This document shows positions 1-64,000 of a stretch of 64,000 nt of DNA, in pieces. Each line of letters begins with the position of its first letter. Within the stretch, counting starts at the first letter, position 1. A program made the position numbers and the translations under genes. Under the pieces are notes generated by a model. That model worked only from the letters and a program-made list of their open reading frames with translations. It had not been told where the DNA came from and did not search any database. The DNA is taken from sequence record OR413581.1, one strand, 5' to 3'.

Positions 1-876
1 CAGGTTCTTCGCCATGTAGATAGACGGTATCGTACAGCGAATGGACTGGTTAACGACTTGAATCAGCGCCGTAGGCGTGTTTGGATCGTAAACGTCACGA
101 CTGTGCGTGTGGTGGATTTCTGTCCAGGTGTTTGAATTGGACGGTTTATTCCACACCCGTGCGTAGAAGAACTTGTTGGTGAACGTGCGCGTCATCACAA
201 ACGTGTTCTGCCCCAACAACGTATCGTTCTCGTCCTTTACACTGTACTGCATCACCGGAATACGGATAGCCAATATCTGCGACGGTGTGCTAGGAACACT
301 TGTCAACTCCCAGTCCAACGCGTTAGTGGTTACGGGCGATATCGGTGACTGGGTTTCGGTAATCCACAAGACCTGGAAGGCTGGATTATCAACGGTACCA
401 TACGGCAGCACTCGAATTTCGATGGGATACTGTATGGCAAAGTTGTAACCTGAAACAGTAAAGACGGTATCCCGTGGAATCACGACTTTACGAATACCTG
501 CCACGTTTAACGGCATCGCCTTCGCTAATAGAGAGTCGACATCTAGAAGCAGCAGTAAAGTCGCTTGTGATGGCTGGGCAAAAACATCAACATAATCCAC
601 GTCAGACATGTGGCGGAACAGATCATCGTGAGTTTGTGCCATAGAGGGGAACATTTTCGGAATGGTATCCCGATCGCCCTGGATAATCGTGTGGCCCATC
701 GTAATTCCGACCTCGGTCATGTAGACCACCGGGTCGGTCGGGTCACGTAGCAGGATTTGCCCGTCGGCGTCCTGCACGTCTTGGAGCTGGTTCAGCATTA
801 ACGACTGCATTGCTGATGGGTTATGTGCCATCAGCAGCAAGTCTTTCGATAATGCGTCGTACGTTTTCGTAGTCAT
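1..876 (-). CDS. N-terminal part of a virion structural protein (probable baseplate wedge, phiKZ gp87-like); runs off the window
   Basis: Not in the ORF track. ATG at 876 overlaps the upstream TAA (TAATG) and reads MTTKTYDALSKDLLLMAHNPSAMQ... towards base 1. Product inferred from position in the phiKZ-like structural block. Confidence 0.65.
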   Translation of the reverse strand, partial: MTTKTYDALSKDLLLMAHNPSAMQSLMLNQLQDVQDADGQILLRDPTDPVVYMTEVGITMGHTIIQGDRDTIPKMFPSMAQTHDDLFRHMSDVDYVDVFAQPSQATLLLLLDVDSLLAKAMPLNVAGIRKVVIPRDTVFTVSGYNFAIQYPIEIRVLPYGTVDNPAFQVLWITETQSPISPVTTNALDWELTSVPSTPSQILAIRIPVMQYSVKDENDTLLGQNTFVMTRTFTNKFFYARVWNKPSNSNTWTEIHHTHSRDVYDPNTPTALIQVVNQSIRCTIPSIYMAKNL

Positions 877-2138
877 TACAGTAAGCCCGCTCGTTTAAGG
901 ATGAATTGGTAATCTGCCTGATAAACATACCAGGTCAGTTTACGACGCAGGGAGTCGATGTGCGGATAGCCGTAGTAGTTGAACAGCGGTAGTAGCTGTG
1001 GTGCAATCGGCACAAGCTGGTCTTCAGCAATCGGGATAAAGTTGCCCGCTGCAACGCTCCCTGGTTGCGGCATCATATCCGGGTTAAACATAGACACCGT
1101 CAAGTTGAACATCTCCATGTACAATGGGTCATCGAAGCGCGCCCCGATGCATTGCCAGTTGAGGTTAATTGTGGTGTCGTCATTTAATTGAGGCTTGGTG
1201 TTATCGACATTCGCCATTTGACCGGCGTTATCGTTCATTGGCCAACAAACACACGCTGTCCAGAAACGAGTGATGTTTCCGAGCGCGTCGTATTTGAACC
1301 CATACATCCTCGACTGGTAGTCAATGCGACGTTGGATGGAATTACGCATCTTCGGTTTGAACTTACCCATCTTAATGCCGGACATATATTCCAGCCACAC
1401 GCCCATCATTCGCATGATGGGGTTGCCGTATGGGTTGTTCAGCGACATTGACATGCTGTACTGGTTATTGATTTCATGTGTGGAGTCAACCATACCCCAC
1501 TGTTCGCGCATTAAACCTTCTTCAGACATCCAGTTATCGACAGACTGGTCAGGCATCCCCGAGAGGCTCAGCATCTGCGTACTCAGCAATGGTATGAATG
1601 CCTGAAGATTGTCAAACATAATGTCCTTCATGAATGGCGTGCCCAAACGGTTCTTTCTTCGCCCGTCTTCCATCGGTGAATCAGAGAACCCCAATTCAAA
1701 ATCTGGGTCCAACGCTGCCAGAATGGAATAGTCGAGTGACGATTTCGGCTGAGAAGCCATGTTCGACATCTTGCGCGAGTTGGCAATGTTGTCAAAGCAC
1801 AAGTTGAAGTCAGGGCGGGTAATGAAGGTTAGGCCACCGTACTCACGGTTAACAGGCGTCGGGTTCGACGCCATCATATGGTTGAACCCCATGTAGGGGT
1901 TGGTCACACGCTGCGCAGCCAGACCCAAACCTAACGTAAGACGGATACGGTCATTCCAACCCGATAACTCATCATTAACGTTGTACGCCGTGGTGGGTTT
2001 CGCATCGGACAGTCGACGGTCAAAGTAGTCGGCGACCGATGGTACTGCATCGATATTATTCGGGTTTTGATACGAATTGTCGTAGTCGGTATTCGGGTCA
2101 TACCCCGGATCGTTCTTATCGGTCTCGTTACTCATCAT
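876..2138 (-). CDS. conserved phiKZ-like virion structural (tail/baseplate) protein
   Basis: 420-aa ORF coupled to the downstream gene; GGAG RBS at 2142-2145 on minus strand; product by synteny only. Confidence 0.6.
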   Translation of the reverse strand: MMSNETDKNDPGYDPNTDYDNSYQNPNNIDAVPSVADYFDRRLSDAKPTTAYNVNDELSGWNDRIRLTLGLGLAAQRVTNPYMGFNHMMASNPTPVNREYGGLTFITRPDFNLCFDNIANSRKMSNMASQPKSSLDYSILAALDPDFELGFSDSPMEDGRRKNRLGTPFMKDIMFDNLQAFIPLLSTQMLSLSGMPDQSVDNWMSEEGLMREQWGMVDSTHEINNQYSMSMSLNNPYGNPIMRMMGVWLEYMSGIKMGKFKPKMRNSIQRRIDYQSRMYGFKYDALGNITRFWTACVCWPMNDNAGQMANVDNTKPQLNDDTTINLNWQCIGARFDDPLYMEMFNLTVSMFNPDMMPQPGSVAAGNFIPIAEDQLVPIAPQLLPLFNYYGYPHIDSLRRKLTWYVYQADYQFILKRAGLL

Positions 2139-2160
2139 TAACTCCGGAGTTTAGTTAAAA

Positions 2161-3279
2161 ATGGCAGAAAAAACATTTGAGACATCGCTCGTCTCCTTTC
2201 TTTCTAAGTTTCCCATGCTGCTTCGCCAGCGGGCGGAATCGACGGAAGAATTCAACTCTGTGCTGTACAACGAGCACACCACGCTGGTTGAACAAAGTCT
2301 GTTGGGCTTAGATTACCTGCCAGGTATTCTGGAGAAAATCCAAATCCTGCTCGCGGGCAACCAACTTACCGCCATCTCAATTCTGGTAGGTGTTCCTGAG
2401 GTTGATATCCTTGGTACGCTTGACCAGGTTAGCACCCGTCGTAATGCCCTCGATGCGGCTGCACGTTCGGGTTCTCGCTTAGCGTCTTTCGCAATCGGCG
2501 AGTCCTCCCGTCACACGCTGCCGTCATACGATAAAATCGGGCTTGCGGTCGGTGAATCCCGTCGCCAGAAATCCGATAACAAAGTAGCGACTGAATCGTC
2601 CGCAGGTTCTGTGCTGCCGAACAACACGCTGAAGCTCCTGCATGATCAAGAAGGTCTGTCCAACGGTAAAGTGTTCTCTGTTACCTTCGAACGTGACGGT
2701 AATAAAGTCGAGCTGCCGATGCGTCTGCGTCTTGATGTGAAGTCTCTGCCGACCGACGAAATGAAAACGCTCATTGCGTTCAGCGATCAAACCAAAACCT
2801 TCTGGGAACGTGTGCTGCGTGCGAAGGTCGGTTCTCTCAGCTACGCGAAAGATATCGCGCTGTGCAATGACCTCATTGAAGAATACCGTAAGAACCGCTT
2901 CCGTGATAAGTCCGGTTATTACCGTAAGATGATGGAAAAGAAAAACGCTAACTGGCTGTCTGGCCTGCTGACGCTGAGCCCATCCATCAACAACGCGTCT
3001 TCGGTTATGGTGGTTTCTCAAGAAACTATCGACGATCTGACTGCTCAGCTGGGCGGTGACTTCGATGATTACAATATCCGCCAGCGTGTGTTCAAAGACA
3101 CCCTGACTGTTTACTACGTGGTTGTCGACCAGACCTGGAACCGTGTAACCATTTATACGCGTGGTCAGACCGGGTCTCAAGAACTCGACAAATCAGACTT
3201 TAGCAAGGCGAAGTCCGGTAGCGGCGATGTAAACAAAATCATCGATGCCTATCGCGTCGGCGCGAATCCGGTACTGTAA
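2161..3279 (+). CDS. inner-head/ejection protein
   Basis: 372 aa; A/G-x-E-S motifs (IGES, VGES, ATES) typical of head proteins matured by the phiKZ-type prohead protease; synteny. Confidence 0.65.
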   Translation: MAEKTFETSLVSFLSKFPMLLRQRAESTEEFNSVLYNEHTTLVEQSLLGLDYLPGILEKIQILLAGNQLTAISILVGVPEVDILGTLDQVSTRRNALDAAARSGSRLASFAIGESSRHTLPSYDKIGLAVGESRRQKSDNKVATESSAGSVLPNNTLKLLHDQEGLSNGKVFSVTFERDGNKVELPMRLRLDVKSLPTDEMKTLIAFSDQTKTFWERVLRAKVGSLSYAKDIALCNDLIEEYRKNRFRDKSGYYRKMMEKKNANWLSGLLTLSPSINNASSVMVVSQETIDDLTAQLGGDFDDYNIRQRVFKDTLTVYYVVVDQTWNRVTIYTRGQTGSQELDKSDFSKAKSGSGDVNKIIDAYRVGANPVL

Positions 3280-3289
3280 GGGGAAAAGA

Positions 3290-4222
3290 ATGCCGATTCC
3301 GAATATGTTGGCGATGTTGCTGCCGAGCTTCGAAGCCACGAACTTAAAAAATCAACTGTCATCTAACTGCGACTCGATTGCTGCGTTAGAGCCACAGTTC
3401 CAGAACCTCCAGGAACTGGTAGGAAGTATCCAGGGTAAGCCATTTAAAGCGAAGCCTGTTGCAGACCTTTCTACTGAAATCGTTAAGTACCTGCATAGCT
3501 CCGGTTTGGAAGTTAAAGGGTTACGTAACGCAAGTATGCTGGAGTACGTCATCGCGTCTATGCAGAACGTACAGGCGCTGCGACCTTTCCTGGAGCAGTG
3601 TATCGACCGCGACATCGGGAAGACGTTGGTGACATCATCTCTAACGTTCAACAAACAAACCGTGTTGCAGTTGCTGGATATGATCGAATTCTTCGTCGGT
3701 TACGCTAGCACCCTGATTAACTACATCACGGCCGAAGAGATTGCCGCTGTACAAGACTCGAACATTGCAGTGAAGGGAATCGGTCCGAAAGACCTTCAGT
3801 ATCTGCAAACCCGTAAGACGTCTTTCTGTATTGCGGTGCGCGTCCTGGCAACCCCCATTACCAAACTGAAAGCAGACTACGCTGAGATACCTGAAGCGGT
3901 GTTTGACGAAGAGACATATAGCCAATTGGTTCAGCAGTTCGGTTCGAACACCACTGATCCACTGGGTATGTCCTCCGTTCCGTTCCCGCTGTCAATTGTC
4001 TACCGCGTGCGTCTGAATATTGCAGAATGGCAAATGGATCGTTATGACGAGTGCGTGGAAGCCGCGAAAGCGACTGAGCTGCGTATTCTGTTGTACAAGA
4101 AACAACAGGCTGCCGGTGAAGGGGACGTGCACATTGAGAAACTCATCGAAGCACACGAAAAGCGCTTGATGGAACTCAAGTACAAACGTGAACGTCTGGA
4201 GAAAAAATACGGTCTGGTTTAA
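3290..4222 (+). CDS. inner-head/ejection protein
   Basis: 310 aa from ATG 3290 (RBS AAGGGG); helical; lies in head-protein cluster. Confidence 0.6.
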   Translation: MPIPNMLAMLLPSFEATNLKNQLSSNCDSIAALEPQFQNLQELVGSIQGKPFKAKPVADLSTEIVKYLHSSGLEVKGLRNASMLEYVIASMQNVQALRPFLEQCIDRDIGKTLVTSSLTFNKQTVLQLLDMIEFFVGYASTLINYITAEEIAAVQDSNIAVKGIGPKDLQYLQTRKTSFCIAVRVLATPITKLKADYAEIPEAVFDEETYSQLVQQFGSNTTDPLGMSSVPFPLSIVYRVRLNIAEWQMDRYDECVEAAKATELRILLYKKQQAAGEGDVHIEKLIEAHEKRLMELKYKRERLEKKYGLV

Positions 4223-4245
4223 GGCCGTATTATCAGGAGAGTCTC

Positions 4246-4803
4246 ATGTTTGACAATGACCAGAATTTTAACCTCGCCGAGAAGTTGATTAAAAACTACA
4301 TGGCGAAACTGACCCAAAACCCCGTGCTGGTTCATGACGACGAACTGATACATGAAACCCTGGAAGCTGCAGCCGTTGTGCTGCCGTATTTCCGCATGAT
4401 GGGCGCTGACTCTGTCCAACAAGTATTATATGACGAATATCCGCAGGTCGGTTTTACGTTTAATACGTTTTATAACGAATCTGCATCGTTCATACTTGAC
4501 GGTAAACGCCGTACAGTGTCAACAGGACAGTGGTCCGTTCTTCTGGTATCGTACATGAACGATATCCACTCTACTAAGCAAGTAGAGCGAACCGGTTCCC
4601 TGGGCTCACGACTTCTTGCTGCGGCTTACGGTCGTAGTGGGCAAGTTCGCCGTATGGGAACTGCGCATCAGACGTACACGCCTGACCGGCGTCTATTATC
4701 TTATGCAGACCACGAACTGCTGGCACGTTGGTTGACACGTCCGAACGGGTTATCCGATATGATCTCGTCGTTAGCAGTGTTTTTAAAAATCGCACGTCCC
4801 TAA
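4246..4803 (+). CDS. virion head protein (small)
   Basis: 185 aa, RBS AGGAG; synteny in head cluster. Confidence 0.55.
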   Translation: MFDNDQNFNLAEKLIKNYMAKLTQNPVLVHDDELIHETLEAAAVVLPYFRMMGADSVQQVLYDEYPQVGFTFNTFYNESASFILDGKRRTVSTGQWSVLLVSYMNDIHSTKQVERTGSLGSRLLAAAYGRSGQVRRMGTAHQTYTPDRRLLSYADHELLARWLTRPNGLSDMISSLAVFLKIARP

Positions 4804-4859
4804 GGGGGCCCCTTATCTAGGGGCGTGTAATTGGGTTATAACCAAAGGAACCGAAACAA

Positions 4860-6137
4860 ATGGCAAACTTTGTAAAAAGTAAACTCGCCCGCGAGTCCGT
4901 TGAAGCTACCGGCGACGTAATCGACGGTCTGAGCAACGTTGAACCGGCAGAAGAGAACATCGACGTTCAGCTGGCAGAAGTTGCGTCTATCGACGGTCAG
5001 CTGGAACAGCTCGATGGTGACCAGGAAACTCTGGCTGCTGATACCGAGCGTACCGAAGCTGCTATCGACGCTGCTGACGAAAAAATCGAAAACGGTGAAG
5101 AGATGCCTGAAGAAGCCATCGCTCACACCGAAGTGGCGCAGGAATCTATCCGTAAGCGTTGGGCTATCGATCGTACCAAACTGGCACGCGAATCTTATCG
5201 CCGTGGCCGTGGCATGACCAAAGCAGCTCAGGAAGGCTGGAAAGAAACCCTGAAAGATCTGTTCGAACGCTTCGTTGAACTGTGTAAAGCAGTTATCGCG
5301 AAAGCGAAAGAGCTGAAACTGAAATACATCAACGTTGGTAAGTCCGCGCAGAAACGTGCGAAAGCTTACCAGGAGATGCTGCGTAAGCTCGGCAAACAGA
5401 AGAAAGAAAACATTTCTGGTGGCTTTATTAGCAAACTGTCTATCGAAGGTGAATTCGATGTGGCCAACTCTATCGCTATCGCGAAAGAGCTGACCGGCGG
5501 TAAAGCGAAAGATGCTATCAACAAGCTGTCCTCTCAGGCGGCTGACTCTGCTGTAGCGATCGCCAAAACTTCAGACGGTACCGCAACCGCTGCTAAAGGC
5601 GCTGTTGACGTTGCCCTGTTTGGTACCGCTGCGAAGAAACTGCGCGCACTGCCGCAATTCGAAGACGGCGAAGGCGGTCAGAAAGTTCTGGCACTGCCAG
5701 GCAACGCCTATGTACAGACCGGCAGCAAAACTCTGGCAGGCGGTCAGGAATTCACCGCAGTGGCCTTCCTGTCGACGGGTGACGTTTCTGAAACGAAAGA
5801 AATCGCTACTCCGGCTATTTCTGCACTGGCATCTGCTGCGTCTGCCCTGGACGTTATCGGTAAAGGCTTCGAGAAAGTCCTGCAAGACTTCCGCAGCTAC
5901 GACGCTGACGTTGAGAAACTGGAAGAGGCTGCTGCCAAAGCTGCTGCCGCTCTGAAAAAATCCAACGACGAAGGCGAGTGGGAAGCGCTGCGTAATGCAC
6001 GCACTGCAGCTGACCAGGCTGTGCGTAACTACCAGACTCTGAACCGTGCTGTGGCTCACGTTGGTAACACTGTTATCAGCGGCCTGAACGGCTACATCGG
6101 CGCTGGTATTGGCGCGTACGAAAAGTCTAAAGCTTAA
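4860..6137 (+). CDS. abundant inner-head protein, paralog 1 (SPN3US gp53/phiKZ gp93-like family)
   Basis: 425 aa; acidic N-terminal propeptide with ARE-12, AQE-95, ARE-111, AQE-125; strong high-expression codon bias. Confidence 0.85.
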   Translation: MANFVKSKLARESVEATGDVIDGLSNVEPAEENIDVQLAEVASIDGQLEQLDGDQETLAADTERTEAAIDAADEKIENGEEMPEEAIAHTEVAQESIRKRWAIDRTKLARESYRRGRGMTKAAQEGWKETLKDLFERFVELCKAVIAKAKELKLKYINVGKSAQKRAKAYQEMLRKLGKQKKENISGGFISKLSIEGEFDVANSIAIAKELTGGKAKDAINKLSSQAADSAVAIAKTSDGTATAAKGAVDVALFGTAAKKLRALPQFEDGEGGQKVLALPGNAYVQTGSKTLAGGQEFTAVAFLSTGDVSETKEIATPAISALASAASALDVIGKGFEKVLQDFRSYDADVEKLEEAAAKAAAALKKSNDEGEWEALRNARTAADQAVRNYQTLNRAVAHVGNTVISGLNGYIGAGIGAYEKSKA

Positions 6138-6214
6138 TCCGCTTTACGTACTGAACGTCAGTTGACAAATCATTAATGGCGGTACACGGCGTACCGCCTA
6201 GAGGATAGAAAAAG

Positions 6215-7474
6215 ATGGCTAACTTTGTAAAAAGTAAACTCGCTCGTGAATCTGTCGAAGGCGCAGGCACTGTCGTTCCAGATGGTATCGAGCTGCCGGC
6301 TGAGTCCGTGGAAGGTACCCTGGCCGACATCGAGCATGACACCAAACCGATCGACCAGCTGGACGCAGAAGCAGACGTGCTGGCAGAAGACGGTGACGAA
6401 ACTGATGCACAGCTGGATGCAGTTGATGCTGCTGAAGCCGCCGCTGATGGCGAAGGCGAAGATGGCGAAGAGCCAATGGAAGTGGAAGAAGATATGCCTG
6501 ACGAAGCTGCTGAGCAGCTGGACGTTGCGCAGGAATCTATCCGTAAACGTTGGGCATTCGATCACCGCGTAAGCGTTGCGCAGGAATCTTACGGCGCACG
6601 TAAACGCCGTCAGGTTGCTCGTGAATCACTGTGGGACGACATCAAAGCGTTCCTGCAGCGTATCTTCGACTGGCTGAAAGAACAAGGCCGTAAAATCAAA
6701 GATCGCTGGCTCAAGTTCAGCAACCAGGGTAAATCCATTCAGGCGCGCGCTAAGAAATATGACGCGGCTCTGCGTGGCCTGGGCAAGCAGAAGAAAGACA
6801 CCGTTAGCGGTGGGTTCATTAAGAACCTGACCACCGGTGGTAAGTTTGTTGGTGACGACATCAACGTCCTGAAAGGTGTTCTGTCTACTATCGGCAGCAT
6901 CTACGGCGAGCAGGAAGCAGTGGTCAAAGATGCAACCCGCATGGTCAGCTCAGTTGAAGGCGGCAAACTGAACAGCGGCTTCGCAGCAGCGGTTAACAAA
7001 GCCACTGCAGGCAAAGCGGGCGAAGTTCAACTGCTGGGTAACCAGATCGGTAAAGCTGACGTGAAAGTGAACGGTGATGACCTGGAAGCTTCCTTCACCG
7101 TTATCGATGCTGAAGGCAGCGTAGAAAAATCTGTTTCTACTCCGTCTGCTCAGACGCTGTCTTCTCTGGTTGCGTTCTTCAACCAGCTGGGTAAAGCAGT
7201 CGAAGAGAACGTGAAAGCGTACCACAAAAATAACCAGGCTCAAGAATCGTACGAGCGGGCTATTGAGGCGCTGCTGAAACGTATCGACGGCGTGAAGATC
7301 GACGACAACGCTGAACTGACTTCCAACGTCCGTGTTGCACGTCGTGCAATCACCGTTGCGAACCAGTACATCTCCTGGACCGAACGTTGCGTTGCAACTG
7401 GCCAGAAAAACCTGATCGCCGGCGTTAACGGCTACATCAGCGCTGGTATCGGTGCGTATGAAAAGTCTAAGTAA
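6215..7474 (+). CDS. abundant inner-head protein, paralog 2 (SPN3US gp54-like)
   Basis: 419 aa; same first 13 aa and near-identical C-terminus as the preceding gene; AQE-107, AQE-124, ARE-137. Confidence 0.85.
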   Translation: MANFVKSKLARESVEGAGTVVPDGIELPAESVEGTLADIEHDTKPIDQLDAEADVLAEDGDETDAQLDAVDAAEAAADGEGEDGEEPMEVEEDMPDEAAEQLDVAQESIRKRWAFDHRVSVAQESYGARKRRQVARESLWDDIKAFLQRIFDWLKEQGRKIKDRWLKFSNQGKSIQARAKKYDAALRGLGKQKKDTVSGGFIKNLTTGGKFVGDDINVLKGVLSTIGSIYGEQEAVVKDATRMVSSVEGGKLNSGFAAAVNKATAGKAGEVQLLGNQIGKADVKVNGDDLEASFTVIDAEGSVEKSVSTPSAQTLSSLVAFFNQLGKAVEENVKAYHKNNQAQESYERAIEALLKRIDGVKIDDNAELTSNVRVARRAITVANQYISWTERCVATGQKNLIAGVNGYISAGIGAYEKSK

Positions 7475-7485
7475 TTAGACTGGCG

Positions 7486-7525
7486 AATCCCCCACTTCGG
7501 TGGGGGATTTACCCTTTCTTTTTTT
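7486..7525 (+). terminator. intrinsic terminator
   Basis: AATCCCCCAC-TTCG-GTGGGGGATT then T-tract. Confidence 0.9.
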
Positions 7526-7543
7526 GTCTCAGATTAGAAAAGA

Positions 7544-7568
7544 TTTCAGATATATATTACCTAGGTGA
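7544..7568 (+). promoter_or_regulatory. early-type phage promoter (virion RNAP class)
   Basis: TTTCAGATATATATTACCTAGGTGA, identical at 16046; contains the phiKZ early consensus TATATTAC. Confidence 0.8.
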
Positions 7569-7610
7569 GATTGCATTGGTAATCTTTTAACCGACCATCA
7601 CTTAAGGAAT

Positions 7611-8372
7611 ATGAAAATGAAAACTATCAATCTGCTTACTCTGGCTAATGGCTCTATCGAACGTAGCGAAGACGACGGTGCTATCCTGCAAGCAACCAAC
7701 GGCTTTAAAATTAGACTGTCCCCAATTCAATTCACCGGCTTACAAGTCTGGCTGCGCGAAATCAACAAACGCAAACTGCCGCGCCGTATGGCGGTTGGTG
7801 ACCTGCTCTTTACACTGGATAACGTTGACGGTGTTAAACCGGAACTGTACGAAGTTCAGTACAAAGCCGCAGTCGATACACTGCGACTGAAGAAAGGGGA
7901 AGAAATCAAATTCATTCCGGTGACCTATAATGGCAACAATTACCTGCAGATGGAAGACACCCCGTTCGCTGCGCACGTCACTGACACCGCCGTTGAATTG
8001 GTCATTGCCTTTGGTCTGGTTGCGACTCCGGCGGTACTGGAAATCAGCGAAGACCCACTGCAAGATTTCGGTACGCTGTTCGATACCATGCTGGGTGGCA
8101 TGAAGCTCGGGAATATCACCAAGGTCATCCGCCGTATTCCGATTCTGAATGCGCAGCCGAAAGTGATGACCCTGGCAGAAAGCATGATGGAACACCCGGA
8201 GCTGACTGCTGAAGAAATTCAGGCGCAAGAAGACGCAATTGAAGAAGAACGTCAGAACGCCCAGCGTGAAGCCATGAAGCCGTTCCGTGGTTTCCTGGAT
8301 GCTATCTTCGACTGTGCGAACTCGCTGATGAAACCAGTTGAAGTGAAAACCGCTGAAGAACCAGCAGCGTAA
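7611..8372 (+). CDS. hypothetical early protein
   Basis: 253 aa, RBS AAGGA, phage codon bias. Confidence 0.8.
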   Translation: MKMKTINLLTLANGSIERSEDDGAILQATNGFKIRLSPIQFTGLQVWLREINKRKLPRRMAVGDLLFTLDNVDGVKPELYEVQYKAAVDTLRLKKGEEIKFIPVTYNGNNYLQMEDTPFAAHVTDTAVELVIAFGLVATPAVLEISEDPLQDFGTLFDTMLGGMKLGNITKVIRRIPILNAQPKVMTLAESMMEHPELTAEEIQAQEDAIEEERQNAQREAMKPFRGFLDAIFDCANSLMKPVEVKTAEEPAA

Positions 8373-8375
8373 ATA

Positions 8376-8398
8376 TTACGTTAGCCTGAAACCGTATG
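8376..8398 (+). promoter_or_regulatory. bipartite promoter candidate TTAC-N15-TATG
   Basis: AAATATTAC at 8371-8379, TATG at 8395-8398; same spacing at 9 other intergenic sites. Confidence 0.65.
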
Positions 8399-8399
8399 T

Positions 8400-8426
8400 A
8401 ATCGACCATTAATCTTAAGGAGTATT
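8400..8426 (+). repeat. conserved 27-nt leader/RBS element (variant)
   Basis: AATCGACCATTAATCTTAAGGAGTATT; 2 mismatches to the identical copies at 16092 and 44594. Confidence 0.8.
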
Positions 8427-8430
8427 TATA

Positions 8431-8976
8431 ATGAAACGTGTCAATCTTAAAGATATTATTAGCGTAAGTAACGATAAATCATCGCCCCTTTGGGATGAGG
8501 TTACTACGCTGCAATTTAGTACCAGTGTCATGACAATCCCACGTCCAGTTATGATTGGTCTGGGCGTATTCATTTTAGAATGCGACCGTCGTTCAGCAGG
8601 CACGCACATCCTAACGTACGGTGGGTACGAGTTTGTCGTCGAAAGCGAACTTAACAAACATTGCTCAGAGGGCATCATCGGTCTTTGGAAATACTTAATC
8701 GATGCGGGATTGTCCGACATGTCTAAAGTCTGTAGTCACGATTACGGTAAGTTGGAACATTTTGTTCGTCGTAACGGTGAGCGTGTTCCGGTGACGATTG
8801 ATGGTTACCAGACCAAAATGGTCACCGCGCCTTACAGCGCTGAGGGGATACGTGCAACGCTTTACATTCGCCAGACGCTCGTACGTGATGACCTGTTAGA
8901 CGAAGCAGAGCAAACTCTACATGGTCGTGTTGTGAACCTCGCACCGTCTTACGACGCGCAGCGTATGGTTCAATGA
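8431..8976 (+). CDS. hypothetical protein
   Basis: 181 aa, RBS AAGGAG. Confidence 0.8.
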   Translation: MKRVNLKDIISVSNDKSSPLWDEVTTLQFSTSVMTIPRPVMIGLGVFILECDRRSAGTHILTYGGYEFVVESELNKHCSEGIIGLWKYLIDAGLSDMSKVCSHDYGKLEHFVRRNGERVPVTIDGYQTKMVTAPYSAEGIRATLYIRQTLVRDDLLDEAEQTLHGRVVNLAPSYDAQRMVQ

Positions 8977-8982
8977 TTTAAT

Positions 8983-9012
8983 AAGGTGGCCTAACAAGCC
9001 ACCTTCTTTTTT
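8983..9012 (+). terminator. intrinsic terminator
   Basis: AAGGTGGC/GCCACCTT stem plus T-tract. Confidence 0.8.
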
Positions 9013-9020
9013 GGGATTGT

Positions 9021-9395
9021 GTGATGACCGATAAATTTAAATTTGAGATGACGCCAGAAACCGCAAACGTAGAACCGCAGATTCGCCTCCGTGTACGAGA
9101 TGTCGAATACTGTCTAGCGATAGTTGAAGAAGACCTGGCAGAGGCCTTGTTGCTGCTCGGCGACAGAGAATGGCTTGGCACGCTAACTATTAGGCTTAAG
9201 AGGCCGTTGGTTGGTAGTGGGATGTTTGCAGGTTGCTGTACGAACAGTCTGTTGGTCGAAGTGGATGCCAGAACGGTATCACTGTCGGTGATTCTGGACT
9301 ATCCGGTGACATTCTCGTATAGCCGTCTTGAATTTAGTCGTTATTTACGTCGCGCAATGAAAGAATTATCTAAAGCCCGTAGGAGCAAACCGTGA
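9021..9395 (+). CDS. hypothetical protein
   Basis: 124 aa, 4-nt overlap with DHFR start. Confidence 0.7.
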   Translation: MMTDKFKFEMTPETANVEPQIRLRVRDVEYCLAIVEEDLAEALLLLGDREWLGTLTIRLKRPLVGSGMFAGCCTNSLLVEVDARTVSLSVILDYPVTFSYSRLEFSRYLRRAMKELSKARRSKP

Positions 9396-9943
9396 AACTC
9401 TCTATTATCGTCGCGATGGACCGCAACAACGCCATCGGTAAAAACAATGAACTGCCGTGGCGTCTGCCTGCCGACCTGGCTAACTTTAAGGCAATTACCA
9501 CAGGGAAGAACGTTATCATGGGTAGTAAGACCTGGGAATCGTTAGGTTGTCGTCCTTTGCCTAACCGCGGTAACTTAATTGTTACTCGTAACCCAGAAGG
9601 GTACATCAATGGCCGGGAAGAACACACCGACATGCGTTTGGTGACGTTTCACACGAGTATTGATTTAGCCATCAAAGCTCTGGAACGTATCGAGAAAGAT
9701 ACCGGAAAAGAGCAAGAGGTGATGATTATTGGCGGCGCATCAGTTTATCAACAAACCCTCGCTCGTGCGGATCGTATTTATCTATCGCGTATTGACATTG
9801 CTGTTGAAGGTGCAGATGCATTCTTCCCAGAAATCGACAGAGATGTTTTTCAAGTCGACTACACCATGACCCATTTACCCGACGGCCAGAAACACACGCA
9901 CCGTTGGACGTATCAAATTTTAAATCGTATCGCTGGAGTTTAA
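9392..9943 (+). CDS. folA: dihydrofolate reductase
   Basis: IVAMDRNNAIGKNNELPW, DLANFK, VIMGSKTWESL, PLPNRGNLIVTR, IIGGASVY motifs. Confidence 0.97.
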   Translation: MKLSIIVAMDRNNAIGKNNELPWRLPADLANFKAITTGKNVIMGSKTWESLGCRPLPNRGNLIVTRNPEGYINGREEHTDMRLVTFHTSIDLAIKALERIEKDTGKEQEVMIIGGASVYQQTLARADRIYLSRIDIAVEGADAFFPEIDRDVFQVDYTMTHLPDGQKHTHRWTYQILNRIAGV

Positions 9944-9944
9944 A

Positions 9945-10274
9945 GTGGAAAAGAAATCTGTTAAAGGTTACGTGATGGAAGTAACCCCAAATGCGGCTGA
10001 ACTGGCGAGAGAGTATACCGGGTGTATCGTGCCACTGACCTCAATCGTGGCGTGCGAGGGTTCCTTCTATCTTATCTTCGGCAGTAATGAGCCGGTCTAT
10101 GCGTACATCGATGACCCTGATCAATTTACGGCCCTCTCTATCGCGATGGGTAAAATGCTATCAGACAAGATGATTGAATTCGTTGTCGGGCAAACGATGG
10201 ACATTATCCGCAATCCGGTTGGACACAGCGGAATAAAATGTAAGAAGTGGCAGCTGGCTTGGCTGGCCCACTAA
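9945..10274 (+). CDS. hypothetical protein
   Basis: 109 aa, GTG start, RBS GGAG, followed by terminator. Confidence 0.7.
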   Translation: MEKKSVKGYVMEVTPNAAELAREYTGCIVPLTSIVACEGSFYLIFGSNEPVYAYIDDPDQFTALSIAMGKMLSDKMIEFVVGQTMDIIRNPVGHSGIKCKKWQLAWLAH

Positions 10275-10280
10275 AACACG

Positions 10281-10309
10281 AAGGGAGTTTCGGCTCCCTT
10301 TCTTTTTTT
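10281..10309 (+). terminator. intrinsic terminator
   Basis: AAGGGAGT-TTCG-GCTCCCTT plus T-tract. Confidence 0.85.
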
Positions 10310-10350
10310 GCGTTTTAGGCCAGTGATATGACTACAACGAGGGACAGCTA

Positions 10351-11853
10351 ATGCAACAGTATTTTGAAATTCCATCGTTGGACAAGACCATGCGCAAAGC
10401 TGTGGTCGACGGCGTCGTAGAACGTGTGCTAAACGAATCTGGTATTGAACGTGCCAGTGTTGTTTTTACGGATAGCTTCAACACCGCCCATCAGCCAGGC
10501 TCTACGCTCGGCGATGAGACACCGGTGGACTATTCAGCACCGAACCGTGTCTACGTCGAAGTGGAAGAAGAACGTGATGAACGTGCACGCATTAACCGTC
10601 AAGTTGGGTTAGCGGCAGAGATTCCATTCTTCCATAACCCCGAAGACCAAGTACGCGCTGCTCCTGTCCGCGTAATGTATAACGTGACCATCACGCTCCG
10701 GCGTGTCGGCCCATCGCGCGACGAATTGTTACGTTGGGCGAACCGCCTGGATTCACTTATCGACATGGGTCGCTATTCGACCATGACGGAATCCGAAGCG
10801 TACTACTTGATTCCAAAACCTGCGCTTAAGTTATTGAACGAATGCTATATCGCCGCAGGGACCCGTGTGCCGAAATACGATGACTTTAAAGATTATCTAA
10901 AGGCACATTTCACACCAGACGTTTTCACCACAGGTAATGTCGCCGGTGGCCAGAATGTCTTAGCGGTACGCTACGCACCAACCCGTATCGAGACGGTTTA
11001 CGATGTTATCTCTCCTACCTGGGATAACGACGAAAACCATTACGAGACCAGCTTCGTTATACGCTTCTCATATCAGCGACCCGAAGAGGTGGTGATTACC
11101 TACCCGTACATCATCAACCAGACACCGTTGCCTGATGAATGGTGGCCTGAGATAGACCCACCGTTTGTGAGTAATGAAGAGGGCGTGCAACGTCACCAAC
11201 AGCAAAAGAACCTTGACGGCACTTGGTGGATTAATGAATCTCGCCAGTTCTTACGCCTACCGTATCTGCTGTCACCGACAGAACAGTTTGAACGTACACA
11301 CTCGCCGCTAAAAGCAAAGCTTCTGCATGTGTTCGGCACCGATGTAGCATTCGGTGAAGAAAACATGACCGATCCTGAAGTTTGTAGCATTGACGACCTG
11401 CCGTATGTTTGGAACGCTGAGGTGGTTCCTTATATCGAACACTGCCGCACGATAGACCCGACAGGTCAGACGGGCATTATCCGTATGGAGTTGTTCGAGA
11501 ACGGTCAAATCATTGAACCACGTTTCTACCATTGGGAAAACGGTGTCTTCTCGCTACGTAACCGTGAAGTTCATGTCGAGAAAGCGTACTACTTAACAGA
11601 GTCGGCAATACACGACTGGCGTAATCTGGACTTATGGCCACTGCATCTTTATCCAAAAGCGGCAAAAGTGCTTATTGAGTGGTTATTCCCAGATTGGGAT
11701 TGCCCGGATTGGTGGTGGGATAAACCTGTGTTACCACCAAGTGTGATTGATGAAATCACGAAGTTCTATCGCCGTGTCCTGTTGACGCAATTTAATACCA
11801 CGATTATAGCCATCAGAGGAGCCGATAATGCTCAAGGCGAACAAGAGGGGTGA
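10351..11853 (+). CDS. conserved virion structural protein (neck/tail, phiKZ gp98-101 block)
   Basis: 500 aa, first gene of a coupled 4-gene block; product by synteny. Confidence 0.55.
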   Translation: MQQYFEIPSLDKTMRKAVVDGVVERVLNESGIERASVVFTDSFNTAHQPGSTLGDETPVDYSAPNRVYVEVEEERDERARINRQVGLAAEIPFFHNPEDQVRAAPVRVMYNVTITLRRVGPSRDELLRWANRLDSLIDMGRYSTMTESEAYYLIPKPALKLLNECYIAAGTRVPKYDDFKDYLKAHFTPDVFTTGNVAGGQNVLAVRYAPTRIETVYDVISPTWDNDENHYETSFVIRFSYQRPEEVVITYPYIINQTPLPDEWWPEIDPPFVSNEEGVQRHQQQKNLDGTWWINESRQFLRLPYLLSPTEQFERTHSPLKAKLLHVFGTDVAFGEENMTDPEVCSIDDLPYVWNAEVVPYIEHCRTIDPTGQTGIIRMELFENGQIIEPRFYHWENGVFSLRNREVHVEKAYYLTESAIHDWRNLDLWPLHLYPKAAKVLIEWLFPDWDCPDWWWDKPVLPPSVIDEITKFYRRVLLTQFNTTIIAIRGADNAQGEQEG

Positions 11854-13183
11854 TACTAAATTCGTTCCTGTTGAACCTGAAATTCCGATTATCAATAAAC
11901 CGCAGGACGGGGTGAAAGAAGCCAGCAACTTGGTAACGATTCCAACCCGCACCACGGTAACGGACTTCGACAGGATTCCGAAACAGTATCTCCTGCAATA
12001 CAACGAAGGTTCTGAATGGCCGGTTGATTTTTATCACGCGTTGTCGGGTCGCAACGATCCGAAAACGATGTTCGATACTCAGAATGACAGCCCTACGCAA
12101 CAGCTGCTTAAGATTGTTAATCTGTCATTACGTGTTAACGCACCGCTCGACCGTACGCAGGACGAACAACGTAAGACTTTCGAACTGACCGGGACGTCGA
12201 CCCTGGTAGCATCGATTACACCGAACGAGGGTGACTTCTTTGTTGCGCCGATAGGCGACCATCGCCACGGTCTGTTTAACATCACTGCCGTTACCCGAAT
12301 GTCGAACAACAAAATTGCAACGTACCAGATACGTTACACGATGTTGTACGAGATTACACCGCAGATTGCAGAGACGATTCGTCTGTGCACTGTGAGAACG
12401 CTCCATTACGTCCGTGAGCGCGCGTGGACCGGTGGTGATACCTTACTGACCCCCAACGAGTATCGTACGTTCCTGGAGCTGGGAGACCGCATTAAGGACA
12501 TTGAGACGACGTTTGTTCGCCGTTTCTACGATACCAGTTTAGAAACCCTCGCCTATCCACGTGACTGGAAACTCGACGGGTTAAAGGCGGGGGGTTATTA
12601 CGACGTTTTCTTGGCGATGTTTGTGAAGGCTATTGGTCTTCGAACCGTTGGTAAAGATATCCGTATTTACCCACACCCGCCGAAACCTGTGCAGGATATC
12701 GAAACACTGTTCACGGTGTTGTTAAATCAACAGCCAGAACTACTACCGTACGTCGAGAAAGAATGCAGCGCAGTTAACCCGCGCACATTCAGAACGATGC
12801 AGACCCGCAACACCATTGCATGGTCACAGTTCAGTTCGACGCGTTACTTTACATCACAGATTCGTCAGTTGGCAACGTACGATGGGGAGTGGCCAGAGTT
12901 CGAAGCATTCGAACCGGTTATGTTCCCTGAGTATCAGGGCAACGCAGGCGAGGATATGGTGGCTTTTCTGCCGTTGACGTATAAACCCTACCTGTTAAGC
13001 GAAACGTTCTATAGCGGCTCGTACAGCTCGGTTCTGGAGCATTGTTTGTACCTGTATCTGAACAAACAACCGGTACCTAGTGAAGTGGCTGCGCGTTTAG
13101 CAGAATTGGTGCTGGCTTTACCGAAGGACAGTCAGTTCTATTACGTCCCGATGGTCTACGTGATTTTGAAATACGCGAGGTAG
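11828..13183 (+). CDS. conserved virion structural protein (neck/tail)
   Basis: 451 aa; N-terminal half resembles head-tail connector-type sequences (EGDFFVAPIGD, LFNITAVTR); synteny. Confidence 0.55.
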   Translation: MLKANKRGDTKFVPVEPEIPIINKPQDGVKEASNLVTIPTRTTVTDFDRIPKQYLLQYNEGSEWPVDFYHALSGRNDPKTMFDTQNDSPTQQLLKIVNLSLRVNAPLDRTQDEQRKTFELTGTSTLVASITPNEGDFFVAPIGDHRHGLFNITAVTRMSNNKIATYQIRYTMLYEITPQIAETIRLCTVRTLHYVRERAWTGGDTLLTPNEYRTFLELGDRIKDIETTFVRRFYDTSLETLAYPRDWKLDGLKAGGYYDVFLAMFVKAIGLRTVGKDIRIYPHPPKPVQDIETLFTVLLNQQPELLPYVEKECSAVNPRTFRTMQTRNTIAWSQFSSTRYFTSQIRQLATYDGEWPEFEAFEPVMFPEYQGNAGEDMVAFLPLTYKPYLLSETFYSGSYSSVLEHCLYLYLNKQPVPSEVAARLAELVLALPKDSQFYYVPMVYVILKYAR

Positions 13184-13185
13184 TA

Positions 13186-13725
13186 ATGTCGGAGAAGAAG
13201 CGCAGTGCAGCATTTATGCTGTTTAAAGCGTGGGTGTTCTTCCGGGTACCGGAATACGCAACCATCACAACCTACGCCAGTCAGGAACACGGATTGTTCT
13301 TGCCAGAAGACCCGAAGAAACGACAAGCGTTGTTACTGAACATGAAGCCTATCTATCTGCACCCCTCAGAAGCTGCTGAGTATTTAGCGACCGGTGGTGC
13401 GTTAGATGTACACGACCCGCATGACGGGATTAAAGTGTACGGGTGGATTATGGAACACCTTGCGGACTGGCTGAACTATCTGGAGAACCCGACGCTGATT
13501 TACCGGGAAGTCCCTATCGAAGGGTTGCGTCAGTTCAATGTGCTGGCTTCGAAACTGTTTCCTGTGGCTAACCGCTACGGGTATTTCAAGAAACCCACGG
13601 CAACGATGGCGGACTGTGTTCAGTCGTTATTTGGGCAGGTCCGCCTGGAGTCTAAACTCCACCGTTTTAATGATACGATTATGAAACGTATTGAGTACGC
13701 TTATAGAGCCCGAGGAGGTCGCTAA
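13186..13725 (+). CDS. conserved hypothetical protein of the tail block
   Basis: 179 aa, TAATG coupling to next gene. Confidence 0.65.
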   Translation: MSEKKRSAAFMLFKAWVFFRVPEYATITTYASQEHGLFLPEDPKKRQALLLNMKPIYLHPSEAAEYLATGGALDVHDPHDGIKVYGWIMEHLADWLNYLENPTLIYREVPIEGLRQFNVLASKLFPVANRYGYFKKPTATMADCVQSLFGQVRLESKLHRFNDTIMKRIEYAYRARGGR

Positions 13726-15038
13726 TGTCGTTTGGTCGGTTACAACAGATGGCGAACGGTCACATCGCTAATGCTCGGGGGTTACCGGCTATCGACTACG
13801 GGATATTCCTCACGGTACACGGTGCCCCAGTGACGGTGTTGAAGATGCTGTCTATCATTCACACCGGTCACTTTACGCGTGATATCTGTTTATTGACACA
13901 TCTCACCTTGGCTATACCCTACAGCCACATGCGAATGATCACGTCGTCCGCAGAAGGGGATTTGAAGGTAAAGCTGTTACTGCGTCGTGGACAGAAAATC
14001 GCGGGGGTCTTTAACTACCGCGGCATCGTGATAAATAACCGCGACCACAACGCGGAATCACCGACGATGTTCTTGAGTCAGTCTGATGAAAAATCTATCG
14101 CATTGGTAACATTGGAGCTGATGGATGAGTCGATGTGGTTCCTGCGTAATCGTCAAGTGGGCGGCATCTACCACGAAACAGATGGGTTAACAGTGGCTCG
14201 CTCGATATTGGCGGATACGTTGCCGGAAGGGGTGGCTGCAGAGGGGCAGTTGAAAGGGATTGAATACGACGAGGAAGAACAGCAGGCATATCGGGACATT
14301 GTCATACCCGACTCCGAAGACTTCTTAAGCGTGTTTGATTATCTGCAGAACCATTACGGTGTTTACAGCAAAGGTATTGGGGTCTTCCAATACCTACAAC
14401 GTTGGTATCTGTATCGACCTTGGGACTCGTTGAAGTTTAATAACACAACGAAGCCTAAACTGGTCATCTATAATCTGCCTCGTGAACAGGCTGCTCACAT
14501 TGACCGCACCACCGATATTGCGGGTAATGTTATCTATCTGATTTGTGGCGGCGACACCAGTAGTTTGGAATACCGTGACCAGGCCGCGCTTAACCAGGGT
14601 ACGGGTTACCGGGTAGGGTCTGTACGTGTGTTGGATGGGCGTAGTAGTTCATTTACGCCTGGCGACATCAGTATGACCACACCTGATAAATTTGTGGCAC
14701 AGGCTGACCCTGCTGCGTATCCAGGTGGTGTGGTTAACGCACCAATCGATCCTGATAAGCACTTTAGCGATACCGATAAACCACAGCGGTCTAAACTGGA
14801 GATGAGCCTGGGTACGATTGTGCAAACAACATGGAACCGTTCAACGCACGGCATCCTATATCCCGGTATGCCGGTAAAATACGTTTTTGCCAACGAGTAT
14901 GGGGTCTATACCCGCTACGGCACGTTGGTGGGTGAAGTGTTCCAGTCTGCTGTCGACGGTCAAACGATGGCGTCCGGGCGCTATAACACCCAATCTCAAC
15001 TGAGCCTTTGGCTCAAAGATGAAAAATTTACAGCTTAG
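13725..15038 (+). CDS. virion structural protein, possibly baseplate hub (phiKZ gp101-like)
   Basis: 437 aa; C-terminal LYPGMPVKY beta-rich segment; synteny. Confidence 0.5.
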   Translation: MSFGRLQQMANGHIANARGLPAIDYGIFLTVHGAPVTVLKMLSIIHTGHFTRDICLLTHLTLAIPYSHMRMITSSAEGDLKVKLLLRRGQKIAGVFNYRGIVINNRDHNAESPTMFLSQSDEKSIALVTLELMDESMWFLRNRQVGGIYHETDGLTVARSILADTLPEGVAAEGQLKGIEYDEEEQQAYRDIVIPDSEDFLSVFDYLQNHYGVYSKGIGVFQYLQRWYLYRPWDSLKFNNTTKPKLVIYNLPREQAAHIDRTTDIAGNVIYLICGGDTSSLEYRDQAALNQGTGYRVGSVRVLDGRSSSFTPGDISMTTPDKFVAQADPAAYPGGVVNAPIDPDKHFSDTDKPQRSKLEMSLGTIVQTTWNRSTHGILYPGMPVKYVFANEYGVYTRYGTLVGEVFQSAVDGQTMASGRYNTQSQLSLWLKDEKFTA

Positions 15039-15050
15039 TCATCTAGTATG
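15028..15050 (+). promoter_or_regulatory. bipartite promoter candidate TTAC-N15-TATG
   Basis: AAAAATTTAC 15022-15031, TATG 15047-15050. Confidence 0.65.
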
Positions 15051-15081
15051 ACCCGTAAGTAACCTTAAGGAAAATATTGCA

Positions 15082-15879
15082 ATGAAAGCGATTCACACCT
15101 TTCGCATGACCGGCCAAACTGTTCTCGACATTGATGCGTATGAAGCCGCTAACTTCACCAAACCGACCAAGCTCTGGGATCGCCTGGTTAAGGTACTGCC
15201 GCAAAGCGGTGAGGTGCAGTTGGATTTTGTCATGGCATCGACGTTGGATAAAACAGTGGCAGTTATTTATACTGCTGACGGTGTGCAGAGTAAGAAGGAC
15301 CTGGCAATCGAAGATAAAGGCGGGCTGGGTTATCACTTGTTCCTGCACTGCGTAACCACTGCACCGATTTCAGCTGCGCTGGCGGGGCAGTACGGTTTCG
15401 CGAATGCGTATTTCCTGGCACAGAAACTCGCCGTGAATGTTATTCCGGGTGACGTGACCACTTACCCTGAATACGTACAGCGTATCCTGCCAGAGCACTT
15501 CGCTGCAGACGACTACGATTTCAACGTGTTCCGTTTCGCATTGATCGGCGAATCGCGCGATCCAGAATACACCGTTGGCTTGCGTGCCTGTCTGCGTCAC
15601 TCCGTTATCTCTTCGGATGAAGGGATGTCGAATAACGTGAACGAAGTGTTCCCGATGATGCAAGTCGGTCCGTATATCACTTTCAACTCGTACATTCCGT
15701 TCCCGGCACAGATTCTGCCGCCGCAGAACGATAACAGTGTACTGCCAATCGCCGACAAGTATTCACTGCGTGCGAGCGAAGCAGTTGAAGTGATTAACGA
15801 TCGTCGCTTTACATTGTCAGTGACCAGCGGCATCAGTGAACCGGAAGTTGCGGTCTCACAGAGCCTGGATTTGATGTAA
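15082..15879 (+). CDS. hypothetical protein
   Basis: 265 aa, RBS AAGGA. Confidence 0.8.
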   Translation: MKAIHTFRMTGQTVLDIDAYEAANFTKPTKLWDRLVKVLPQSGEVQLDFVMASTLDKTVAVIYTADGVQSKKDLAIEDKGGLGYHLFLHCVTTAPISAALAGQYGFANAYFLAQKLAVNVIPGDVTTYPEYVQRILPEHFAADDYDFNVFRFALIGESRDPEYTVGLRACLRHSVISSDEGMSNNVNEVFPMMQVGPYITFNSYIPFPAQILPPQNDNSVLPIADKYSLRASEAVEVINDRRFTLSVTSGISEPEVAVSQSLDLM

Positions 15880-15885
15880 ATGTGT

Positions 15886-15921
15886 GCCTGGTCTCCTTGT
15901 GAGACCAGGTCTCTTTATTTT
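15886..15921 (+). terminator. intrinsic terminator
   Basis: GCCTGGTCTC/GAGACCAGGT stem plus T-rich tail. Confidence 0.75.
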
Positions 15922-15923
15922 AG

Positions 15924-16025
15924 CCCTCTAAACGCACTCACAACCTTCTAAAGCCACTCTAACGGTAGAACGACCCTCTATAGTGATAAAAGCTCTCAAA
16001 ACGCGTTTGAGAGCGTTATAGAGGG
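15924..16025. repeat. five CTCT-A-type direct repeats and a nested inverted repeat
   Basis: CCCTCTAAA 15924, CCTTCTAAA 15944, CACTCTAAC 15955, CCCTCTATA 15974, GCTCTCAAA 15992; stems 15974-82/16017-25 and 15992-16000/16006-14. Confidence 0.7.
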
Positions 16026-16045
16026 TGTACTCTGAATAAAAATAA

Positions 16046-16070
16046 TTTCAGATATATATTACCTAGGTGA
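16046..16070 (+). promoter_or_regulatory. early-type phage promoter
   Basis: TTTCAGATATATATTACCTAGGTGA, identical to 7544-7568. Confidence 0.8.
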
Positions 16071-16091
16071 TAGAAGACAATCTATCAACTC

Positions 16092-16118
16092 AATCGACTA
16101 TTAATCTAAAGGAGTATT
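16092..16118 (+). repeat. conserved 27-nt leader/RBS element
   Basis: AATCGACTATTAATCTAAAGGAGTATT, identical to 44594-44620. Confidence 0.85.
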
Positions 16119-16121
16119 GCC

Positions 16122-16265
16122 ATGTTAACTCGTAACCATAAACGTGCCATCTTTGCCATCGTTGCTGTTGTTGCTTTCGCGGTACTGTCTATCACTGTAA
16201 CTCAAGATTACAATAAGTGTATCGATAACGGTAACTCTGTTGCCATGTGTACAGGTCGCGGCTAA
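16122..16265 (+). CDS. 47-aa single-pass membrane peptide with C-x9-C
   Basis: Not in ORF track. MLTRNHKRAIFAIVAVVAFAVLSITVTQDYNKCIDNGNSVAMCTGRG; AAGGAG RBS; TAATG coupling to next gene. Confidence 0.8.
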   Translation: MLTRNHKRAIFAIVAVVAFAVLSITVTQDYNKCIDNGNSVAMCTGRG

Positions 16266-16447
16266 TGGACTTTTCTGATGCGCAGTTTGCCGAGTTCTTA
16301 TCTCACCCGCGTGTTAAACGTGAGTGGGATAATCTCACTAACAGTGTTCGTCGTCAGGACGAAGAAGAAATCGTTCACGTTACCGCACAAGTCTTACTCG
16401 TCTCACCGACAGGTAATGTGTTTCCAATGCAGCAGGAGATTTACTAA
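16265..16447 (+). CDS. small hypothetical protein
   Basis: 60 aa from ATG 16265, coupled on both sides. Confidence 0.7.
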   Translation: MDFSDAQFAEFLSHPRVKREWDNLTNSVRRQDEEEIVHVTAQVLLVSPTGNVFPMQQEIY

Positions 16448-16635
16448 TGGGTGTTTTAGTTAATTACGATGGTAAAAACGGAATCGTGCTTCGTGAAGTG
16501 GAAGATAACGAAGCAGTAGAGGTGAATCCGCAAACCTCAGAACGCACATTTATCGTGGGGCCGAAAAGCGCACTACCGAAGCCGGACTGGAAAGAAGAGC
16601 TGGCGAAGTTCCGTGGGGAACTCGGGAAGAAGTAG
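16447..16635 (+). CDS. small hypothetical protein
   Basis: 62 aa, RBS AGGAG, followed by terminator. Confidence 0.7.
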   Translation: MGVLVNYDGKNGIVLREVEDNEAVEVNPQTSERTFIVGPKSALPKPDWKEELAKFRGELGKK

Positions 16636-16646
16636 TATAGCTAATT

Positions 16647-16676
16647 TAATACCACCTACGGGTGGTATTATTTTTT
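16647..16676 (+). terminator. intrinsic terminator
   Basis: TAATACCACC-TACG-GGTGGTATTA plus T6. Confidence 0.85.
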
Positions 16677-16694
16677 GCCTAAGGAACGTGAAAA

Positions 16695-17111
16695 ATGATT
16701 AATGAGAAGCTCCAAAAGTATTTAAAGAATGACACCGACTGGATGGTCCTTGACCAGTACGGACGATTTGTTCCGCTATCCAAGGATTCCCCTATACCCC
16801 GTGACAAGGCGATTTATATTCCTGACGGTAAGGGCGGTTATCGTTTCTGGGAAGGCCAGGAAGTAAAAGAGGAAATGTTCTACATGGAGCCGAAGTTCCG
16901 TGCGGCGTTCCCATCGAAAAATATCAACGGCTATGTTTACAACGCAATTCCGCCAATTACGCACCCTAATTTTGAGGTTGTGAATTACCCTGCAACTGTT
17001 TTGGATTGGCAACGTGCCATTAGTGAACACTACACGATTCCGCTTGAAGGTGTTTACTTCCCATTCCGTGATATTAGTTTAGATGACTTTATTAACTCTC
17101 TTAAGGACTAA
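16695..17111 (+). CDS. hypothetical protein
   Basis: 138 aa, RBS AAGGA. Confidence 0.75.
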   Translation: MINEKLQKYLKNDTDWMVLDQYGRFVPLSKDSPIPRDKAIYIPDGKGGYRFWEGQEVKEEMFYMEPKFRAAFPSKNINGYVYNAIPPITHPNFEVVNYPATVLDWQRAISEHYTIPLEGVYFPFRDISLDDFINSLKD

Positions 17112-17113
17112 AA

Positions 17114-17974
17114 ATGTACAGCATTACTGATTTCATCAAAAGTTCAGATTTCCCCCTACCTCCCGACCACGAAGTATTGGCTAGCGATCCGTTAACCGAT
17201 GCGGCCATTGTCCAGCTGGACCGCGACAAACGTCGTACTTACGTCGTGTTGGTCGAAGGGCAGAGCTACGGCCTGTCTTCTTACGACCTGGAGCAGCAGG
17301 AGCGTTTCCTCGATGAAAACCGCAAAACGTCAATGTATAGCGCTATCTCGCGCGCGTTGTGCAAGGTAATGGCGACGATCACAGACAGCAAAAAGCGCAT
17401 TGCCGTGCTACAGGGTATCAATGCGCTAACGACCAAAATCCAGCAACTTGAAGGTTTCCATTGCCCACGATTGGAAGCCGCACAGAAGGATGCTAAGGGC
17501 GATGAGGCCATGGCGCTGTTTGAAGGCAATACTGTCTTTGCAACAGCTGAAGCTTGTTATCTCACCTATCCAACTTTTAACTATACGCCAATCAGCGACA
17601 CCGTAGACGGGATTAAAGTAGAGAACGTCGTGCAATGGGGTCGCGCAAATCTCAAGTTTGTGATGTCCCATGAAGAAGAAAATCAAGACGGCCTTGGCCA
17701 GAAGATTCAACGTTGGTTCACGGCGCGTTTGGACGCCGACTGGGAAGCGCATGTTAACGCAGAGCTTCGTAAGTTTCACGCGGTAGTCGCATTGTTAAAA
17801 GAAGACGCTCCCGCCCCGAAACAATCGAAGGCACCAGTGGTTGGCTGGACGTGTTCCGGCTGTAACCGCAACCATGTCGCTACAGTACCGAGAACTCATC
17901 GCTACACTTCGCAGACGATGAACATTGCTTGCCCGGCTTGCGGTAAGATCAACGAAGTTGATTATAAACCGTAG
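17114..17974 (+). CDS. hypothetical protein with C-terminal zinc ribbon
   Basis: 286 aa; CSGC...CPAC at C-terminus. Confidence 0.75.
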   Translation: MYSITDFIKSSDFPLPPDHEVLASDPLTDAAIVQLDRDKRRTYVVLVEGQSYGLSSYDLEQQERFLDENRKTSMYSAISRALCKVMATITDSKKRIAVLQGINALTTKIQQLEGFHCPRLEAAQKDAKGDEAMALFEGNTVFATAEACYLTYPTFNYTPISDTVDGIKVENVVQWGRANLKFVMSHEEENQDGLGQKIQRWFTARLDADWEAHVNAELRKFHAVVALLKEDAPAPKQSKAPVVGWTCSGCNRNHVATVPRTHRYTSQTMNIACPACGKINEVDYKP

Positions 17975-17980
17975 TAGTAC

Positions 17981-18020
17981 CCCCTCTTACCTTCGGGTAA
18001 GAGGGTTTTATATTTATTTT
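17981..18020 (+). terminator. intrinsic terminator (25 nt identical to 44467)
   Basis: CCCCTCTTACC-TTCG-GGTAAGAGGG plus T-rich tail. Confidence 0.9.
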
Positions 18021-18023
18021 CCG

Positions 18024-18062
18024 AAAAGAAAATAAAAGGCGCTCTCTCCCGAAGGAGAGAGC
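18024..18062 (-). terminator. minus-strand intrinsic terminator
   Basis: Minus strand reads GCTCTCTCC-TTCG-GGAGAGAGC followed by T-rich tail. Confidence 0.8.
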
Positions 18063-18088
18063 TTATTCACATCCACTTAGAGGTTAAC

Positions 18089-18235
18089 ATGAATACCTTT
18101 ATACAACAACTGCGTCAGCAACAGCTGAAACAAGTCGCTTTTCAACAACGTCTGCAAGAGGTTAGCCGCCAACCGCAGACTTCCACCCGTACCATTAAAG
18201 GACTAGGAGGTGACATCATCTTCAATAAGAAGTAA
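18089..18235 (+). CDS. 48-aa Gln-rich peptide, tandem paralog A
   Basis: Not in ORF track. MNTFIQQLRQQQLKQVAFQQRLQEVSRQPQTSTRTIKGLGGDIIFNKK; RBS AGAGGT; 18/48 identical to paralog B without gaps. Confidence 0.8.
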   Translation: MNTFIQQLRQQQLKQVAFQQRLQEVSRQPQTSTRTIKGLGGDIIFNKK

Positions 18236-18243
18236 CACTAACC

Positions 18244-18266
18244 AGGGGTGCTCGAACACCCCTTTT
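18244..18266 (+). terminator. hairpin/terminator after peptide A
   Basis: AGGGGTG-CTCGAA-CACCCCT plus TTT. Confidence 0.6.
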
Positions 18267-18347
18267 AACTCCCGTGACAGTATATCAGTGCATTGTGTAC
18301 CACCACAGCGCAGCGATATATTAACAACCTGCCTAAGGAGGCACTAC

Positions 18348-18494
18348 ATGGAACAACTACGTTCGCAAATACTTAACCATTACGTTAAGCAAACCCAATT
18401 CAACCAACGTGTACAACAGTTGACTGCGCCCAAGCAGAACACTGTTCGTCGTATCAAGGGTTTAGGAGGTGAAATACTACTAAACAAAAGTTAA
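18348..18494 (+). CDS. 48-aa Gln-rich peptide, tandem paralog B
   Basis: MEQLRSQILNHYVKQTQFNQRVQQLTAPKQNTVRRIKGLGGEILLNKS; RBS AAGGAGG 6 nt upstream; same length as paralog A. Confidence 0.85.
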   Translation: MEQLRSQILNHYVKQTQFNQRVQQLTAPKQNTVRRIKGLGGEILLNKS

Positions 18495-18507
18495 CATGAA
18501 ATAACTC

Positions 18508-18535
18508 TTACCCGAGTGTTCCAGCACTCGGGTAA
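18508..18535. other. 11-bp perfect hairpin after peptide B
   Basis: TTACCCGAGTG-TTCCAG-CACTCGGGTAA. Confidence 0.7.
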
Positions 18536-18600
18536 TTCCATGCATATAAATAGTTCGTCGTATTTTTTTTGATCTTGGCAGGACGCATAAACTGCCCGTA

Positions 18601-18618
18601 GGGGAGCCTAAGCTCCCC
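18601..18618. other. hairpin downstream of the helicase stop, no adjacent U-tract on minus strand
   Basis: GGGGAGC-CTAA-GCTCCCC. Confidence 0.55.
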
Positions 18619-18626
18619 AGTGTTCG

Positions 18627-20189
18627 TTAGAACAAATCATCACCCATTCCACCGGTGAAGAAGTTGATAGACGACGCTGTTACGGTTTCTTCTTTATCAC
18701 AATCCCAAGGCAGGATGCCAACATCCTGGAAAGGTATCACTGTGTAGTGATAAGATTCTTTAGTATCGATAATGGTGCGGTGCTTACCGCGTTGAACTTC
18801 TAAGAAGCTATGGCCGTTGACCACACGCTTGTTAAAATACATTTCACCATCGGCCTCGTTATCAAGGCTCGAACAACTATCGTAAAGACCACGACCAGGT
18901 AAGTTCTTACAGAAACCTACCGGGTCTAACGCTTTTAAGCGCTTACCTTCTGGGGAAATCTGGTGTGGGGCAATTAAGAACCCACGGTTGCGTACCACTT
19001 GGATGTTACGAGCAATACGATAAATTTCTTTGATATCACTCCCGGCAATACCGTTGCCGTGTCCTGCTTTGCTGATTGTGCCTAAGTAGTCTGCGCGAAT
19101 GCCAACAACATGATAACCGCGACGACGTAAGTCGAGAATAAGGTCGTTGATGTAGTGCACTTTAAAATCGGAGTTGGTGTGCTTTTGGAAAACGTAGTCC
19201 CAACCGTTTGCGCGAATCTTACCACAGAGGTAATCAGACATTGCTGTTGTGTGTGCTAACTTCTCTTCAGCGGTCGCATCTTGGGCAATGGTCATCTGTG
19301 GAACTTGTCCTTCAAAATGACCGTACAGTGCTTGATAGCCGTAAGCTAAGTTAACGTCGAGTTCGTTTTCTAAACTCAAGTCAAGAATAATTGGTTGCAG
19401 TGTGCCCTTCACATCCGCCATTACTTTCTCAGGCGTGTTGAAGATAGGAATCGACAAGCTCAGTAAGAGACTGAACAAAGACTTACAGTTAAAAGGTAAC
19501 GCCGGCATTAGCCACAGTTCTTCGGTAATCCCTTTGTTACAACCGAGCATTTGGTTAATGGCTTTCCAGCCCGTCTGCAAACCATTACCTGCTGCTTTCT
19601 TGTTAATCGAGTCGAACACTTTAACAAACGGAGCACGATTATCCGTAACCAGCTCACCAACCAGTGATGGAATCTTATTATGAGAGCGTTCACCGAACGT
19701 AGATAGCGCCTCTTTGAGTTCGAGCACTGCGGTGTTCAGATCAACACGTGTCTCAGTTCCATTCAATGCTCCGAACGCGCGACCCATTTTTGTTTTGAGT
19801 TCGACGCTCTGTAAACATTGACGTAATTGGAAATAATATTGAGACAGTTGTCGATTAAGATGCTCGGTACGTTTGTCTTCTTCCTCGGGCAAATCGTCTT
19901 CGAGGAATTTGGTAATCGTATCGTATAGAGGACGTACTTGAGTGGTGGCCAGCTTCAAGCGCTTCATAACGCTCGCGTGGTCGTATTCCATGCCGCCGTC
20001 TATGATAGATGTGATAATGTCCTTGATCTCGATGAGTGCAAAGCGCTCTTCGCCATCTTCCGCATATTCCGGAAGCTTGATCTGCATCAGAACTTTTCTT
20101 ATGACATCATGATCCTTGCTAGGGTCCGTCAGCATAGATTCTGTATACAGTGCGGCTAAGGCGGTTATCAACATCATTTTACTATTCAT
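18627..20189 (-). CDS. dnaB: DnaB-like replicative helicase (phiKZ gp118-like)
   Basis: 520 aa; LQTGWKAINQML, phiKZ-type Walker A ALPFNCKS, RADYL, APHQ, QRGKHR; divergent from the capsid operon. Confidence 0.88.
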   Translation of the reverse strand: MNSKMMLITALAALYTESMLTDPSKDHDVIRKVLMQIKLPEYAEDGEERFALIEIKDIITSIIDGGMEYDHASVMKRLKLATTQVRPLYDTITKFLEDDLPEEEDKRTEHLNRQLSQYYFQLRQCLQSVELKTKMGRAFGALNGTETRVDLNTAVLELKEALSTFGERSHNKIPSLVGELVTDNRAPFVKVFDSINKKAAGNGLQTGWKAINQMLGCNKGITEELWLMPALPFNCKSLFSLLLSLSIPIFNTPEKVMADVKGTLQPIILDLSLENELDVNLAYGYQALYGHFEGQVPQMTIAQDATAEEKLAHTTAMSDYLCGKIRANGWDYVFQKHTNSDFKVHYINDLILDLRRRGYHVVGIRADYLGTISKAGHGNGIAGSDIKEIYRIARNIQVVRNRGFLIAPHQISPEGKRLKALDPVGFCKNLPGRGLYDSCSSLDNEADGEMYFNKRVVNGHSFLEVQRGKHRTIIDTKESYHYTVIPFQDVGILPWDCDKEETVTASSINFFTGGMGDDLF

Positions 20190-20203
20190 GGAGCATCCTT
20201 AAA

Positions 20204-20728
20204 ATGCAAATTCGTTTTAGTCCACCGTGGGAAGTTCAATCTAACATAGATAAAGGGGCTGGCGTTAAAAAGTTGGAGGAACTCCAAGCAAGCTTCTTTA
20301 ACTGGTTATATGACTGCTCGTCGGGCTTTAGTTCCATCATACTGCCAGTGAGTGACCCTATTTCGATTTATAAATCGATTATGGCACCACCTGCACTTCC
20401 GACTCTTTATTATGACCAGGTCTTAAACCTGGTTGAGAAAGGTACGAATGAAACCCTTGCTGATTTATATGGGGAATCATTCGACGGTCGTTTACGTTGG
20501 GTGTTCTCACAACGTGGCGATGTTGTTGTGGCGTCTTTTGCAGAAGCTAAATCCGGACCGGGTTTTTCTTTAAGTGAAGACCACGCTGCGAAAAAGATGT
20601 TCTGCGCAGAACTTTTTAAATATATGCGTCCCAAGACTCGTGTCGTGGATGATACGTTCAGTACGTCGACGCAGTTTGCTGCGCACGAAGTGCTGACGCA
20701 GTTGTACGCATGTCATTTATCTAAATAA
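20204..20728 (+). CDS. conserved protein preceding major capsid (virion-associated in relatives)
   Basis: 174 aa from ATG 20204, GGAG at 20190. Confidence 0.65.
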   Translation: MQIRFSPPWEVQSNIDKGAGVKKLEELQASFFNWLYDCSSGFSSIILPVSDPISIYKSIMAPPALPTLYYDQVLNLVEKGTNETLADLYGESFDGRLRWVFSQRGDVVVASFAEAKSGPGFSLSEDHAAKKMFCAELFKYMRPKTRVVDDTFSTSTQFAAHEVLTQLYACHLSK

Positions 20729-20740
20729 GGTAAACTTGAA

Positions 20741-23041
20741 ATGAAAGATACCCGTATCGCTAGTCTGGACCAGCTGGTTCAGCAGGGCAATGCTCTGGTC
20801 GCTGCTGCCAAGGCAGGCTCTTCCGCTAATGACGTATGGCAAACCGTAGCCGTTGGCGAATCTGTACGTAAAAATGCTGCCGGCTTCACCAACCTGCGTG
20901 ACACTGCTCAGCAGCACTACGAAGCTGTAAACCCTGGCAAAACCATGAGCCACGCTGCTCAGGTTGCTTCTGCGATGATTCTGGCTGCTGCCGGTCACGA
21001 AGATGACTTCATGACCCGTGTTGCTGCTGAGAGCGCGAAGCCGGAATACGCCAGCTATATGCCGATCGCTATTTCTGGTGCAGCATCCCTGGCTGCTGAC
21101 TACGGTAAAACTCCGCTGGTCGCAACCGAATACTACACCAACAAAGACCTGGACAAAAACCTGGGTCTGACCTGGACGCTGAACGTGCGTGCTCTGGAAA
21201 CTCAATCCAAGTTTGCAGAAACCCTGTTCCCGACCATCACTGTGGACACCAACGACGTCGGCATCACCGTTCGTACCAAAGTTACTACTGTAACTCGTGG
21301 TATCCTGAACGCCCTGCTGACCAAAGACGTGGTTGAAGACAACCGTCAGCCGCTGCATAACGCGCTGTCTAACCACAAAGTCCTGCAGGACGATGCTATC
21401 CGTATCGTACCTTACGTGATGGAAACCGGCGAGAACGCGAAGTTCTTCGTATCCGAAGACATCATCGAAAACGAAAACGTTCAGCTGGGTCGTGTGCCGG
21501 CGTATCCGACCAACTACCTGAGCTTCTCTGAACGTCGTCTGAACCTGTTCCAGCTGTCTGCCCATCCGGGTATCGTGCAGGAAGGTTACGATGAAACCGA
21601 CGAAATCGCACCGGGTGCGGCGCTGGGTAGCCTGCTGCTGTCTGTGCGTAAGCCGACTGAAGAAGCGAAAGATGGCGCGCTGATCAAACTGAACGTACGC
21701 GACATGCAGTTCGCTACCTTCCAGCGTCCTCCTGAAGGTGATGGCCGTGAGCTGGTCCTGCAGTTCCGTCGCACTGTGTTCTCCCTGAACGCCAAGTCTC
21801 TGGACTGGAAAGGTGCTGAAATCCCGGCACTGGCCGCTCTGGCACAGAACGATTACACCATTCGTTATTCCATGAACATCAGCATGTCTCTGTTCACCAA
21901 CGGTCAGTTCTCTGGTCGTGTTGACGTGACTGCACCGTCTCTGGAAATCGAAGGTCTGTACGACGCAACTGGTACTGCTGTTGATATCGAAAGCGGCACC
22001 GGCAAAGTCATCATCGACAACCTGAAACTGGAGCTGCTGGGCTGGCGCTTCGACGGTACTCGTACCAACGAGAACCGGAGAACCCAGGGCCTTCTGCTCG
22101 ACCCGATTTGGGAACAAGAGAACTACAAACTGCAGTACGGTTCTCCGATCATGACCAAATCTCCGGTTGGCGTTGAATACGACGACACCGAACGTCTGGA
22201 CGACCTCGTTTCTGCGGTTAACATCCGTAACGAAATGCTGGCTATCACTCAGACTCTGTCTTACACCGAAGCGGTTAAGAACGCAGCTGCGTCCATGATC
22301 ACTCCGTGGGACAAACCTGCTATCCGCGGCCTGGGCCGTCACTGGGTTGCTCCGTGGTACAGCGAAAGCGACTACGAAGTGGACAAAGTGATCCAGTCTC
22401 TGGATACCAAAGATGCGCTCATCAACGCCCGTCAGGGTCTGGTACAGCGTATCGGCGACCAGGTAACTCGTGCTATCCAGGATTCTCGTTTCATGCCGGC
22501 TCTGCGCCTGCTGACTGCGGACCCGAACGCACTGCCGAAAGTTGTTATCGCAACTGACGAACCGACTGCTGCAATGCTGCTGCTGGTTCAGGGTGACCAG
22601 CGTCTGCTGGGCGATCGCTACGAGTACGAAGTTATCACCACCAACGATGACCGCTGGCGTGTGAAGAACGAAGCTGACGGCAGCTGGACTCGCCGCCTGC
22701 AGTGGGTTCTGAAAGTTCCAACCGCTGATGATGGTTCTTACTGTGTTCTGAACTGGGGTAACCACTTCTGGTCTCCGATCATGGTAACCAACATCAACAT
22801 CCAGCGTAACGGCGCTACCAGCAAAGAGCTGGCAGTACAGCCTCGTAACGCGCACATCTGCCACTGCCCGATCACTGGTCTGATCTGGATTAAAGGTATC
22901 ACCAAGTTCGTGGAAGAGAAACTGGCGTTCAACGTCACTACTACTTCCAACGGTACCGGCGGTACTGACGGCGGTAATGCTGGTGATGTTGGCGGCGGTG
23001 CTACCCAGCCAGGTACTGGCGGTGAAGGCGCTGGCGGCTAA
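20741..23041 (+). CDS. major capsid protein precursor (phiKZ gp120/SPN3US gp75-like)
   Basis: 766 aa, extreme codon bias, propeptide ending ATE-130, Gly-rich C-terminal tail, position between helicase and RNAP beta. Confidence 0.92.
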   Translation: MKDTRIASLDQLVQQGNALVAAAKAGSSANDVWQTVAVGESVRKNAAGFTNLRDTAQQHYEAVNPGKTMSHAAQVASAMILAAAGHEDDFMTRVAAESAKPEYASYMPIAISGAASLAADYGKTPLVATEYYTNKDLDKNLGLTWTLNVRALETQSKFAETLFPTITVDTNDVGITVRTKVTTVTRGILNALLTKDVVEDNRQPLHNALSNHKVLQDDAIRIVPYVMETGENAKFFVSEDIIENENVQLGRVPAYPTNYLSFSERRLNLFQLSAHPGIVQEGYDETDEIAPGAALGSLLLSVRKPTEEAKDGALIKLNVRDMQFATFQRPPEGDGRELVLQFRRTVFSLNAKSLDWKGAEIPALAALAQNDYTIRYSMNISMSLFTNGQFSGRVDVTAPSLEIEGLYDATGTAVDIESGTGKVIIDNLKLELLGWRFDGTRTNENRRTQGLLLDPIWEQENYKLQYGSPIMTKSPVGVEYDDTERLDDLVSAVNIRNEMLAITQTLSYTEAVKNAAASMITPWDKPAIRGLGRHWVAPWYSESDYEVDKVIQSLDTKDALINARQGLVQRIGDQVTRAIQDSRFMPALRLLTADPNALPKVVIATDEPTAAMLLLVQGDQRLLGDRYEYEVITTNDDRWRVKNEADGSWTRRLQWVLKVPTADDGSYCVLNWGNHFWSPIMVTNINIQRNGATSKELAVQPRNAHICHCPITGLIWIKGITKFVEEKLAFNVTTTSNGTGGTDGGNAGDVGGGATQPGTGGEGAGG

Positions 23042-23071
23042 TAATCCGTAAGGATTACGTTGCCTAAGATT

Positions 23072-23109
23072 AGCTTACTCCCTTCGGGGAGTAAGCTTTT
23101 TCTTTTTTT
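23072..23109 (+). terminator. intrinsic terminator
   Basis: AGCTTACTCCC-TTCG-GGGAGTAAGCT plus T-tract. Confidence 0.92.
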
Positions 23110-23117
23110 CTAAAAAT

Positions 23118-23142
23118 TTATAGATAGATATTATCTTAGGGA
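23118..23142 (+). promoter_or_regulatory. early-type promoter variant
   Basis: TTATAGATAGATATTATCTTAGGGA aligns ungapped to the 25-bp motif. Confidence 0.65.
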
Positions 23143-23176
23143 GAGAGTCGTTCGGTTTTAACTTAAGGAGACAGTA

Positions 23177-23875
23177 ATGGTAATCAATTTAGAAAAATCA
23201 AGATTAGTTGCGCCTATGTTCGACGGCAGAGGATTTATGGCAGCCGGCTTTTTTGTATCGGAATGCTCTGTTCCCTTCCGTGAAAATCCTGAAGAACCTA
23301 CTAATTTTTATCTCAGTCACGATGCGGTAAGCGCGATATTGCAGTGGGTAAGGATGTGGGAATTTCATTTACAAGGTGATGACAGTCTGCGGATGGATTA
23401 TCCGCAGTTAAATATAAACGGTGTTGTGTTCACTCTATATTCCATCGCCGACTACGACTACAATGAGCTGAAAAATATACACCCTAGCCAGGCAACGCAA
23501 ATATTCGACACCATACGTCAGAACTTCGCGACTGGGTTTACTGAACGGAAAGATTTGTGGGAAAAAGCCAATCACCCATTTGGTAGTTATTCTGCGGAGT
23601 CGTTTAACGTTCTCGGCAGAAGGATGGAGTTTGACTACGATAACGCCGCAGTGCGTTATAATTACCAAATCGTGAATCAGCCGATCCCCGCCCCGTATGC
23701 GTCTCTCGAGTTAACGATGGTAAAGATAGCCGATGCACTCCTCTCAGTAGCAAACACGAACACGTATCCGCAAGCTGGATACGAGCTGGGTCTGAAGTTG
23801 GGCTTCGGCGACCAGAAGTTGGCTGATTTAACCCGCGACCAACTCCGCGAAATAGCCCAACGCCTAATACCCTAA
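23177..23875 (+). CDS. hypothetical protein
   Basis: 232 aa, RBS AAGGAG. Confidence 0.75.
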   Translation: MVINLEKSRLVAPMFDGRGFMAAGFFVSECSVPFRENPEEPTNFYLSHDAVSAILQWVRMWEFHLQGDDSLRMDYPQLNINGVVFTLYSIADYDYNELKNIHPSQATQIFDTIRQNFATGFTERKDLWEKANHPFGSYSAESFNVLGRRMEFDYDNAAVRYNYQIVNQPIPAPYASLELTMVKIADALLSVANTNTYPQAGYELGLKLGFGDQKLADLTRDQLREIAQRLIP

Positions 23876-23881
23876 AGTTTT

Positions 23882-23904
23882 TTACGTTACGGGCACTGGG
23901 TATG
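23882..23904 (+). promoter_or_regulatory. bipartite promoter candidate TTAC-N15-TATG
   Basis: TTAC 23882-85, TATG 23901-04. Confidence 0.6.
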
Positions 23905-23922
23905 AACCCGTGCCCAAAGTAA

Positions 23923-23947
23923 TCTGAGATAGATATTATCTACGTGA
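23923..23947 (+). promoter_or_regulatory. early-type promoter variant upstream of the RNAP beta operon
   Basis: TCTGAGATAGATATTATCTACGTGA. Confidence 0.65.
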
Positions 23948-23980
23948 ATAATTCTTTTGGTATTATTACTGGGATGCTCA

Positions 23981-24985
23981 ATGAACCGTTATGATTTAGA
24001 CGTTCAGCCAACGCTAACCCAGCGGCCCATGCACCGTGGTGCCGTGTCGAAGACTATCACGTACGAAAATAATACCGGGTTTCCCATTTACGTCACTGAA
24101 CTCAGTGGCGGGCATTTTGTTTTAGCCCCGTCGTCCACCACAGCGGCGGAATTTGGGATTGTTATTTACGTGACCTATACGGTGTTTGCGAACGGTGCTA
24201 ACCTATCTGGTTTGCGCGACGCACATTCGCCAAAGCAGTATGCGCAGATATGTAAGGAATTAACTACGAACGGCGAAACAACGCTGATGTATGTAGTTGA
24301 TGATATCGGTGCGTTAATGCGAGGCGACTTGGTGGTGTTGAAGAAGCTAGGAATGGCTTTCTCTACCCAACCAGTAAAACTCGATTCTGAGGTTATTGGT
24401 AAGCCAGGAGGGGATCGTAAAGAATTTGCCTTGGGCGTGGTAGTTGTGCAGAAGTACGAAGACCCAGCACCTTTAAAATGGCTGAGGTTCTATACAACGA
24501 TGTTGGAAGTCGAACCGATTCGATCGAAGTATTACGACGAGGGTATTTACATGGTAATCGGTGGTGCGGAGTGTGTCGAAGGGGGTAAGATGATAATGTA
24601 CGCTTTCGATGACCCGATGTCCCCGTTCCGGGCGTTTGCATCTGAAGATGAAGCGAGGCGTTATCGGTGGCTCGATAACATTCCAGAGTTGCGAGATGTT
24701 CGTGCGAAGCTGGAAGCCACGTATCAGGCCAAGTTGCAAGATCTCGATGAGAAAAAGAATCGGCAAGACCTCGATTATCGTACGCAACTTAATAATCTGG
24801 CGCTGGAGAAGGAGAGGATTAACACCCTTAACGCAATCCAGACGAATGAGCTTAAGTTGCGTTCCGATGTTCGTAAAGACCAATACGAGTCCCGAGCTTA
24901 TCAGCGAAAAGATAGCTCGGAGTTCTTGAAATCCATTCCCGCGTATTTGGCTGCAGGGGTAGCACTCGTTGGGATGATTCTCTGA
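23981..24985 (+). CDS. conserved phiKZ-like core protein (gp122-like) with C-terminal coiled coil
   Basis: 334 aa from ATG 23981; coiled-coil then hydrophobic C-terminal end; always adjacent to RNAP beta in this family as I recall. Confidence 0.65.
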   Translation: MNRYDLDVQPTLTQRPMHRGAVSKTITYENNTGFPIYVTELSGGHFVLAPSSTTAAEFGIVIYVTYTVFANGANLSGLRDAHSPKQYAQICKELTTNGETTLMYVVDDIGALMRGDLVVLKKLGMAFSTQPVKLDSEVIGKPGGDRKEFALGVVVVQKYEDPAPLKWLRFYTTMLEVEPIRSKYYDEGIYMVIGGAECVEGGKMIMYAFDDPMSPFRAFASEDEARRYRWLDNIPELRDVRAKLEATYQAKLQDLDEKKNRQDLDYRTQLNNLALEKERINTLNAIQTNELKLRSDVRKDQYESRAYQRKDSSEFLKSIPAYLAAGVALVGMIL

Positions 24986-24996
24986 GGGAGGCCGGT

Positions 24997-26775
24997 GTGT
25001 TTAAAGATGCGATTAGGAAGATTAAAGAGGCAGGCGAAATAGTGCCTTTTAATCGTGCAATTGCAGAAGGAGTTGGGTACACACAAGCTAAAGATGGGAT
25101 ACATGATCGTGTGGCAACCATTCTACGTCGTGAGTTGACGTATGATGAAATCGATAATCCGAAATTACCAGAAGGGTTAACGGTATTAGGTTGTCGCCAA
25201 ATGTCGCCGTTTGAAGCTTTTATCTTTAAGTTATCGAAGTCGGATAACAATTCACGAAATAATCGTGGCCGGTCAATTATTAACATCTCATCCACTGACA
25301 CGTATATGGTAATGGCCTCGTTCCGAGTTCCAGGTGATCCTCGCCCGGTACAACGACCAATGAGCCTGCCGTTTATTCGTCGTGGCGGCTTAATGAACTA
25401 CTATGGTACAACGTACCACGTAGCACCTGTAATCCATCAACCTGGTATATGTCGTGAGCACGGTGGTATCTTTATTAACTTTGACTTCACACGCAAGGTG
25501 TCTATCAAGTTCTGTAAGAAACCAACGAAGATTCTGGTGAATGGTCGCCCTGAGCAGCTGTTCTTGCCAGGTACATCGAATCTGTTTGTCTCAACTGGAC
25601 AGATTGGACACGACACCGATGAGAAGCCACTGATGTATTGGCTCTTTGGGCGTTATGGCTTTAAACAAGCCGTGAAGCGTTATGCGGGCGTTGATGTGAC
25701 GATTTGGCCAGCGATTAAAGTACGTGATGTGGACTTAACGAAGTATGTGGTGATTCAATCTGGTGAGCCACAACTCGCGAAGACCATCCAGTACGTACTG
25801 TTGGTTAAACGTGAAGATATGCCTAACACCGATGCAGGGCGTTGGGATCAAAACGAACATCTGTTGCTGGTAGCGACTGCCGCATTCTTCAAAGCGGCGC
25901 ACTATTACGCAGGTAAACAGAACAGTAAGAACGGTCGTGCACCAACACTGCCGGGGCTGTTTACACAGATTAATGAAATGGCAATGGACGAAGATATTGC
26001 AAACCTCAACTCTGCAGCGTCTTGGCGTGAAGTGTTGGGCCGCAGTATTCGCGGACTGAAGCCTTCGGATATCGAACTGAGTCGCAGTATGGACAGCCAC
26101 TTCCAGGAATGTGAACGCTATGTCAACAGCACCTTCCGTGGTGAGCTGATGGCAAACGATCCGTCCATCCCTGATGATTTGGATATGTTTGATTTCCTCT
26201 GGTATACCACGCAGCTGATGGTACGCACTCGACTTACCAAGCAAGATGATATTCCGTCTATGTACGGAAAACGTCTCACGGTAACCGATTACTTACTGTT
26301 GGGCCAACGTGGCTTTACCACAACGATCTCGAAAATACGTTGGAAGCTGGGGCAGTTGGAACATCGGACTCCAGAGACAGCGGCGAAGTCTATTCGAGAC
26401 GCACTGAACAAACAGATCGTGCTCAATCTGGTGATGCGCACCATTACGAGCAACGGCGGTATCAGTTTCTTCAATGCCTCTACAGAATCAATGGTATTGG
26501 CAGTGTCTACGCACGCCATCGGTCAAACCGAAACCGATGCTAAGCGTTCGAAGAAAGGAGGCAAGACCGTTAACTTGAACGACCGTACTAAGCACGCATC
26601 CGCGTCGCATCTGGAATGTGGTAACGTCTATTATATTCCTAAGTCGGCACCGTTTAAGGCGAACATCCTCAACCCGTACATGAAGACCAACCCAAGTTTG
26701 GTAATGATGCGGAATCCTAAACTGGACCCGTACATCAGACCGACCGAAGAAGACATTGCTAAAATCGGCCGCTAA
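24997..26775 (+). CDS. non-virion RNA polymerase, beta subunit N-terminal part (phiKZ gp123-like)
   Basis: 592 aa; MSLPFIRRGGLMNYYGTTYHVAPVI matches beta region motif; canonical position after MCP. Confidence 0.8.
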   Translation: MFKDAIRKIKEAGEIVPFNRAIAEGVGYTQAKDGIHDRVATILRRELTYDEIDNPKLPEGLTVLGCRQMSPFEAFIFKLSKSDNNSRNNRGRSIINISSTDTYMVMASFRVPGDPRPVQRPMSLPFIRRGGLMNYYGTTYHVAPVIHQPGICREHGGIFINFDFTRKVSIKFCKKPTKILVNGRPEQLFLPGTSNLFVSTGQIGHDTDEKPLMYWLFGRYGFKQAVKRYAGVDVTIWPAIKVRDVDLTKYVVIQSGEPQLAKTIQYVLLVKREDMPNTDAGRWDQNEHLLLVATAAFFKAAHYYAGKQNSKNGRAPTLPGLFTQINEMAMDEDIANLNSAASWREVLGRSIRGLKPSDIELSRSMDSHFQECERYVNSTFRGELMANDPSIPDDLDMFDFLWYTTQLMVRTRLTKQDDIPSMYGKRLTVTDYLLLGQRGFTTTISKIRWKLGQLEHRTPETAAKSIRDALNKQIVLNLVMRTITSNGGISFFNASTESMVLAVSTHAIGQTETDAKRSKKGGKTVNLNDRTKHASASHLECGNVYYIPKSAPFKANILNPYMKTNPSLVMMRNPKLDPYIRPTEEDIAKIGR

Positions 26776-26806
26776 TTATTACATCTCTTAAGGAGTATTA
26801 TTTACA

Positions 26807-28477
26807 ATGAGCATTACTGTTGAACAAATCAAAAACGTCATCGTTAAACACCTCGATCAGGACGCGGTACTGTCGCAGTTGAATAACGTGATGCGTAGTC
26901 GTAGCATTCCGCCAGATCAGGCGTTAAAGATTGCGACGTATGTTGCGGCATGGGCAGCATCCAAAGGGGGTAGTGAAGCACAGGTTATCGCATATGCAGT
27001 CGATGCGTATAAAGCAGCTGCCTATCAGCAGGTGCATAACGCAGGCGACGCGTATAACGACGATCGTCACACCAAACTGGTTAATGCTTGGGAACAAGTC
27101 GGTAAGATTCTTGCCGAAATTCGTTCTCAGCAGTCCGGCGGTTTGGGTGGCAGTGGTGGTTTAGGTGGTGGTAGCAACGCAGGCGGGTTACTGGGCGGTA
27201 ACAGTTCTGGCGGTGTGCGTGTTACTGATGGCTTGACCATGTCTTCTGCGCCATCCGGTGGTGTTAAGATTGGTAACACGGATGCGGCACTAACCGTGAT
27301 TGCTGGCGGCGCAGGTCTTAACCTGGTCAGTGATCCTATTCTGAACCCACAACCGGCGCAAGTAGCCCCAGCACAACAGCCCCAGCCTGAACCAGCACCG
27401 GTGCCTGTACAACCAATGCCGGTGTCTAATGCTACAGTTAATAACCCAGTGCTTTCCCCACTCGGCGCAACAGAAGAAACCGAGAAGGACACTACCAATG
27501 GCCCAATTAACAACATTCTGCAGGAGATTGATTTGATGGAAGACTACGCACTTCACGAGCTGAAAACCCCCGAGCTTAAAATGTCGATTCCAGCGAAGGA
27601 AGCTAACAGTCGCATTAAGCAATCTGTTTACGCGGAAACGCGTGATTGGGCTACACCGTTGCAAGATATCTTTAACGGTAATGAAGAGGTTGTTTTCTAC
27701 GACGGGGCTGACCTGATTGTGCGTGCACGGGATAGTTATCGCGCGTATCTGGTCGGTGTTAACACTGATATGTGCGAACGCATGAAGCAATTTGTTGCTA
27801 AGCACGACGCACTGAAATCCGATCTCGACAGCCTGGCGTTGGTAGAAGATGTTGAAACTATCATGGCTAAGGTGAAGCGTACGATCGATGAACTGCGTAA
27901 GAACACGAAAGAACTGCACGAATATGCGATTGCGAACAGCAGCGAAGCAGAAGTGGTTATCAGTGAAATTTCTCGCTTTGCTAATGCGTACCTGGCGAAT
28001 ATCACTTTCCTGGTACACAACGCGCTGTCGCTGGGCACTAAGCGCGGTAAAGATGTGCCGAAGTTCAAAGCTATCGATTTCGAACGGAAAATCAGCGATA
28101 TTGATTTCTTCGTAAAAGATCTGTTCACAGCAACCGCTGGCGACAACGGTGTAAGTGAATATGAAGACTGGTTCCGTGACCTGTTCTTGATGGTAGCGAA
28201 CTCTCTGCGCAAGCTGACTATCAAGCTGAGCGATTCTGGCAAGGTGGTTAATCTGATTCAGAGCCAGTTCACCATCGTGATTCCAGGCATGTACCATTCT
28301 GTTGATAAACACGACGTAGTTACGGTAGCGTCTCTAGGCAATACCGCAGACCCAGTTGTGTCTATCTACGAGGCTGTGCAGGAAAACGTGCCACATGCAA
28401 TCGTATTGATGCAGCTGCCGCAGCACACTTACCTGCTTCTGAGCAATGGTGAGAAAACTGCACCAGTGTTGTACTAA
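26807..28477 (+). CDS. conserved hypothetical protein with Gly-rich and Pro/Gln-rich linker
   Basis: 556 aa, RBS AAGGAG. Confidence 0.8.
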   Translation: MSITVEQIKNVIVKHLDQDAVLSQLNNVMRSRSIPPDQALKIATYVAAWAASKGGSEAQVIAYAVDAYKAAAYQQVHNAGDAYNDDRHTKLVNAWEQVGKILAEIRSQQSGGLGGSGGLGGGSNAGGLLGGNSSGGVRVTDGLTMSSAPSGGVKIGNTDAALTVIAGGAGLNLVSDPILNPQPAQVAPAQQPQPEPAPVPVQPMPVSNATVNNPVLSPLGATEETEKDTTNGPINNILQEIDLMEDYALHELKTPELKMSIPAKEANSRIKQSVYAETRDWATPLQDIFNGNEEVVFYDGADLIVRARDSYRAYLVGVNTDMCERMKQFVAKHDALKSDLDSLALVEDVETIMAKVKRTIDELRKNTKELHEYAIANSSEAEVVISEISRFANAYLANITFLVHNALSLGTKRGKDVPKFKAIDFERKISDIDFFVKDLFTATAGDNGVSEYEDWFRDLFLMVANSLRKLTIKLSDSGKVVNLIQSQFTIVIPGMYHSVDKHDVVTVASLGNTADPVVSIYEAVQENVPHAIVLMQLPQHTYLLLSNGEKTAPVLY

Positions 28478-28484
28478 GTAATAC

Positions 28485-28520
28485 GGAGACCTTCGGGTCT
28501 CCTATTATTATTTTTTTATT
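28485..28520 (+). terminator. intrinsic terminator
   Basis: GGAGACC-TTCG-GGTCTCC plus T-rich tail. Confidence 0.8.
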
Positions 28521-28543
28521 CTATCGTGAAAAGGAGTATTAAA

Positions 28544-28810
28544 ATGTCTAGTGTTGAAGCAGTAATCTATTTTGAAAACGATGGGGTCGCGGGGTGCGGC
28601 TTCCCGAAGACAGCTGGGGTTAAATCTCTGTTGGCAAAGTATAAAGAGGAGCTTAAGAAAACGGCAGGGCAGAACCCTGGCGTGCCGCTGCGTAGTATTT
28701 TTCCTGAGATGGAGAAGGCTGCAAAAGTTGATCCGGTGTTGGGTATGTTCTGCGGGATGATCAAAGAGCGATTCCCTGACATTGATAAGTACCACATTAC
28801 GCTGGCGTAA
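28544..28810 (+). CDS. small basic hypothetical protein
   Basis: 88 aa from ATG 28544, RBS AAGGAG. Confidence 0.7.
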   Translation: MSSVEAVIYFENDGVAGCGFPKTAGVKSLLAKYKEELKKTAGQNPGVPLRSIFPEMEKAAKVDPVLGMFCGMIKERFPDIDKYHITLA

Positions 28811-28844
28811 TTATTATAGAGTAGCTCTATAATGAGGTTCGAGC

Positions 28845-29147
28845 ATGGTAAAGTTCATTGTTGTCAATATGGATTTTGAGCGTAGTGTGCGTTTTCGCTT
28901 TGAGTTACCTGAAAACAAAGCGACTGAAGCTTTCTTAGCCGACTTCCACAAAGCCAAAACAGCGATCAGTCATGGACGTCGCTGGCAAATCTTCTATAAC
29001 GCCCGTAAAGGCCTCCTGAAGGCGTTAAAAGCAGCAAAGGATACAAAGGTATTGGAAAAGCTAGAACCTTTCCAGAACGACCCTCTGGCGATTGGTATCA
29101 TGCTCGACGAACTGGTTAATAAACCCAAAGCTGCTGCAGAAGATTAA
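28845..29147 (+). CDS. small hypothetical protein
   Basis: 100 aa, RBS GAGG. Confidence 0.7.
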   Translation: MVKFIVVNMDFERSVRFRFELPENKATEAFLADFHKAKTAISHGRRWQIFYNARKGLLKALKAAKDTKVLEKLEPFQNDPLAIGIMLDELVNKPKAAAED

Positions 29148-29207
29148 AAAAGAAAAGGTACCTCTCCCCGAAGGGAGAGGTAAACCTTATTTCTTTTTTC
29201 TTTTTTT
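29146..29207. terminator. bidirectional terminator between convergent genes
   Basis: TACCTCTCCC-CGAA-GGGAGAGGTA flanked by A-tract and T-tract. Confidence 0.88.
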
Positions 29208-29209
29208 GT

Positions 29210-31954
29210 TTAGAGGACGTTGTCTGGGTTGTCGTCGGTAGTTCCTTCACCGCCTTCTGTGCCTTCCGTTCCCTCGGTAGTTGTTTCCGTGGTTTCGGTC
29301 GACTCAGTAGTTTCCTCTGTACTATCACCACCGGTGCCGTTATCCGTATCGAGATCGAGGTCTAAATCATCGTCACCCCCACCGCCGAGATCCCCATCAC
29401 CACCACCAGTGTCACCGCTCGCATCAAAACCACCACCGAATCCGCCGGAAGCATCATTAGGATCAAGGTCGGCATTCTTCGCTAACGTTTCCAGTCGCCC
29501 GGTGAAACGTTTCGCCAATTGAATCAGCGTTTTCGAAGCAGCCATCGCTTCATCAGCCATCATGGTGATGTTGTCCTGACGAGAATCATCGTCGTAAACC
29601 AGATCGAAGAAGTCAGTTTCAATGCCTTGTTTACGCAGCCAGTTGCGCGTATAGAAGGACTTGATCATCGTCTTCAGATCGTTCGGGTCCATCGAGATGC
29701 CTTCTTGCTGGAGTTGCGCAGCAATGTCATCCGTTACAACCAGATCAGCCAGCTTCTCAAAGAACTCCGTACGTTTATCGAACAGCTCCATCTGCGAAGC
29801 TGCTGCAGAGGTGTCTGGCGGTGGTAAGGTTACTTTCATACCGTTGATAAACGCAGCCAGGTACTCAGAGACCTTTTTCGTAATCTGGTCAGTAGTCATC
29901 CCATTACCGTTAGCGTTGATGTACTCTGCAATGATTTTAATCATCGCTGATTGCAACGACGGAGAGGCCAACATCCCATTAACTACGTAACGTGTCAGTG
30001 GCTTAGAGAGAATCTCTTGCTTCTTAACAACCTGCTGGGTGACCAGTAACGATTTAGAGAAGATCTGTGAAGCAAACTCGATGTTCTCGGGGGTCATTAC
30101 CAGGTCAGGGTCAACACCTGCGATGTGGCAAGTACGACGTAACAGACCTTCGTCGAAATCCTTATCCGGGTATTTATAATCCGGCGTAGTATCCGACACA
30201 GACACTTTGGTACTACCGTAGTAGTCGTTACCAATAACGTTAAACGCAATACCTGCGTTTGTCGTCATTGCCCAGGTGTCGTTCATGTCCCCCCACATCG
30301 GTTGACGACGGTTATAGGAGTTCATGATGTCTGTTTTCAGCTGGTCAATTGTTTTCTGACCGTTCATGTCGTCTGGTGCCAACTCAATGTCGTACTGCAT
30401 GTGACGTGCAGAGTTCAGCACCGCAGAGTTCATGGTAGCGAACAACAGCGCCATACGGACAGTAGAGATAACGAACGAGCGTTCGGTAATAGATACACCG
30501 ATACCATCTTCATCAAAGTCCGTGGCAAAATAGCAAAGGTTTTCCGCAGGAATATAAATAACCTGCGTATGACGTTTTGCCAGATGGCGCGCCAGCATGA
30601 TACGGCTGAACGTTTCGGTTACTGTCATGCTAATCTCAGCACCACCCAACGCCTCACCCAACGCTTTTGTCAGCTGGTCTTCAGCAATCTCACCATAACG
30701 CGCTGTTAAGCGGTTAGCAATGTCTGGTGTGATTCGGGTTGTGTTGCCCATCCCCAGATTCGCGCGGTTGATTGTCGAATCTACCATACCGTCGTTGTTC
30801 AGGTAGTTCATGAAGTTCGCATCCCCGTAAAGTGTGGAACGCGAGTTAATGAAGTTACCCATTTCGTCAACGATGGCCAGATAACCTATGGGGTTACGAA
30901 CATCGTCACCGATAACGAGTGGGAGTGTGGACTCTGCTGGCAGTAATCGTTCCGTGTATTCGATTTTGTTGGCATCGGAGAAACTCATCTTCGGTACTTC
31001 GCCGTAAAGCTTTTGCTCAGGCGTTTTCTGGTACGCTTCGTTGAGGTCGCCGATGTTGATTAAACCGAGTTTTGCCTTCTCTTGTTCGCTGTCTGTGAAC
31101 TGGTCAGCGTTATACTCTGACGCACCTGTCGGCGTAGAAGGTTGTTCATATGCGTACTGCTCTAACTGACCGAACAGGCCGGTGCGAGCATTCTCCTGTG
31201 CCACACGGCGATAAGCCTCTGGTAGCAGGGTAATACGCGGGTTGTCGGTGATAACGATATCCAGGGAAGCTAACATACCGTCTGCTTTAAACGGACTGTT
31301 AGGGGCTGCTGCAAAGTTAAGTTTAATGGTTTGTGGCTTGGTGGGCTTGTCAGCGCCACGTGCACGACCCAGAATACTTTCTACACCAACCTTCGGTTTG
31401 TTTTCACCGCCAATCTTGCCCAGGATACCCAACTGACGTTCAAAGAAGTCAGATTGGCTACGGCGCAACGATTCGGTTGCAACAGACGGCTTTAAGCCGA
31501 AGAGTTCATCGAATCCGGTATCTGAAATCAGCAACACCGGGCTCGCGCCTTTGGATTTCAGTGCATCGTAAATCCACTGATACAGTTTGTTGGGTAACTG
31601 GCGCGTGTGGTCATGGAATTCACGCACAGGTTCCAACAACTGTTGACGCAGGTCGATCGGGATATCAGCCACGTTGTCGTAAATCAGCGTGGTGTTAATC
31701 AAATCTTTTGTGGACAGGAGTGAGGAGGTCGCGATGGTAACAATGACCTCTAACTCAGGGAGCGCATCAAAGATACGTTCGGCATTTTTAACGGTGCGAA
31801 TGCGGCTACTCGCAATGCCCGTGAGTTCTGTACGGGTTGGTGTAACGCCGCCATCTTCACGCTTACCGCGTTGCTGCTGAGCCGACGGGCTCGTGGACTT
31901 ACGCAGTATGGCAGCTACCGCGGGGTCGCCCGTTAATTTACTAATATCTTCCAT
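29210..31954 (-). CDS. portal protein precursor (phiKZ gp129/SPN3US gp81-like)
   Basis: 914 aa; ATE-161 cleavage motif; acidic Gly/Thr/Glu C-terminal tail; divergent orientation typical of the family. Confidence 0.82.
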   Translation of the reverse strand: MEDISKLTGDPAVAAILRKSTSPSAQQQRGKREDGGVTPTRTELTGIASSRIRTVKNAERIFDALPELEVIVTIATSSLLSTKDLINTTLIYDNVADIPIDLRQQLLEPVREFHDHTRQLPNKLYQWIYDALKSKGASPVLLISDTGFDELFGLKPSVATESLRRSQSDFFERQLGILGKIGGENKPKVGVESILGRARGADKPTKPQTIKLNFAAAPNSPFKADGMLASLDIVITDNPRITLLPEAYRRVAQENARTGLFGQLEQYAYEQPSTPTGASEYNADQFTDSEQEKAKLGLINIGDLNEAYQKTPEQKLYGEVPKMSFSDANKIEYTERLLPAESTLPLVIGDDVRNPIGYLAIVDEMGNFINSRSTLYGDANFMNYLNNDGMVDSTINRANLGMGNTTRITPDIANRLTARYGEIAEDQLTKALGEALGGAEISMTVTETFSRIMLARHLAKRHTQVIYIPAENLCYFATDFDEDGIGVSITERSFVISTVRMALLFATMNSAVLNSARHMQYDIELAPDDMNGQKTIDQLKTDIMNSYNRRQPMWGDMNDTWAMTTNAGIAFNVIGNDYYGSTKVSVSDTTPDYKYPDKDFDEGLLRRTCHIAGVDPDLVMTPENIEFASQIFSKSLLVTQQVVKKQEILSKPLTRYVVNGMLASPSLQSAMIKIIAEYINANGNGMTTDQITKKVSEYLAAFINGMKVTLPPPDTSAAASQMELFDKRTEFFEKLADLVVTDDIAAQLQQEGISMDPNDLKTMIKSFYTRNWLRKQGIETDFFDLVYDDDSRQDNITMMADEAMAASKTLIQLAKRFTGRLETLAKNADLDPNDASGGFGGGFDASGDTGGGDGDLGGGGDDDLDLDLDTDNGTGGDSTEETTESTETTETTTEGTEGTEGGEGTTDDNPDNVL

Positions 31955-31965
31955 TGGGGTCTCCG

Positions 31966-34149
31966 ATGCAGAGATTTAACATTTTTCGTGACCAGGCTAT
32001 CCAGTTAGCGAAATCCCTGATTGTCAAATCAGAGAGCATCGCACAACAGATGAACCTGGCAATAACCAAAAACGGCGGTTTCGTTTCCGAGAACCGTGAG
32101 ACGTGGCGGTATTACCTACACTTAGCAGGTAAACGACATGCAATCGACAAGCCGATATACATTACGTCACTCGACACGCAAGAGCAGATAGAGTTAACGA
32201 CGCAGAACCTCTCCCGTCATAAAAAGACCTCAAACGTATATCGTTCTAACCCGGAGTATATCGACGACTTAATCGCCGAGTATCCGGACTACGCAGTATA
32301 CATTCGCGGCACTTTCAATCCGATTGATATTGCATACGCGATACGTGTCGATGACTGCTCAATTTTGTATTACGATCCTGCTTTAGTTGAACCGCAGGAG
32401 ACGTCGTTAATTACACATATTGAGAACTTTATTCGTGCAGCACATGTGCGGTTCATGGCCGATGGCTGGAAAGTTCACAACGACTGTTTCGTACTGGCCT
32501 TTTACATGCAGCAGTACCCGGTGTGGCCGGGGCTTATCATGTACATCCGCAAACGGTTACAGTTTACGACCGAAACGCACTCCTACTACGTGACCGAGTT
32601 CTTGGCTTCACACCAAGAACTGCACGAGTTCATGCCGTACCTGACCCTCAAGCAGAAATTCACACTGTATCGCAATATCCGTTACTGGGAACGTAACTCT
32701 GGTAAGGAAGAAATCTTTACCTGGATGATTGACACCCTGCTGACGGGTTGGGGTATGCCTGCTGTTGGATATAAGGTCGCCCAGCAGATTCACGACCCGA
32801 CGACGGGCAGTGACGATGACCTGACACCACTCCCGATCGGCTACCAGTCATCGCTTAACTATACTGAACGTGACTCGGGCCGTGACCTGGACATTGTTAG
32901 CACAACTGACATCATCCAGAAAGAAATCAATCTGGCGTACAATAACCCAGTGCACGAACCTGACTATCAGGAAGACCTCGATCGGCGTTTGAGCTTGACG
33001 CAGTATCCGAACCTACCAACGAAGTTAGTTGAGGTAACGGCGATTGACCCAGAGGCCATCGAACGTTGGGAATTTATGCATGGCTTGTTCAACGAGTGGA
33101 TGCATATCGTGGCACGTGGACAGTACAACATTTACCACGAAATTCTTAACCCAACGAACGGGGATACGCTAAAGCTCACTTCAAAAGAGCTGCTGGCACT
33201 GTTCTTGTATGCGAGCTTCAAAGGTTATTCGGGTGTAGCACTGGATAAAATCCCGGTGTGGAACGTGTTTGGTGTGCTAATCAAACGCTGGGTTGGTTTT
33301 GATGAGATGGAGCAGCATCTGCCAAGCTCATGGCCCGGCCGTTTTAATGCGTTGATTAACTATTACACGGACACGCATCATGAAGTTATCGGTAATTTGA
33401 TGTCTGCAGATGAGTTGTACGATGAAATTAGCGAAATCATGGTGCAGAAGCGTCGTCGTTACCGTTACTCGTATAATCGACACAAGCTAGCCGACCGTGC
33501 TGCCGGCACAATGCTGTTTACCTACCACTACCGTGACTATAAGTGCGATCTTGACTTACCTTACCGCGATTACGACGAGTTCTTCAAAACGTTTGGTTTT
33601 GATTACGAGTTAGTCTCCGCGGAAACCTGGCAGGACATCGCCACTGACGCTCTAAACGTGGCCACTAATCTGGAAACACGTGCGTCTGTCTCACAAGCTG
33701 AAATACAACGCGCGATGGTGCGGTTAATGACGAAACTCTCGTCGTATACTGTCCATTTTGCCGCACGTATGGGTTCTGACACCTACGATGTCACCGACCC
33801 AGTCATCCCGATTCTGGATGATATTCTCACAGAGGCTGCCGATACAACAAATATCATTTACCCTCTGACAGACGTGCAGCGTGTGAGCCGTAGTTCATTC
33901 ATGACGACGGATAAACCCATCCCTGTCGCTCCCGTGATAAAGGAAATGGCAATCCCGCAACGTATTAAGTTGCGGATGAATGTCTACCCTGGTATCCGTG
34001 TGAAGGTCGAGCAGGATGTTGTGGTCGATATGGTACAGCCGTCTATCGACGTTGTCCGTGTGCGTACGTCATTTGAGGAGTGGACGCTTGCCGAGCGCGT
34101 AGCCGACCGTGACATGGATGGCTTCCGGCTAGACCAATTACCAAAGTGA
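31966..34149 (+). CDS. virion structural protein (baseplate, phiKZ gp128-like)
   Basis: 727 aa from ATG 31966; WRYYLHLAG motif; synteny with portal. Confidence 0.65.
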   Translation: MQRFNIFRDQAIQLAKSLIVKSESIAQQMNLAITKNGGFVSENRETWRYYLHLAGKRHAIDKPIYITSLDTQEQIELTTQNLSRHKKTSNVYRSNPEYIDDLIAEYPDYAVYIRGTFNPIDIAYAIRVDDCSILYYDPALVEPQETSLITHIENFIRAAHVRFMADGWKVHNDCFVLAFYMQQYPVWPGLIMYIRKRLQFTTETHSYYVTEFLASHQELHEFMPYLTLKQKFTLYRNIRYWERNSGKEEIFTWMIDTLLTGWGMPAVGYKVAQQIHDPTTGSDDDLTPLPIGYQSSLNYTERDSGRDLDIVSTTDIIQKEINLAYNNPVHEPDYQEDLDRRLSLTQYPNLPTKLVEVTAIDPEAIERWEFMHGLFNEWMHIVARGQYNIYHEILNPTNGDTLKLTSKELLALFLYASFKGYSGVALDKIPVWNVFGVLIKRWVGFDEMEQHLPSSWPGRFNALINYYTDTHHEVIGNLMSADELYDEISEIMVQKRRRYRYSYNRHKLADRAAGTMLFTYHYRDYKCDLDLPYRDYDEFFKTFGFDYELVSAETWQDIATDALNVATNLETRASVSQAEIQRAMVRLMTKLSSYTVHFAARMGSDTYDVTDPVIPILDDILTEAADTTNIIYPLTDVQRVSRSSFMTTDKPIPVAPVIKEMAIPQRIKLRMNVYPGIRVKVEQDVVVDMVQPSIDVVRVRTSFEEWTLAERVADRDMDGFRLDQLPK

Positions 34150-34156
34150 GAGACTT

Positions 34157-34684
34157 ATGGGATACCGTATAGATTTATCAAAAACCCCGAAACAGATTCT
34201 GGTTGAGAGAATCAATTACGTTTTTAAGTTATCGTATAGTGAAAATAACTACGAGTTTAACCCACGTGGGGTGTGGCCGTTGACCCAAGCAGAGCGACGC
34301 GCTAAAGGTGTGGAGTCTAAAGTTGCGGCGCGCTTTGTAAATGGGGTACACGGCACTCAAGAGTTTTACCTGACTCGCGCGGACTTAAACAAGTTACTTA
34401 AAGACGTAACGGTTGAAGTCCCGAAGGGTGCGGCGGAATGGAGCCATGAATTAGTTCCGTATATTGTCGATGAGCTGGGTCTCCAGCTTGACACCTACGA
34501 CATCATGGTTGAACCGATTACCCCAGAAATGGAATCGTATGAGGCGCGCTTAATCCCGCACCATCTATCTTTCAAAGGCACGATTGCGATTACTTTTGTT
34601 GACCCAACTCCCCGTAAGCTGGCGCAGCTGGTAACTAAACGGGCACTCGACGGGTTTCGCCCAGGAGAATTTTTAAATGGCTAA
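34157..34684 (+). CDS. virion protein, tail-associated paralog family
   Basis: 175 aa; N-terminal DLSKTPKQILVERIN similar to ORFs at 38985 and 58090. Confidence 0.6.
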   Translation: MGYRIDLSKTPKQILVERINYVFKLSYSENNYEFNPRGVWPLTQAERRAKGVESKVAARFVNGVHGTQEFYLTRADLNKLLKDVTVEVPKGAAEWSHELVPYIVDELGLQLDTYDIMVEPITPEMESYEARLIPHHLSFKGTIAITFVDPTPRKLAQLVTKRALDGFRPGEFLNG

Positions 34685-35564
34685 CACCAAAGTTTACGAT
34701 GGTAAACTGTCAACAGTGACTCTTAACGCGATGCGACTTACGACCGCGTTATTGACAGGTGCTGACGTGCAGTACCCACAGAAATCCACGATGAACGAGT
34801 TTTATAAACTCATGACCTCGAAAGTTCCCGATGGCGCTACACGTCCGCATTTAGGATACATGTGCGTGGGTAACCGTGGTCACATCGTTGATCAGTCTGA
34901 TGTTGTGGCAGACGTTGTTCCCGTCGCGAAATCCCCGATTGCGTCAGGGATGTTCTCGCGCGTTCCATTGGTACTGCGTACGTTGGATAATGACTTGTCT
35001 GATGAACAACGTAAACAGTACGCTTTCCGTACTCGTGAAACTATCGGCGCGCGGGATTACTGGGCGTATTATCTGAAACGTATCGACATGCGCGCAGTGA
35101 AGACCACTGACCTGGACATCACTCGCGAAAACGGCATCGAAACCGTCAAAGATTTCGTCTATACCGATGCGGAACTGAACCCGGTACCGAAAGAACTCCC
35201 AGACTACGATTACGACGATGATGGCACTGTAGAGATCCCCGACGGTCGTTATGTTGAATCGGGCGCAGACCTGGTGATTCCATGGACTGAGTTTGATGTT
35301 CAGGAATACATGAACGTGACGGCGATTCTACGTGGTACGCCACGCAGTTCGATTATCTCTGAAATTGCGCTGTGCTCTGGCGTTGATACCCCTGAAACGG
35401 GTGAGTCGGCTACCGGTTCACAGTTCAGCTACGACGAAGCTATCGGTGTGCAGGCGTTGTACTACATCTCCCTGTTCACTAACCTGGCACAGACCAACGA
35501 TCGTCTGTCACTGACCATCCGTATCGGCCAGCCGGCACCGTGGTTCTTAGGGACAGCTAACTGA
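34677..35564 (+). CDS. virion structural protein (baseplate/tail)
   Basis: 295 aa; YMCVGNRGH, FSRVPLVLR, ISEIALCSG motifs; synteny. Confidence 0.6.
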   Translation: MANTKVYDGKLSTVTLNAMRLTTALLTGADVQYPQKSTMNEFYKLMTSKVPDGATRPHLGYMCVGNRGHIVDQSDVVADVVPVAKSPIASGMFSRVPLVLRTLDNDLSDEQRKQYAFRTRETIGARDYWAYYLKRIDMRAVKTTDLDITRENGIETVKDFVYTDAELNPVPKELPDYDYDDDGTVEIPDGRYVESGADLVIPWTEFDVQEYMNVTAILRGTPRSSIISEIALCSGVDTPETGESATGSQFSYDEAIGVQALYYISLFTNLAQTNDRLSLTIRIGQPAPWFLGTAN

Positions 35565-36214
35565 TGCTGATTCCTGAGCCGAGGTTACCCGACAGTATGG
35601 TGAGGATTGCGGCTGTTGACCCCGGTACTGCCCATCTTGGGATGGCGGTTATCGACTGGGAATTTGGCCAACCTCAAGGTGAAGTTGTCTGGGCGGGCAC
35701 GGCTCATGTTGCGGACCCTACGCACAATGGCTCTTTTGGTGAGTGCGTAGGGAAACGCGATGCGCGTTTGGTAGAATTAGAAGAACGCTTTCGTGAGTTT
35801 TTAAAACTGGCAAGGCCAACTTTTGTCGCTACCGAAACTCCGTTCATGCGAAGAGCTAAGCTCTCAGCGTACGAATCTGGGGTGGAATTGCAACTGATGT
35901 TGCGGCGAACGCTTTGGGACGTGTTTCCCGAAAAATATCTCCATGGGTTTAATCCTATTATTGTGAAGTCGTACGTTGGTGTGGAAGCAAAGGGTACAGA
36001 TAAATCGCATATGCAGCAAGCGGTTACCAAGCTCTACGCTAACCATACCCGGTGCGACTTATCGGTATTGGATGAACACAGTATCGATGCCGTGGCGGTG
36101 GGTAATATCTTCGTCAGGGTCAACTTATTAAACCTAAATAGTCTCCTTCCGCCCAAGGTTAAAGTTCCTAAAGCTAAGGCTGGTAAGCGGAAAGGAAGAC
36201 GCCGGAGGAAATAG
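35564..36214 (+). CDS. ruvC: RuvC-like Holliday junction resolvase
   Basis: AVDPGTAHLG, ATETPF, KSYVG..TDK..M, EHSIDAVAVG acidic tetrad pattern. Confidence 0.88.
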   Translation: MLIPEPRLPDSMVRIAAVDPGTAHLGMAVIDWEFGQPQGEVVWAGTAHVADPTHNGSFGECVGKRDARLVELEERFREFLKLARPTFVATETPFMRRAKLSAYESGVELQLMLRRTLWDVFPEKYLHGFNPIIVKSYVGVEAKGTDKSHMQQAVTKLYANHTRCDLSVLDEHSIDAVAVGNIFVRVNLLNLNSLLPPKVKVPKAKAGKRKGRRRRK

Positions 36215-36216
36215 CG

Positions 36217-36789
36217 ATGTCGCAGTCTTTGCAAGAAGCCTCGACGGATGTGTTGGATGTTCTTATCCAGGCGGGCACCAATAAATTAAGCCTGGAAGAG
36301 AGTAAACGACTAAAAACAGCCGCCCAGACCGCCTTGGGAAGTGATGTTGAAATTGATGTCACTAAACCTGCTAACGTGATTCTTACTTCTTTACGCCCCC
36401 TCATCCTTGAGCAGGTGGGGAACATGGCGAAAACGTTTGAATCGCAAGCAAAAGCCGCAGTAGAAAGCATGGATGAAAAGCTCGCCAAAGAAACGTTATT
36501 GACCCTGTGGCCAAATTTGAAAGGTCCGCAGAAAGTCCTTATCGTTTTGTTGGTGCTGACCACTGTGGTGATTACTGGCGCGATGGCCTGGGACACGCAC
36601 CTGCATTATCCACAGGAGTTAACGGATGTGCTGATTGTGGCGCTCTTACCTTTGTTTGCTCAGGCCGTGTTCTTTACATGGCCGATTAAGACACTTGCTT
36701 ACAATTCGATGGCCATTGGTGCCAAGGTTGTTGAATACAAGCTGAATAAGAGCAACGCGAAGCAACAGACTACCGCACCTAAAGAGTAA
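36217..36789 (+). CDS. two-TM membrane protein (holin-like topology, unproven)
   Basis: 190 aa; hydrophobic VLIVLLVLTTVVITGAMAW and VLIVALLPLFAQAVFFTW. Confidence 0.65.
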   Translation: MSQSLQEASTDVLDVLIQAGTNKLSLEESKRLKTAAQTALGSDVEIDVTKPANVILTSLRPLILEQVGNMAKTFESQAKAAVESMDEKLAKETLLTLWPNLKGPQKVLIVLLVLTTVVITGAMAWDTHLHYPQELTDVLIVALLPLFAQAVFFTWPIKTLAYNSMAIGAKVVEYKLNKSNAKQQTTAPKE

Positions 36790-36791
36790 TT

Positions 36792-36835
36792 AAGCCCTCT
36801 TCTCCTCCTGGAGAAGAGGCTTCTTATTTTTTTTT
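36792..36835 (+). terminator. intrinsic terminator
   Basis: CCTCTTCTCC-TCCT-GGAGAAGAGG plus T-tract. Confidence 0.85.
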
Positions 36836-36836
36836 A

Positions 36837-36859
36837 TTACGTCTACGTAAATTACTGTG
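36837..36859 (+). promoter_or_regulatory. bipartite promoter candidate TTAC-N15-TGTG
   Basis: TTAC 36837-40, TGTG 36856-59. Confidence 0.55.
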
Positions 36860-36886
36860 TAAGCACGGCCCAAAAGGAATATAAAA

Positions 36887-37525
36887 ATGCAATTACAATT
36901 TCGTCAACGGTCTGTACTACTACCGTTTAGCGCTATATTAGGTTCGTTTACCAAAATGCTGTCTGTGGATTTTACTGCAGCTGAGAAAGAAGCGCTGTTA
37001 TTGGCGGCAGTCGAAGAAGTATTGTGGGAGGCGTTTTACGTAGTGCCGTTTCGTAGCTGCTTAAACGCCCCGTATGTTGAAGGGCAGTTTGTCAGCGCGC
37101 TTTCCGCTGCGATTACCAAACGTAAACTAAATGCCATGGCGCATGTCAAAGAGATCACCGCGCAACGAGGACGGATATTCGCTACCATCAGAAATGTGTT
37201 AATTAAAGAAGGGTTTCTTGCAGATGCGTTAGGTCCCGAGGTTCCTTGGGAACCGGGTCATCCACCGCGTCAGTTTGACCACGGGTACAAGTTAAGTATA
37301 ATTATGCCACGCGGTAAGCGTGACGTCTCATTGGGGAAATGGTTACAGATAAGTTGGGTTCGTCCTACTATCGATTGGCAAGAAATGTCGGTCAATCGCT
37401 ATCTGGAACACCTGGCAAAAACACCGGCACAGTTTCACCGTTCAACAATCCTGCCGCTACACTTGCTGTTAAAACCGTCCCTGTCATTGGCAGAAGCCAG
37501 ATACCTGCTTAGTGGAGAGAAGTGA
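36887..37525 (+). CDS. hypothetical protein
   Basis: 212 aa, RBS AAGGA. Confidence 0.75.
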   Translation: MQLQFRQRSVLLPFSAILGSFTKMLSVDFTAAEKEALLLAAVEEVLWEAFYVVPFRSCLNAPYVEGQFVSALSAAITKRKLNAMAHVKEITAQRGRIFATIRNVLIKEGFLADALGPEVPWEPGHPPRQFDHGYKLSIIMPRGKRDVSLGKWLQISWVRPTIDWQEMSVNRYLEHLAKTPAQFHRSTILPLHLLLKPSLSLAEARYLLSGEK

Positions 37526-38007
37526 TGCTTGTTATTAATGTGGTCGAGGATAAGATTCCCGCGAACGTCTATCCTGAACTGGTTGAATGGGTGCGCGACT
37601 TAAACAGTATCCGCGAGGAGCCTATTAAACTCACGATGTTTGTTGAGGATGATATCGTGCGGGGAATCATGGCATGGGAACCTGGCCATTTGGTCTATAT
37701 GGTTGTGCCCGAGGAATCGCGACGCGGCGGCGTCGGCAGATTTATGCTTAAGTATCTTCAGCAGAACTCCGATCGTAAACACATCAGCTGTCGTGTTCAC
37801 CCGACCAACATTCCCGCGCTAGGATTCTTTCACCAACAAGGCTTCCAGATTGACCGATGGTATATTGCTGCTGACGGCCAACGGTATTTTCGTATGACGA
37901 ACTACAATGTTATTTCGTCACACACGCCGCCGGAGGAAAAGCTTTTAACTCATTACGCTGAAAGCGTTCCCATTTTTCTTTCGATGGCAGAAGGTCATTT
38001 CGTCTAA
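37522..38007 (+). CDS. GNAT-family N-acetyltransferase
   Basis: VVPEESRRGGVGRFML (motif A) and NIPALGFFHQQGF (motif B). Confidence 0.85.
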   Translation: MMLVINVVEDKIPANVYPELVEWVRDLNSIREEPIKLTMFVEDDIVRGIMAWEPGHLVYMVVPEESRRGGVGRFMLKYLQQNSDRKHISCRVHPTNIPALGFFHQQGFQIDRWYIAADGQRYFRMTNYNVISSHTPPEEKLLTHYAESVPIFLSMAEGHFV

Positions 38008-38024
38008 ACGAGCGAGAGTGTATA

Positions 38025-38501
38025 ATGATACGTGTTGCTTACGAAACACGAGATACGGATGGAACCCGTATAAACGTCATCCGCCGTGTGGAGCTTGTTC
38101 CTCAGCATGAACTGAATATTGCAGACAGTTCTCTTAGGGGCACTCCTGTTAAGATTCTGAATCTTACGAGATGTTCTTTTCATCACAGTAAGACATCACC
38201 AGCAATACGGTCCAGTAAAAGAAAAAGTTATGCCGATTTAAAACGTCGGTTGTCCCGGCATTTTCGTCGGAGTGCCTGGAAGGCTTTAGTTGAGGTTTTG
38301 GTCGACGAGCACCTTATCCAGAGGTTGGAGTGGGAAGAAGTTCTCAAGGAAGCGGGCTATCCAACAAAACCTTTCTCTTATCACTGGCATCACTTCAAAA
38401 AACAGTTCCATGATGCCTTACAGGTATCGCCAAACACCCGCAACATGATTCACCGTTTGGAGAAAATGGACTGGCTTCTACCCTATCTGGAAGAGGACTA
38501 G
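38025..38501 (+). CDS. basic hypothetical protein
   Basis: 158 aa. Confidence 0.65.
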   Translation: MIRVAYETRDTDGTRINVIRRVELVPQHELNIADSSLRGTPVKILNLTRCSFHHSKTSPAIRSSKRKSYADLKRRLSRHFRRSAWKALVEVLVDEHLIQRLEWEEVLKEAGYPTKPFSYHWHHFKKQFHDALQVSPNTRNMIHRLEKMDWLLPYLEED

Positions 38502-38503
38502 AT

Positions 38504-38893
38504 ATGATGCGTGCTGTATTAGCTGTGTTTATAGTCTGCGTTACTGCGCCAGTAAACGCCTTTACCATTCAGGACTTCCCGCAGTATAAACCGATGTGGG
38601 AAACCGACGCACCTGTAAAATTTAGCGACAAAGATGAACCAGTCGTGACAGTGGTGAAGGGTGAGTTTGCCGTGGTCAACTACGGGCGTTCTGAACTGTG
38701 TCCGGGCGGTGGCTTTTATCTCGTTAACACAAAGCGCAAGACGTACCAGCCAATAGATGCCGGTACGTGTTCGCCGAAAGTTAAAGCGACAATTGTCCCG
38801 TCAGTACGAACACACCGCAGCGTTAATACCCACCAGTTAACTTTTTGGGTAGGTAAAGAAATTTCCGCGCGGTATCCTTTGTACGATTATTAA
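38504..38893 (+). CDS. secreted/periplasmic protein with signal peptide and two Cys
   Basis: MMRAVLAVFIVCVTAPVNA signal ending V-N-A; mature CPGGGF...GTC. Confidence 0.7.
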   Translation: MMRAVLAVFIVCVTAPVNAFTIQDFPQYKPMWETDAPVKFSDKDEPVVTVVKGEFAVVNYGRSELCPGGGFYLVNTKRKTYQPIDAGTCSPKVKATIVPSVRTHRSVNTHQLTFWVGKEISARYPLYDY

Positions 38894-38900
38894 ACACAGC

Positions 38901-38937
38901 GTATAGGGGCTTCGGCCCCTATACTGTTTATTATTTT
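38901..38937 (+). terminator. intrinsic terminator
   Basis: GTATAGGGGC-TTCG-GCCCCTATAC plus T-rich tail. Confidence 0.85.
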
Positions 38938-38984
38938 CCTGTGAAGTATTATGACCCCCCTTAATCAAATACCAGGAGCGAGGC

Positions 38985-39602
38985 ATGTCTTTTGTTATTG
39001 ACTTTAACCACCATCATAGTCAAACCTTGCTCGATTTAGTCAATGCTTTTAATGCTGAAACCGTTTATACGCCCCTGACCACAGAACGTATCCGTGTGGA
39101 GAGTTATGGTCCACCGGAACCGGACGGTCGTGTAAGTGCTTTGCTGACTAATAAGAGTAAGCCAGATGACTATGTGGTTGTGCGTTACCGCAAATTGAGC
39201 TTAAATGATATAATCACATTGGGACCTGATCATCTCACGTGGTTTGATTTGTCGAAAGGTAAACCGGCCGATTTGCGCGTATGGTCTGAACCTGCAATGG
39301 CCAGTTTTGAATCGGCGTGTGCAGAACGTGGCATCGTTGTAAGTAAGGCGTGGGAAAACCCCGCGCAATGCCACGTGGAGTATGACATCCCGACCGATCG
39401 ATACGTCCTCGTCTATGAATGCGAATCATTTGTTTACGAATCACGCACACGCATTACGCTACCGTACCATATCGGCCAAGACTTAACCAAGACAACGCTG
39501 CCTGGTCTGGAATACGACCTGGCTGGTTCCTGGGGGCGTAAGCTGTTAGAAGAAGTGACTATCTCGAAGCTTAACGGTTTTCGTTATCGTGAGTTTGTTT
39601 AA
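38985..39602 (+). CDS. virion protein, tail-associated paralog family
   Basis: 205 aa; DFNHHHSQTLLDLVNAFN and VVRYRKLSL resemble 34157 and 58090. Confidence 0.55.
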   Translation: MSFVIDFNHHHSQTLLDLVNAFNAETVYTPLTTERIRVESYGPPEPDGRVSALLTNKSKPDDYVVVRYRKLSLNDIITLGPDHLTWFDLSKGKPADLRVWSEPAMASFESACAERGIVVSKAWENPAQCHVEYDIPTDRYVLVYECESFVYESRTRITLPYHIGQDLTKTTLPGLEYDLAGSWGRKLLEEVTISKLNGFRYREFV

Positions 39603-39606
39603 GACA

Positions 39607-39645
39607 CTACCCTCGCCCGTTAGCGAGGGTAGGTATTTATTTTTT
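39607..39645 (+). terminator. intrinsic terminator
   Basis: CTACCCTCGC/GCGAGGGTAG stem plus T-tract. Confidence 0.8.
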
Positions 39646-39646
39646 C

Positions 39647-39669
39647 TTACGAATCGTCCACTCCGTATA
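39647..39669 (+). promoter_or_regulatory. bipartite promoter candidate TTAC-N15-TATA
   Basis: TTAC 39647-50, TATA 39666-69 (variant). Confidence 0.4.
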
Positions 39670-39681
39670 GGAGGTAAGTCC

Positions 39682-40281
39682 ATGAAAAAGATTTATAAAA
39701 TTGCGGTAATCGGTTCTCGGAAGACTGATGAAGATACCATGTCTGAAATGTACATGCGATTGTTACGTGGGTTTAATGCGCTGCACGCCAAAGGCTACAC
39801 GATTCATTTTTCTTCTGGCGGCTGCTGGTGTGGCCCAGACCAATTGCAATTCCGATTTGCCCGACAGTGGGCGAATACAATAGACCAGAACACTGGCAAG
39901 AAAGTGGTGTGGGATGACGAGTTCATCTGCTATTTACCCGATGAGAAAAAGCTTTGGCTCAAGAAACAGAACCCCAACGTAGAGTTCCGTGTAATCCCTC
40001 AGGACGACCGCTATCGTGAGATAGTAGGTAAGCTTCATCCCGCGCCAGAAAAGCTCCAGGAGTTCGCCTGGGCGCTTCACGGGCGTAATCTGAATATAAT
40101 TATGGGCGATGATTTAGCAACGCCTGTAGACGCAGTTTATTACTCTGCGCCTTTAGATAAACAAGGTAATCCGACCGGCGGTACTGCCATGGGCGTGAAA
40201 TACGCTAAGCAGTGTGGTATTCCTTGTTACCACCATGCGCTTGAAGGACATCTGTGGCTTGAGAGCTTGTGCTTATTATGA
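39682..40281 (+). CDS. SLOG-superfamily (DprA/Smf/YspA-like Rossmann) protein
   Basis: IAVIGSR, SSGGC..GPD, HGRN, TGGTAMGVKYAKQCGIP motifs; ATG 39682 with GGAGG. Confidence 0.78.
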   Translation: MKKIYKIAVIGSRKTDEDTMSEMYMRLLRGFNALHAKGYTIHFSSGGCWCGPDQLQFRFARQWANTIDQNTGKKVVWDDEFICYLPDEKKLWLKKQNPNVEFRVIPQDDRYREIVGKLHPAPEKLQEFAWALHGRNLNIIMGDDLATPVDAVYYSAPLDKQGNPTGGTAMGVKYAKQCGIPCYHHALEGHLWLESLCLL

Positions 40282-40311
40282 CCACGTTGCCTTTAATCAG
40301 AGGTCGCTATT

Positions 40312-40584
40312 ATGCAAACTACCAGTTTAGCTCGTCGTTTGTGGGAAGCATTCTTCCCTACGCCGTCAAAACCGATTAAGAAGGTGACTAGCCTTCGCTT
40401 GTTCCCAGGCTCCGAGGATGAGTTCTTCGATTACCTGGAACGCCACGGTTTTGATTCGAAAGTCGCACCACAAGAAAATGACCCAATTCAGACAGTTTAC
40501 ACCACGCCGGATACGGGAGAGATATTTGCCTTGTGTGTTCGATGGCCACATCGCAACTACTACTATACTTTGACGCAGATGTAA
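40312..40584 (+). CDS. small hypothetical protein
   Basis: 90 aa, RBS GAGG. Confidence 0.65.
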   Translation: MQTTSLARRLWEAFFPTPSKPIKKVTSLRLFPGSEDEFFDYLERHGFDSKVAPQENDPIQTVYTTPDTGEIFALCVRWPHRNYYYTLTQM

Positions 40585-40594
40585 GGAGCAGGGG

Positions 40595-41728
40595 ATGTCG
40601 ACGCTCGATTTAGATTTAGAAGTCCTGACTGACGACTACGATCGCCTGGTCGCACTCGAAGGTCTGGGAGTTAAGCCCGACTTCCCTGCGGTTTGCGCGA
40701 TCCGTCAGCGTTGGTGCTTAACCGACGACGGTGAAGATATGTTGGTTGCTCGTGAATCGCGCGAAGCGATGGAGCGTGCTCAGTTTATGACTGATACTGA
40801 CCCGCGGGCTGGCATCCATCGCGCAGCAGGGCGCATTACTGCGAAAGCTGTTAAAGGTACTGGAAAGTTAGTGGGTGCTGGACTAGGTGCAACCGCAAAG
40901 GGCGCGGGTAAACTTTCGAAAAAGCTCGCATTACGCTTTTACGATTTCGCGGAAGCGCTAGCGAAAGAACAAGCCGACCGTTTGAAAGAAATAACTTCGA
41001 AAGCTGCTTTCATGGAACGTAAGCTCAATAAGCTTAAAACGCGAATGTCGGTGCTAGATGACCACAAAACACTCGCTGCGGTCGACGTTCACACGAGTAG
41101 CTGGACGTCTAAAATTTGCTTTGAAGATCGACCCGATTTTGAAGCGTGTGTTAAGTTTTCTAAACAAACAAACGCGTACGAAGGCGTCGTGCAAAAGTAC
41201 ACGGTTTACACACGCACCGCTCTGAAGAAAAGCAAAGCATTCGAAGGGCCGGGCTTAAAACAAATCAGCAAGTCCACGAACTGGGCAGTTAAGCGTGCTG
41301 CTGGGTTGCTTGGCATCATCGATCCCTTTAAAAAGGTGGAAGCTTTTCCTGTCCCTGGAAATATCGTTGTGGTTGAGCACCATAGTGGTAAAGTCAGTTG
41401 GGCAATTGCGCGTGACGGTGAGTATGGTGAAACCATTAAATCGCTGGATATGCATCAGTGTGGGAAAGCATTAGAGGCTGTGGAAGCACTTATCAAATCT
41501 ATTGCTGCACGTGGAACAAAGAACCGTGTTGTGGGCTACACCGGCATTTACGAAGAAGTGGAAGCGATGAAGTCCGAGCTTAAGAACCTAGAAGGGGATG
41601 AGCTGAAGGAGGCCACGTTACGTTACCGTAATGCAATGGCGATGGAAGACGCTTTCACCACGGCGTTGGTACGCGTGGCGGAGGGTCTAATGGAGTGGAC
41701 GAAGCAATCGTTGGCTGAGGTGAAATGA
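40595..41728 (+). CDS. probable head-packaged protein, distant member of the 4860/6215 family
   Basis: 377 aa; acidic N-terminus, IRQRW (cf. IRKRW) and VARE-54-S. Confidence 0.6.
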   Translation: MSTLDLDLEVLTDDYDRLVALEGLGVKPDFPAVCAIRQRWCLTDDGEDMLVARESREAMERAQFMTDTDPRAGIHRAAGRITAKAVKGTGKLVGAGLGATAKGAGKLSKKLALRFYDFAEALAKEQADRLKEITSKAAFMERKLNKLKTRMSVLDDHKTLAAVDVHTSSWTSKICFEDRPDFEACVKFSKQTNAYEGVVQKYTVYTRTALKKSKAFEGPGLKQISKSTNWAVKRAAGLLGIIDPFKKVEAFPVPGNIVVVEHHSGKVSWAIARDGEYGETIKSLDMHQCGKALEAVEALIKSIAARGTKNRVVGYTGIYEEVEAMKSELKNLEGDELKEATLRYRNAMAMEDAFTTALVRVAEGLMEWTKQSLAEVK

Positions 41729-42192
41729 TGAAAATTGTTTTTGTCACCAAGCCCAACTCTCCGTATGGAAAGAAATACTACGCGGACTTGTTAGGACTAC
41801 ACAACAAGTTATACGACGATCAGAAAATAAAACTTGCCGACTTAAACGGTCGTGAAGGGTTTAATCAAATCTCAAAACTGGAGGAGGTTTGGGGTGAAGG
41901 TACGCTGTGCGCTTGCGCCGTTGATGACCGTGGTGTGGCTGTTGGCTTCATCACCTTTGGCTACACCAAAAAGGGACAACGTTTCCTCTGGGTATATAAC
42001 TTTTTTGTAGATGAATCGGTTCGTTCACAAGGCGTTGGTCATGAACTGATCGAAGCCGTAGAGAACTATGGCAAATCAAAAGGTTGCGCGTGGATGCAGC
42101 TTAACGTGCTCGGTAATAACGACCGTGCTATTGCGTTTTATGAACGTTTCGGATTCCGAACTGAATACCAGGATATGGTAAAGGAGCTTTAA
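41725..42192 (+). CDS. GNAT-family N-acetyltransferase
   Basis: FFVDESVRSQGVGHELI and NNDRAIAFYERFGF. Confidence 0.92.
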   Translation: MMKIVFVTKPNSPYGKKYYADLLGLHNKLYDDQKIKLADLNGREGFNQISKLEEVWGEGTLCACAVDDRGVAVGFITFGYTKKGQRFLWVYNFFVDESVRSQGVGHELIEAVENYGKSKGCAWMQLNVLGNNDRAIAFYERFGFRTEYQDMVKEL

Positions 42193-42193
42193 C

Positions 42194-42802
42194 ATGGTAG
42201 CTGTCCGCAGCGTGCCACATCAGACTGGCTCGCGATATACTTTTTGTGTAAAGCGTTTTGGGGCAAGAAATCGCCCTGGTTGGAAGGTGGTACGTGCGAT
42301 GGGACAGTTCTGGCAATTACCGCCCGGCACGTTAAAATATTTTTCAGTAGACAGAATAGCCCAGTTCTTAAATGCGGCTGACCCAAGTCAACGGTCCAGT
42401 TTTATAGCAGGGGTTGTTTGTCGTCCCGATGGGAAAACACGCGATGCAACCACACGTGGAATTTACTGGACAGGACAGAACGCGTTTCAGGTTGGCTTAC
42501 CTTGCCTGAAGTGTGAAGTGACGCCGTTTAATGGCCCCTATGCCGATGCGTACTTCACCGGTATCTTTGTGTCGTTCCCAGACGACCCGTCTTTAAACTA
42601 CTTTCTATCGGTAGACAAAGACGTCAGTATTGATACCTTCTACAAATACTTGTTGTTTTACAGCCGGTATATCCGCGTGACTCCTGTGCATGAAGATTGG
42701 TATTATAAAAATCCCTTGAACTATGGGAGGGACAGGAGACTAGAAGGATGTTCTATCGAGAGCTTCAACTCTGTACCGCAGCGCTCCATGGCGCTAATGT
42801 GA
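42194..42802 (+). CDS. hypothetical protein
   Basis: 202 aa, RBS AAGGAG. Confidence 0.7.
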   Translation: MVAVRSVPHQTGSRYTFCVKRFGARNRPGWKVVRAMGQFWQLPPGTLKYFSVDRIAQFLNAADPSQRSSFIAGVVCRPDGKTRDATTRGIYWTGQNAFQVGLPCLKCEVTPFNGPYADAYFTGIFVSFPDDPSLNYFLSVDKDVSIDTFYKYLLFYSRYIRVTPVHEDWYYKNPLNYGRDRRLEGCSIESFNSVPQRSMALM

Positions 42803-43119
42803 GCAAGAACGGGGACCTGGAAGACGTCGCGCAAGCCTTACGGGCTGTGTCGGAGGTTGACCAGGTCGACATCGACGCTAAGTATTTAGGCGGCGGTGTA
42901 AAGCGTATTCAGTTGACCGTGCGAGCCAAACATGGCAGCTGCTCGTTACATTTTCGAGTCAGTGCGGATTATTTCCTGGTACTGCGCTCCACATTCAGTC
43001 ACGATGGTCGGACTCACCGGGTTCGGTGGATGCACGACATTACTAAATTTGGCTACCCGCTTGCAGAACAACGTAAAGTCGTGCATGACTTTATGGCTGC
43101 AGTCGTTGCGGGGTTTTAA
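42748..43119 (+). CDS. hypothetical protein
   Basis: 123 aa; start could be GTG 42799. Confidence 0.6.
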   Translation: MFYRELQLCTAALHGANVSKNGDLEDVAQALRAVSEVDQVDIDAKYLGGGVKRIQLTVRAKHGSCSLHFRVSADYFLVLRSTFSHDGRTHRVRWMHDITKFGYPLAEQRKVVHDFMAAVVAGF

Positions 43120-43128
43120 GGGGAGACT

Positions 43129-43728
43129 GTGATGTCTGAGATGATTCTCGATTCACTGTTTTTGATTACGGTTGCAAACATCAATAAAAACGGCAATCTT
43201 CCAGAATACGTAGACATAAGTCGTCATGGCTTTAAGCGTCGTTATCAAATCGGTAAGGTACTAGAGATTGCCTGTTTAGTAACGAACATGCGTAGACCGG
43301 TGGAAGGCTGTAGCGTTAAACATGCACAGATGATACTCGGGCGTGCTATTTCAGAAGTACGTCGTAAGCGTCGTCGTGCACCATATCGCTTTTATCCTAA
43401 CTCCACGAAACAGGTGGTCGGTGAGGGGGAAGGTGTGGTTGATTTGCGTGAGGCCAGTTGCAATGTAGGTGGTATTGCACGTGACTGGTTAATGAGCATT
43501 ATCAGTAAGCATCCACGTACGCCTACACCGCAAGAAGGACAGGCGGTACTCGCACTTATGCGTAAGACCCATTTGGTGATTACTGACACACCAAACCAGG
43601 CAGCACGAATGCAGCACTATTTAGCATGTCGTGGATTTACCACACTTGCAGTACCTTCAGAATACGCAGCTGATATTAAACTTCCGCCAGTTCCCGAGTG
43701 GTCTGAACCGAAAGTTGATCATCAGTGA
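43129..43728 (+). CDS. basic hypothetical protein
   Basis: 199 aa, RBS GGGAG, followed by terminator. Confidence 0.7.
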   Translation: MMSEMILDSLFLITVANINKNGNLPEYVDISRHGFKRRYQIGKVLEIACLVTNMRRPVEGCSVKHAQMILGRAISEVRRKRRRAPYRFYPNSTKQVVGEGEGVVDLREASCNVGGIARDWLMSIISKHPRTPTPQEGQAVLALMRKTHLVITDTPNQAARMQHYLACRGFTTLAVPSEYAADIKLPPVPEWSEPKVDHQ

Positions 43729-43733
43729 GTTAT

Positions 43734-43777
43734 ACCCACTCCTTCGGGAGTGGGTCGACTCTATTCTTTTTTTCTTT
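43734..43777 (+). terminator. intrinsic terminator
   Basis: ACCCACTCC-TTCG-GGAGTGGGT plus T-tract. Confidence 0.85.
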
Positions 43778-43798
43778 ACGTCTGGTCGCTATATTGTG
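43776..43798 (+). promoter_or_regulatory. bipartite promoter candidate TTAC-N15-TGTG
   Basis: TTAC 43776-79, TGTG 43795-98. Confidence 0.6.
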
Positions 43799-43837
43799 AC
43801 ACCACTACAATTAATTAAACTTTTGGGGAAGAATAAA

Positions 43838-44461
43838 ATGTTAAACTCAGTGGCGCTGGATGGTCCAGATTTTTCTGGCAAATCAACACTCGCTAAAACG
43901 ATTCAAGCGATGTTGCGCTCCGCTGGCGTTAATGCCATCATCGTCAATCACCCGACGAATACCACTGAAGCCGGTATTAGTGCACGCTCTCTGGTTATCC
44001 AGCACGCCTCTAATGAACGTATTGCCAAAGCGATGTGTCTGGATTTCCAATACACGATGGATTTCGTTGTACCGGAGCACGATGTCGTTATTTTTGACCG
44101 TTTTTGTCAATCGACTATTGTCTACCAGGGCGTCGATGGTAAAGGAGAAGTTTTCCGTTCGCGGGTATTAGACCACATTAACGCACCAAAGCTTTATGTG
44201 GCAACCGATGTATCTTACGAAACCGCCACAGAACGCTTTAAGAAGCGCGTAGAAGCACAAGGTAAGCACTGGGATGATGAGGTACTGACAGCGAAGTATC
44301 TGCGCTCACAGACCGATTGGGACGCATTACGCGACCATTACCGTTTTGCGTTCCACATCACCACAGACGGTGGTGATAAGTTTCCACTGATGCGAATTAC
44401 AGCAGACGACGATATGGCGTTACAGGCCGCCCGTATCGTTGAACGTATTCTGGCAGGTTAG
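43838..44461 (+). CDS. tmk: thymidylate (dTMP) kinase
   Basis: ALDGPDFSGKST P-loop, HP, VVIFDRFCQSTIVYQG. Confidence 0.9.
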   Translation: MLNSVALDGPDFSGKSTLAKTIQAMLRSAGVNAIIVNHPTNTTEAGISARSLVIQHASNERIAKAMCLDFQYTMDFVVPEHDVVIFDRFCQSTIVYQGVDGKGEVFRSRVLDHINAPKLYVATDVSYETATERFKKRVEAQGKHWDDEVLTAKYLRSQTDWDALRDHYRFAFHITTDGGDKFPLMRITADDDMALQAARIVERILAG

Positions 44462-44466
44462 TTGTA

Positions 44467-44504
44467 CCCCTCTTACCTTCGGGTAAGAGGGCATTGTCTT
44501 TTTT
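44467..44504 (+). terminator. intrinsic terminator (25 nt identical to 17981)
   Basis: CCCCTCTTACC-TTCG-GGTAAGAGGG. Confidence 0.85.
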
Positions 44505-44525
44505 ACAGATCAGAACAGTCCTATG
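44503..44525 (+). promoter_or_regulatory. bipartite promoter candidate TTAC-N15-TATG
   Basis: TTAC 44503-06, TATG 44522-25. Confidence 0.55.
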
Positions 44526-44548
44526 CTTTTTGCTTCCAGTCCACTAAA

Positions 44549-44573
44549 TTTCAGATATATATTACCTTAGTGA
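44549..44573 (+). promoter_or_regulatory. early-type phage promoter
   Basis: TTTCAGATATATATTACCTTAGTGA, 2 mismatches to 7544/16046. Confidence 0.8.
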
Positions 44574-44593
44574 GAGTTGTCGTTAAACTCTCT

Positions 44594-44620
44594 AATCGAC
44601 TATTAATCTAAAGGAGTATT
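44594..44620 (+). repeat. conserved 27-nt leader/RBS element
   Basis: Identical to 16092-16118. Confidence 0.85.
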
Positions 44621-44623
44621 CTA

Positions 44624-44989
44624 ATGCGTTTTAAACATCAAACCGTTGTGTTGGCAAAGAAAGCATTTCTGGTTCGTCTCTCTTACATTATTACTCGTGT
44701 CACTGCGAAGGATGTTACGCAGAAAGACATTGCATTGTTGGTAGGCTGCTCACCGTCACAAATCTCTGCGATTAAAAATGAACGCGAGAAAGCCGTGACT
44801 ATCGAAACTCTGATGCGTGTTGCCGATACACTGCGCCTGAATTACGAAATCGTTTACCGTTCCATCAACGGCAAATGCCGTCATAGCTTCAAAATTGAAT
44901 CCTGCATCGACTACATGAATAACTGTCCTATCCGGGTACGAGAAACAGGACTTAAAGTCATGGCACGTAAACCTTCTGCAGTGATGTAA
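44624..44989 (+). CDS. XRE/Cro-family helix-turn-helix protein
   Basis: VTQKDIALLVGCSPSQISAIKN...TIETLMRVADTL. Confidence 0.88.
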   Translation: MRFKHQTVVLAKKAFLVRLSYIITRVTAKDVTQKDIALLVGCSPSQISAIKNEREKAVTIETLMRVADTLRLNYEIVYRSINGKCRHSFKIESCIDYMNNCPIRVRETGLKVMARKPSAVM

Positions 44990-45026
44990 ATTAAGGAGCA
45001 TTTATGAACATAGATGAGGGCTTCGA

Positions 45027-45416
45027 ATGAACTGGTATGTGAGCGGTATCACCCGTCGTGTAATGACGGAAGAGGATGATCGATGTAAACATCTTAAAGT
45101 GGGGTCTATAGCTCCACGTTATACGGCAGAGTGCGACCCATGGGGCCGCGAAACGTATTACATGTGCGAGAACTGCTGGGAAAAGCTGCAGGCTGAAATT
45201 GCAGCTGAAGAAGCGGTCTGCGACGATTGCAAAGGTACCTTCCCGAAACGGGATACTGTTGAGTGGAAATGGCACGACTTTGACCCCAGTCAAGGGGATA
45301 AAGAACTTTGTATCTGTAATAACTGTGTGTCTTTACCGACACATTTAAACCGTGTAGAGAATGACCGTCGGGCATTTGAACACGACTTTCCAGAAGCAGC
45401 TTTCTGGGATAACTAG
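45027..45416 (+). CDS. Cys-rich zinc-finger protein
   Basis: CENC, CDDC, CNNC plus additional Cys/His. Confidence 0.7.
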   Translation: MNWYVSGITRRVMTEEDDRCKHLKVGSIAPRYTAECDPWGRETYYMCENCWEKLQAEIAAEEAVCDDCKGTFPKRDTVEWKWHDFDPSQGDKELCICNNCVSLPTHLNRVENDRRAFEHDFPEAAFWDN

Positions 45417-45438
45417 TATAACCCTTAAGGAGTATATC

Positions 45439-46095
45439 ATGGCGAAGGCCCCTAAAACTGTAGCAAAAGATTCAATGGCAAGCAACGCGATTAAAGCCAC
45501 AAAAACGCGTACTACCGAATCCCCACGCTCACCTAGCATTCCTAAACCGGATGTAATTGTACCAATCAGTGAACGTCTGAAAACAATTCACATCGAGCGC
45601 GAATATCCGATTGACCTTGGTCAGGAAATCGTTGCGGTTAACCTTGGTAGCGACGTACGCTTTACCATCTATAAAGGCGCGCACCTGAACAACATGGTGC
45701 TAACCCGTGGTGATGAAGTTATCGGTCTGTCTCGTTACGACACGCAAATCGAAAACATCTATCCGGTGTTTGCAGTAGCGATGTTGCGTTTGTTCATGCA
45801 GGATAAAGCCGACCTTTGTGGTCAGCTTGCGGGTATGGCGGATCGTGTTGGTCATATTCTGCCGACGCTGGTGAAACTGTACCCAGTTACGATTGACGTG
45901 GCGTTTACTACTGTAGACAACAACCACGGTTATATCGTGCTGACCAAAGACGGTAAAGTTATCGCTGGTAATCTGACTGATAACGAAGTGCAGAAGCATA
46001 TGGACAAATTTGCGTTCATGGTGAATCGCTTGGCGCACGTCAGTGTCAAACATTCTGAAACTTGGACGACGCTTGTCTCCAAACCTGAACTGTAA
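45439..46095 (+). CDS. hypothetical protein with basic disordered N-terminus
   Basis: 218 aa from ATG 45439, RBS AAGGAG. Confidence 0.8.
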   Translation: MAKAPKTVAKDSMASNAIKATKTRTTESPRSPSIPKPDVIVPISERLKTIHIEREYPIDLGQEIVAVNLGSDVRFTIYKGAHLNNMVLTRGDEVIGLSRYDTQIENIYPVFAVAMLRLFMQDKADLCGQLAGMADRVGHILPTLVKLYPVTIDVAFTTVDNNHGYIVLTKDGKVIAGNLTDNEVQKHMDKFAFMVNRLAHVSVKHSETWTTLVSKPEL

Positions 46096-46098
46096 TCA

Positions 46099-46136
46099 TT
46101 AAGGGGTCTTCGGACCCCTTAATTTTTTGTCTTTTT
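46099..46136 (+). terminator. intrinsic terminator
   Basis: TTAAGGGGTC-TTCG-GACCCCTTAA plus T-tract. Confidence 0.9.
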
Positions 46137-46157
46137 ACGCGTTATCCTCATGTTGTG
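46135..46157 (+). promoter_or_regulatory. bipartite promoter candidate TTAC-N15-TGTG
   Basis: TTAC 46135-38, TGTG 46154-57. Confidence 0.6.
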
Positions 46158-46184
46158 ACAGCATTACCTTTTGAGGGCATTACA

Positions 46185-47186
46185 ATGAAAACTGTGGCTA
46201 AATTGTTCCGCAGCAGCATTCGCTCTGCCGAGTTCCAAAATAACGTCGGTACCGATACTGTACGAGCACGCCGCCTAAAAGAGTTTCTAAAGGACGAGAC
46301 TTATTCTGTTTACGTGGTACGGAATAAAGAAACCTGGGAGGGTTATTTAGTGGCCACCTATCGACACGGTGACCCTACACTAACCTGTCACTATTTTGAG
46401 GAGTTTGTACCTGGGGCATTCGATAAAGTTGGTTTAGCCCTTGTGCTCGACCACACAGGCTTCGAATATATGTCGTGCCCGGCACCTACTGGCGATGTTG
46501 AACAAAAACTGGTCGAAAAAGGGTTTGTTCTTTCAGATATCGTCTGGGCATGTCATTCTAAACTGTTTGATAAAGTAATAACTGCATCGGAAATCAAGAT
46601 TATTTCTGGTGACGCATACGCAGAACTTTCCAAGGACGACAAAGACGTTATCCTGAATCTGGTCAGTGGTGCAATTTGCGAAGAGCTAGAGTACGATGTG
46701 CGCGGCCACTATACGCACATTGGTCCGTTAGCAGAAACAGTAATAGCAAGAATTCAGCACGCTAATGTGGAAACCGCGATTTGGCGAGACGGGCGTGATA
46801 TCGTCGGCATTGCCCAAATGCGTTTGGTCGCGCCAGGCGTCGTTGAACTTTCTGGCTTGACGGTTGCACCTACGCATCGTAAACGTGGCATTGGTCGCCG
46901 GTTAATGGGCGCGCTATTCGATTTCGCACAACGTCACTCCGACCAAGTCTATATTGAAACAGCTGCTGATAATAATCCAGCAAATCACCTGTATGGCAAC
47001 ATCCTACGTTGCAAACAGGTACTGCGTACACTAACGTTGAAACGCGACCCTGAGCTTATTAGCTGGAAACGCGTAAAAGGGAACCGCGCCGACCGAGTGC
47101 TGAAAGAAGAACCTAGCCTCCCGGTGGAGACCAACCCCAGACCAACGATTAATGACATGTTTCAATCTGGCATGAGAGGATGCTAA
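46185..47186 (+). CDS. tandem-GNAT acetyltransferase (intact C-terminal GNAT, degenerate N-terminal)
   Basis: LTVAPTHRKRGIGRRLM and DNNPANHLY; N-half has QKLVEKGF. Confidence 0.82.
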   Translation: MKTVAKLFRSSIRSAEFQNNVGTDTVRARRLKEFLKDETYSVYVVRNKETWEGYLVATYRHGDPTLTCHYFEEFVPGAFDKVGLALVLDHTGFEYMSCPAPTGDVEQKLVEKGFVLSDIVWACHSKLFDKVITASEIKIISGDAYAELSKDDKDVILNLVSGAICEELEYDVRGHYTHIGPLAETVIARIQHANVETAIWRDGRDIVGIAQMRLVAPGVVELSGLTVAPTHRKRGIGRRLMGALFDFAQRHSDQVYIETAADNNPANHLYGNILRCKQVLRTLTLKRDPELISWKRVKGNRADRVLKEEPSLPVETNPRPTINDMFQSGMRGC

Positions 47187-47189
47187 CGG

Positions 47190-48008
47190 GTGATAAGACC
47201 AATTTTAAAATGGATGGGTGGTAAGAGTCGTGTACTGCCCGAGCTTCTACAGGTGCTTCCGGATGCTGAGTATTTCGTTGAACCGTTTGTGGGTGCAGGG
47301 TCAGTGTTTTTAAACACTAAATACCCGAACTATATTCTCGGCGACACGAACCCAGACTTAATCGAGTTACTGACCATGGCGCGCGATCGTCCGGAAGCGC
47401 TGATTCTGGAAGCAAAGGCGCTCTTTGCAAATGGGACGGACCGCGGTCTGTACATGAAACGACGCGAGGAATTTAACAGCGAAGCAACCACGGGGAAACC
47501 TAATCTCCAGCGCGCCGCGATGTTCCTGTATCTTACACGTCATGGTTACAATGGTTTGTGCAGATACAATCAGTCGGGTGGGTTTAACGTGCCTTATGGT
47601 CAACACCCGAACGGTGTCTATTTCCCTGAAGAGGAAATTCTGGCGTGGGCAAAACGTTGTTCGGAAACCAACGTCGAGCTGCTCTGCGCGGACTTCCGCG
47701 ATATCCTAATTAAATGCCCATCTAACGCTGTGATATACGCTGACCCGCCCTATATCCCTCTTTCGGATACGGCTAAACACGCGCAGTATCACAGCAAAGA
47801 ATTTTCACAAGCTGACCACCGCGAGTTAGCGAAACTTTTAAAACAACAAGCTGCCGATGGCAATAAGGTCGTTCTGTCAAACGCAGATACGTTACTCACA
47901 CGCGATATTTATTACGGCTTTACTTGGCGCGAAGTTCAGGTAGGTCGATATATGTCTGCGGATGCGAATAAGCGTAAAGCGGTGACGGAGCTAATCGGCA
48001 CCTTATAA
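47190..48008 (+). CDS. dam: DNA adenine methyltransferase (Dam family)
   Basis: LKWMGGKS, EPFVGAGSVF, GYNGLCRYN..G.FNVPYG, YADPPY. Confidence 0.95.
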   Translation: MIRPILKWMGGKSRVLPELLQVLPDAEYFVEPFVGAGSVFLNTKYPNYILGDTNPDLIELLTMARDRPEALILEAKALFANGTDRGLYMKRREEFNSEATTGKPNLQRAAMFLYLTRHGYNGLCRYNQSGGFNVPYGQHPNGVYFPEEEILAWAKRCSETNVELLCADFRDILIKCPSNAVIYADPPYIPLSDTAKHAQYHSKEFSQADHRELAKLLKQQAADGNKVVLSNADTLLTRDIYYGFTWREVQVGRYMSADANKRKAVTELIGTL

Positions 48009-48017
48009 GGTACCAAC

Positions 48018-48821
48018 ATGCAACTATTTAATCTATACGGTATGGACAAAAACGACCTGACCGTAGAGTTTAGTGGTCGACTGACCACCTTGGGGCAACT
48101 CCGTGAACGGATTCAAGATTTGCGACCCGTCGCAGACCAAGAAGACGATCATTGGTTAGTGTTGAGTAATAGCGGTCGTGCGCAAATGTATTTTCGTGGA
48201 TGTCGTTCAGGTATTGTTTACTACATCTACGAGCTGCACGTGCTCTCCGAGCCCCTGTTCCACGAGTGGAAGCGTTTGACGCGACTCCTGGAAGTGCAGA
48301 TGCTTGATATTACCTGTTTCCCGCACGACACCGAACACGCAGCATTATACCAGCGTCTGGGGTTCGAAGCTGTAACGAAACGTGTGGAGATTACTGTTAG
48401 TCCGAAATACGGCTTTACGTCAGACCCATCAGTTGTCCCGTTGGAGACATTGTCATTAGAACAAACCCAAGATGTTTGCTATCTGATGCGACCTACGCTA
48501 AAAGACGCAGGAACGCGAGAGATGTTGGGCGAGTTAGCAAATGGTTTTGTTTCCGCGTTTGTAGGGTTACACGGCCAGAAACCGTTTTCATTAATGCTCT
48601 ATAAGGAGTTCCCGAAGAGCATCATTACTGAGCAATTCTGCTGCCAAAGTTTTGACCCGATTGCCTACTCGGTAGAGTTTCTAAAACACTACCACGCCAT
48701 TTTGCATTTGGCGGGACAGAAAGGTAAGAAGGTCAACATGGGTGTTGCGATAGAGCACGAGTTTCCTTCTATCGAAGGGTTAGAGTATCGTGTAATCACG
48801 CATCACTACACCCTTGCGTAA
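48018..48821 (+). CDS. degenerate GNAT-fold protein
   Basis: 267 aa; AALYQRLGFE motif-B remnant; motif A not recognisable. Confidence 0.5.
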   Translation: MQLFNLYGMDKNDLTVEFSGRLTTLGQLRERIQDLRPVADQEDDHWLVLSNSGRAQMYFRGCRSGIVYYIYELHVLSEPLFHEWKRLTRLLEVQMLDITCFPHDTEHAALYQRLGFEAVTKRVEITVSPKYGFTSDPSVVPLETLSLEQTQDVCYLMRPTLKDAGTREMLGELANGFVSAFVGLHGQKPFSLMLYKEFPKSIITEQFCCQSFDPIAYSVEFLKHYHAILHLAGQKGKKVNMGVAIEHEFPSIEGLEYRVITHHYTLA

Positions 48822-48830
48822 GGAGAGAAT

Positions 48831-49643
48831 ATGCTGAGAGTTATCGAACGCACGGAGAGGATTCTGGACCGAACGTGGTTGGAAGACCGTAAAGCGTTAT
48901 CGTTGTTAAATGATATCGATCCTTCCACGTTACAAGATGAACGTCGTCTTTACTACCGAATCTTTGAAGTATTCAGTCGGGACACAGTTGCGCCTGACGC
49001 GATCGTGCTCTGTCTGGACCACGGATACATGTTAGAAGTTATCAACATGGTTCGTGCTTTAGACGCCCAGTTAACCTCGCTTGCGGATGCTTTACTCCGC
49101 TCAGCGGGGTGTAACTACGCGATGCATTTTACTCGTTCGGAAGGGGACGAATATGCTCGCATGGGCTTTTGTTGCGAAACGATAAACTACCGCAAAATTA
49201 ATACATCGGTGCCTAGCCACGATGAGGATTTCTGTGGGGATGTCAGTTCGTTGTTCGATAGTAAGAAAGCGTTCTTGGATTGGGTTAGAATGCTTTACGG
49301 TACAAGCTCTATCTACTCAACGCTTGTCATGGGCGGGAGGATGATGTCATGGCGGAGCAGCGATAGTTACAAACTGACAGTGCTCTCACATCGTGGACAA
49401 CGCTGGGTTATTGGTGGATGGTTTACCGCAGAAGGGGTGGTTACTCTAACTCGAGAGGAGTTCGGACTGTTGATGCACTGTATCCAGTCTGAATTACCGG
49501 CGGGGGATGAATTAGTTTACACTTACCACCAATATACTGGGGGACCAGCCGCAATGTGGTTATTAGAAAACGGTTGGCTACCCGAAAGTTATGTGTACGG
49601 ACGTGCCCTGAAAACTACTAATGGAGAAAATAATGCAAATTAA
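48831..49643 (+). CDS. degenerate tandem GNAT-fold protein
   Basis: 270 aa; EYARMGFCC and AAMWLLENGW motif-B remnants at the end of each half. Confidence 0.45.
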   Translation: MLRVIERTERILDRTWLEDRKALSLLNDIDPSTLQDERRLYYRIFEVFSRDTVAPDAIVLCLDHGYMLEVINMVRALDAQLTSLADALLRSAGCNYAMHFTRSEGDEYARMGFCCETINYRKINTSVPSHDEDFCGDVSSLFDSKKAFLDWVRMLYGTSSIYSTLVMGGRMMSWRSSDSYKLTVLSHRGQRWVIGGWFTAEGVVTLTREEFGLLMHCIQSELPAGDELVYTYHQYTGGPAAMWLLENGWLPESYVYGRALKTTNGENNAN

Positions 49644-49911
49644 TCGTACAGTGTCGAAGTCTAAAGAAGTCGTTTACAACGTTGAGGACGGCGACGTAAT
49701 GCAGTTCCGTGCCGTTATTGACGAACAGCACGTACTCCAAGTTGTTTATTCGAAAGAAGAGATGACTCGTGCACATAGTCGCGTGTTGGAAAAGCTCGTC
49801 GCGAAAGCCAAACAACGCGACGGCATTAAATCCTACAACGTTATGTACGGTTATCAGTTACGTGAGGTGGAAGGGGAGCTGTTAATCACCCCTGTTCCGG
49901 TAACGGCGTAA
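49633..49911 (+). CDS. small hypothetical protein
   Basis: 92 aa from ATG 49633, RBS GGAG. Confidence 0.7.
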   Translation: MQINRTVSKSKEVVYNVEDGDVMQFRAVIDEQHVLQVVYSKEEMTRAHSRVLEKLVAKAKQRDGIKSYNVMYGYQLREVEGELLITPVPVTA

Positions 49912-49951
49912 TTCGCCATTGTATGACCCTTAAACACCGTTGAGGTTAACT

Positions 49952-50434
49952 ATGGATATGATCGAATTAGGTCAGCTCCCTCAGCACGATTTCGATTTAG
50001 GCGTGCGTCATGAGGAAGGGGCCGACGCGAACACACTAATGGCCCGCTACTACGAGCTACTGACCGGTCAACCGTTGGACGATGAACACATCAACCGTTT
50101 TGAAAAACTGTTGGCACAACTCATCACCTCTAACGCAGAACGCATTGGCATGTTGAACGAAATGAACTTTGCCGATGTAGAGCCGTCTGACGCTCAGAAG
50201 ATCCTTATCGATGGTCCTGTGCCAAGCGATGAAGTACAAGACCTTCTGGCAGGTATCCGTGCAGGCTTCGATGAAGCTGCTGAGAAATACGCGGAAGAGC
50301 TGGCAGATGTCGATTTGGCTGCGCCGGTTGACCCGAATCCGTCTGCAGAGGAGACGGCGGCTGCGAAATTGAAACTCGCGCGCTTTATCTGCGCAGCCGT
50401 CCTGACAGACGACCGCGAAGAAAACCAACTGTAA
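49952..50434 (+). CDS. acidic helical hypothetical protein
   Basis: 160 aa, RBS GAGG. Confidence 0.75.
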   Translation: MDMIELGQLPQHDFDLGVRHEEGADANTLMARYYELLTGQPLDDEHINRFEKLLAQLITSNAERIGMLNEMNFADVEPSDAQKILIDGPVPSDEVQDLLAGIRAGFDEAAEKYAEELADVDLAAPVDPNPSAEETAAAKLKLARFICAAVLTDDREENQL

Positions 50435-50440
50435 GGTTTG

Positions 50441-50477
50441 CCTCCTTGCCCACGGGTAAGGGGGTCCCTTTTTATTT
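50441..50477 (+). terminator. intrinsic terminator
   Basis: CCTCCTTGCC-CACG-GGTAAGGGGG plus T-tract. Confidence 0.7.
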
Positions 50478-50498
50478 ACATCAGTCCACTAACTTATG
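50476..50498 (+). promoter_or_regulatory. bipartite promoter candidate TTAC-N15-TATG
   Basis: TTAC 50476-79, TATG 50495-98. Confidence 0.6.
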
Positions 50499-50530
50499 TG
50501 AAACAACCCACGTAAAGAGGAATTAAGAGA

Positions 50531-50848
50531 ATGTGGTTAAGTGCTATTCATCGTGACCTGCCAAAACGTGAAGTGACCCTTTCTGTCGATGCGGAACCGA
50601 TTACTGTCGGCGTCGCTAACTTCGACCGCATGGAAGAAGGGCAGTATGTCGTGGTGGACAACGATGAAAACGAATTCATGTTATTCCATCCCGAAGTTGA
50701 TGCGTCTGAAATCCGCGAGGGTTCTATCTTGTTTTCTTGGCAAGACAAAGAAACTAAACAGTGGATGTGGTGCGTTGCTAACACAACCAATGAAAAAGGT
50801 ACCGCGTATGCCCCAGGACAGCTTCATGTCGAACCTAAACCCCATTGA
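50531..50848 (+). CDS. hypothetical protein
   Basis: 105 aa, RBS GAGG. Confidence 0.7.
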   Translation: MWLSAIHRDLPKREVTLSVDAEPITVGVANFDRMEEGQYVVVDNDENEFMLFHPEVDASEIREGSILFSWQDKETKQWMWCVANTTNEKGTAYAPGQLHVEPKPH

Positions 50849-51140
50849 GCCCACACTGACGCACCAGGAACTGCACGTCCGTTTTATTCGGGCGTTCACA
50901 CCCCCGTTAGGTGGTGAGGTACACGATCGTTCCGTGGTTGCAGAAGTTAAAGGTATCGGCGAAGAACTAATGACACTGTCTAATATTGTGACGGGTGTTG
51001 AGTTCACGTTACCGTTAAACGTATTTCGGTTTATTCCGCGCGTAAACGAAACGCTGCTCATCGACCGTGTGCATCATCGGATTAGGGCGCAGGTACATCC
51101 TAGCCGTAAGGAGTATGTGCGCTTAGAGATGATGGTTTAA
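50826..51140 (+). CDS. hypothetical protein
   Basis: 104 aa from ATG 50826. Confidence 0.6.
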   Translation: MSNLNPIEPTLTHQELHVRFIRAFTPPLGGEVHDRSVVAEVKGIGEELMTLSNIVTGVEFTLPLNVFRFIPRVNETLLIDRVHHRIRAQVHPSRKEYVRLEMMV

Positions 51141-51149
51141 CGCACGACT

Positions 51150-51174
51150 TTTCAGATAGATGTTATTTTACTGA
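51150..51174 (+). promoter_or_regulatory. early-type promoter variant
   Basis: TTTCAGATAGATGTTATTTTACTGA. Confidence 0.65.
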
Positions 51175-51202
51175 ACCTAACTGTAAAGAAAGGAAAAAGT
51201 AG

Positions 51203-51508
51203 ATGGCTAAACAATACACAATTGTTAAACGTGCAGGTACGACTCTGCTGTACGTGGAGAAAGGTTGTGAGAACACTGCAACTGCCAAGAAACTGAACCT
51301 GCAAGGGTTTCTGTATCAAGGTCTCCGCGCGGGTTTGACCATCACTTTTAAAGGCTTACCACAGGCGAAGAATCTGCGCGTTGTACGTGCAGACGGTGTA
51401 GAGCGTGCCTTGGTAGCCGACACCCCGGTTGATACTATCCCTGCCACTAAGAAAGCAGCGAAAGCAACCAAGAAAGTCGTCGATAAACGCAAACGCGTTG
51501 TCGCTTAA
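51203..51508 (+). CDS. small basic protein with Lys/Ala-rich tail (possible nucleic-acid binding)
   Basis: 101 aa ending PATKKAAKATKKVVDKRKRVVA. Confidence 0.75.
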   Translation: MAKQYTIVKRAGTTLLYVEKGCENTATAKKLNLQGFLYQGLRAGLTITFKGLPQAKNLRVVRADGVERALVADTPVDTIPATKKAAKATKKVVDKRKRVVA

Positions 51509-51514
51509 GTAGTC

Positions 51515-51554
51515 CCCTACCTAACTTCGGTTAGGTAGGGTTCTTTTTATTTTT
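51515..51554 (+). terminator. intrinsic terminator
   Basis: CCCTACCTAAC-TTCG-GTTAGGTAGGG plus T-tract. Confidence 0.9.
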
Positions 51555-51574
51555 AACCCTCTGAGGGATATACC

Positions 51575-52027
51575 ATGTTTCAATGTTCAGTCGTCAATGA
51601 TGCGGAATTGGCCGCGTACAAGCAGCGCACAATCCGGGCGCTGGATGCTGAAAAACCAGTCGATGTTAAAACGCGTGCAATCATTAGGGCATTTAGCGAA
51701 TGGCCGAACATCGCAACCGTTTGGGCATTCACGGGAGAAGTTCGCAAAGACGGAGACAAGCTTCGTACACGTAGACACCACAGCTTAACATTTGTGGCAA
51801 CCGTGGCGGGTCTTAAAGACATTAACCATTTATTAGAAGGATGGCAGCCGCACGAGTACGGGAAACGTTTTCAGTTAAACTTTACTTGGCTGCGTCAAGA
51901 AGGCAATGCGAATCTCTGTTATCCAAGCTGGACGTTTAGACTCAACTATCGACCCGACCCAGATGTGGTGGAAAGTGTGATGGAGCACTGGCTCGCACTC
52001 GCAATTTTTACAGAACACAACCATTAA
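51575..52027 (+). CDS. hypothetical protein, degenerate paralog of the next gene
   Basis: FSEWPNIATVWAFTGE aligns with ICSYPGATTMWSCHGH. Confidence 0.7.
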   Translation: MFQCSVVNDAELAAYKQRTIRALDAEKPVDVKTRAIIRAFSEWPNIATVWAFTGEVRKDGDKLRTRRHHSLTFVATVAGLKDINHLLEGWQPHEYGKRFQLNFTWLRQEGNANLCYPSWTFRLNYRPDPDVVESVMEHWLALAIFTEHNH

Positions 52028-52055
52028 ATGAAGACACCCTTAAGGAGAATTAAAG

Positions 52056-52526
52056 ATGCCAGTTTTATACGGCGGCGTGGACCTGGATGTTCTGGGTCGG
52101 TTTAAACTACGAACGTCTAAGGCGCTCGTAAACGGTTGGGTTGAGAAAGGCGTACGGGATGCGTGTGAGGTCATTTGTAGTTATCCTGGTGCCACGACAA
52201 TGTGGTCGTGTCACGGACACGGACCGTATTCTAAAAAGAACACACCGGGGGAATTTCATGTGGTGTTCGTTCTTGGCATTGGCTTTGAACACAAAGCACA
52301 TGAGCTTGTCGCTGAGTTAATGAAAGCGGATATTCCACCACTGTGGGATTTGTGCATGGCGAGACTCTTGTACCCTGATGAGGATTTCGTCTACGACCTC
52401 AGCGAGATCACCCTAAAGAACACGTATAACGCATGGAAAATAACGTATCGGCATCTGCATACCGAACAAACTCTTCGCGAAATTCGTAAAGTATTCCACA
52501 CTGTCTGTAAAAAGGTTTTTAAGTAA
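52056..52526 (+). CDS. TxxSCxGH-motif protein (possibly TYW3-like fold)
   Basis: 156 aa; GVRDACEVICSYPGATTMWSCHGH. Confidence 0.6.
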   Translation: MPVLYGGVDLDVLGRFKLRTSKALVNGWVEKGVRDACEVICSYPGATTMWSCHGHGPYSKKNTPGEFHVVFVLGIGFEHKAHELVAELMKADIPPLWDLCMARLLYPDEDFVYDLSEITLKNTYNAWKITYRHLHTEQTLREIRKVFHTVCKKVFK

Positions 52527-53224
52527 TGGCTAAGCAAAAGAAACCCCGTAACAAAAAGTATAACCCAAAAGCTGCTACAGAGCGTACAGCGCACACCATC
52601 GCTGAAAACGCACTGAACCGCATCACCTTTATTGGCAGCTCCATTCGCCGCCTCGGCCCGTACGCGGGCCGCGGTTTTCACTTTACAGCAAGTCCACGTA
52701 TTCGTGCTATCGCCACAGACATGTTAGTCGGCGGGTTGTTCGACCAACCGCGCCCATGGCACCTGTGGGTGATGCACCTCACCGAACTCGACAGCGGTGA
52801 GGTTGTGACTGAATCTGCCGTCGCCACGCTTGACGATTATACACTGGCTGATTTCTGCGAACATGCCGAAGAGCTGGTTAAATCGCTACGTCCTGAACAG
52901 GAAGAAGGGAAATATTTCGGTTATGCGTTTGTGGCCGCCCCGAACGAGCGGTACGACTTCAAAGCGGAAGAAGACCAACTCATTGAAAACTTCATGCATT
53001 CTGGACTACTTGATACGTCGTTACATCTGTCGGAAGAACAGCAGTTCGTTAGTCGTGCAGATATGGCAAAGTTACTTGTTGGTTATACTCGGAAGTTTGA
53101 CGTGACCGTTGAACATGTCAAAGAAGTGCCAGAGATTGTGAGCAAGAAAGACGAGGTGGTGCTTCCGGTTGACGAGGTTGTCAGTAAAGTAGCGACTGCG
53201 ATAGGGGCAACGGGGGATTACTGA
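52526..53224 (+). CDS. hypothetical protein
   Basis: 232 aa; basic N-terminus KQKKPRNKKYNPK; coupled on both sides. Confidence 0.75.
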   Translation: MAKQKKPRNKKYNPKAATERTAHTIAENALNRITFIGSSIRRLGPYAGRGFHFTASPRIRAIATDMLVGGLFDQPRPWHLWVMHLTELDSGEVVTESAVATLDDYTLADFCEHAEELVKSLRPEQEEGKYFGYAFVAAPNERYDFKAEEDQLIENFMHSGLLDTSLHLSEEQQFVSRADMAKLLVGYTRKFDVTVEHVKEVPEIVSKKDEVVLPVDEVVSKVATAIGATGDY

Positions 53225-53433
53225 TGAATCTACGTTGGCCGATCGTGGCTGCTGTGTTGTTTTGTATTTATATCGCCATCAGCACCAGTACCCGCACTGC
53301 AGAACGTCGCGAGACCGCAACCAGTACGTTCAGAATGTGCATTGACCGCGTAGACCCGAACAGTACCACTTATCCCGACGCGGTGAATGCGTGCCGTAAA
53401 GCAGTTGCTGAGATATTGAAAGAGGAAAATTAA
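53224..53433 (+). CDS. small membrane-anchored protein with two periplasm-side Cys
   Basis: 69 aa; N-terminal TM, FRMC...AVNAC. Confidence 0.7.
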   Translation: MNLRWPIVAAVLFCIYIAISTSTRTAERRETATSTFRMCIDRVDPNSTTYPDAVNACRKAVAEILKEEN

Positions 53434-55193
53434 TGGAAAACCTCACGCCGGTTGAGATAGTGGCGCTGTTCGATCGTTACGTATATGGACAAACGCAGGC
53501 AAAGAAAATGCTGGCGATTGCGCTACGTAATCGATACCGTGCCAATAAACTTAACGTAGTGGACCGCATGTCGGTCCACAAACAGAACCTTTTAATAGAA
53601 GGTCCAACAGGCACGGGTAAAACGGCGTTGATGCGGGTACTGAAAACTAAATTCGGTTTACCTGTGCTGGAACTCGACATGACCGCGTTTACAGAATCAG
53701 GCTACGTAGGCCGGGAAGTTACATCAATCGGCAAGGACTTAGCCGACTTAGCGCGTTCTGTCGAATTGCCCGACTGGTATATCGAACTGCGTACCAAACG
53801 ACGTGTCGAGACGGAAGTAGACGGTAATCGTCTTACTCGTGAAGAGTGGGAGCGTGAATCCCGTAAGGAAGTTGAGCGCGAACTAGACGAGCGCGCAGCT
53901 GAGCGCCAGCTGCGGTATCAAGCTAAACGTGACCACACCGAACTATTACAGCGTCAGGGTATACTCGATCCGAAGGAGTTGTACGAAGAATACCAAGACA
54001 TCTATTGTCTTCGCGCGTTTATGGTTGGCTATTGCCGTCAACACAATTTAACCTACGAAGACTTCGATATCTATTCTGTTACGCTCGGTGGCCGTACTGT
54101 GCAGGAATGGATAGATAAGATGTCGGAAATCGCAAGGAGTCTGCTCGGTGTCTCGTCAATTTCTGAACTGTTGAATAGTGAAGAACTTGAAAGTCAAGTC
54201 GATAAGTTAATGGATGGTGATATACCGGGCGCGATTGGGTATATGGGTGAGTTTATGTCGCTGATGGCTTTAGGCGAACAGATTGACTTATACGTTGATG
54301 CCGGTCAAGCGCTGATGTCAAATAACCTGCCACTCTCGTGTGCCGATGGCTCAGATTTCTACGATTTGTTCGACACGTTTAACGGCGACGACGAGGACGT
54401 CGAGCCGGTGGGCATTAATTGGTTCCCGATCGACGCTGCAGCGTTTACTATTCGCATGTTGTCTCGTTTGGAAGATCCTGTGAAGTGGTGTCGTTGGTGG
54501 GATGACGTGTTCGAAGGTTCTCCAGAATTTACCAAATACGCCGATGAACGGCTTTGGCATTACGAGATACCTGAAACAGTTGTACCAGAAAAAGAAACAG
54601 TCAGTCGCAAAGACCTCAAGAAACTACCCAACTGTAATGGACATGATTTCGTTGAGAACTTTGCGGTGGTGTTCTTGGATGAGTTTGACAAACTTATCGA
54701 GGTTGACACGCAACACACTGCACGTGTATCCCGTAGTGGTGTGCAGCGTAGCTTGTTGAAAATGGTTGAAGGGGGTATTTATCATGGCGTTGACACAACC
54801 AATGTGCTTTTTGTCGCTGCTGGGTCGTTTGCTCAAGCGCCTGTTTCTAAACTCATGGCAGAACTCCAGGGACGTTTTCCGTTAAGAGCGAAAATGTCTT
54901 CGCTGGATACCGAGGCACTGATTGCTATCTGTAAGTTGGATAACAGTGAGTTCCACGGCATGATTAAGTTGTTGAAAACCGAAGGGGTGGAAACGCAGTA
55001 CGACATGGACACCTATACGTTCATCGCTGAGAAAACAATGGATGCCAATGCTGTAGAGAACCTTGGTGCTCGTCGACTGGCGGATATTGTTCATCAGATC
55101 TTCTTACCTGCGTCTTACGACTCTTCGAAATATAAGCAATACGACATACGCGGTGAAACGCTGCGTGGTCACGCTTGGACAGAGAACGCGTAA
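53433..55193 (+). CDS. hslU: HslU (ClpY)-like AAA+ ATPase with enlarged I-domain
   Basis: YVYGQTQAKKMLAIALRNRYR, GPTGTGKT, FTESGYVGR, VFLDEFDK, GVQRSLLKMVEG, ELQGRFP, ENLGARRL. Confidence 0.9.
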   Translation: MENLTPVEIVALFDRYVYGQTQAKKMLAIALRNRYRANKLNVVDRMSVHKQNLLIEGPTGTGKTALMRVLKTKFGLPVLELDMTAFTESGYVGREVTSIGKDLADLARSVELPDWYIELRTKRRVETEVDGNRLTREEWERESRKEVERELDERAAERQLRYQAKRDHTELLQRQGILDPKELYEEYQDIYCLRAFMVGYCRQHNLTYEDFDIYSVTLGGRTVQEWIDKMSEIARSLLGVSSISELLNSEELESQVDKLMDGDIPGAIGYMGEFMSLMALGEQIDLYVDAGQALMSNNLPLSCADGSDFYDLFDTFNGDDEDVEPVGINWFPIDAAAFTIRMLSRLEDPVKWCRWWDDVFEGSPEFTKYADERLWHYEIPETVVPEKETVSRKDLKKLPNCNGHDFVENFAVVFLDEFDKLIEVDTQHTARVSRSGVQRSLLKMVEGGIYHGVDTTNVLFVAAGSFAQAPVSKLMAELQGRFPLRAKMSSLDTEALIAICKLDNSEFHGMIKLLKTEGVETQYDMDTYTFIAEKTMDANAVENLGARRLADIVHQIFLPASYDSSKYKQYDIRGETLRGHAWTENA

Positions 55194-55273
55194 TGCTAAT
55201 AGCGCCGAATGTGCGCTATTGACCCTAGGTTACATGGATTTGATTTTAACCCCATTAATCATCGAGCGAGTTT

Positions 55274-55756
55274 ATGAAACTACAAACTGAGGTTAAGGAA
55301 ATACCTGCTCAAACAGTTGCGACGGCCAGCGGTTTAATTTTCTCAATACCCTGTGAGGACTTCAAAGATCCGCACCGTCCGGATGAAGCTGTCTCACTGG
55401 CGTTACGCCGCGGTCACGTCTTTTGTGAATACGATGCGCCGGTTATTAAGCCGTGCCGGTCTTTTAAGGAATTAGAAGACGCCAACCGTCGTGTGCGTGA
55501 CATTGACCTTGATCGCGTTTGTGGGTACGTGTCAAATATTTGCTACGGAATCGTTGAAGGACATTTTCAACTTCGCGGAGATTTTACTCCGCATGGCCCA
55601 CTCAAAGCCCAGGCGGTTGAACTGATGCGTGCGGGAACCATTATGATTTCACCACGTATAGATCTCGACCTGAATGGAAAGATATCATGTATTCCATCCT
55701 TTGATGTTGTGGTAGAAGAAACCCCACGTTATCAACTTATACACACGGTGAAATAA
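55274..55756 (+). CDS. degenerate prohead-protease-like protein (T4 gp21/phiKZ gp175 fold)
   Basis: GHVFCEYDAP (family GExxHP), DRVC, GDFTPHGP, ISPR. Confidence 0.55.
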   Translation: MKLQTEVKEIPAQTVATASGLIFSIPCEDFKDPHRPDEAVSLALRRGHVFCEYDAPVIKPCRSFKELEDANRRVRDIDLDRVCGYVSNICYGIVEGHFQLRGDFTPHGPLKAQAVELMRAGTIMISPRIDLDLNGKISCIPSFDVVVEETPRYQLIHTVK

Positions 55757-56088
55757 TGAAGAAAGTTTTAGTTCTGTTAGGCGCACTCGTTGCGCCTATG
55801 GTTGTCCACGCTGCGGACAAACCACTCTTACTCGACCAGGATGTTTACGAACGTGTATTCCTGGAATGCGCTAAAACCTTTAACGGACCACAGAAGACAA
55901 CATTTAACGATTTGGACGAAGCGTTAGAGGTCTGCCGTGACACTGCAAAAGAAATCGCGGTACGTCAAGGAACCCTCAAAATGGCAGTGGGGAGCAATTG
56001 GGAAGAAGTGCAGGTGATGGAAAAGCCGGGTTACATGGTCGACCTGAACGCTAAGTTGATGCGTGAAGAAAAACAGAAACAAAAGTGA
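55756..56088 (+). CDS. secreted protein with signal peptide and conserved C-x21-C
   Basis: MKKVLVLLGALVAPMVVHA signal; FLECAKTFNGPQKTTFNDLDEALEVC. Confidence 0.75.
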   Translation: MKKVLVLLGALVAPMVVHAADKPLLLDQDVYERVFLECAKTFNGPQKTTFNDLDEALEVCRDTAKEIAVRQGTLKMAVGSNWEEVQVMEKPGYMVDLNAKLMREEKQKQK

Positions 56089-56096
56089 GGTAAAGG

Positions 56097-57104
56097 ATGA
56101 CGAAGCTCGTTTCGTTTTCAGCAGGGTTGGATTCCACCTGGATAATGTATCAGCTGTTATGCAAAGCACCGGCCAATGAAGCACGACATGTCCGTCCTGC
56201 GTATTTCTCCATGTGGAATGGAGGTAACGCGAACTTCATGGAAATTCTTTGTAGCGTGGCCATTGTTGAACGGTTGATGGATAGACACCATGCACAAACC
56301 GATCATGTTACATGGGCGGTGCTCGGGGAAGAGAACTTCCCGCCTGTCGTTACCGCTGGATATGCTAACGGCTGGTCGCCTCTGGTTCAGCAGGGCAATG
56401 TTGTTAATGGTCTCGCTAAACTGATGTGTGGTATTACGCGCAAACAGCACCACGCCTATGCAGTTGTTGGTTGGAATAAGCTAGATGCGTTGGAGAATAG
56501 TCTAGAGCTGGGAGATTGGACATTAGATGAGTACGCCCGCTTAAAGAACCTCTATAGCGAATTGATGTATTTCCAAGATCATGCCGGTCGCGTTCCACCG
56601 CTTCTAACACCTGCGTGGGATAAAGAGAAACTGGAAATGTGGCAGGAGTTGCCGGAAGATATTCGTAGGTTGGTACAGGTCAGTAACTACAACAACTACG
56701 AATTCGCGATAGACCGTGGGAATAACGTGCTCATCGTTTATGCCAATCCGTCAGCAAAGTCGCAGAATTATCGTAGTCTTGGTATTACACCGTCAGTGGG
56801 ATGGGAGATTAAAATCAACGATGCTTACAGACGGGTATGGTGTTCTGCTCTTGGTAGTGCTATTTCTGCTATGGGTTTGGGCGTACCGGCTTTTGCTAAC
56901 TTTAAGGACCCGGAAAGAAACCACACGACCTTTACGGTAAGTGAAGATACTGACCGGTTATGCATCACATCGTTTACCGCGGAAGAGTGGTGCGAGTATG
57001 CGCCACATTTTAAAGCGCTTCAGGAGAAAGAAAAAGAGATAGCGAAAAATGCCAAAGCAAGTAAAGCTGTGGACGCTCCAACTGGCGAAGTGGCGGATAG
57101 CTGA
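56097..57104 (+). CDS. QueC-like PP-loop (N-type) ATP pyrophosphatase
   Basis: LVSFSAGLDST at N-terminus, VVGWNKLD, LLTPAWDKEK; no Zn-Cys cluster. Confidence 0.65.
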   Translation: MTKLVSFSAGLDSTWIMYQLLCKAPANEARHVRPAYFSMWNGGNANFMEILCSVAIVERLMDRHHAQTDHVTWAVLGEENFPPVVTAGYANGWSPLVQQGNVVNGLAKLMCGITRKQHHAYAVVGWNKLDALENSLELGDWTLDEYARLKNLYSELMYFQDHAGRVPPLLTPAWDKEKLEMWQELPEDIRRLVQVSNYNNYEFAIDRGNNVLIVYANPSAKSQNYRSLGITPSVGWEIKINDAYRRVWCSALGSAISAMGLGVPAFANFKDPERNHTTFTVSEDTDRLCITSFTAEEWCEYAPHFKALQEKEKEIAKNAKASKAVDAPTGEVADS

Positions 57105-57432
57105 AAAACGGAATTTGCCAAAGCTGGATATAACGGTTAAGTCGGGGCTGAAATATTTGGCACCCGACTGGGACTTTCTGATGGACTACAAGAAGTCTGA
57201 CAAAGGCCCCGACGCAGAAGCTGCGTATACCAAACGCTACCTGCAGAAACTTAGTCGGTTGTTTGATGAAGACACCGATAAGTTGATAGAGATTCTCCGC
57301 CAGGGCGAGGTCGTACTAATGTGTTATTGCCCGCCGGGGAAATTCTGTCATCGCCACTTGCTAGTTTCTTACCTTATTGAAATCGGTGAGTGGTTCGGTT
57401 ATGAAGTAATTTACATGGGCGAGTTATCGTAA
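57049..57432 (+). CDS. DUF488/YeaO-like protein
   Basis: YLAPDWDFL and VVLMCYCPPGKFCHRHLL. Confidence 0.75.
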   Translation: MPKQVKLWTLQLAKWRIAEKRNLPKLDITVKSGLKYLAPDWDFLMDYKKSDKGPDAEAAYTKRYLQKLSRLFDEDTDKLIEILRQGEVVLMCYCPPGKFCHRHLLVSYLIEIGEWFGYEVIYMGELS

Positions 57433-57444
57433 GGAGTATTGAAA

Positions 57445-57549
57445 ATGTATTTAATTGCTACTGGCCATCACCCACGAACGTTTAGCAGTTTCAGATTACA
57501 CCGTGAAGCAGGACGGGAACACTTTCACTCTCGAGTTTACAGGGAATAA
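57445..57549 (+). CDS. 34-aa His/Arg-rich peptide (possible truncated gene)
   Basis: AAGGAG RBS, MYLIATGHHPRTFSSFRLHREAGREHFHSRVYRE. Confidence 0.4.
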   Translation: MYLIATGHHPRTFSSFRLHREAGREHFHSRVYRE

Positions 57550-57623
57550 AGAAATGGCAGCTGGATTATTAGAATAACCGTGAATTTCCTTTGCACCGCA
57601 CCCTAACTTTTTAAGGAGTCCTC

Positions 57624-58019
57624 GTGAAATTGATTATGCCTAAAACCGTTCCTAATCAGGATATGGTTACGACTACACTGTTTTCTGAATCATTACGTAA
57701 CTCTGTACGTCAGACCGCTTCACGTCTAGACGTAGCGGTTGAAGAACTCGACCCAGGGGTTTTCATGAAGTATGCGTTTATTGCAGAAGGTTACGCGATC
57801 GCCCTGAGTTATGCGCGGTATGTCGATGACGTGACAGAAGCTAAACGTTATTTAGAAGGCTGTTGTCAAGTTTTCCGTGAAGAAATCACCGAGATGGAGA
57901 TGGTTGACCGCGGCTTACCTGAATTTGTAAAGGTGGGTTACGATAAGCTGTTGCAATCCATCGCGGATGAAATCGGACGTCGCGGGTTAACTGTAGTGCA
58001 CAGCGCTACACTGCACTAA
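57624..58019 (+). CDS. hypothetical protein
   Basis: 131 aa, GTG start, RBS AAGGAG. Confidence 0.75.
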   Translation: MKLIMPKTVPNQDMVTTTLFSESLRNSVRQTASRLDVAVEELDPGVFMKYAFIAEGYAIALSYARYVDDVTEAKRYLEGCCQVFREEITEMEMVDRGLPEFVKVGYDKLLQSIADEIGRRGLTVVHSATLH

Positions 58020-58033
58020 CACCGTACGAGTAG

Positions 58034-58073
58034 GCTACCACACGATCATATGTGTGGTAGCTTATTTTTTTTT
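58034..58073 (+). terminator. intrinsic terminator
   Basis: GCTACCACAC/GTGTGGTAGC plus T-tract. Confidence 0.85.
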
Positions 58074-58089
58074 GTTTCTGGAGGCGTTA

Positions 58090-58623
58090 ATGGCAGACCG
58101 CTATCAGCCCGACCTAACACTCTCGTCGAAAGCGCTTGTCGTGGCGTTGATTAATCACGATAACGGCTTGTCATTATCGCCTGACGAGATTGTGATAAGC
58201 GGGGTAGGGCCTATCGACTTAGGTGTTGAAAGTGCCCGTACCACGCAAGCGTACATTGCAAAAGCACGTAAACCTAACGGTAAGAAGATTACCGTCTATT
58301 ACGACCGTCTAGCTGCTAATAAGATTATCGACCCGCAAGGACCGATACTGGTTACTGTAGCTCCCGGCGACACCTATGCCGATTTAGCGACAGTTGTAAA
58401 CCAGTTGTGCGGTTTAAACTTGTCACGTGAGGACATCTCGACAGGGGTTATTACACCAACAAACGAGCCGTTGATTGCACCGATGAGTGACGATTCACCG
58501 GCTTGGACGGCTACCTTTACATTCACGGCGTTTAATGAAAAAGAAGCTGTGGCAAGTCTGGATGAAGAAACTGTTTTATGCATCGGTGATGATGCAGTGT
58601 TAACCTACGGAGACGATGCATAA
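58090..58623 (+). CDS. virion protein, tail-associated paralog family
   Basis: 177 aa; DLTLSSKALVVALINHDN, ITVYYDRL. Confidence 0.6.
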   Translation: MADRYQPDLTLSSKALVVALINHDNGLSLSPDEIVISGVGPIDLGVESARTTQAYIAKARKPNGKKITVYYDRLAANKIIDPQGPILVTVAPGDTYADLATVVNQLCGLNLSREDISTGVITPTNEPLIAPMSDDSPAWTATFTFTAFNEKEAVASLDEETVLCIGDDAVLTYGDDA

Positions 58624-59096
58624 TGGCAACTGTAGTCAAAAAGAAACGTTTGCATGAACTCGATTCTTACAACGGTGATAAGTCGAGCGCAGTAGCGCTT
58701 ATCAGCGTTGATGAAAAGGAGTACAAACTTCCTCTCAGTGAAATCGGCGGTGGTGGGGCAGATGCAAACCCTATCCAAAACTTATCCGGTGCTGACGGTG
58801 TCGTTGAAATAGATCCCAATATTGCGGACGACTTCATTATCCGTTTAGGTGACCCCACCACTGCGCTTTCTATCACACCTATTACCGACCCGGTTCCGGG
58901 TACGCGATATGAGTTATTACTGACGCTACGTCAGGGTACCGGTGCAAACAAAATCACCTGGCCGGCTTCGGTTAAATGGCCTAACGGTGCAGAACCTCCG
59001 TTATCGTACACGCTGGACGCCGAGGATGTGTTGTCTTTGTCATCTACGGATGGCGGCACAACCTGGAAAGGGGCCATTTGCGGAACAGGATACTAA
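58623..59096 (+). CDS. tail-fibre-associated protein
   Basis: TWPASVKWPNGAEPPLS...DVLSL..TDGGTTWKG, a module common at phage tail-fibre C-termini. Confidence 0.65.
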   Translation: MATVVKKKRLHELDSYNGDKSSAVALISVDEKEYKLPLSEIGGGGADANPIQNLSGADGVVEIDPNIADDFIIRLGDPTTALSITPITDPVPGTRYELLLTLRQGTGANKITWPASVKWPNGAEPPLSYTLDAEDVLSLSSTDGGTTWKGAICGTGY

Positions 59097-59099
59097 GCC

Positions 59100-62000
59100 A
59101 TGCGCAAATTTAAAATCTCTGCTAAACGACATGCGCTGAACTACGCACTGTCGCTGGCTTACGGACATCAGGACTTTGTTCGTCGAAACACCGGCTTAAC
59201 TAACGACGCCCACAATGACCATTATCTGATTAACCCAGAAGGGGTGCTATCTAATAACCGGCATTTCATTGCTGACTCCATGGCAGTGTATCAACCTAAT
59301 GGTGACGCCACCACAGAAGGTCAATCGTTGCTGATTATTGGCTACTGTCACATGTACATTGCTACCAAAAACCAGATGTGGTTAGATGCGGCGATTCATG
59401 CATGGGAAGCGTACGCTACCTACTATTACGCAGGTCAGGCCATTCCCGATTCACCACAACGTTGGATTTGTAACTGGCTAGTTAACGGTAAAGAGCCAGT
59501 GCTGGCAGACTATCCGGTGCATCCGACCGAGCCAACCCACGGTGGTTATAAGTGTGTACCGGTAACGTTTACGAACGGGCGTTGCCAGATACCCCAAGGC
59601 GCACCATTCTTTGGTGAATATCTGAACAATTTCTTTTCTGCGCATCGTGGCCATCCTACTTGGGGTGCGGTTAATGCCGACGTACAGAAAATTAAGGAAT
59701 CGGAAGACGGGTTAATTGACTGGTCTAAAGTCCCTGATTACTTAATCGTCAATCCAGAGAAACCTTACGATGTAAAAGCGTGGGTGGACTGGAACACGAT
59801 GCTAAACGACCCAACCGGATATACACCAATGTGGGGCGGTTCTACCTCGAAAGGTCCGCGGTACGAACCTGACTGGTTTGTTGTGTGGACGGGTGAGAAG
59901 GTTCAAGACGGCGATGTCATCGAATCCGGTTTACCTGATGCCCAGAAAGGAACCGTACAATTAAAGGACACTAGTATTAACGGTGTATATTTGATTAACT
60001 ACGCTTCCCAGGTACCTGTAGAGCACGGCGGATATTTGTTTGACCGCAATGAGCCGTGGCACAACCGTCCGGTTCATACCCCGTTAAAAGGGTCTGTTAA
60101 CCAGATGGGTAACGCGGCAGATGCGGAAGTGTGGTTTATTGATGCCTGTTATCTGCTCTGGCGTATCACGGGTGAACCGCGCTATAAAGCCGCATTAGAC
60201 TCTGTGTTCTATACAGCGCACGAGTACACGTATATCGATGCGAAGGACAAGTTTTTCCGTCGTTCTAAGCTAGCCGAAACGCCATTTACAGATGGTATCT
60301 CGTACGACTATAAATACCCCAGCACTGTTGAGGTCGCTTACAGTCGTGATGAAAATGGTGATATTGTGTTCCGTTCTGAGGAAGCTGTGCAGAACTTTAT
60401 GGAACAGCAAGCCGTGCGTTTCAGGATAAACAGTCAATCGAAGTTACGTGTGACGTATGGCGGTGTTTGCGACAACGGTGATGCACTTGCGTGTAAAGTG
60501 ATGGTGGATATTAACCCCGTCAAAGCGGATACTGAAGAAGTAAACTGGTACGGCTGTACGCTTCCGGGATCAACATCGATGGAAGTAGAACAGCATGACA
60601 TCGATTTAGGGCATCTGGCCAGAATGACCAATCCGGCCAACGGCGAAGATTACATCATTGCCGATGCGCGAGCATGTTCGGACTACGGTGGGTGTACGTG
60701 GCAGGAGAAGTTTGAGAACAACATTTACGATGGTCGTTCAGGCACAATCGTAGAAGCGTTATTCCCGAACGACGATGCGGGTTTCATTATCGGTTTCTGG
60801 TTAACCGATGCCGGTGTTGCACCCCCACAGTCAATTGTCTATCGTGCCGATGCTGATTTCAACTTCCGTTTCGAAGATACCGACAAGTGGCGTTGGTGGT
60901 GGATGTTGCCCGCGACTAACGGGGAATGGAAACAGGTTATTATTCGCCCTGAAGACGCAACACTCTCGGGCTATCAACCTGACCACGATACCGACGTCGA
61001 ACCAAAACCGGCTGCGCCAAACTATACAACTATCGATCAGGTAACCATACTGCCCGATTCGGCTGTGGAGAATGCGCACTTTAGCTGGTATTGCGTAAAC
61101 GATGTTCCGCCACTGTTTAATGCAGACGACGGTTGGACGTTAACGTTCCGTATTGTAATTCGGGGAGGTTCTGCATTTACGGGTAAAGTGGGCGATTGTA
61201 CGATAAAAGATTACCGTCTTGACTCGCTCGCGTATTGTCCAGGTACGATACCGTTCTCGAACATTTATTCGGAAGGAACGTATCAGCTAGGTGCATGGCA
61301 CGGGATGCCGTATCCCGGCTATCAGTATCCGTTTATGTACACCATACACACCGATGATCGCTACAAAGACTGGCTCTTAAATCAGATTCGGTTTATGCAC
61401 GATTCACAAACCAACTACCAAACGCAGATAGGTGAGTTAGGTCCAGGTTGTGCGGCGTATATTTGGAACCGTTGGGATAACTACTCTTACGGCCCGGCAG
61501 ATACGTGGACAACGTTCCATTGGGGCGATGGACATCCGTGGGCAGGTTATCAGCCGCGCGCGTATAACGCCGCTGCGCGTTGTTGGTACGAATTAGTTGT
61601 GCGTGGTAAAGAGGTTCCACCTGAGCTAATAGTGTACGTTGAAAATTGGGCTAAGTGGCTCGTAGGGTTCTTAGACCGCTTTGACAACCACACCCCGAAT
61701 GAATTCCCTACGGCACCAAATAAACCGGTATGGGTAGAGAATGATTTCACAGCACATATGTGTGCGCTCTGGATAGCAGGCAGTGCTTACGCAGCAATGG
61801 CCGGTTGTACGGTGGATGGGTTAGACCGAATTATGGATATGGGAATGAAAGAGATGGGTGATAACTTCACTGTCACCGACATTCCAGGAAAAGCCATTAA
61901 CGGTGCCTGGTCTCCATGGGCAAATCCTACCACGGATAACGGCCAGGCTTTTGGTTTTTATACTGGAGAAGCGATGCGTGCAATCGGGTTGTATCTCCTC

Positions 62001-62117
62001 TATAAAGAACACGGCGCAGGACATGATATTTATCGTGACTTGGCAATCCCCGACCACACAACAGCCTCGCTCGATATAACGTTTACTATCCCAGACGATC
62101 CGCTCGAAACTAATTAA
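59100..62117 (+). CDS. large GH8-like (alpha/alpha)6 glycoside hydrolase-type tail/appendage protein
   Basis: 1005 aa; ATTEGQ (E73) and NAADAE (about 338-343) followed by ...GEPRYKAAL match GH8 SEGQ and AtDaD motifs. Confidence 0.6.
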   Translation: MRKFKISAKRHALNYALSLAYGHQDFVRRNTGLTNDAHNDHYLINPEGVLSNNRHFIADSMAVYQPNGDATTEGQSLLIIGYCHMYIATKNQMWLDAAIHAWEAYATYYYAGQAIPDSPQRWICNWLVNGKEPVLADYPVHPTEPTHGGYKCVPVTFTNGRCQIPQGAPFFGEYLNNFFSAHRGHPTWGAVNADVQKIKESEDGLIDWSKVPDYLIVNPEKPYDVKAWVDWNTMLNDPTGYTPMWGGSTSKGPRYEPDWFVVWTGEKVQDGDVIESGLPDAQKGTVQLKDTSINGVYLINYASQVPVEHGGYLFDRNEPWHNRPVHTPLKGSVNQMGNAADAEVWFIDACYLLWRITGEPRYKAALDSVFYTAHEYTYIDAKDKFFRRSKLAETPFTDGISYDYKYPSTVEVAYSRDENGDIVFRSEEAVQNFMEQQAVRFRINSQSKLRVTYGGVCDNGDALACKVMVDINPVKADTEEVNWYGCTLPGSTSMEVEQHDIDLGHLARMTNPANGEDYIIADARACSDYGGCTWQEKFENNIYDGRSGTIVEALFPNDDAGFIIGFWLTDAGVAPPQSIVYRADADFNFRFEDTDKWRWWWMLPATNGEWKQVIIRPEDATLSGYQPDHDTDVEPKPAAPNYTTIDQVTILPDSAVENAHFSWYCVNDVPPLFNADDGWTLTFRIVIRGGSAFTGKVGDCTIKDYRLDSLAYCPGTIPFSNIYSEGTYQLGAWHGMPYPGYQYPFMYTIHTDDRYKDWLLNQIRFMHDSQTNYQTQIGELGPGCAAYIWNRWDNYSYGPADTWTTFHWGDGHPWAGYQPRAYNAAARCWYELVVRGKEVPPELIVYVENWAKWLVGFLDRFDNHTPNEFPTAPNKPVWVENDFTAHMCALWIAGSAYAAMAGCTVDGLDRIMDMGMKEMGDNFTVTDIPGKAINGAWSPWANPTTDNGQAFGFYTGEAMRAIGLYLLYKEHGAGHDIYRDLAIPDHTTASLDITFTIPDDPLETN

Positions 62118-62122
62118 GTGTA

Positions 62123-62165
62123 TACCAGCTATCCTTCGGGGTGGCTGGTACGCTTTATTTTATTT
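62123..62165 (+). terminator. intrinsic terminator
   Basis: TACCAGCTATCC-TTCG-GGGTGGCTGGTA plus T-rich tail. Confidence 0.8.
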
Positions 62166-62187
62166 CAGATAGATGTTATCTCAGTGA
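62163..62187 (+). promoter_or_regulatory. early-type promoter variant
   Basis: TTTCAGATAGATGTTATCTCAGTGA. Confidence 0.7.
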
Positions 62188-62198
62188 ACCTCTGAAAT

Positions 62199-62221
62199 TT
62201 ACGTTTCAATCAGAGCATATG
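62199..62221 (+). promoter_or_regulatory. bipartite promoter candidate TTAC-N15-TATG
   Basis: GAAATTTAC 62194-62202, TATG 62218-21. Confidence 0.65.
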
Positions 62222-62244
62222 TCATGTATTAAGGAGCACTTAAA

Positions 62245-62577
62245 ATGTCTAAAGTCTATCACATTGCGGTATTGCGTCAGGCAACTGACCTTGAAGGCGA
62301 CGGTGAACTTCGAATGCAGGAAGCCATTCTGAGCACTGTTAAAGAACTTAACCAAGCAAACAATTTCGATGCGCGCTTCGAAGCGCTGCCTGTAAGCCGT
62401 GGTGCTTTCTACGGCAGTCAAATACTGGCAACCCAGTATGCGATGGCTTTAAGTGAATTGCGCAATAACCCTAGCCCAGAGACCGCAGCGAAGATGAACA
62501 AGCTGTCGTTATGGATGAATAACCTGGATGTCCCCGCAGCATCCACTGTAAGTGGTTTGGGGGTGGTCAATGAGTAG
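62245..62577 (+). CDS. hypothetical early protein
   Basis: 110 aa, RBS AAGGAG. Confidence 0.75.
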   Translation: MSKVYHIAVLRQATDLEGDGELRMQEAILSTVKELNQANNFDARFEALPVSRGAFYGSQILATQYAMALSELRNNPSPETAAKMNKLSLWMNNLDVPAASTVSGLGVVNE

Positions 62578-62905
62578 AGTAATCGGTGTTGCCAGACCAA
62601 TGCGTCTCAATAGGACACCAATGATAAATCGTGATATCGGTGAAGCTGTAAAACAGTTGTCGAATGTCGACGGTTACACCTTTAAAGTGATAACACTGTA
62701 CGACTACCCAGAAGGCAAAGTTCCGCAAGAGGCGCTGGATAAATTCGTTAATGTATTAGACGATTGCCTTAAGAGTCCAACGGACGTAAACCTTATCAAA
62801 CTAAACACCATGTCCCTTGAACTGTACCGGCTGCGTAAAATGGGCATTCATGCTCGCATCGGTAAAGGTGACCAAACGTTGGCCGAATACTGGGCTAAAC
62901 AGTAA
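62570..62905 (+). CDS. hypothetical protein
   Basis: 111 aa from ATG 62570. Confidence 0.7.
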   Translation: MSRVIGVARPMRLNRTPMINRDIGEAVKQLSNVDGYTFKVITLYDYPEGKVPQEALDKFVNVLDDCLKSPTDVNLIKLNTMSLELYRLRKMGIHARIGKGDQTLAEYWAKQ

Positions 62906-62932
62906 GCTATTTTAAATCCTAAGGAGCATTAA

Positions 62933-63451
62933 GTGAATATTACCATGAACCTGTACACCAAACGGGAACGTAACGTTTTAGAATCTGGCGTTGCCCCAGA
63001 AGTATTGGCTGCGGGGGATATTAGCATCGACCCATTGAAAGTGAAAGTCGCGGAACTGTTCCCTCGTGATGAATGGGACATCTGGTATTTCCGTTGTTCG
63101 TCGGTATTGAATGCAATCAAACAACTGTCTGATTATCAGCCTGGCCCGTACATCGGCACCTGGCACTGGTACGTCCCGCGCACCCCAAACTTCCTCTACT
63201 TACACGATGACGATAAACGTACCCATATTCGCACTGTAGCGACGCCTGAGCGTTTGGAGCGTTATCTGGGGTTAATCCACGACCGTCCTCGTAACGAGCT
63301 GCAGAGCATCGTAGAAGTGCTCAGACAGGTACCTTTAGACGGTATCCTGGAACTGGACATGAAAATTGCTGATCGGCCTCGCCACTACTGGGAATTTTCC
63401 TGGGTAGATGCGAAATACGAAAACCATAACGTTATCTACCTGAAGCGTTGA
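62933..63451 (+). CDS. hypothetical protein
   Basis: 172 aa, RBS AAGGAG. Confidence 0.75.
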   Translation: MNITMNLYTKRERNVLESGVAPEVLAAGDISIDPLKVKVAELFPRDEWDIWYFRCSSVLNAIKQLSDYQPGPYIGTWHWYVPRTPNFLYLHDDDKRTHIRTVATPERLERYLGLIHDRPRNELQSIVEVLRQVPLDGILELDMKIADRPRHYWEFSWVDAKYENHNVIYLKR

Positions 63452-63461
63452 GGGAGACAGG

Positions 63462-63782
63462 ATGTTGAACTGGTTACTTGCGCTGATTAACAAGCGACAA
63501 AAACAACTGTACGAAGAAAACCGAGAATTAGCTGCCGCTAACCGTCGTGTACAAGCCGATAACTTGCAGTTAAGACACGACCTCGCGAAACTAGGTGTTA
63601 ACGCGAGTAGGCTTTGCACGCACATTAGCCGGTGCCACGATATCATCGAACGTATTGGACACTACCATCTTACGTCTCCTGCGCGTCGCGTCTATGACGC
63701 GGCCGTCCAGGGATTAAAAGATACCAGGAATGCGTACGACGAGATGTTAGAAGAGTTTAGCAAACGTGAGGATAAATACTAA
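63462..63782 (+). CDS. coiled-coil hypothetical protein
   Basis: 106 aa, RBS GGGAG. Confidence 0.7.
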   Translation: MLNWLLALINKRQKQLYEENRELAAANRRVQADNLQLRHDLAKLGVNASRLCTHISRCHDIIERIGHYHLTSPARRVYDAAVQGLKDTRNAYDEMLEEFSKREDKY

Positions 63783-64000
63783 TGGAAATGCCAACGAACA
63801 CCGACTTAGCACTGGCAATCGAACACATGAAAAACCATCAGTTGACGTTACTGAATGCAGGCACAGAAGGGCAACGTCAAGGGTATGCGCTCGTTGCAAA
63901 AGCAGCGTTAGAACTTAACAAGATTCTACTCGCTAAACTTTACGGGCTGGAAAACAGCGTGCTCCATGCGTCGCACCTGGGCGAAGCCAGCGAGTTAGTT
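63782..64000 (+). CDS. hypothetical protein, truncated by window end
   Basis: TAATG coupling; MEMPTNTDLALAIEHMKNH... open to base 64000. Confidence 0.65.
   Translation, partial: MEMPTNTDLALAIEHMKNHQLTLLNAGTEGQRQGYALVAKAALELNKILLAKLYGLENSVLHASHLGEASELV

Follow-up and report, generated by a model that had tools for sequence, protein, structure and literature searches.

What are two open reading frames of exactly equal length doing between an operon and a helicase gene of a jumbo phage, each with its own ribosome-binding site and each followed by a hairpin? Tiny genes of unknown function are numerous in jumbo phages of the phiKZ/SPN3US type, and this pair is a clean, well-bounded example that brings extra conserved signals with it: an internal string resembling a Shine-Dalgarno (SD) sequence, a private hairpin and a dedicated antisense terminator. 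We analyzed the pair within a stretch of 64,000 nucleotides from sequence record OR413581.1 (the window) and found real, previously catalogued, uncharacterised accessory genes for small, very basic proteins. The comparisons given below establish their coding status, paralogy, purifying selection, distribution and copy-number dynamics together with the anatomy of the cassette that holds them.

The two small genes are diverged paralogs of a catalogued family

The source of the window is the 240.6-kb genome of Salmonella phage SPLA3, an SPN3US-like jumbo phage. Copy 1 (18089-18235, + strand) and copy 2 (18348-18494, + strand) each encode a protein of 48 residues with a net charge of +6, and the coordinates given by the initial annotation for these 147-nt ORFs were exact. 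It had also assigned a ribosome-binding site to each ORF, and these sites are the SD sequence AGAGG of copy 1 (18079-18083, + strand), 5 nt before the ATG, and the SD sequence AAGGAGG of copy 2 (18335-18341, + strand), which lies inside a small 5-bp hairpin (18330-18343). The description of the pair as unannotated was wrong. Both ORFs are annotated CDSs in SPLA3, in SPN3US (SPN3US_0071 and SPN3US_0072) and in other records, copy 1 being the homolog of SPN3US gp71 and copy 2 that of gp72 (94-98% identity), and both match the 48-position PHROG 18219 profile end to end (residues 1-48 on positions 1-48, E about 5e-26). By this profile match the window ORFs are members of PHROG 18219 ('unknown function') rather than analogs of it. 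No mention of gp71 or gp72 was found in the literature on SPN3US.

When the two copies are aligned without gaps, 19 of the 48 residues are identical, so that the gap-free homology first reported stands and its count of 18 does not. None of 100,000 shuffles reached 19/48, and BLASTP gave an E value of 6e-12. Different codons encode 9 of the 19 identical residues, as the initial annotation had noticed in inferring selection at the protein level, and that inference is borne out by an overall family dN/dS of 0.08-0.4 and by conserved homologs with intact frames in relatives from three genera (Seoulvirus, Machinavirus and Wellingtonvirus). Judged from these comparisons, the copies are true diverged paralogs that are protein-coding and under purifying selection. 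Family members are 47-49 residues long and share the invariant columns M1, Q20, R21, G38, L39, G40, G41, I43 and K47, with the last 12 residues forming the most strongly conserved stretch of the protein. The N-terminal half is constrained in the Machinavirus clade (pN/pS 0.09-0.29) and fast-evolving in the Seoulvirus lineage, where copy 2 compared with its SPAsTU counterpart gave a pN/pS of about 1.2.

The proteins are basic, polar and predicted to be largely helical

Every family member has a net charge of +5 to +9 and a pI of 10.6-12, and the proteins are polar (GRAVY -0.7 to -1.0, with 8-14 residues being Q or N) and lack a hydrophobic stretch. A small hydrophobic toxin or type I toxin-antitoxin peptide was rejected, the proteins being too polar and without a membrane-spanning segment. 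AlphaFold2 modeled residues 2-26 of both copies as a helix (pLDDT about 81-88) and residues 35-38 and 41-44 of both as a beta-hairpin of low confidence (pLDDT 51-58). The predicted shape is thus a helix plus a weak beta-hairpin, a topology common to both copies that we hold with moderate to low confidence. The helix and, at low confidence, the C-terminal GG-turn hairpin that had been proposed are therefore both present in the models. The proposed amphipathicity of the helix is not significant, given that its hydrophobic moment of 0.23 was matched or beaten by 34-39% of shuffles.

The initial annotation did not recognise the family, and beyond the family itself we found no match in Pfam, NCBIfam, PADLOC or the PDB or, by Foldseek, in the PDB or BFVD. 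Neither peptide gave a meaningful match in Pfam or NCBIfam (the Pfam search also covered 21 family members), and neither copy matched a PADLOC family. The PDB profile search gave only chance coiled-coil matches (E about 1), whereas Foldseek returned no matches in the PDB and a single one in BFVD, which was a member of the family. The profile-search alignment was composed of the window sequences plus the proteins returned by the searches. An exhaustive HMM search of 1.84 billion representatives recovered only three clusters of the family plus one 373-residue repeat protein (P0034). The lead that P0034 gave to a SHOCT or DUF1707 SHOCT-like domain, for which hhalign reported 59% probability over only 21 columns, was rejected in that 0 of 21 members matched either Pfam model at E values up to 10. 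A KH-type GXXG RNA-binding domain was likewise rejected. KH domains have about 70 residues and a GXXG loop, no KH family appeared in the Pfam scans and the protein has only 48 residues.

Anatomy of the cassette

The back-to-back terminators that had been reported upstream of the pair are two back-to-back hairpins, at 17982-18005 and 18041-18062. Hairpin 1 (17982-18005, + strand) is the terminator that ends the gp66-gp70 operon. It has a UUCG loop followed by a U-run (-18.2 kcal/mol, z -4.6), and its position is conserved in all genera. Hairpin 2 (18041-18062, - strand; -17.9 kcal/mol) is a terminator dedicated to the minus strand and placed ahead of the small genes, also with a UUCG loop but with a U-run on the minus strand only. 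Its stem differs in sequence between genera yet still pairs, and compensatory changes are visible by eye. The AT-rich spacer of palindromic form between the two hairpins (18006-18040) contains the U-run of hairpin 1 on the plus strand and that of hairpin 2 on the minus strand, and the block is conserved in the three genera. The conservation of a minus-strand terminator at this position suggests antisense transcription across the small genes.

Downstream, a T8 run, a conserved GGCAGGACGCATAAACTGCC block and hairpin 4 (together 18563-18618) adjoin the stop codon of the conserved neighbour, a convergent DnaB-like helicase gene homologous to SPN3US gp73 (18627-20189, - strand). As the 18563-18618 stretch is also found in relatives without the small gene, it marks the boundary of the cassette. 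A sigma-70-like promoter scan of the cassette found none, and the cassette contains no copy of an early-type promoter motif that we found de novo. The upstream operon has this early-type motif. SPN3US-type jumbo phages use their own RNA polymerases, and their middle and late promoters are not predictable from sequence (PMC7598289). Rfam gave only sub-threshold noise, located on the terminator hairpins, and no SPN3US transcriptome was found in the literature.

A stable hairpin follows each small gene, as had been claimed: hairpin 3a (18244-18263; -12.1 kcal/mol, z -3.7) after copy 1 and hairpin 3b (18508-18535; -19.6 kcal/mol, z -8.2) after copy 2. Both have a GTG-N6-CAC apex, and these are the only two long hairpins with such an apex in the 240.6-kb genome. 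Hairpin 3 always lies directly 3' of the stop codon, starting 8-13 nt past it, and accompanies each copy. On the plus strand it shows no clear U-run. The hairpin-punctuated cassette of the initial annotation is supported as a self-contained unit.

A further signal lies within the genes. The SD-like string TAGGAGGTGA spans codons L39-G40-G41-D42 of copy 1 (18204-18213, + strand), where it is conserved at the nucleotide level, and the same string is found in copy 2 (18463-18472, + strand). The L39-G40-G41 codons are only YTA-GGR-GGT in 22 of 22 sequences, these being minority codons (22%, 23% and 44.5%, respectively), whereas the neighbouring G38 uses all four glycine codons. Within 44 kb, GGAGGTGA was found in no other CDS.

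Distribution, copy number and natural hybrids

The family was found only in phages of about 240 kb belonging to Seoulvirus, Machinavirus and Wellingtonvirus, mostly as a single copy and in all three genera at the same locus, always between the gp70-type operon and the helicase gene. Asesino, Caitlin, Kwan, CR5 and Phobos lack the gene and any remnant of it despite having the same flanks, and their gp70-type operon and helicase gene are 62-205 nt apart. Because close relatives in other genera lack the gene, the family is accessory. Several hundred SPN3US-like contigs contain a member. Host genus does not predict presence: the gene is found in phages of both Salmonella and Erwinia and is missing from part of the Erwinia phages. 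A helicase-specific partner was rejected, relatives with the same helicase being without the gene.

Several SPN3US relatives that are 98% identical each have one intact hybrid gene in place of the pair, and in-frame hybrids were found in EC001, SEGD1 and 1252. The crossover point lies inside the shared GLGG codons, and the natural hybrids arose at the microhomology that TAGGAGGTGA in copy 1 provides. Two different copy-2-type tails are present among the hybrids, indicating at least two collapse events, and the existence of natural in-frame single hybrids indicates that one copy suffices. Copy 2 shares 77% identity with the lone family gene of SPAsTU, and the two copies belong to different lineages of the family. 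The proposal that the pair is dosage-amplified is not supported, since the copies are only about 40% identical, come from different lineages and can be replaced by single hybrids. Recent dosage amplification was rejected on the same 40% identity.

A trans-acting binder is the favored function

We favor, with moderate confidence, the view that these genuine diverged paralogs of an accessory family encode a small basic protein that binds its target in trans and is borne by a moron-like cassette. Each gene forms a moron-like, self-contained unit that brings its own SD and a family-specific 3' hairpin and is situated among the terminators that separate the gp66-gp70 operon from the convergent DnaB-like helicase gene. 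The plan of the protein would be a long N-terminal helix, a flexible linker and the invariant C-terminal KGLGG(D/E)I turn. Most likely it would act in trans, with the C-terminal turn and the Q20-R21 side of the helix making contact with a conserved partner. To judge by the basic charge, this partner may be nucleic acid, a ribonucleoprotein or a protein with an acidic surface. The N-terminal helix diversifies in the Salmonella-phage lineage. As unequal crossover repeatedly collapses the pair into one working hybrid, the copies overlap in function. Purely trans action leaves two observations unexplained: the SD-like string inside the genes is conserved at the nucleotide level, and the close linkage of hairpin 3 with the stop codon is conserved as well.

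The inhibitors or decoys proposed by the initial annotation, directed at host defence or at a host or phage machine (anti-defence proteins or modulators of a helicase or the ribosome) and amplified for dosage, are an unlikely though far from implausible alternative. Such proteins would fit a patchy accessory family, a small protein encoded by a gene in a moron-like position and the rapid change of the N-terminal half in Seoulvirus (the pN/pS of about 1.2 between copy 2 and SPAsTU). However, two copies about 40% identical and from different lineages are not a recent amplification, single hybrid copies are common among the isolates and the gene is missing from relatives with the same helicase. 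Moreover, no match was found in PADLOC or the other libraries, and the presence of the gene does not follow host genus.

We give only a small chance to a cis-acting ORF, in which the SD-like string eight codons before the stop would pause a ribosome at the end of the ORF, where it masks the 5' arm of hairpin 3. Whether the hairpin forms would then depend on translation, which would in this way govern termination, read-through or the stability of the transcript in the region shared with the convergent helicase transcript. The conserved C-terminal residues would act from inside the exit tunnel. The invariance of YTA-GGR-GGT despite the use of minority codons, together with the lack of GGAGGTGA in any other CDS over 44 kb, argues for such a role, as do the concentration of protein conservation in the last 12 residues, the placement of hairpin 3 right after the stop and its movement with each copy, and the dedicated upstream minus-strand terminator, which implies overlapping convergent transcription. 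The nascent-chain regulator raised by the initial annotation is somewhat strengthened by the presence, close to the stop, of an SD-like string conserved in its nucleotides, but is weakened by the constraint on the N-terminal half. A stalling peptide would need neither the purifying selection on that half in Machinavirus nor the fixed length of 47-49 residues. In addition, the single-copy phages have no co-oriented gene downstream (the convergent helicase gene comes next), hairpin 3 is without a proper plus-strand U-run, and consensus folding downstream of the small genes gave no conserved alternative structure of the antiterminator type.

A slim chance goes to a module of protein plus site, in which the basic peptide, probably as a dimer, would recognise, in RNA or DNA form, the GTG-YTNNAR-CAC hairpin or palindrome that belongs to its gene, and would so autoregulate or serve some local function at the locus. 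Across 17 sequences from three genera the GTG/CAC apex of hairpin 3 is invariant while 8 of the 11 stem pairs of hairpin 3b covary, and the same few loops recur in different genera. These features are consistent with a recognition site, as are the strongly basic charge of all members and the restriction of such long hairpins to the two positions behind the two copies. However, the hairpin 3b loop is inverted in SPN3US and its orientation flips between close relatives, so that no strand-specific loop sequence is kept, and the argument from covariation loses weight because inversion alone is able to preserve complementary arms. Literature searches on loop inversion gave nothing useful. A 3' hairpin inherited as a terminator or stabiliser would be a simpler account of the linkage, and no nucleic-acid-binding fold was recognised with Pfam, the PDB or Foldseek.

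It is a long shot that all three layers (protein, mRNA and DNA features) are co-selected as one module, with the basic peptide, the SD-like pause string and the loop-flipping quasi-palindromic hairpin (GTG-YTNNAR-CAC) tuning the collision zone with the helicase transcript. Control would be exerted through ribosome position or through binding of the peptide to its own hairpin, and transcription from the convergent helicase gene does not seem to end before the dedicated upstream minus-strand terminator.

That the peptides are small basic parts of the virion, packed along with the DNA or inside the head, is very improbable. The composition is very basic and the major capsid gene is only two genes away, but the proteins are unmentioned among virion proteins in the SPN3US mass-spectrometry papers (which may label genes otherwise) despite tryptic peptides of detectable size, gp71 and gp72 are missing from the shared-gene table, the small genes are absent from close relatives whose capsid genes are the same, and the upstream operon has an early-type promoter motif. 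Chance frames over a non-coding or antisense RNA bounded by hairpins are scarcely credible and were rejected for the strong constraint: the minus-strand terminator upstream and CATA/TATG-type motifs downstream are conserved, but start, SD, length and stop are kept in three genera, synonymous change is saturated with dN/dS well below 1, and the frame stays intact after crossovers.

Significance and comparison with known systems

If the trans-acting binder is right, the pair adds one more small accessory binder awaiting its partner. If instead the cis-acting ORF or the peptide-plus-hairpin pairing were true, the locus would show how such phages, whose terminators are poorly known, manage convergent transcription, and a three-layer module would represent a new way of controlling convergent transcription, coupled to translation or to a peptide, in a phage with its own RNA polymerases. 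Nature has supplied copy-number variants (two copies versus one hybrid) among isolates that are otherwise 98% identical. Comparison of expression and protein localisation in these existing isolates could assign a role without engineering.

SPN3US gp71 and gp72 and their orthologs are the same genes as the window copies, with no difference. Lambda N with boxB is a system of an arginine-rich peptide and its cognate hairpin. The present family may be likened to it as a short, very basic, putatively helical peptide genetically linked to a hairpin of invariant apex, but there is no sequence relationship, the loop of the family flips between relatives and its hairpin lies 3' of the gene itself. Ribosome-arrest or leader peptides such as SecM, TnaC and the Erm leaders offer a second possible analogy, in which a short ORF with C-terminal conservation is directly followed by structured RNA. 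The family adds to this its nucleotide-conserved SD-like string just before the stop, but differs in that its single-copy phages lack a co-oriented downstream gene and in that the N-terminus and length are also constrained. Phage morons, known from the genomics of lambdoid phages, are independent small transcription units inserted between conserved genes. Unlike these, neither copy has a promoter of its own that we recognised, and the phage is a virulent jumbo phage rather than a temperate one. The likeness lies in a small gene with its own SD and 3' hairpin set between two conserved neighbours, and in gene-less relatives that keep those neighbours with the flanking terminator and T-run sequences joined.

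Two paralogous small genes

The record of Salmonella phage SPLA3 (OR413581; record base 62001 is base 1 of the window) was 100% identical to bases 17000-20200, and SPN3US and its relatives, which are Seoulvirus jumbo phages of 240 kb, were ~98% identical there. Two 48-codon ORFs, copy 1 (18089-18235) and copy 2 (18348-18494), lie exactly where the initial annotation put them, 3' of the gp66-gp70 operon and convergent with a DnaB-like helicase gene (gp73 homolog, 18627-20189, minus strand), past which come gp74 and then the major capsid gene. They had been called unannotated, but are coding sequences in the SPLA3 (SPLA3_PHROGS00079/80), SPN3US (SPN3US_0071/0072, or gp71/gp72) and other records; the SPN3US papers examined mention neither gp71 nor gp72. 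The upstream neighbor gp70 is reported to be essential and non-virion in SPN3US (PMC5105663), and its homolog (17114-17974) has a C-terminal CxxC...CxxC zinc-ribbon-like tail with weak matches to PHROG 6417 ("translational regulator") and to Lar-like or YnfU-like models. Elsewhere in the window, a 158-aa ORF (38025-38501, plus strand) that fills a 496-nt gap without annotation in the SPLA3 record is probably a missed gene. The 215-nt "intergenic" stretch ahead of the "polymerase" CDS annotated from 25201 reads like coding sequence, and a GTG at 24997, giving a 592-aa ORF (24997-26775, plus strand), could be the start of that CDS.

Both copies have the expected Shine-Dalgarno sequences, AGAGG (18079-18083) for copy 1 and AAGGAGG (18335-18341) for copy 2, the latter inside a small 5-bp hairpin (18330-18343, TGCCT-AAGG-AGGCA) that could damp copy 2 translation. 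They align without gaps as paralogs at 19/48 identities, not the 18 first counted, a value reached by none of 100,000 shuffles (BLASTP, E 6e-12), and 9 of the 19 identical residues use differing codons.

Both copies fill the 48 positions of PHROG 18219, for which no function is given. Members turned up solely in ~240-kb contigs from Seoulvirus, Machinavirus and Wellingtonvirus phages of Salmonella, Escherichia, Proteus and Erwinia, whether by tblastn of a phage collection (the check first proposed), by profile against 5.8 billion proteins or by exhaustive HMM searching of 1.84 billion representatives, and they formed only three clusters at 50% identity. Members are 47-49 residues long throughout, with M1, Q20, R21, G38, L39, G40, G41, I43 and K47 invariant and P29 and K37 nearly so. 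No match to the peptides was found in Pfam, NCBIfam, PADLOC, or PDB sequences or folds; one unrelated repeat protein gave a weak SHOCT-like lead, which testing did not bear out. Protein-level selection was borne out by dN/dS values of 0.08-0.4 wherever synonymous change was unsaturated. Within the protein, constraint on the C-terminal part holds in all lineages (0.15-0.44); that on the N-terminal half holds in the Machinavirus clade (0.09-0.29) but gives way to fast evolution in Seoulvirus (copy 2 versus SPAsTU, ~1.2).

An accessory gene of variable copy number

Outside the SPN3US species the gene is single-copy and always has the gp70-type operon on one side and the convergent helicase gene on the other. 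The same neighbors are just 62-205 nt apart in Asesino, Caitlin, Kwan, CR5 and Phobos, and six-frame translations of these five relatives, searched with the profile, yielded no gene remnant (controls, E 1e-26). Hence, the small gene is accessory. Asesino, an Erskinevirus lacking it, has a helicase 87% identical, and the table of genes common to SPN3US, PhiEaH2 and CR5 in the SPN3US paper skips genes 66-72.

Two copies are present in SPN3US, SPLA3, SPLA1a, SPLA5c, Proteus phage 7 and MET_P1_082_240. The single SPAsTU gene is 77% identical to copy 2, copy 1 being a separate lineage. In EC001, SEGD1 and 1252 the missing segment runs precisely from the GLGG codons of one copy to the homologous ones of the other, and the gene left behind is intact and in frame, with its body from copy 1 and its tail from copy 2; judged from identical scores, JN03, SaP7 and many SPFM phages probably carry the same hybrid. 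The junction microhomology is the 10-nt TAGGAGGTGA, present in both copies. As hybrid tails match two copy-2 alleles (SPLA5c-like and SPLA3-like), collapse occurred at least twice, or was followed by exchange. The hybrids indicate that one copy is enough and that the halves are interchangeable, which favors overlapping function over recent dosage amplification; the initial "dosage-amplified" label is further countered by the separate lineages of the copies. Several LR5359xx records (SPFM1, 5-10, 12, 15 and 20) break into 40 small pieces when aligned here and give chimeric 67-68-aa "proteins", suggesting scrambled assemblies, and Lh1B (OK428535; same length as EC001) has NNNNN directly 3' of the small gene, so these records are no reliable guide to copy number.

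Predicted structure and mode of action

AlphaFold2 models (21-sequence alignment) were only moderately confident (mean pLDDT 65.6 and 71.3) and gave both copies one topology: a helix at 2-26 (pLDDT 81-88) joined by a floppy linker to a beta-hairpin (35-38/41-44). The helix plus GG-turn hairpin proposed initially was thus recovered in both, but the beta-hairpin is of low confidence and the amphipathicity claimed for the helix was not significant. The standout feature is charge, every member having a net +5 to +9, a pI of 10.6-12 and 8-14 Gln/Asn residues.

On balance, we lean toward a small, basic binding protein that would act in trans. This is argued by constraint on the full length, N-terminus included, in one clade, by the fixed protein length, and by the maintenance side by side of two recombinable protein lineages. 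The inhibitor or anti-defence role first suggested, stripped of its "dosage" claim, is a special case of action in trans; with no PADLOC match we regard it as rather unlikely.

Conserved codons and hairpins

Codons L39-G40-G41 read YTA-GGR-GGT in 22 of 22 sequences and spell the Shine-Dalgarno-like UAGGRGGUGA eight codons upstream of the stop. In the phage, 22% of Leu codons are YTA and 23% of Gly codons are GGR, and all four Gly codons are in use at the adjacent G38; the joint chance is <=1e-10 for 6-8 independent lineages. GGAGGTGA occurs in no other CDS across 44 kb. These fixed codons go beyond what a purely protein-level model accounts for; possible roles of the string are a ribosome pause site, an mRNA-internal pairing partner or something else.

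The hairpins reported after copies 1 and 2 (18244-18263 and 18508-18535) are stable, far better than shuffles, begin 8-13 nt past the stop, and are the sole ones of this type with >=7 pairs in the 240.6-kb genome. Their three apical GTG/CAC pairs are invariant in 17 of 17 sequences. In close relatives the loops (18251-18256 and 18519-18524) are each other's exact reverse complement (SPLA3 versus SPN3US in both copies, Huxley versus pEa43, pEa29 versus SPAsTU), and the same few loop sequences recur across genera. This amounts to flip-flop inversion between stem arms, which also occurs in plastid hairpins; such flipping means that no selection on one strand holds the loop orientation. Compensatory changes at 8 other pairs and pairing of 93% of cells overall (31-43% with a slid partner) are weaker proof of RNA-level selection than these figures suggest, since inversion itself may partly keep the arms complementary.

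A cis-acting, translation-coupled element built of the string and the hairpin would draw on the fixed codons, but faces the constrained N-terminus and fixed length; we consider it unlikely. That each peptide and its own hairpin work as a module fits the hairpin after each copy, subject to the same caution on covariation, and seems to us quite improbable. A virion role is very improbable, and chance ORFs are scarcely credible given the dN/dS values.

Transcriptional setting

Flank architecture is alike in all three genera. Upstream hairpins are back-to-back, as described initially: hairpin 1 (17982-18005, plus strand; UUCG loop, then U-run) ends the gp66-gp70 operon, and in hairpin 2 (18041-18062) both the UUCG loop and the U-run are on the minus strand, while the stem varies by genus and keeps its pairing. 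Hairpin 2 looks like a dedicated minus-strand terminator, which would mean that minus-strand transcription, probably of the helicase 3' end, runs across the small genes.

The motif AGATATATATTACCT heads the gp66-gp70 operon (16050-16064), recurs exactly at 7548-7562 and 44553-44567 and with 2 mismatches at 23122-23136 and 23927-23941 (all plus strand), and sits 40-58 nt upstream of start codons. Intergenic matches number 7 in the window versus ~1 expected, and 13 genome-wide, all plus strand. It matches what has been published on the AT-rich early promoters of phiKZ-like phages (PMC7598289). Upstream of copies 1 and 2 we found neither this motif nor a sigma-70-like site; middle and late promoters of such phages are not predictable (PMC7598289). 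A short TTACG-type motif, often 3' of terminator T-runs and before the next gene (intergenic, near 6140, 8375, 23880, 36830, 39640, 43780 and 46130), may be a further promoter class.

Adjoining the helicase stop, 18563-18618 holds a T8-11 run, a GGCAGGAC(G/A)CATAAACTGCC block and a hairpin, and is kept across genera, phages without the small gene included. Its minus strand contains TATG, the only element common to phiKZ late promoters (PMC7598289).

Follow-up and report, generated by a model that had tools for sequence, protein, structure and literature searches.

The Peptide Locus and Its Genomic Context

The window analyzed here, a 64,000-nucleotide stretch of sequence record OR413581.1, derives from an SPN3US-like, nucleus-forming jumbo phage. 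Positions 17000–20500 match Salmonella phage SPLA3 at 100% identity and SPN3US (genus Seoulvirus) at ~98%. On the plus strand, a 138-aa gene and a 286-aa gene are followed by two 48-aa peptide genes, pep1 and pep2. Beyond pep2, the minus strand carries a DnaB-like helicase gene, then a 174-aa gene and the gene for the major head protein (Table 1). The 64-kb window contains no tRNA genes, and we found no mention of pep1 or pep2 in the transcriptome or proteome literature.

In nucleus-forming jumbo phages, transcription takes place within a proteinaceous nucleus and translation outside it. Because the two processes are spatially separate, any regulation at the peptide locus must be post-transcriptional, and attenuation-type coupling of RNA polymerase and ribosome would be unlikely. 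SPN3US belongs to the phiKZ-related jumbo phages with two multisubunit RNA polymerases (PMC5312081).

Table 1. Features of the peptide locus, in coordinates of the 64-kb window
Feature	Position	Strand	Remarks
H1, intrinsic terminator of the upstream 286-aa gene	17982–18020	+	10-bp stem, UUCG loop, U-tract, -18.2 kcal/mol; compensatory changes in relatives
H2, intrinsic terminator	18024–18062	-	stem 18041–18062, UUCG loop, U-tract 18024–18040
pep1 RBS	18079–18083	+	weak (AGAGG)
pep1, 48 aa, PHROG 18219	18089–18235	+	ORF of 147 nt; hypothetical protein in the SPN3US annotation
Internal SD-like motif 1, TAGGAGGTGA	18204–18213	+	in pep1; codons Leu39-Gly40-Gly41-Asp42
Hairpin 3' of pep1	18244–18263	+	GUG-N6-CAC top, short U run, -12.1 kcal/mol
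pep2 RBS	18334–18341	+	strong (TAAGGAGG)
pep2, 48 aa, PHROG 18219	18348–18494	+	ORF of 147 nt; hypothetical protein in the SPN3US annotation
Internal SD-like motif 2, TAGGAGGTGA	18463–18472	+	in pep2; codons Leu39-Gly40-Gly41-Glu42
H3, conserved hairpin 3' of the peptide gene	18508–18535		compensatory changes at 7 of 10 pairs; GUG-N6-CAC top invariant
Conserved spacer elements, helicase-sense strand	18543–18598	-	from alignment: GGGCAG-TTTATGCGT-CCTGCC, A8 run, TACG-N12-TATG
H4, hairpin directly after the helicase stop	18601–18618	-	-15.5 kcal/mol, no U-tract
DnaB-like replicative helicase	18627–20189	-	convergent to the peptide genes

Both peptides match the PHROG 18219 profile over its full length (1–48 of 48; E = 5e-26 and 4.8e-26), and homologues are confined to Seoulvirus, Machinavirus, Wellingtonvirus, and related metagenome contigs. 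We compared 24 genes from the three genera, all encoding 47–49 aa. These come from two-copy and one-copy SPN3US-like phages, SPAsTU, pEa_SNUABM_29 (pEa29), Wellingtonvirus (pEa_SNUABM_11, pEa11), Machinavirus (Machina, Huxley, pSal-SNUABM-04, pEa_SNUABM_6 and _43), and eight metagenome or assembly loci. Most SPN3US-like isolates carry a single copy of the gene, and these natural isolates show that a second copy is dispensable. The family is small, forming three clusters at 50% identity among 1.8 billion proteins; a profile search of that collection returned only the family itself and Gln-rich noise. Searches with the peptide gave no match in Pfam and no usable match in the ESM Atlas, and an Rfam search gave no match above noise.

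Differences between the genes fall on the three codon positions in the numbers 828/609/1288, a third-position bias as expected of genuine coding sequence. The peptide ends in KGLGG[DE]I, and every homologue has the K, G, L, G, G, and I of this motif. A low-confidence AlphaFold2 model (mean pLDDT 69) contains a helix at 2–26 and a short β-hairpin (35–38/41–44) with the Gly-Gly at its turn, and would place KGLGG[DE]I in this C-terminal hairpin.

A Shared SD-Like Motif Near the End of Both Genes

As reported in the initial annotation, TAGGAGGTGA occurs once in each peptide gene, in both cases at offset +115 from the ATG of the 147-nt ORF. This 10-nt sequence is the longest run of identity between the paralogues, with a runner-up of 6 nt; overall, DNA identity between the genes is 52%, and 20 of 48 residues agree. 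Codons for the same residues in the surrounding sequence have diverged synonymously (AAA/AAG, GGA/GGT, CTA/TTA, ATC/ATA), again in agreement with the annotation. Within the 64 kb, both strands included, AGGAGGTGA is found at two sites only, which are the two motif copies; the expected number is 0.25, and a count of 2 was reached in 2 of 100 shuffles. The occurrence of the motif exceeds chance.

The motif lies 5–9 codons ahead of the stop of a 48-codon ORF, and it was singled out after the fact. No ATG, GTG, or TTG is located downstream at a usable distance, as had been claimed, the sole GTG being within the motif; at 4-nt spacing on its 3' side, all homologues have Ile codons only.

SD-like elements stimulate both +1 (prfB) and -1 (dnaX) frameshifts, and the frame leading from the pep1 motif into pep2 is open in the window. 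Programmed frameshifting of this kind, for example to a pep1–pep2 fusion through the +1 frame at 18210–18494, is nonetheless close to refuted. At the spacing required after the motif there is neither a slippery heptamer nor a shift-prone codon, and the off-frame products are unconserved. In addition, the fusion frame is closed by a stop in one relative (L021), and single-copy phages have no fusion partner.

Silent Positions of the Motif Across the Family

The motif is the coding sequence for Leu-Gly-Gly-Asp/Glu within KGLGG[DE]I. Since the protein demands YTN/TTR GGN GGN GAN, most of the motif, including GGNGGNGA, is forced by the peptide sequence. The informative positions are the third bases of the Leu and the two Gly codons. 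Whether homologues keep these codons had been set beforehand as the check that could overturn the initial annotation, and the 24 genes show no free variation. The Leu codon ends in A in 23 of 24 genes (YTA), with CTT in the remaining one, and its first base switches several times between C and T while the third base stays A. For the middle Gly, 16 genes have GGA and the other 8 have GGG; GGC and GGT do not occur. At the last Gly, 23 genes use GGT and one uses GGC.

Such a pattern could arise with no action at the RNA level, as the imprint of an invariant LGG(D/E) to which shared descent, the exchange of modules between phages, and coincidence at three silent positions have added. GGNGGNGA is imposed by the peptide, and GGT is already the commonest Gly codon of the window (43%). 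However, the silent sites that flank the motif have changed repeatedly in these very sequences: Lys37, Asp/Glu42, and Ile43 all differ, and the adjacent Gly38 is represented by all four Gly codons among the 24 genes. Leu at alignment column 8 likewise varies freely, with several different Leu codons. The switching of the first Leu base over a fixed third base also speaks against a mere imprint. Furthermore, GGR and YTA are minority codons in this phage. GGA and GGG account for 9.6% and 15% of Gly codons in the window, CTA and TTA for 6.6% and 18% of Leu codons, and only 11 of 93 Gly-Gly pairs open with GGR. The silent choices of the motif run counter to the codon usage of the phage.

Fourfold sites of the neighboring helicase gene are 36–46% identical between genera, which is near saturation. 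We simulated silent-site evolution with an F81 model on the helicase tree, using phage codon frequencies. The probability of GGT at the last Gly in all lineages was 0.029, that of GGR at the middle Gly in all lineages was 0.006, and that of YTA at Leu in at least 8 of 9 lineages was 0.033. The joint probability is ~5e-6, or conservatively ~5e-5 with frequencies tilted to the observed codons, both values overstating the independence of the lineages.

This independence is reduced by mosaicism of the gene. The pEa29 and pEa11 peptide genes have 78% of synonymous codons in common, compared with 46% in the helicase gene, and the peptide gene of another relative (L016) bears a Machinavirus-type tail. 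The motif marks the joint at which different genera have swapped C-terminal tails, and the lineages are therefore less independent than the simulation assumes. Movement of segments between genera is a further point for the protein imprint, as are the small sample and the choice of a motif for its striking look, while the simulated probabilities, even the conservative one, count against it. We consider an imprint without RNA-level action somewhat unlikely, and the motif is probably under genuine nucleotide-level selection. Silent-site retention is found here within the limits of a small family, module exchange between genera, and post hoc choice of the motif.

Overlapping and antisense ORFs were examined as sources of the constraint and rejected. 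Off-frame ORFs are not conserved, and the antisense frame has the same wobble positions; because the antisense ORFs place Pro and Ser fourfold codons at these shared wobble sites, they cannot account for the constraint.

Selection on the silent sites might also be real and unrelated to SD pairing, acting on a slow codon pair (YUA GGR, read by minor tRNAs), on a protein-binding or processing site in the RNA, or on a DNA recombination joint. YUA and GGR are minor codons, and tRNA-Gly(UCC) reads exactly GGA and GGG. A slow codon pair, however, leaves the invariant GGT unexplained, and TTA is the second most used Leu codon of the phage. As for recombination, the SEGD1-type single-copy gene resembles pep1 up to nt 115 and pep2 from nt 126, indicating a crossover inside the motif, and tail types are reshuffled at the same point; yet a recombination joint exploits identity and does not create it. 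Our search for a conserved RNA partner with RNAalifold found only a 4-bp helix with the 5' arm of H2, which shows no compensatory change and competes with H2. In prediction, the motif is more paired than the ORF average (0.16–0.48 vs 0.35–0.53), and its local pairing partners differ among lineages. Taken as a whole, an explanation of this type appears unlikely.

Predicted Pairing of the Motif with the 16S rRNA 3' End

The 9-nt complementarity of the motif (AGGRGGUGA) to the 3' end of host 16S rRNA, pointed out in the initial annotation, is present. The states held at the three silent positions (A, A/G, and T) are exactly those that pair with 5'-UCACCUCCU-3' at the 16S rRNA 3' end. At the middle position, A and G can form A-U and G·U pairs, while C or U would not pair. 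The GGGGG form found in Machinavirus, pEa29, and pEa11 thus still pairs with CCUCC on the plus-strand RNA through G·U. With RNAduplex, the motif gave -16.1 kcal/mol against the 16S tail and the Machinavirus GGG variant -15.0 kcal/mol, compared with -7.0 and -12.0 kcal/mol for the genes' own RBSs (pep1 and pep2, respectively). Recoding to the usual codons, CTG GGC GGC, weakens the predicted duplex to -7.5 kcal/mol. In a comparison across Gammaproteobacteria, strong internal SDs form the least conserved class (bioRxiv 10.1101/278689).

Terminators and Transcripts Around the Peptide Genes

In this phage, terminators are built from a GC-rich hairpin with a U-tract behind it, and on the transcribed strand most of the loops read UUCG. 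The plus strand has such terminators, for example, at 17982, 23072, and 28485, and the minus strand has one at 29182, behind a minus-strand gene. H2, which the initial annotation recognized as a terminator facing the minus direction, conforms to this style: its 9-bp stem carries a UUCG loop (-17.9 kcal/mol), and GCCUUUUAUUUUCUUUU comes directly after the hairpin. In 12 lineages the H2 stems differ in sequence and keep their pairing, and the minus-strand tract CUUUUAUUUUCUUU is almost invariant. The end of the helicase gene is 565 nt away, and the adjacent hairpin, H4, has no U-tract on the minus strand, both as described in the annotation.

The Erwinia phage phiEaH2 has no peptide gene and a helicase that is 87% identical. 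Its helicase stop is followed, in order, by an H4-like hairpin, the TTTATGCGT element, an A9 run, and a hairpin, which has AAAATAAAAG before it on the plus strand and CUCUUUUAUUUU after it on the helicase strand. The series closes with the stop codon of a gene found where the window has its 286-aa gene. CR5, Derbicus, and Vibrio phage pVa-21 have the same layout in shorter form, and the A-run of the spacer is kept even in CR5 and pVa-21. Because the helicase unit of phiEaH2, which lacks the peptide gene, finishes with the same A-tract and hairpin, H2 is best interpreted as an ancestral helicase terminator, and the peptide cassette is situated between the helicase gene and H2. H3, which is followed by a U-rich stretch on the minus strand, may act as a leaky helicase terminator and keep most helicase transcripts from running into the peptide genes.

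Upstream of plus-strand genes of the window there is often a T-rich run, then TAC(G/A), 14 nt, and TATG, the last being the core of phiKZ late promoters (PMC5312081). On the minus strand, TACG-N12-TATG occurs at 18562–18543. Here the spacing is 12 rather than 14, the upstream sequence is A-rich rather than T-rich, and the arrangement is not conserved outside Seoulvirus; a separate minus-strand promoter at this site is possible but weak. The A-rich tract before H2 was also considered as a repeated promoter motif and rejected. It occurs just once in the window and once in the nearest complete genome, and it is present in phages that do not have the peptide gene, where it thus cannot be a peptide-gene promoter.

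A single-copy relative of the locus is present in RNA libraries. Four small RNA-seq runs from one study contain it as unstranded contigs without visible ends, and the peptide gene is covered in all four. In one run, a single contig extends from the 286-aa gene across the peptide gene into the helicase gene. In three of the four runs, the peptide gene has a much greater summed contig depth than the helicase-side spacer. Such depths cannot rank regions, but they hint that little RNA crosses this spacer and that the abundant RNA is a short species that does not extend beyond the peptide gene, in the simplest case the peptide mRNA itself. Contig breaks near 18088–18118 are read as branches of the assembly graph and not as transcript ends.

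According to one model of the initial annotation, the peptide mRNA could be silenced by RNA from the minus strand, which would be a long helicase 3' UTR or a separate antisense transcript with its end at H2 and would display two UCACCUCCU anti-SD seeds that mask other RBSs. A conserved minus-strand terminator does lie beyond the peptide genes, the same A-tract and hairpin directly end the helicase unit in phiEaH2, and TATG with its upstream TACG at 18543–18562 is conserved on the minus strand. AR9, moreover, produces antisense RNAs from late promoters (PMC5312081). However, a perfectly complementary antisense RNA constrains no silent sites. The change from A to G at the middle Gly codon turns CCUCC into CCCCC on the minus RNA, so an anti-SD mimic would be damaged in a third of the family (8 of 24 genes), in which it is mismatched to GGAGG-type RBSs. 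Most SPN3US-like isolates also carry one gene copy and not two, the promoter-like site is mis-spaced, has A-rich upstream sequence, and is not kept in other genera, and the RNA contigs carry no strand information. We regard a minus-strand regulator of this design as very unlikely, and the paired anti-SD seeds in particular are disfavored. What stands of that interpretation is the silent-site constraint and the conserved minus-facing terminator, which fits the helicase unit.

Whether the anti-SD-like sequence masks the helicase RBS was examined separately, and the idea was rejected, as this RBS is an ordinary AAGGA with no special match.

Proposed Role of the Motif

We propose that the motif on the plus-strand mRNA would serve as an internal Shine-Dalgarno site that pairs with the ribosomal anti-SD. 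Such pairing would hold or slow ribosomes over the last 5–8 codons (codons 43–47) ahead of the stop. From the retained silent sites and their match to the 16S tail, we assign a probability of about 0.4 to an internal SD that holds ribosomes near the stop. Several points weigh against it: the motif was singled out post hoc in a small family with exchanged tails, GGT is in any case a common codon, prediction shows the motif as more paired than the ORF average, and contig depths hint at little RNA across the helicase-side spacer. In vivo pausing of ribosomes by SD-like sequences is itself disputed. Mohammad et al., in a 2016 article in Cell Rep, reportedly attributed the SD pause signal to footprint size selection. 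Fluman et al. (2014) argue for SD-like sequences as elongation pauses in vivo (PMC4359368).

The peptide genes are placed between the helicase gene and H2 but on the other strand, so helicase read-through would be antisense to them. The overlap of helicase and peptide transcripts is drawn from comparative anatomy, and this antisense component, taken by itself, is plausible at a little under even odds. More speculatively, ribosomes retained on the 3' part of the ORF would shield the 147-nt mRNA from nucleases and from the antisense helicase RNA. The complete arrangement would be a translation-gated antisense switch made up of the peptide gene and the helicase, in which ribosomes near the stop cover the entire micro-mRNA against the convergent antisense 3' UTR of the helicase; we consider it distinctly unlikely.

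Relation to Known Systems

The closest relatives of the motif are internal SD-like pause sites (PMC4359368, PMC4943179, bioRxiv 10.1101/278689), with which it has in common a strong anti-SD complement inside an ORF, the lack of a start codon after it, and conserved silent sites. The phage motif differs in its length of 9 nt, which makes it among the strongest possible, and in its location near the stop of a 48-codon phage ORF, and here the pause is a proposal. Whereas strong internal SDs are normally purged, this one is conserved. The stimulators of the prfB +1 and dnaX -1 shifts likewise present an internal SD-like element to an elongating ribosome, but the phage locus has no slippery site and no conserved second frame.

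The STAB-SD of Bacillus thuringiensis cryIIIA is a non-initiating SD-like sequence that is thought to bind the 30S subunit and protect the mRNA. It is located in the 5' leader of a Gram-positive mRNA and blocks a 5' exonuclease, in contrast to the phage motif, which lies within an ORF near the 3' end in a phage of an enterobacterial host. In lambda OOP RNA/cII and the Listeria excludon, a terminator is placed beyond a convergent gene, so that the 3' part of the transcript is antisense to that gene. In the phage, the corresponding overlap is read from the position of the terminator and from comparative anatomy. The components are of known kinds, and what is new is that they come together: a 9-nt internal SD is conserved within a micro-gene that is flanked by a helicase gene and the terminator of that gene.

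The locus shows an opposite-strand gene nested between the replicative helicase gene and its terminator in nucleus-forming phages. Genome-wide surveys find that strong internal SDs are purged; a strong internal SD held at silent sites over three phage genera, in a 147-nt gene that is easily recoded, offers a compact test case. If true, the translation-gated switch would be a clear natural case of an internal SD positively selected for its effect on elongating or terminating ribosomes.

Recombination Joint within the Peptide Genes

Most SPN3US-like isolates (SEGD1, SPFM series, JN03, SaP7, EC001) carry one hybrid peptide gene in place of the two 48-aa paralogues pep1 and pep2. The hybrid matches pep1 to nt 115 and is pep2-like from nt 126, which places the joint of the ~259-bp size difference between two-copy and single-copy arrangements within the 10-nt SD-like motif shared by both genes. 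The C-terminal tails of the peptides (DIIFNK-, EIILNKR, EIVFTKR, and DILFNKR) are reshuffled between genera, also at this motif.

In RNA-seq library X7, a contig of low depth (5.3), which gives no strand, fits the two-copy arrangement at window 18184-18513, while the main phage is single-copy. Two phage variants may be present in this sample.

Features noted in the window and in relatives
Feature	Position	Strand	Remarks
286-aa gene	17114-17974	+	upstream of peptide genes; zinc-ribbon-like tail, CxxC...CxxC, at its end
Post-peptide hairpins	18244-18263; 18508-18535		3' of peptide genes
A8-A9 run	18563-18598	helicase-sense	just past helicase stop, with the adjoining TTTATGCGT element; compared in relatives' loci L030, L032, L033
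Helicase C-terminal end	18627-18660	-	F-T-G-G-M-G-D-D-L-F
Promoter-like pattern	8377, 15029, 23883, 25124, 44504, 50477, 62200	+	
Inter-terminator stretch	28485-29182		plus-strand terminator at 28485, minus-strand terminator at 29182
SEGD1 hybrid gene	L010 1501-1647		counterpart of window 18089-18494

Sequences Flanking the Peptide Genes

The GUG-N6-CAC top of both hairpins behind the peptide genes is invariant in 13/13 aligned sequences, and the lower stem covaries; the hairpin may serve as a recognition site. Beyond the convergent DnaB-like helicase gene, the A8-A9 run is retained even by Cronobacter phage CR5 and by Vibrio phage pVa-21, whose helicase is 38% identical. The adjoining TTTATGCGT element is retained in Seoulvirus, Machinavirus, and phiEaH2. 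Upstream, the tail of the 286-aa gene weakly matches PHROG 6417 (E 0.002), which is labelled translational regulator.

A promoter-like pattern recurs 5' of plus-strand genes and consists of a T-rich run, TAC(G/A), 13-14 nt, and TATG. Allowing 12-15-nt spacing, we obtained 11 plus-strand matches versus ~8 expected from shuffles; the T-rich lead and fixed spacing are common to the intergenic copies. Elsewhere, no ORF of at least 120 aa was found in the ~650 nt separating the two terminators, a stretch that may hold small genes or RNAs.

Finally, the helicase tail and the K-G-L-G-G-D-I-I-F segment of the peptides are identical at 4/8 residues. This likeness may be coincidental; alternatively, the peptides may mimic the C-terminus of the helicase.
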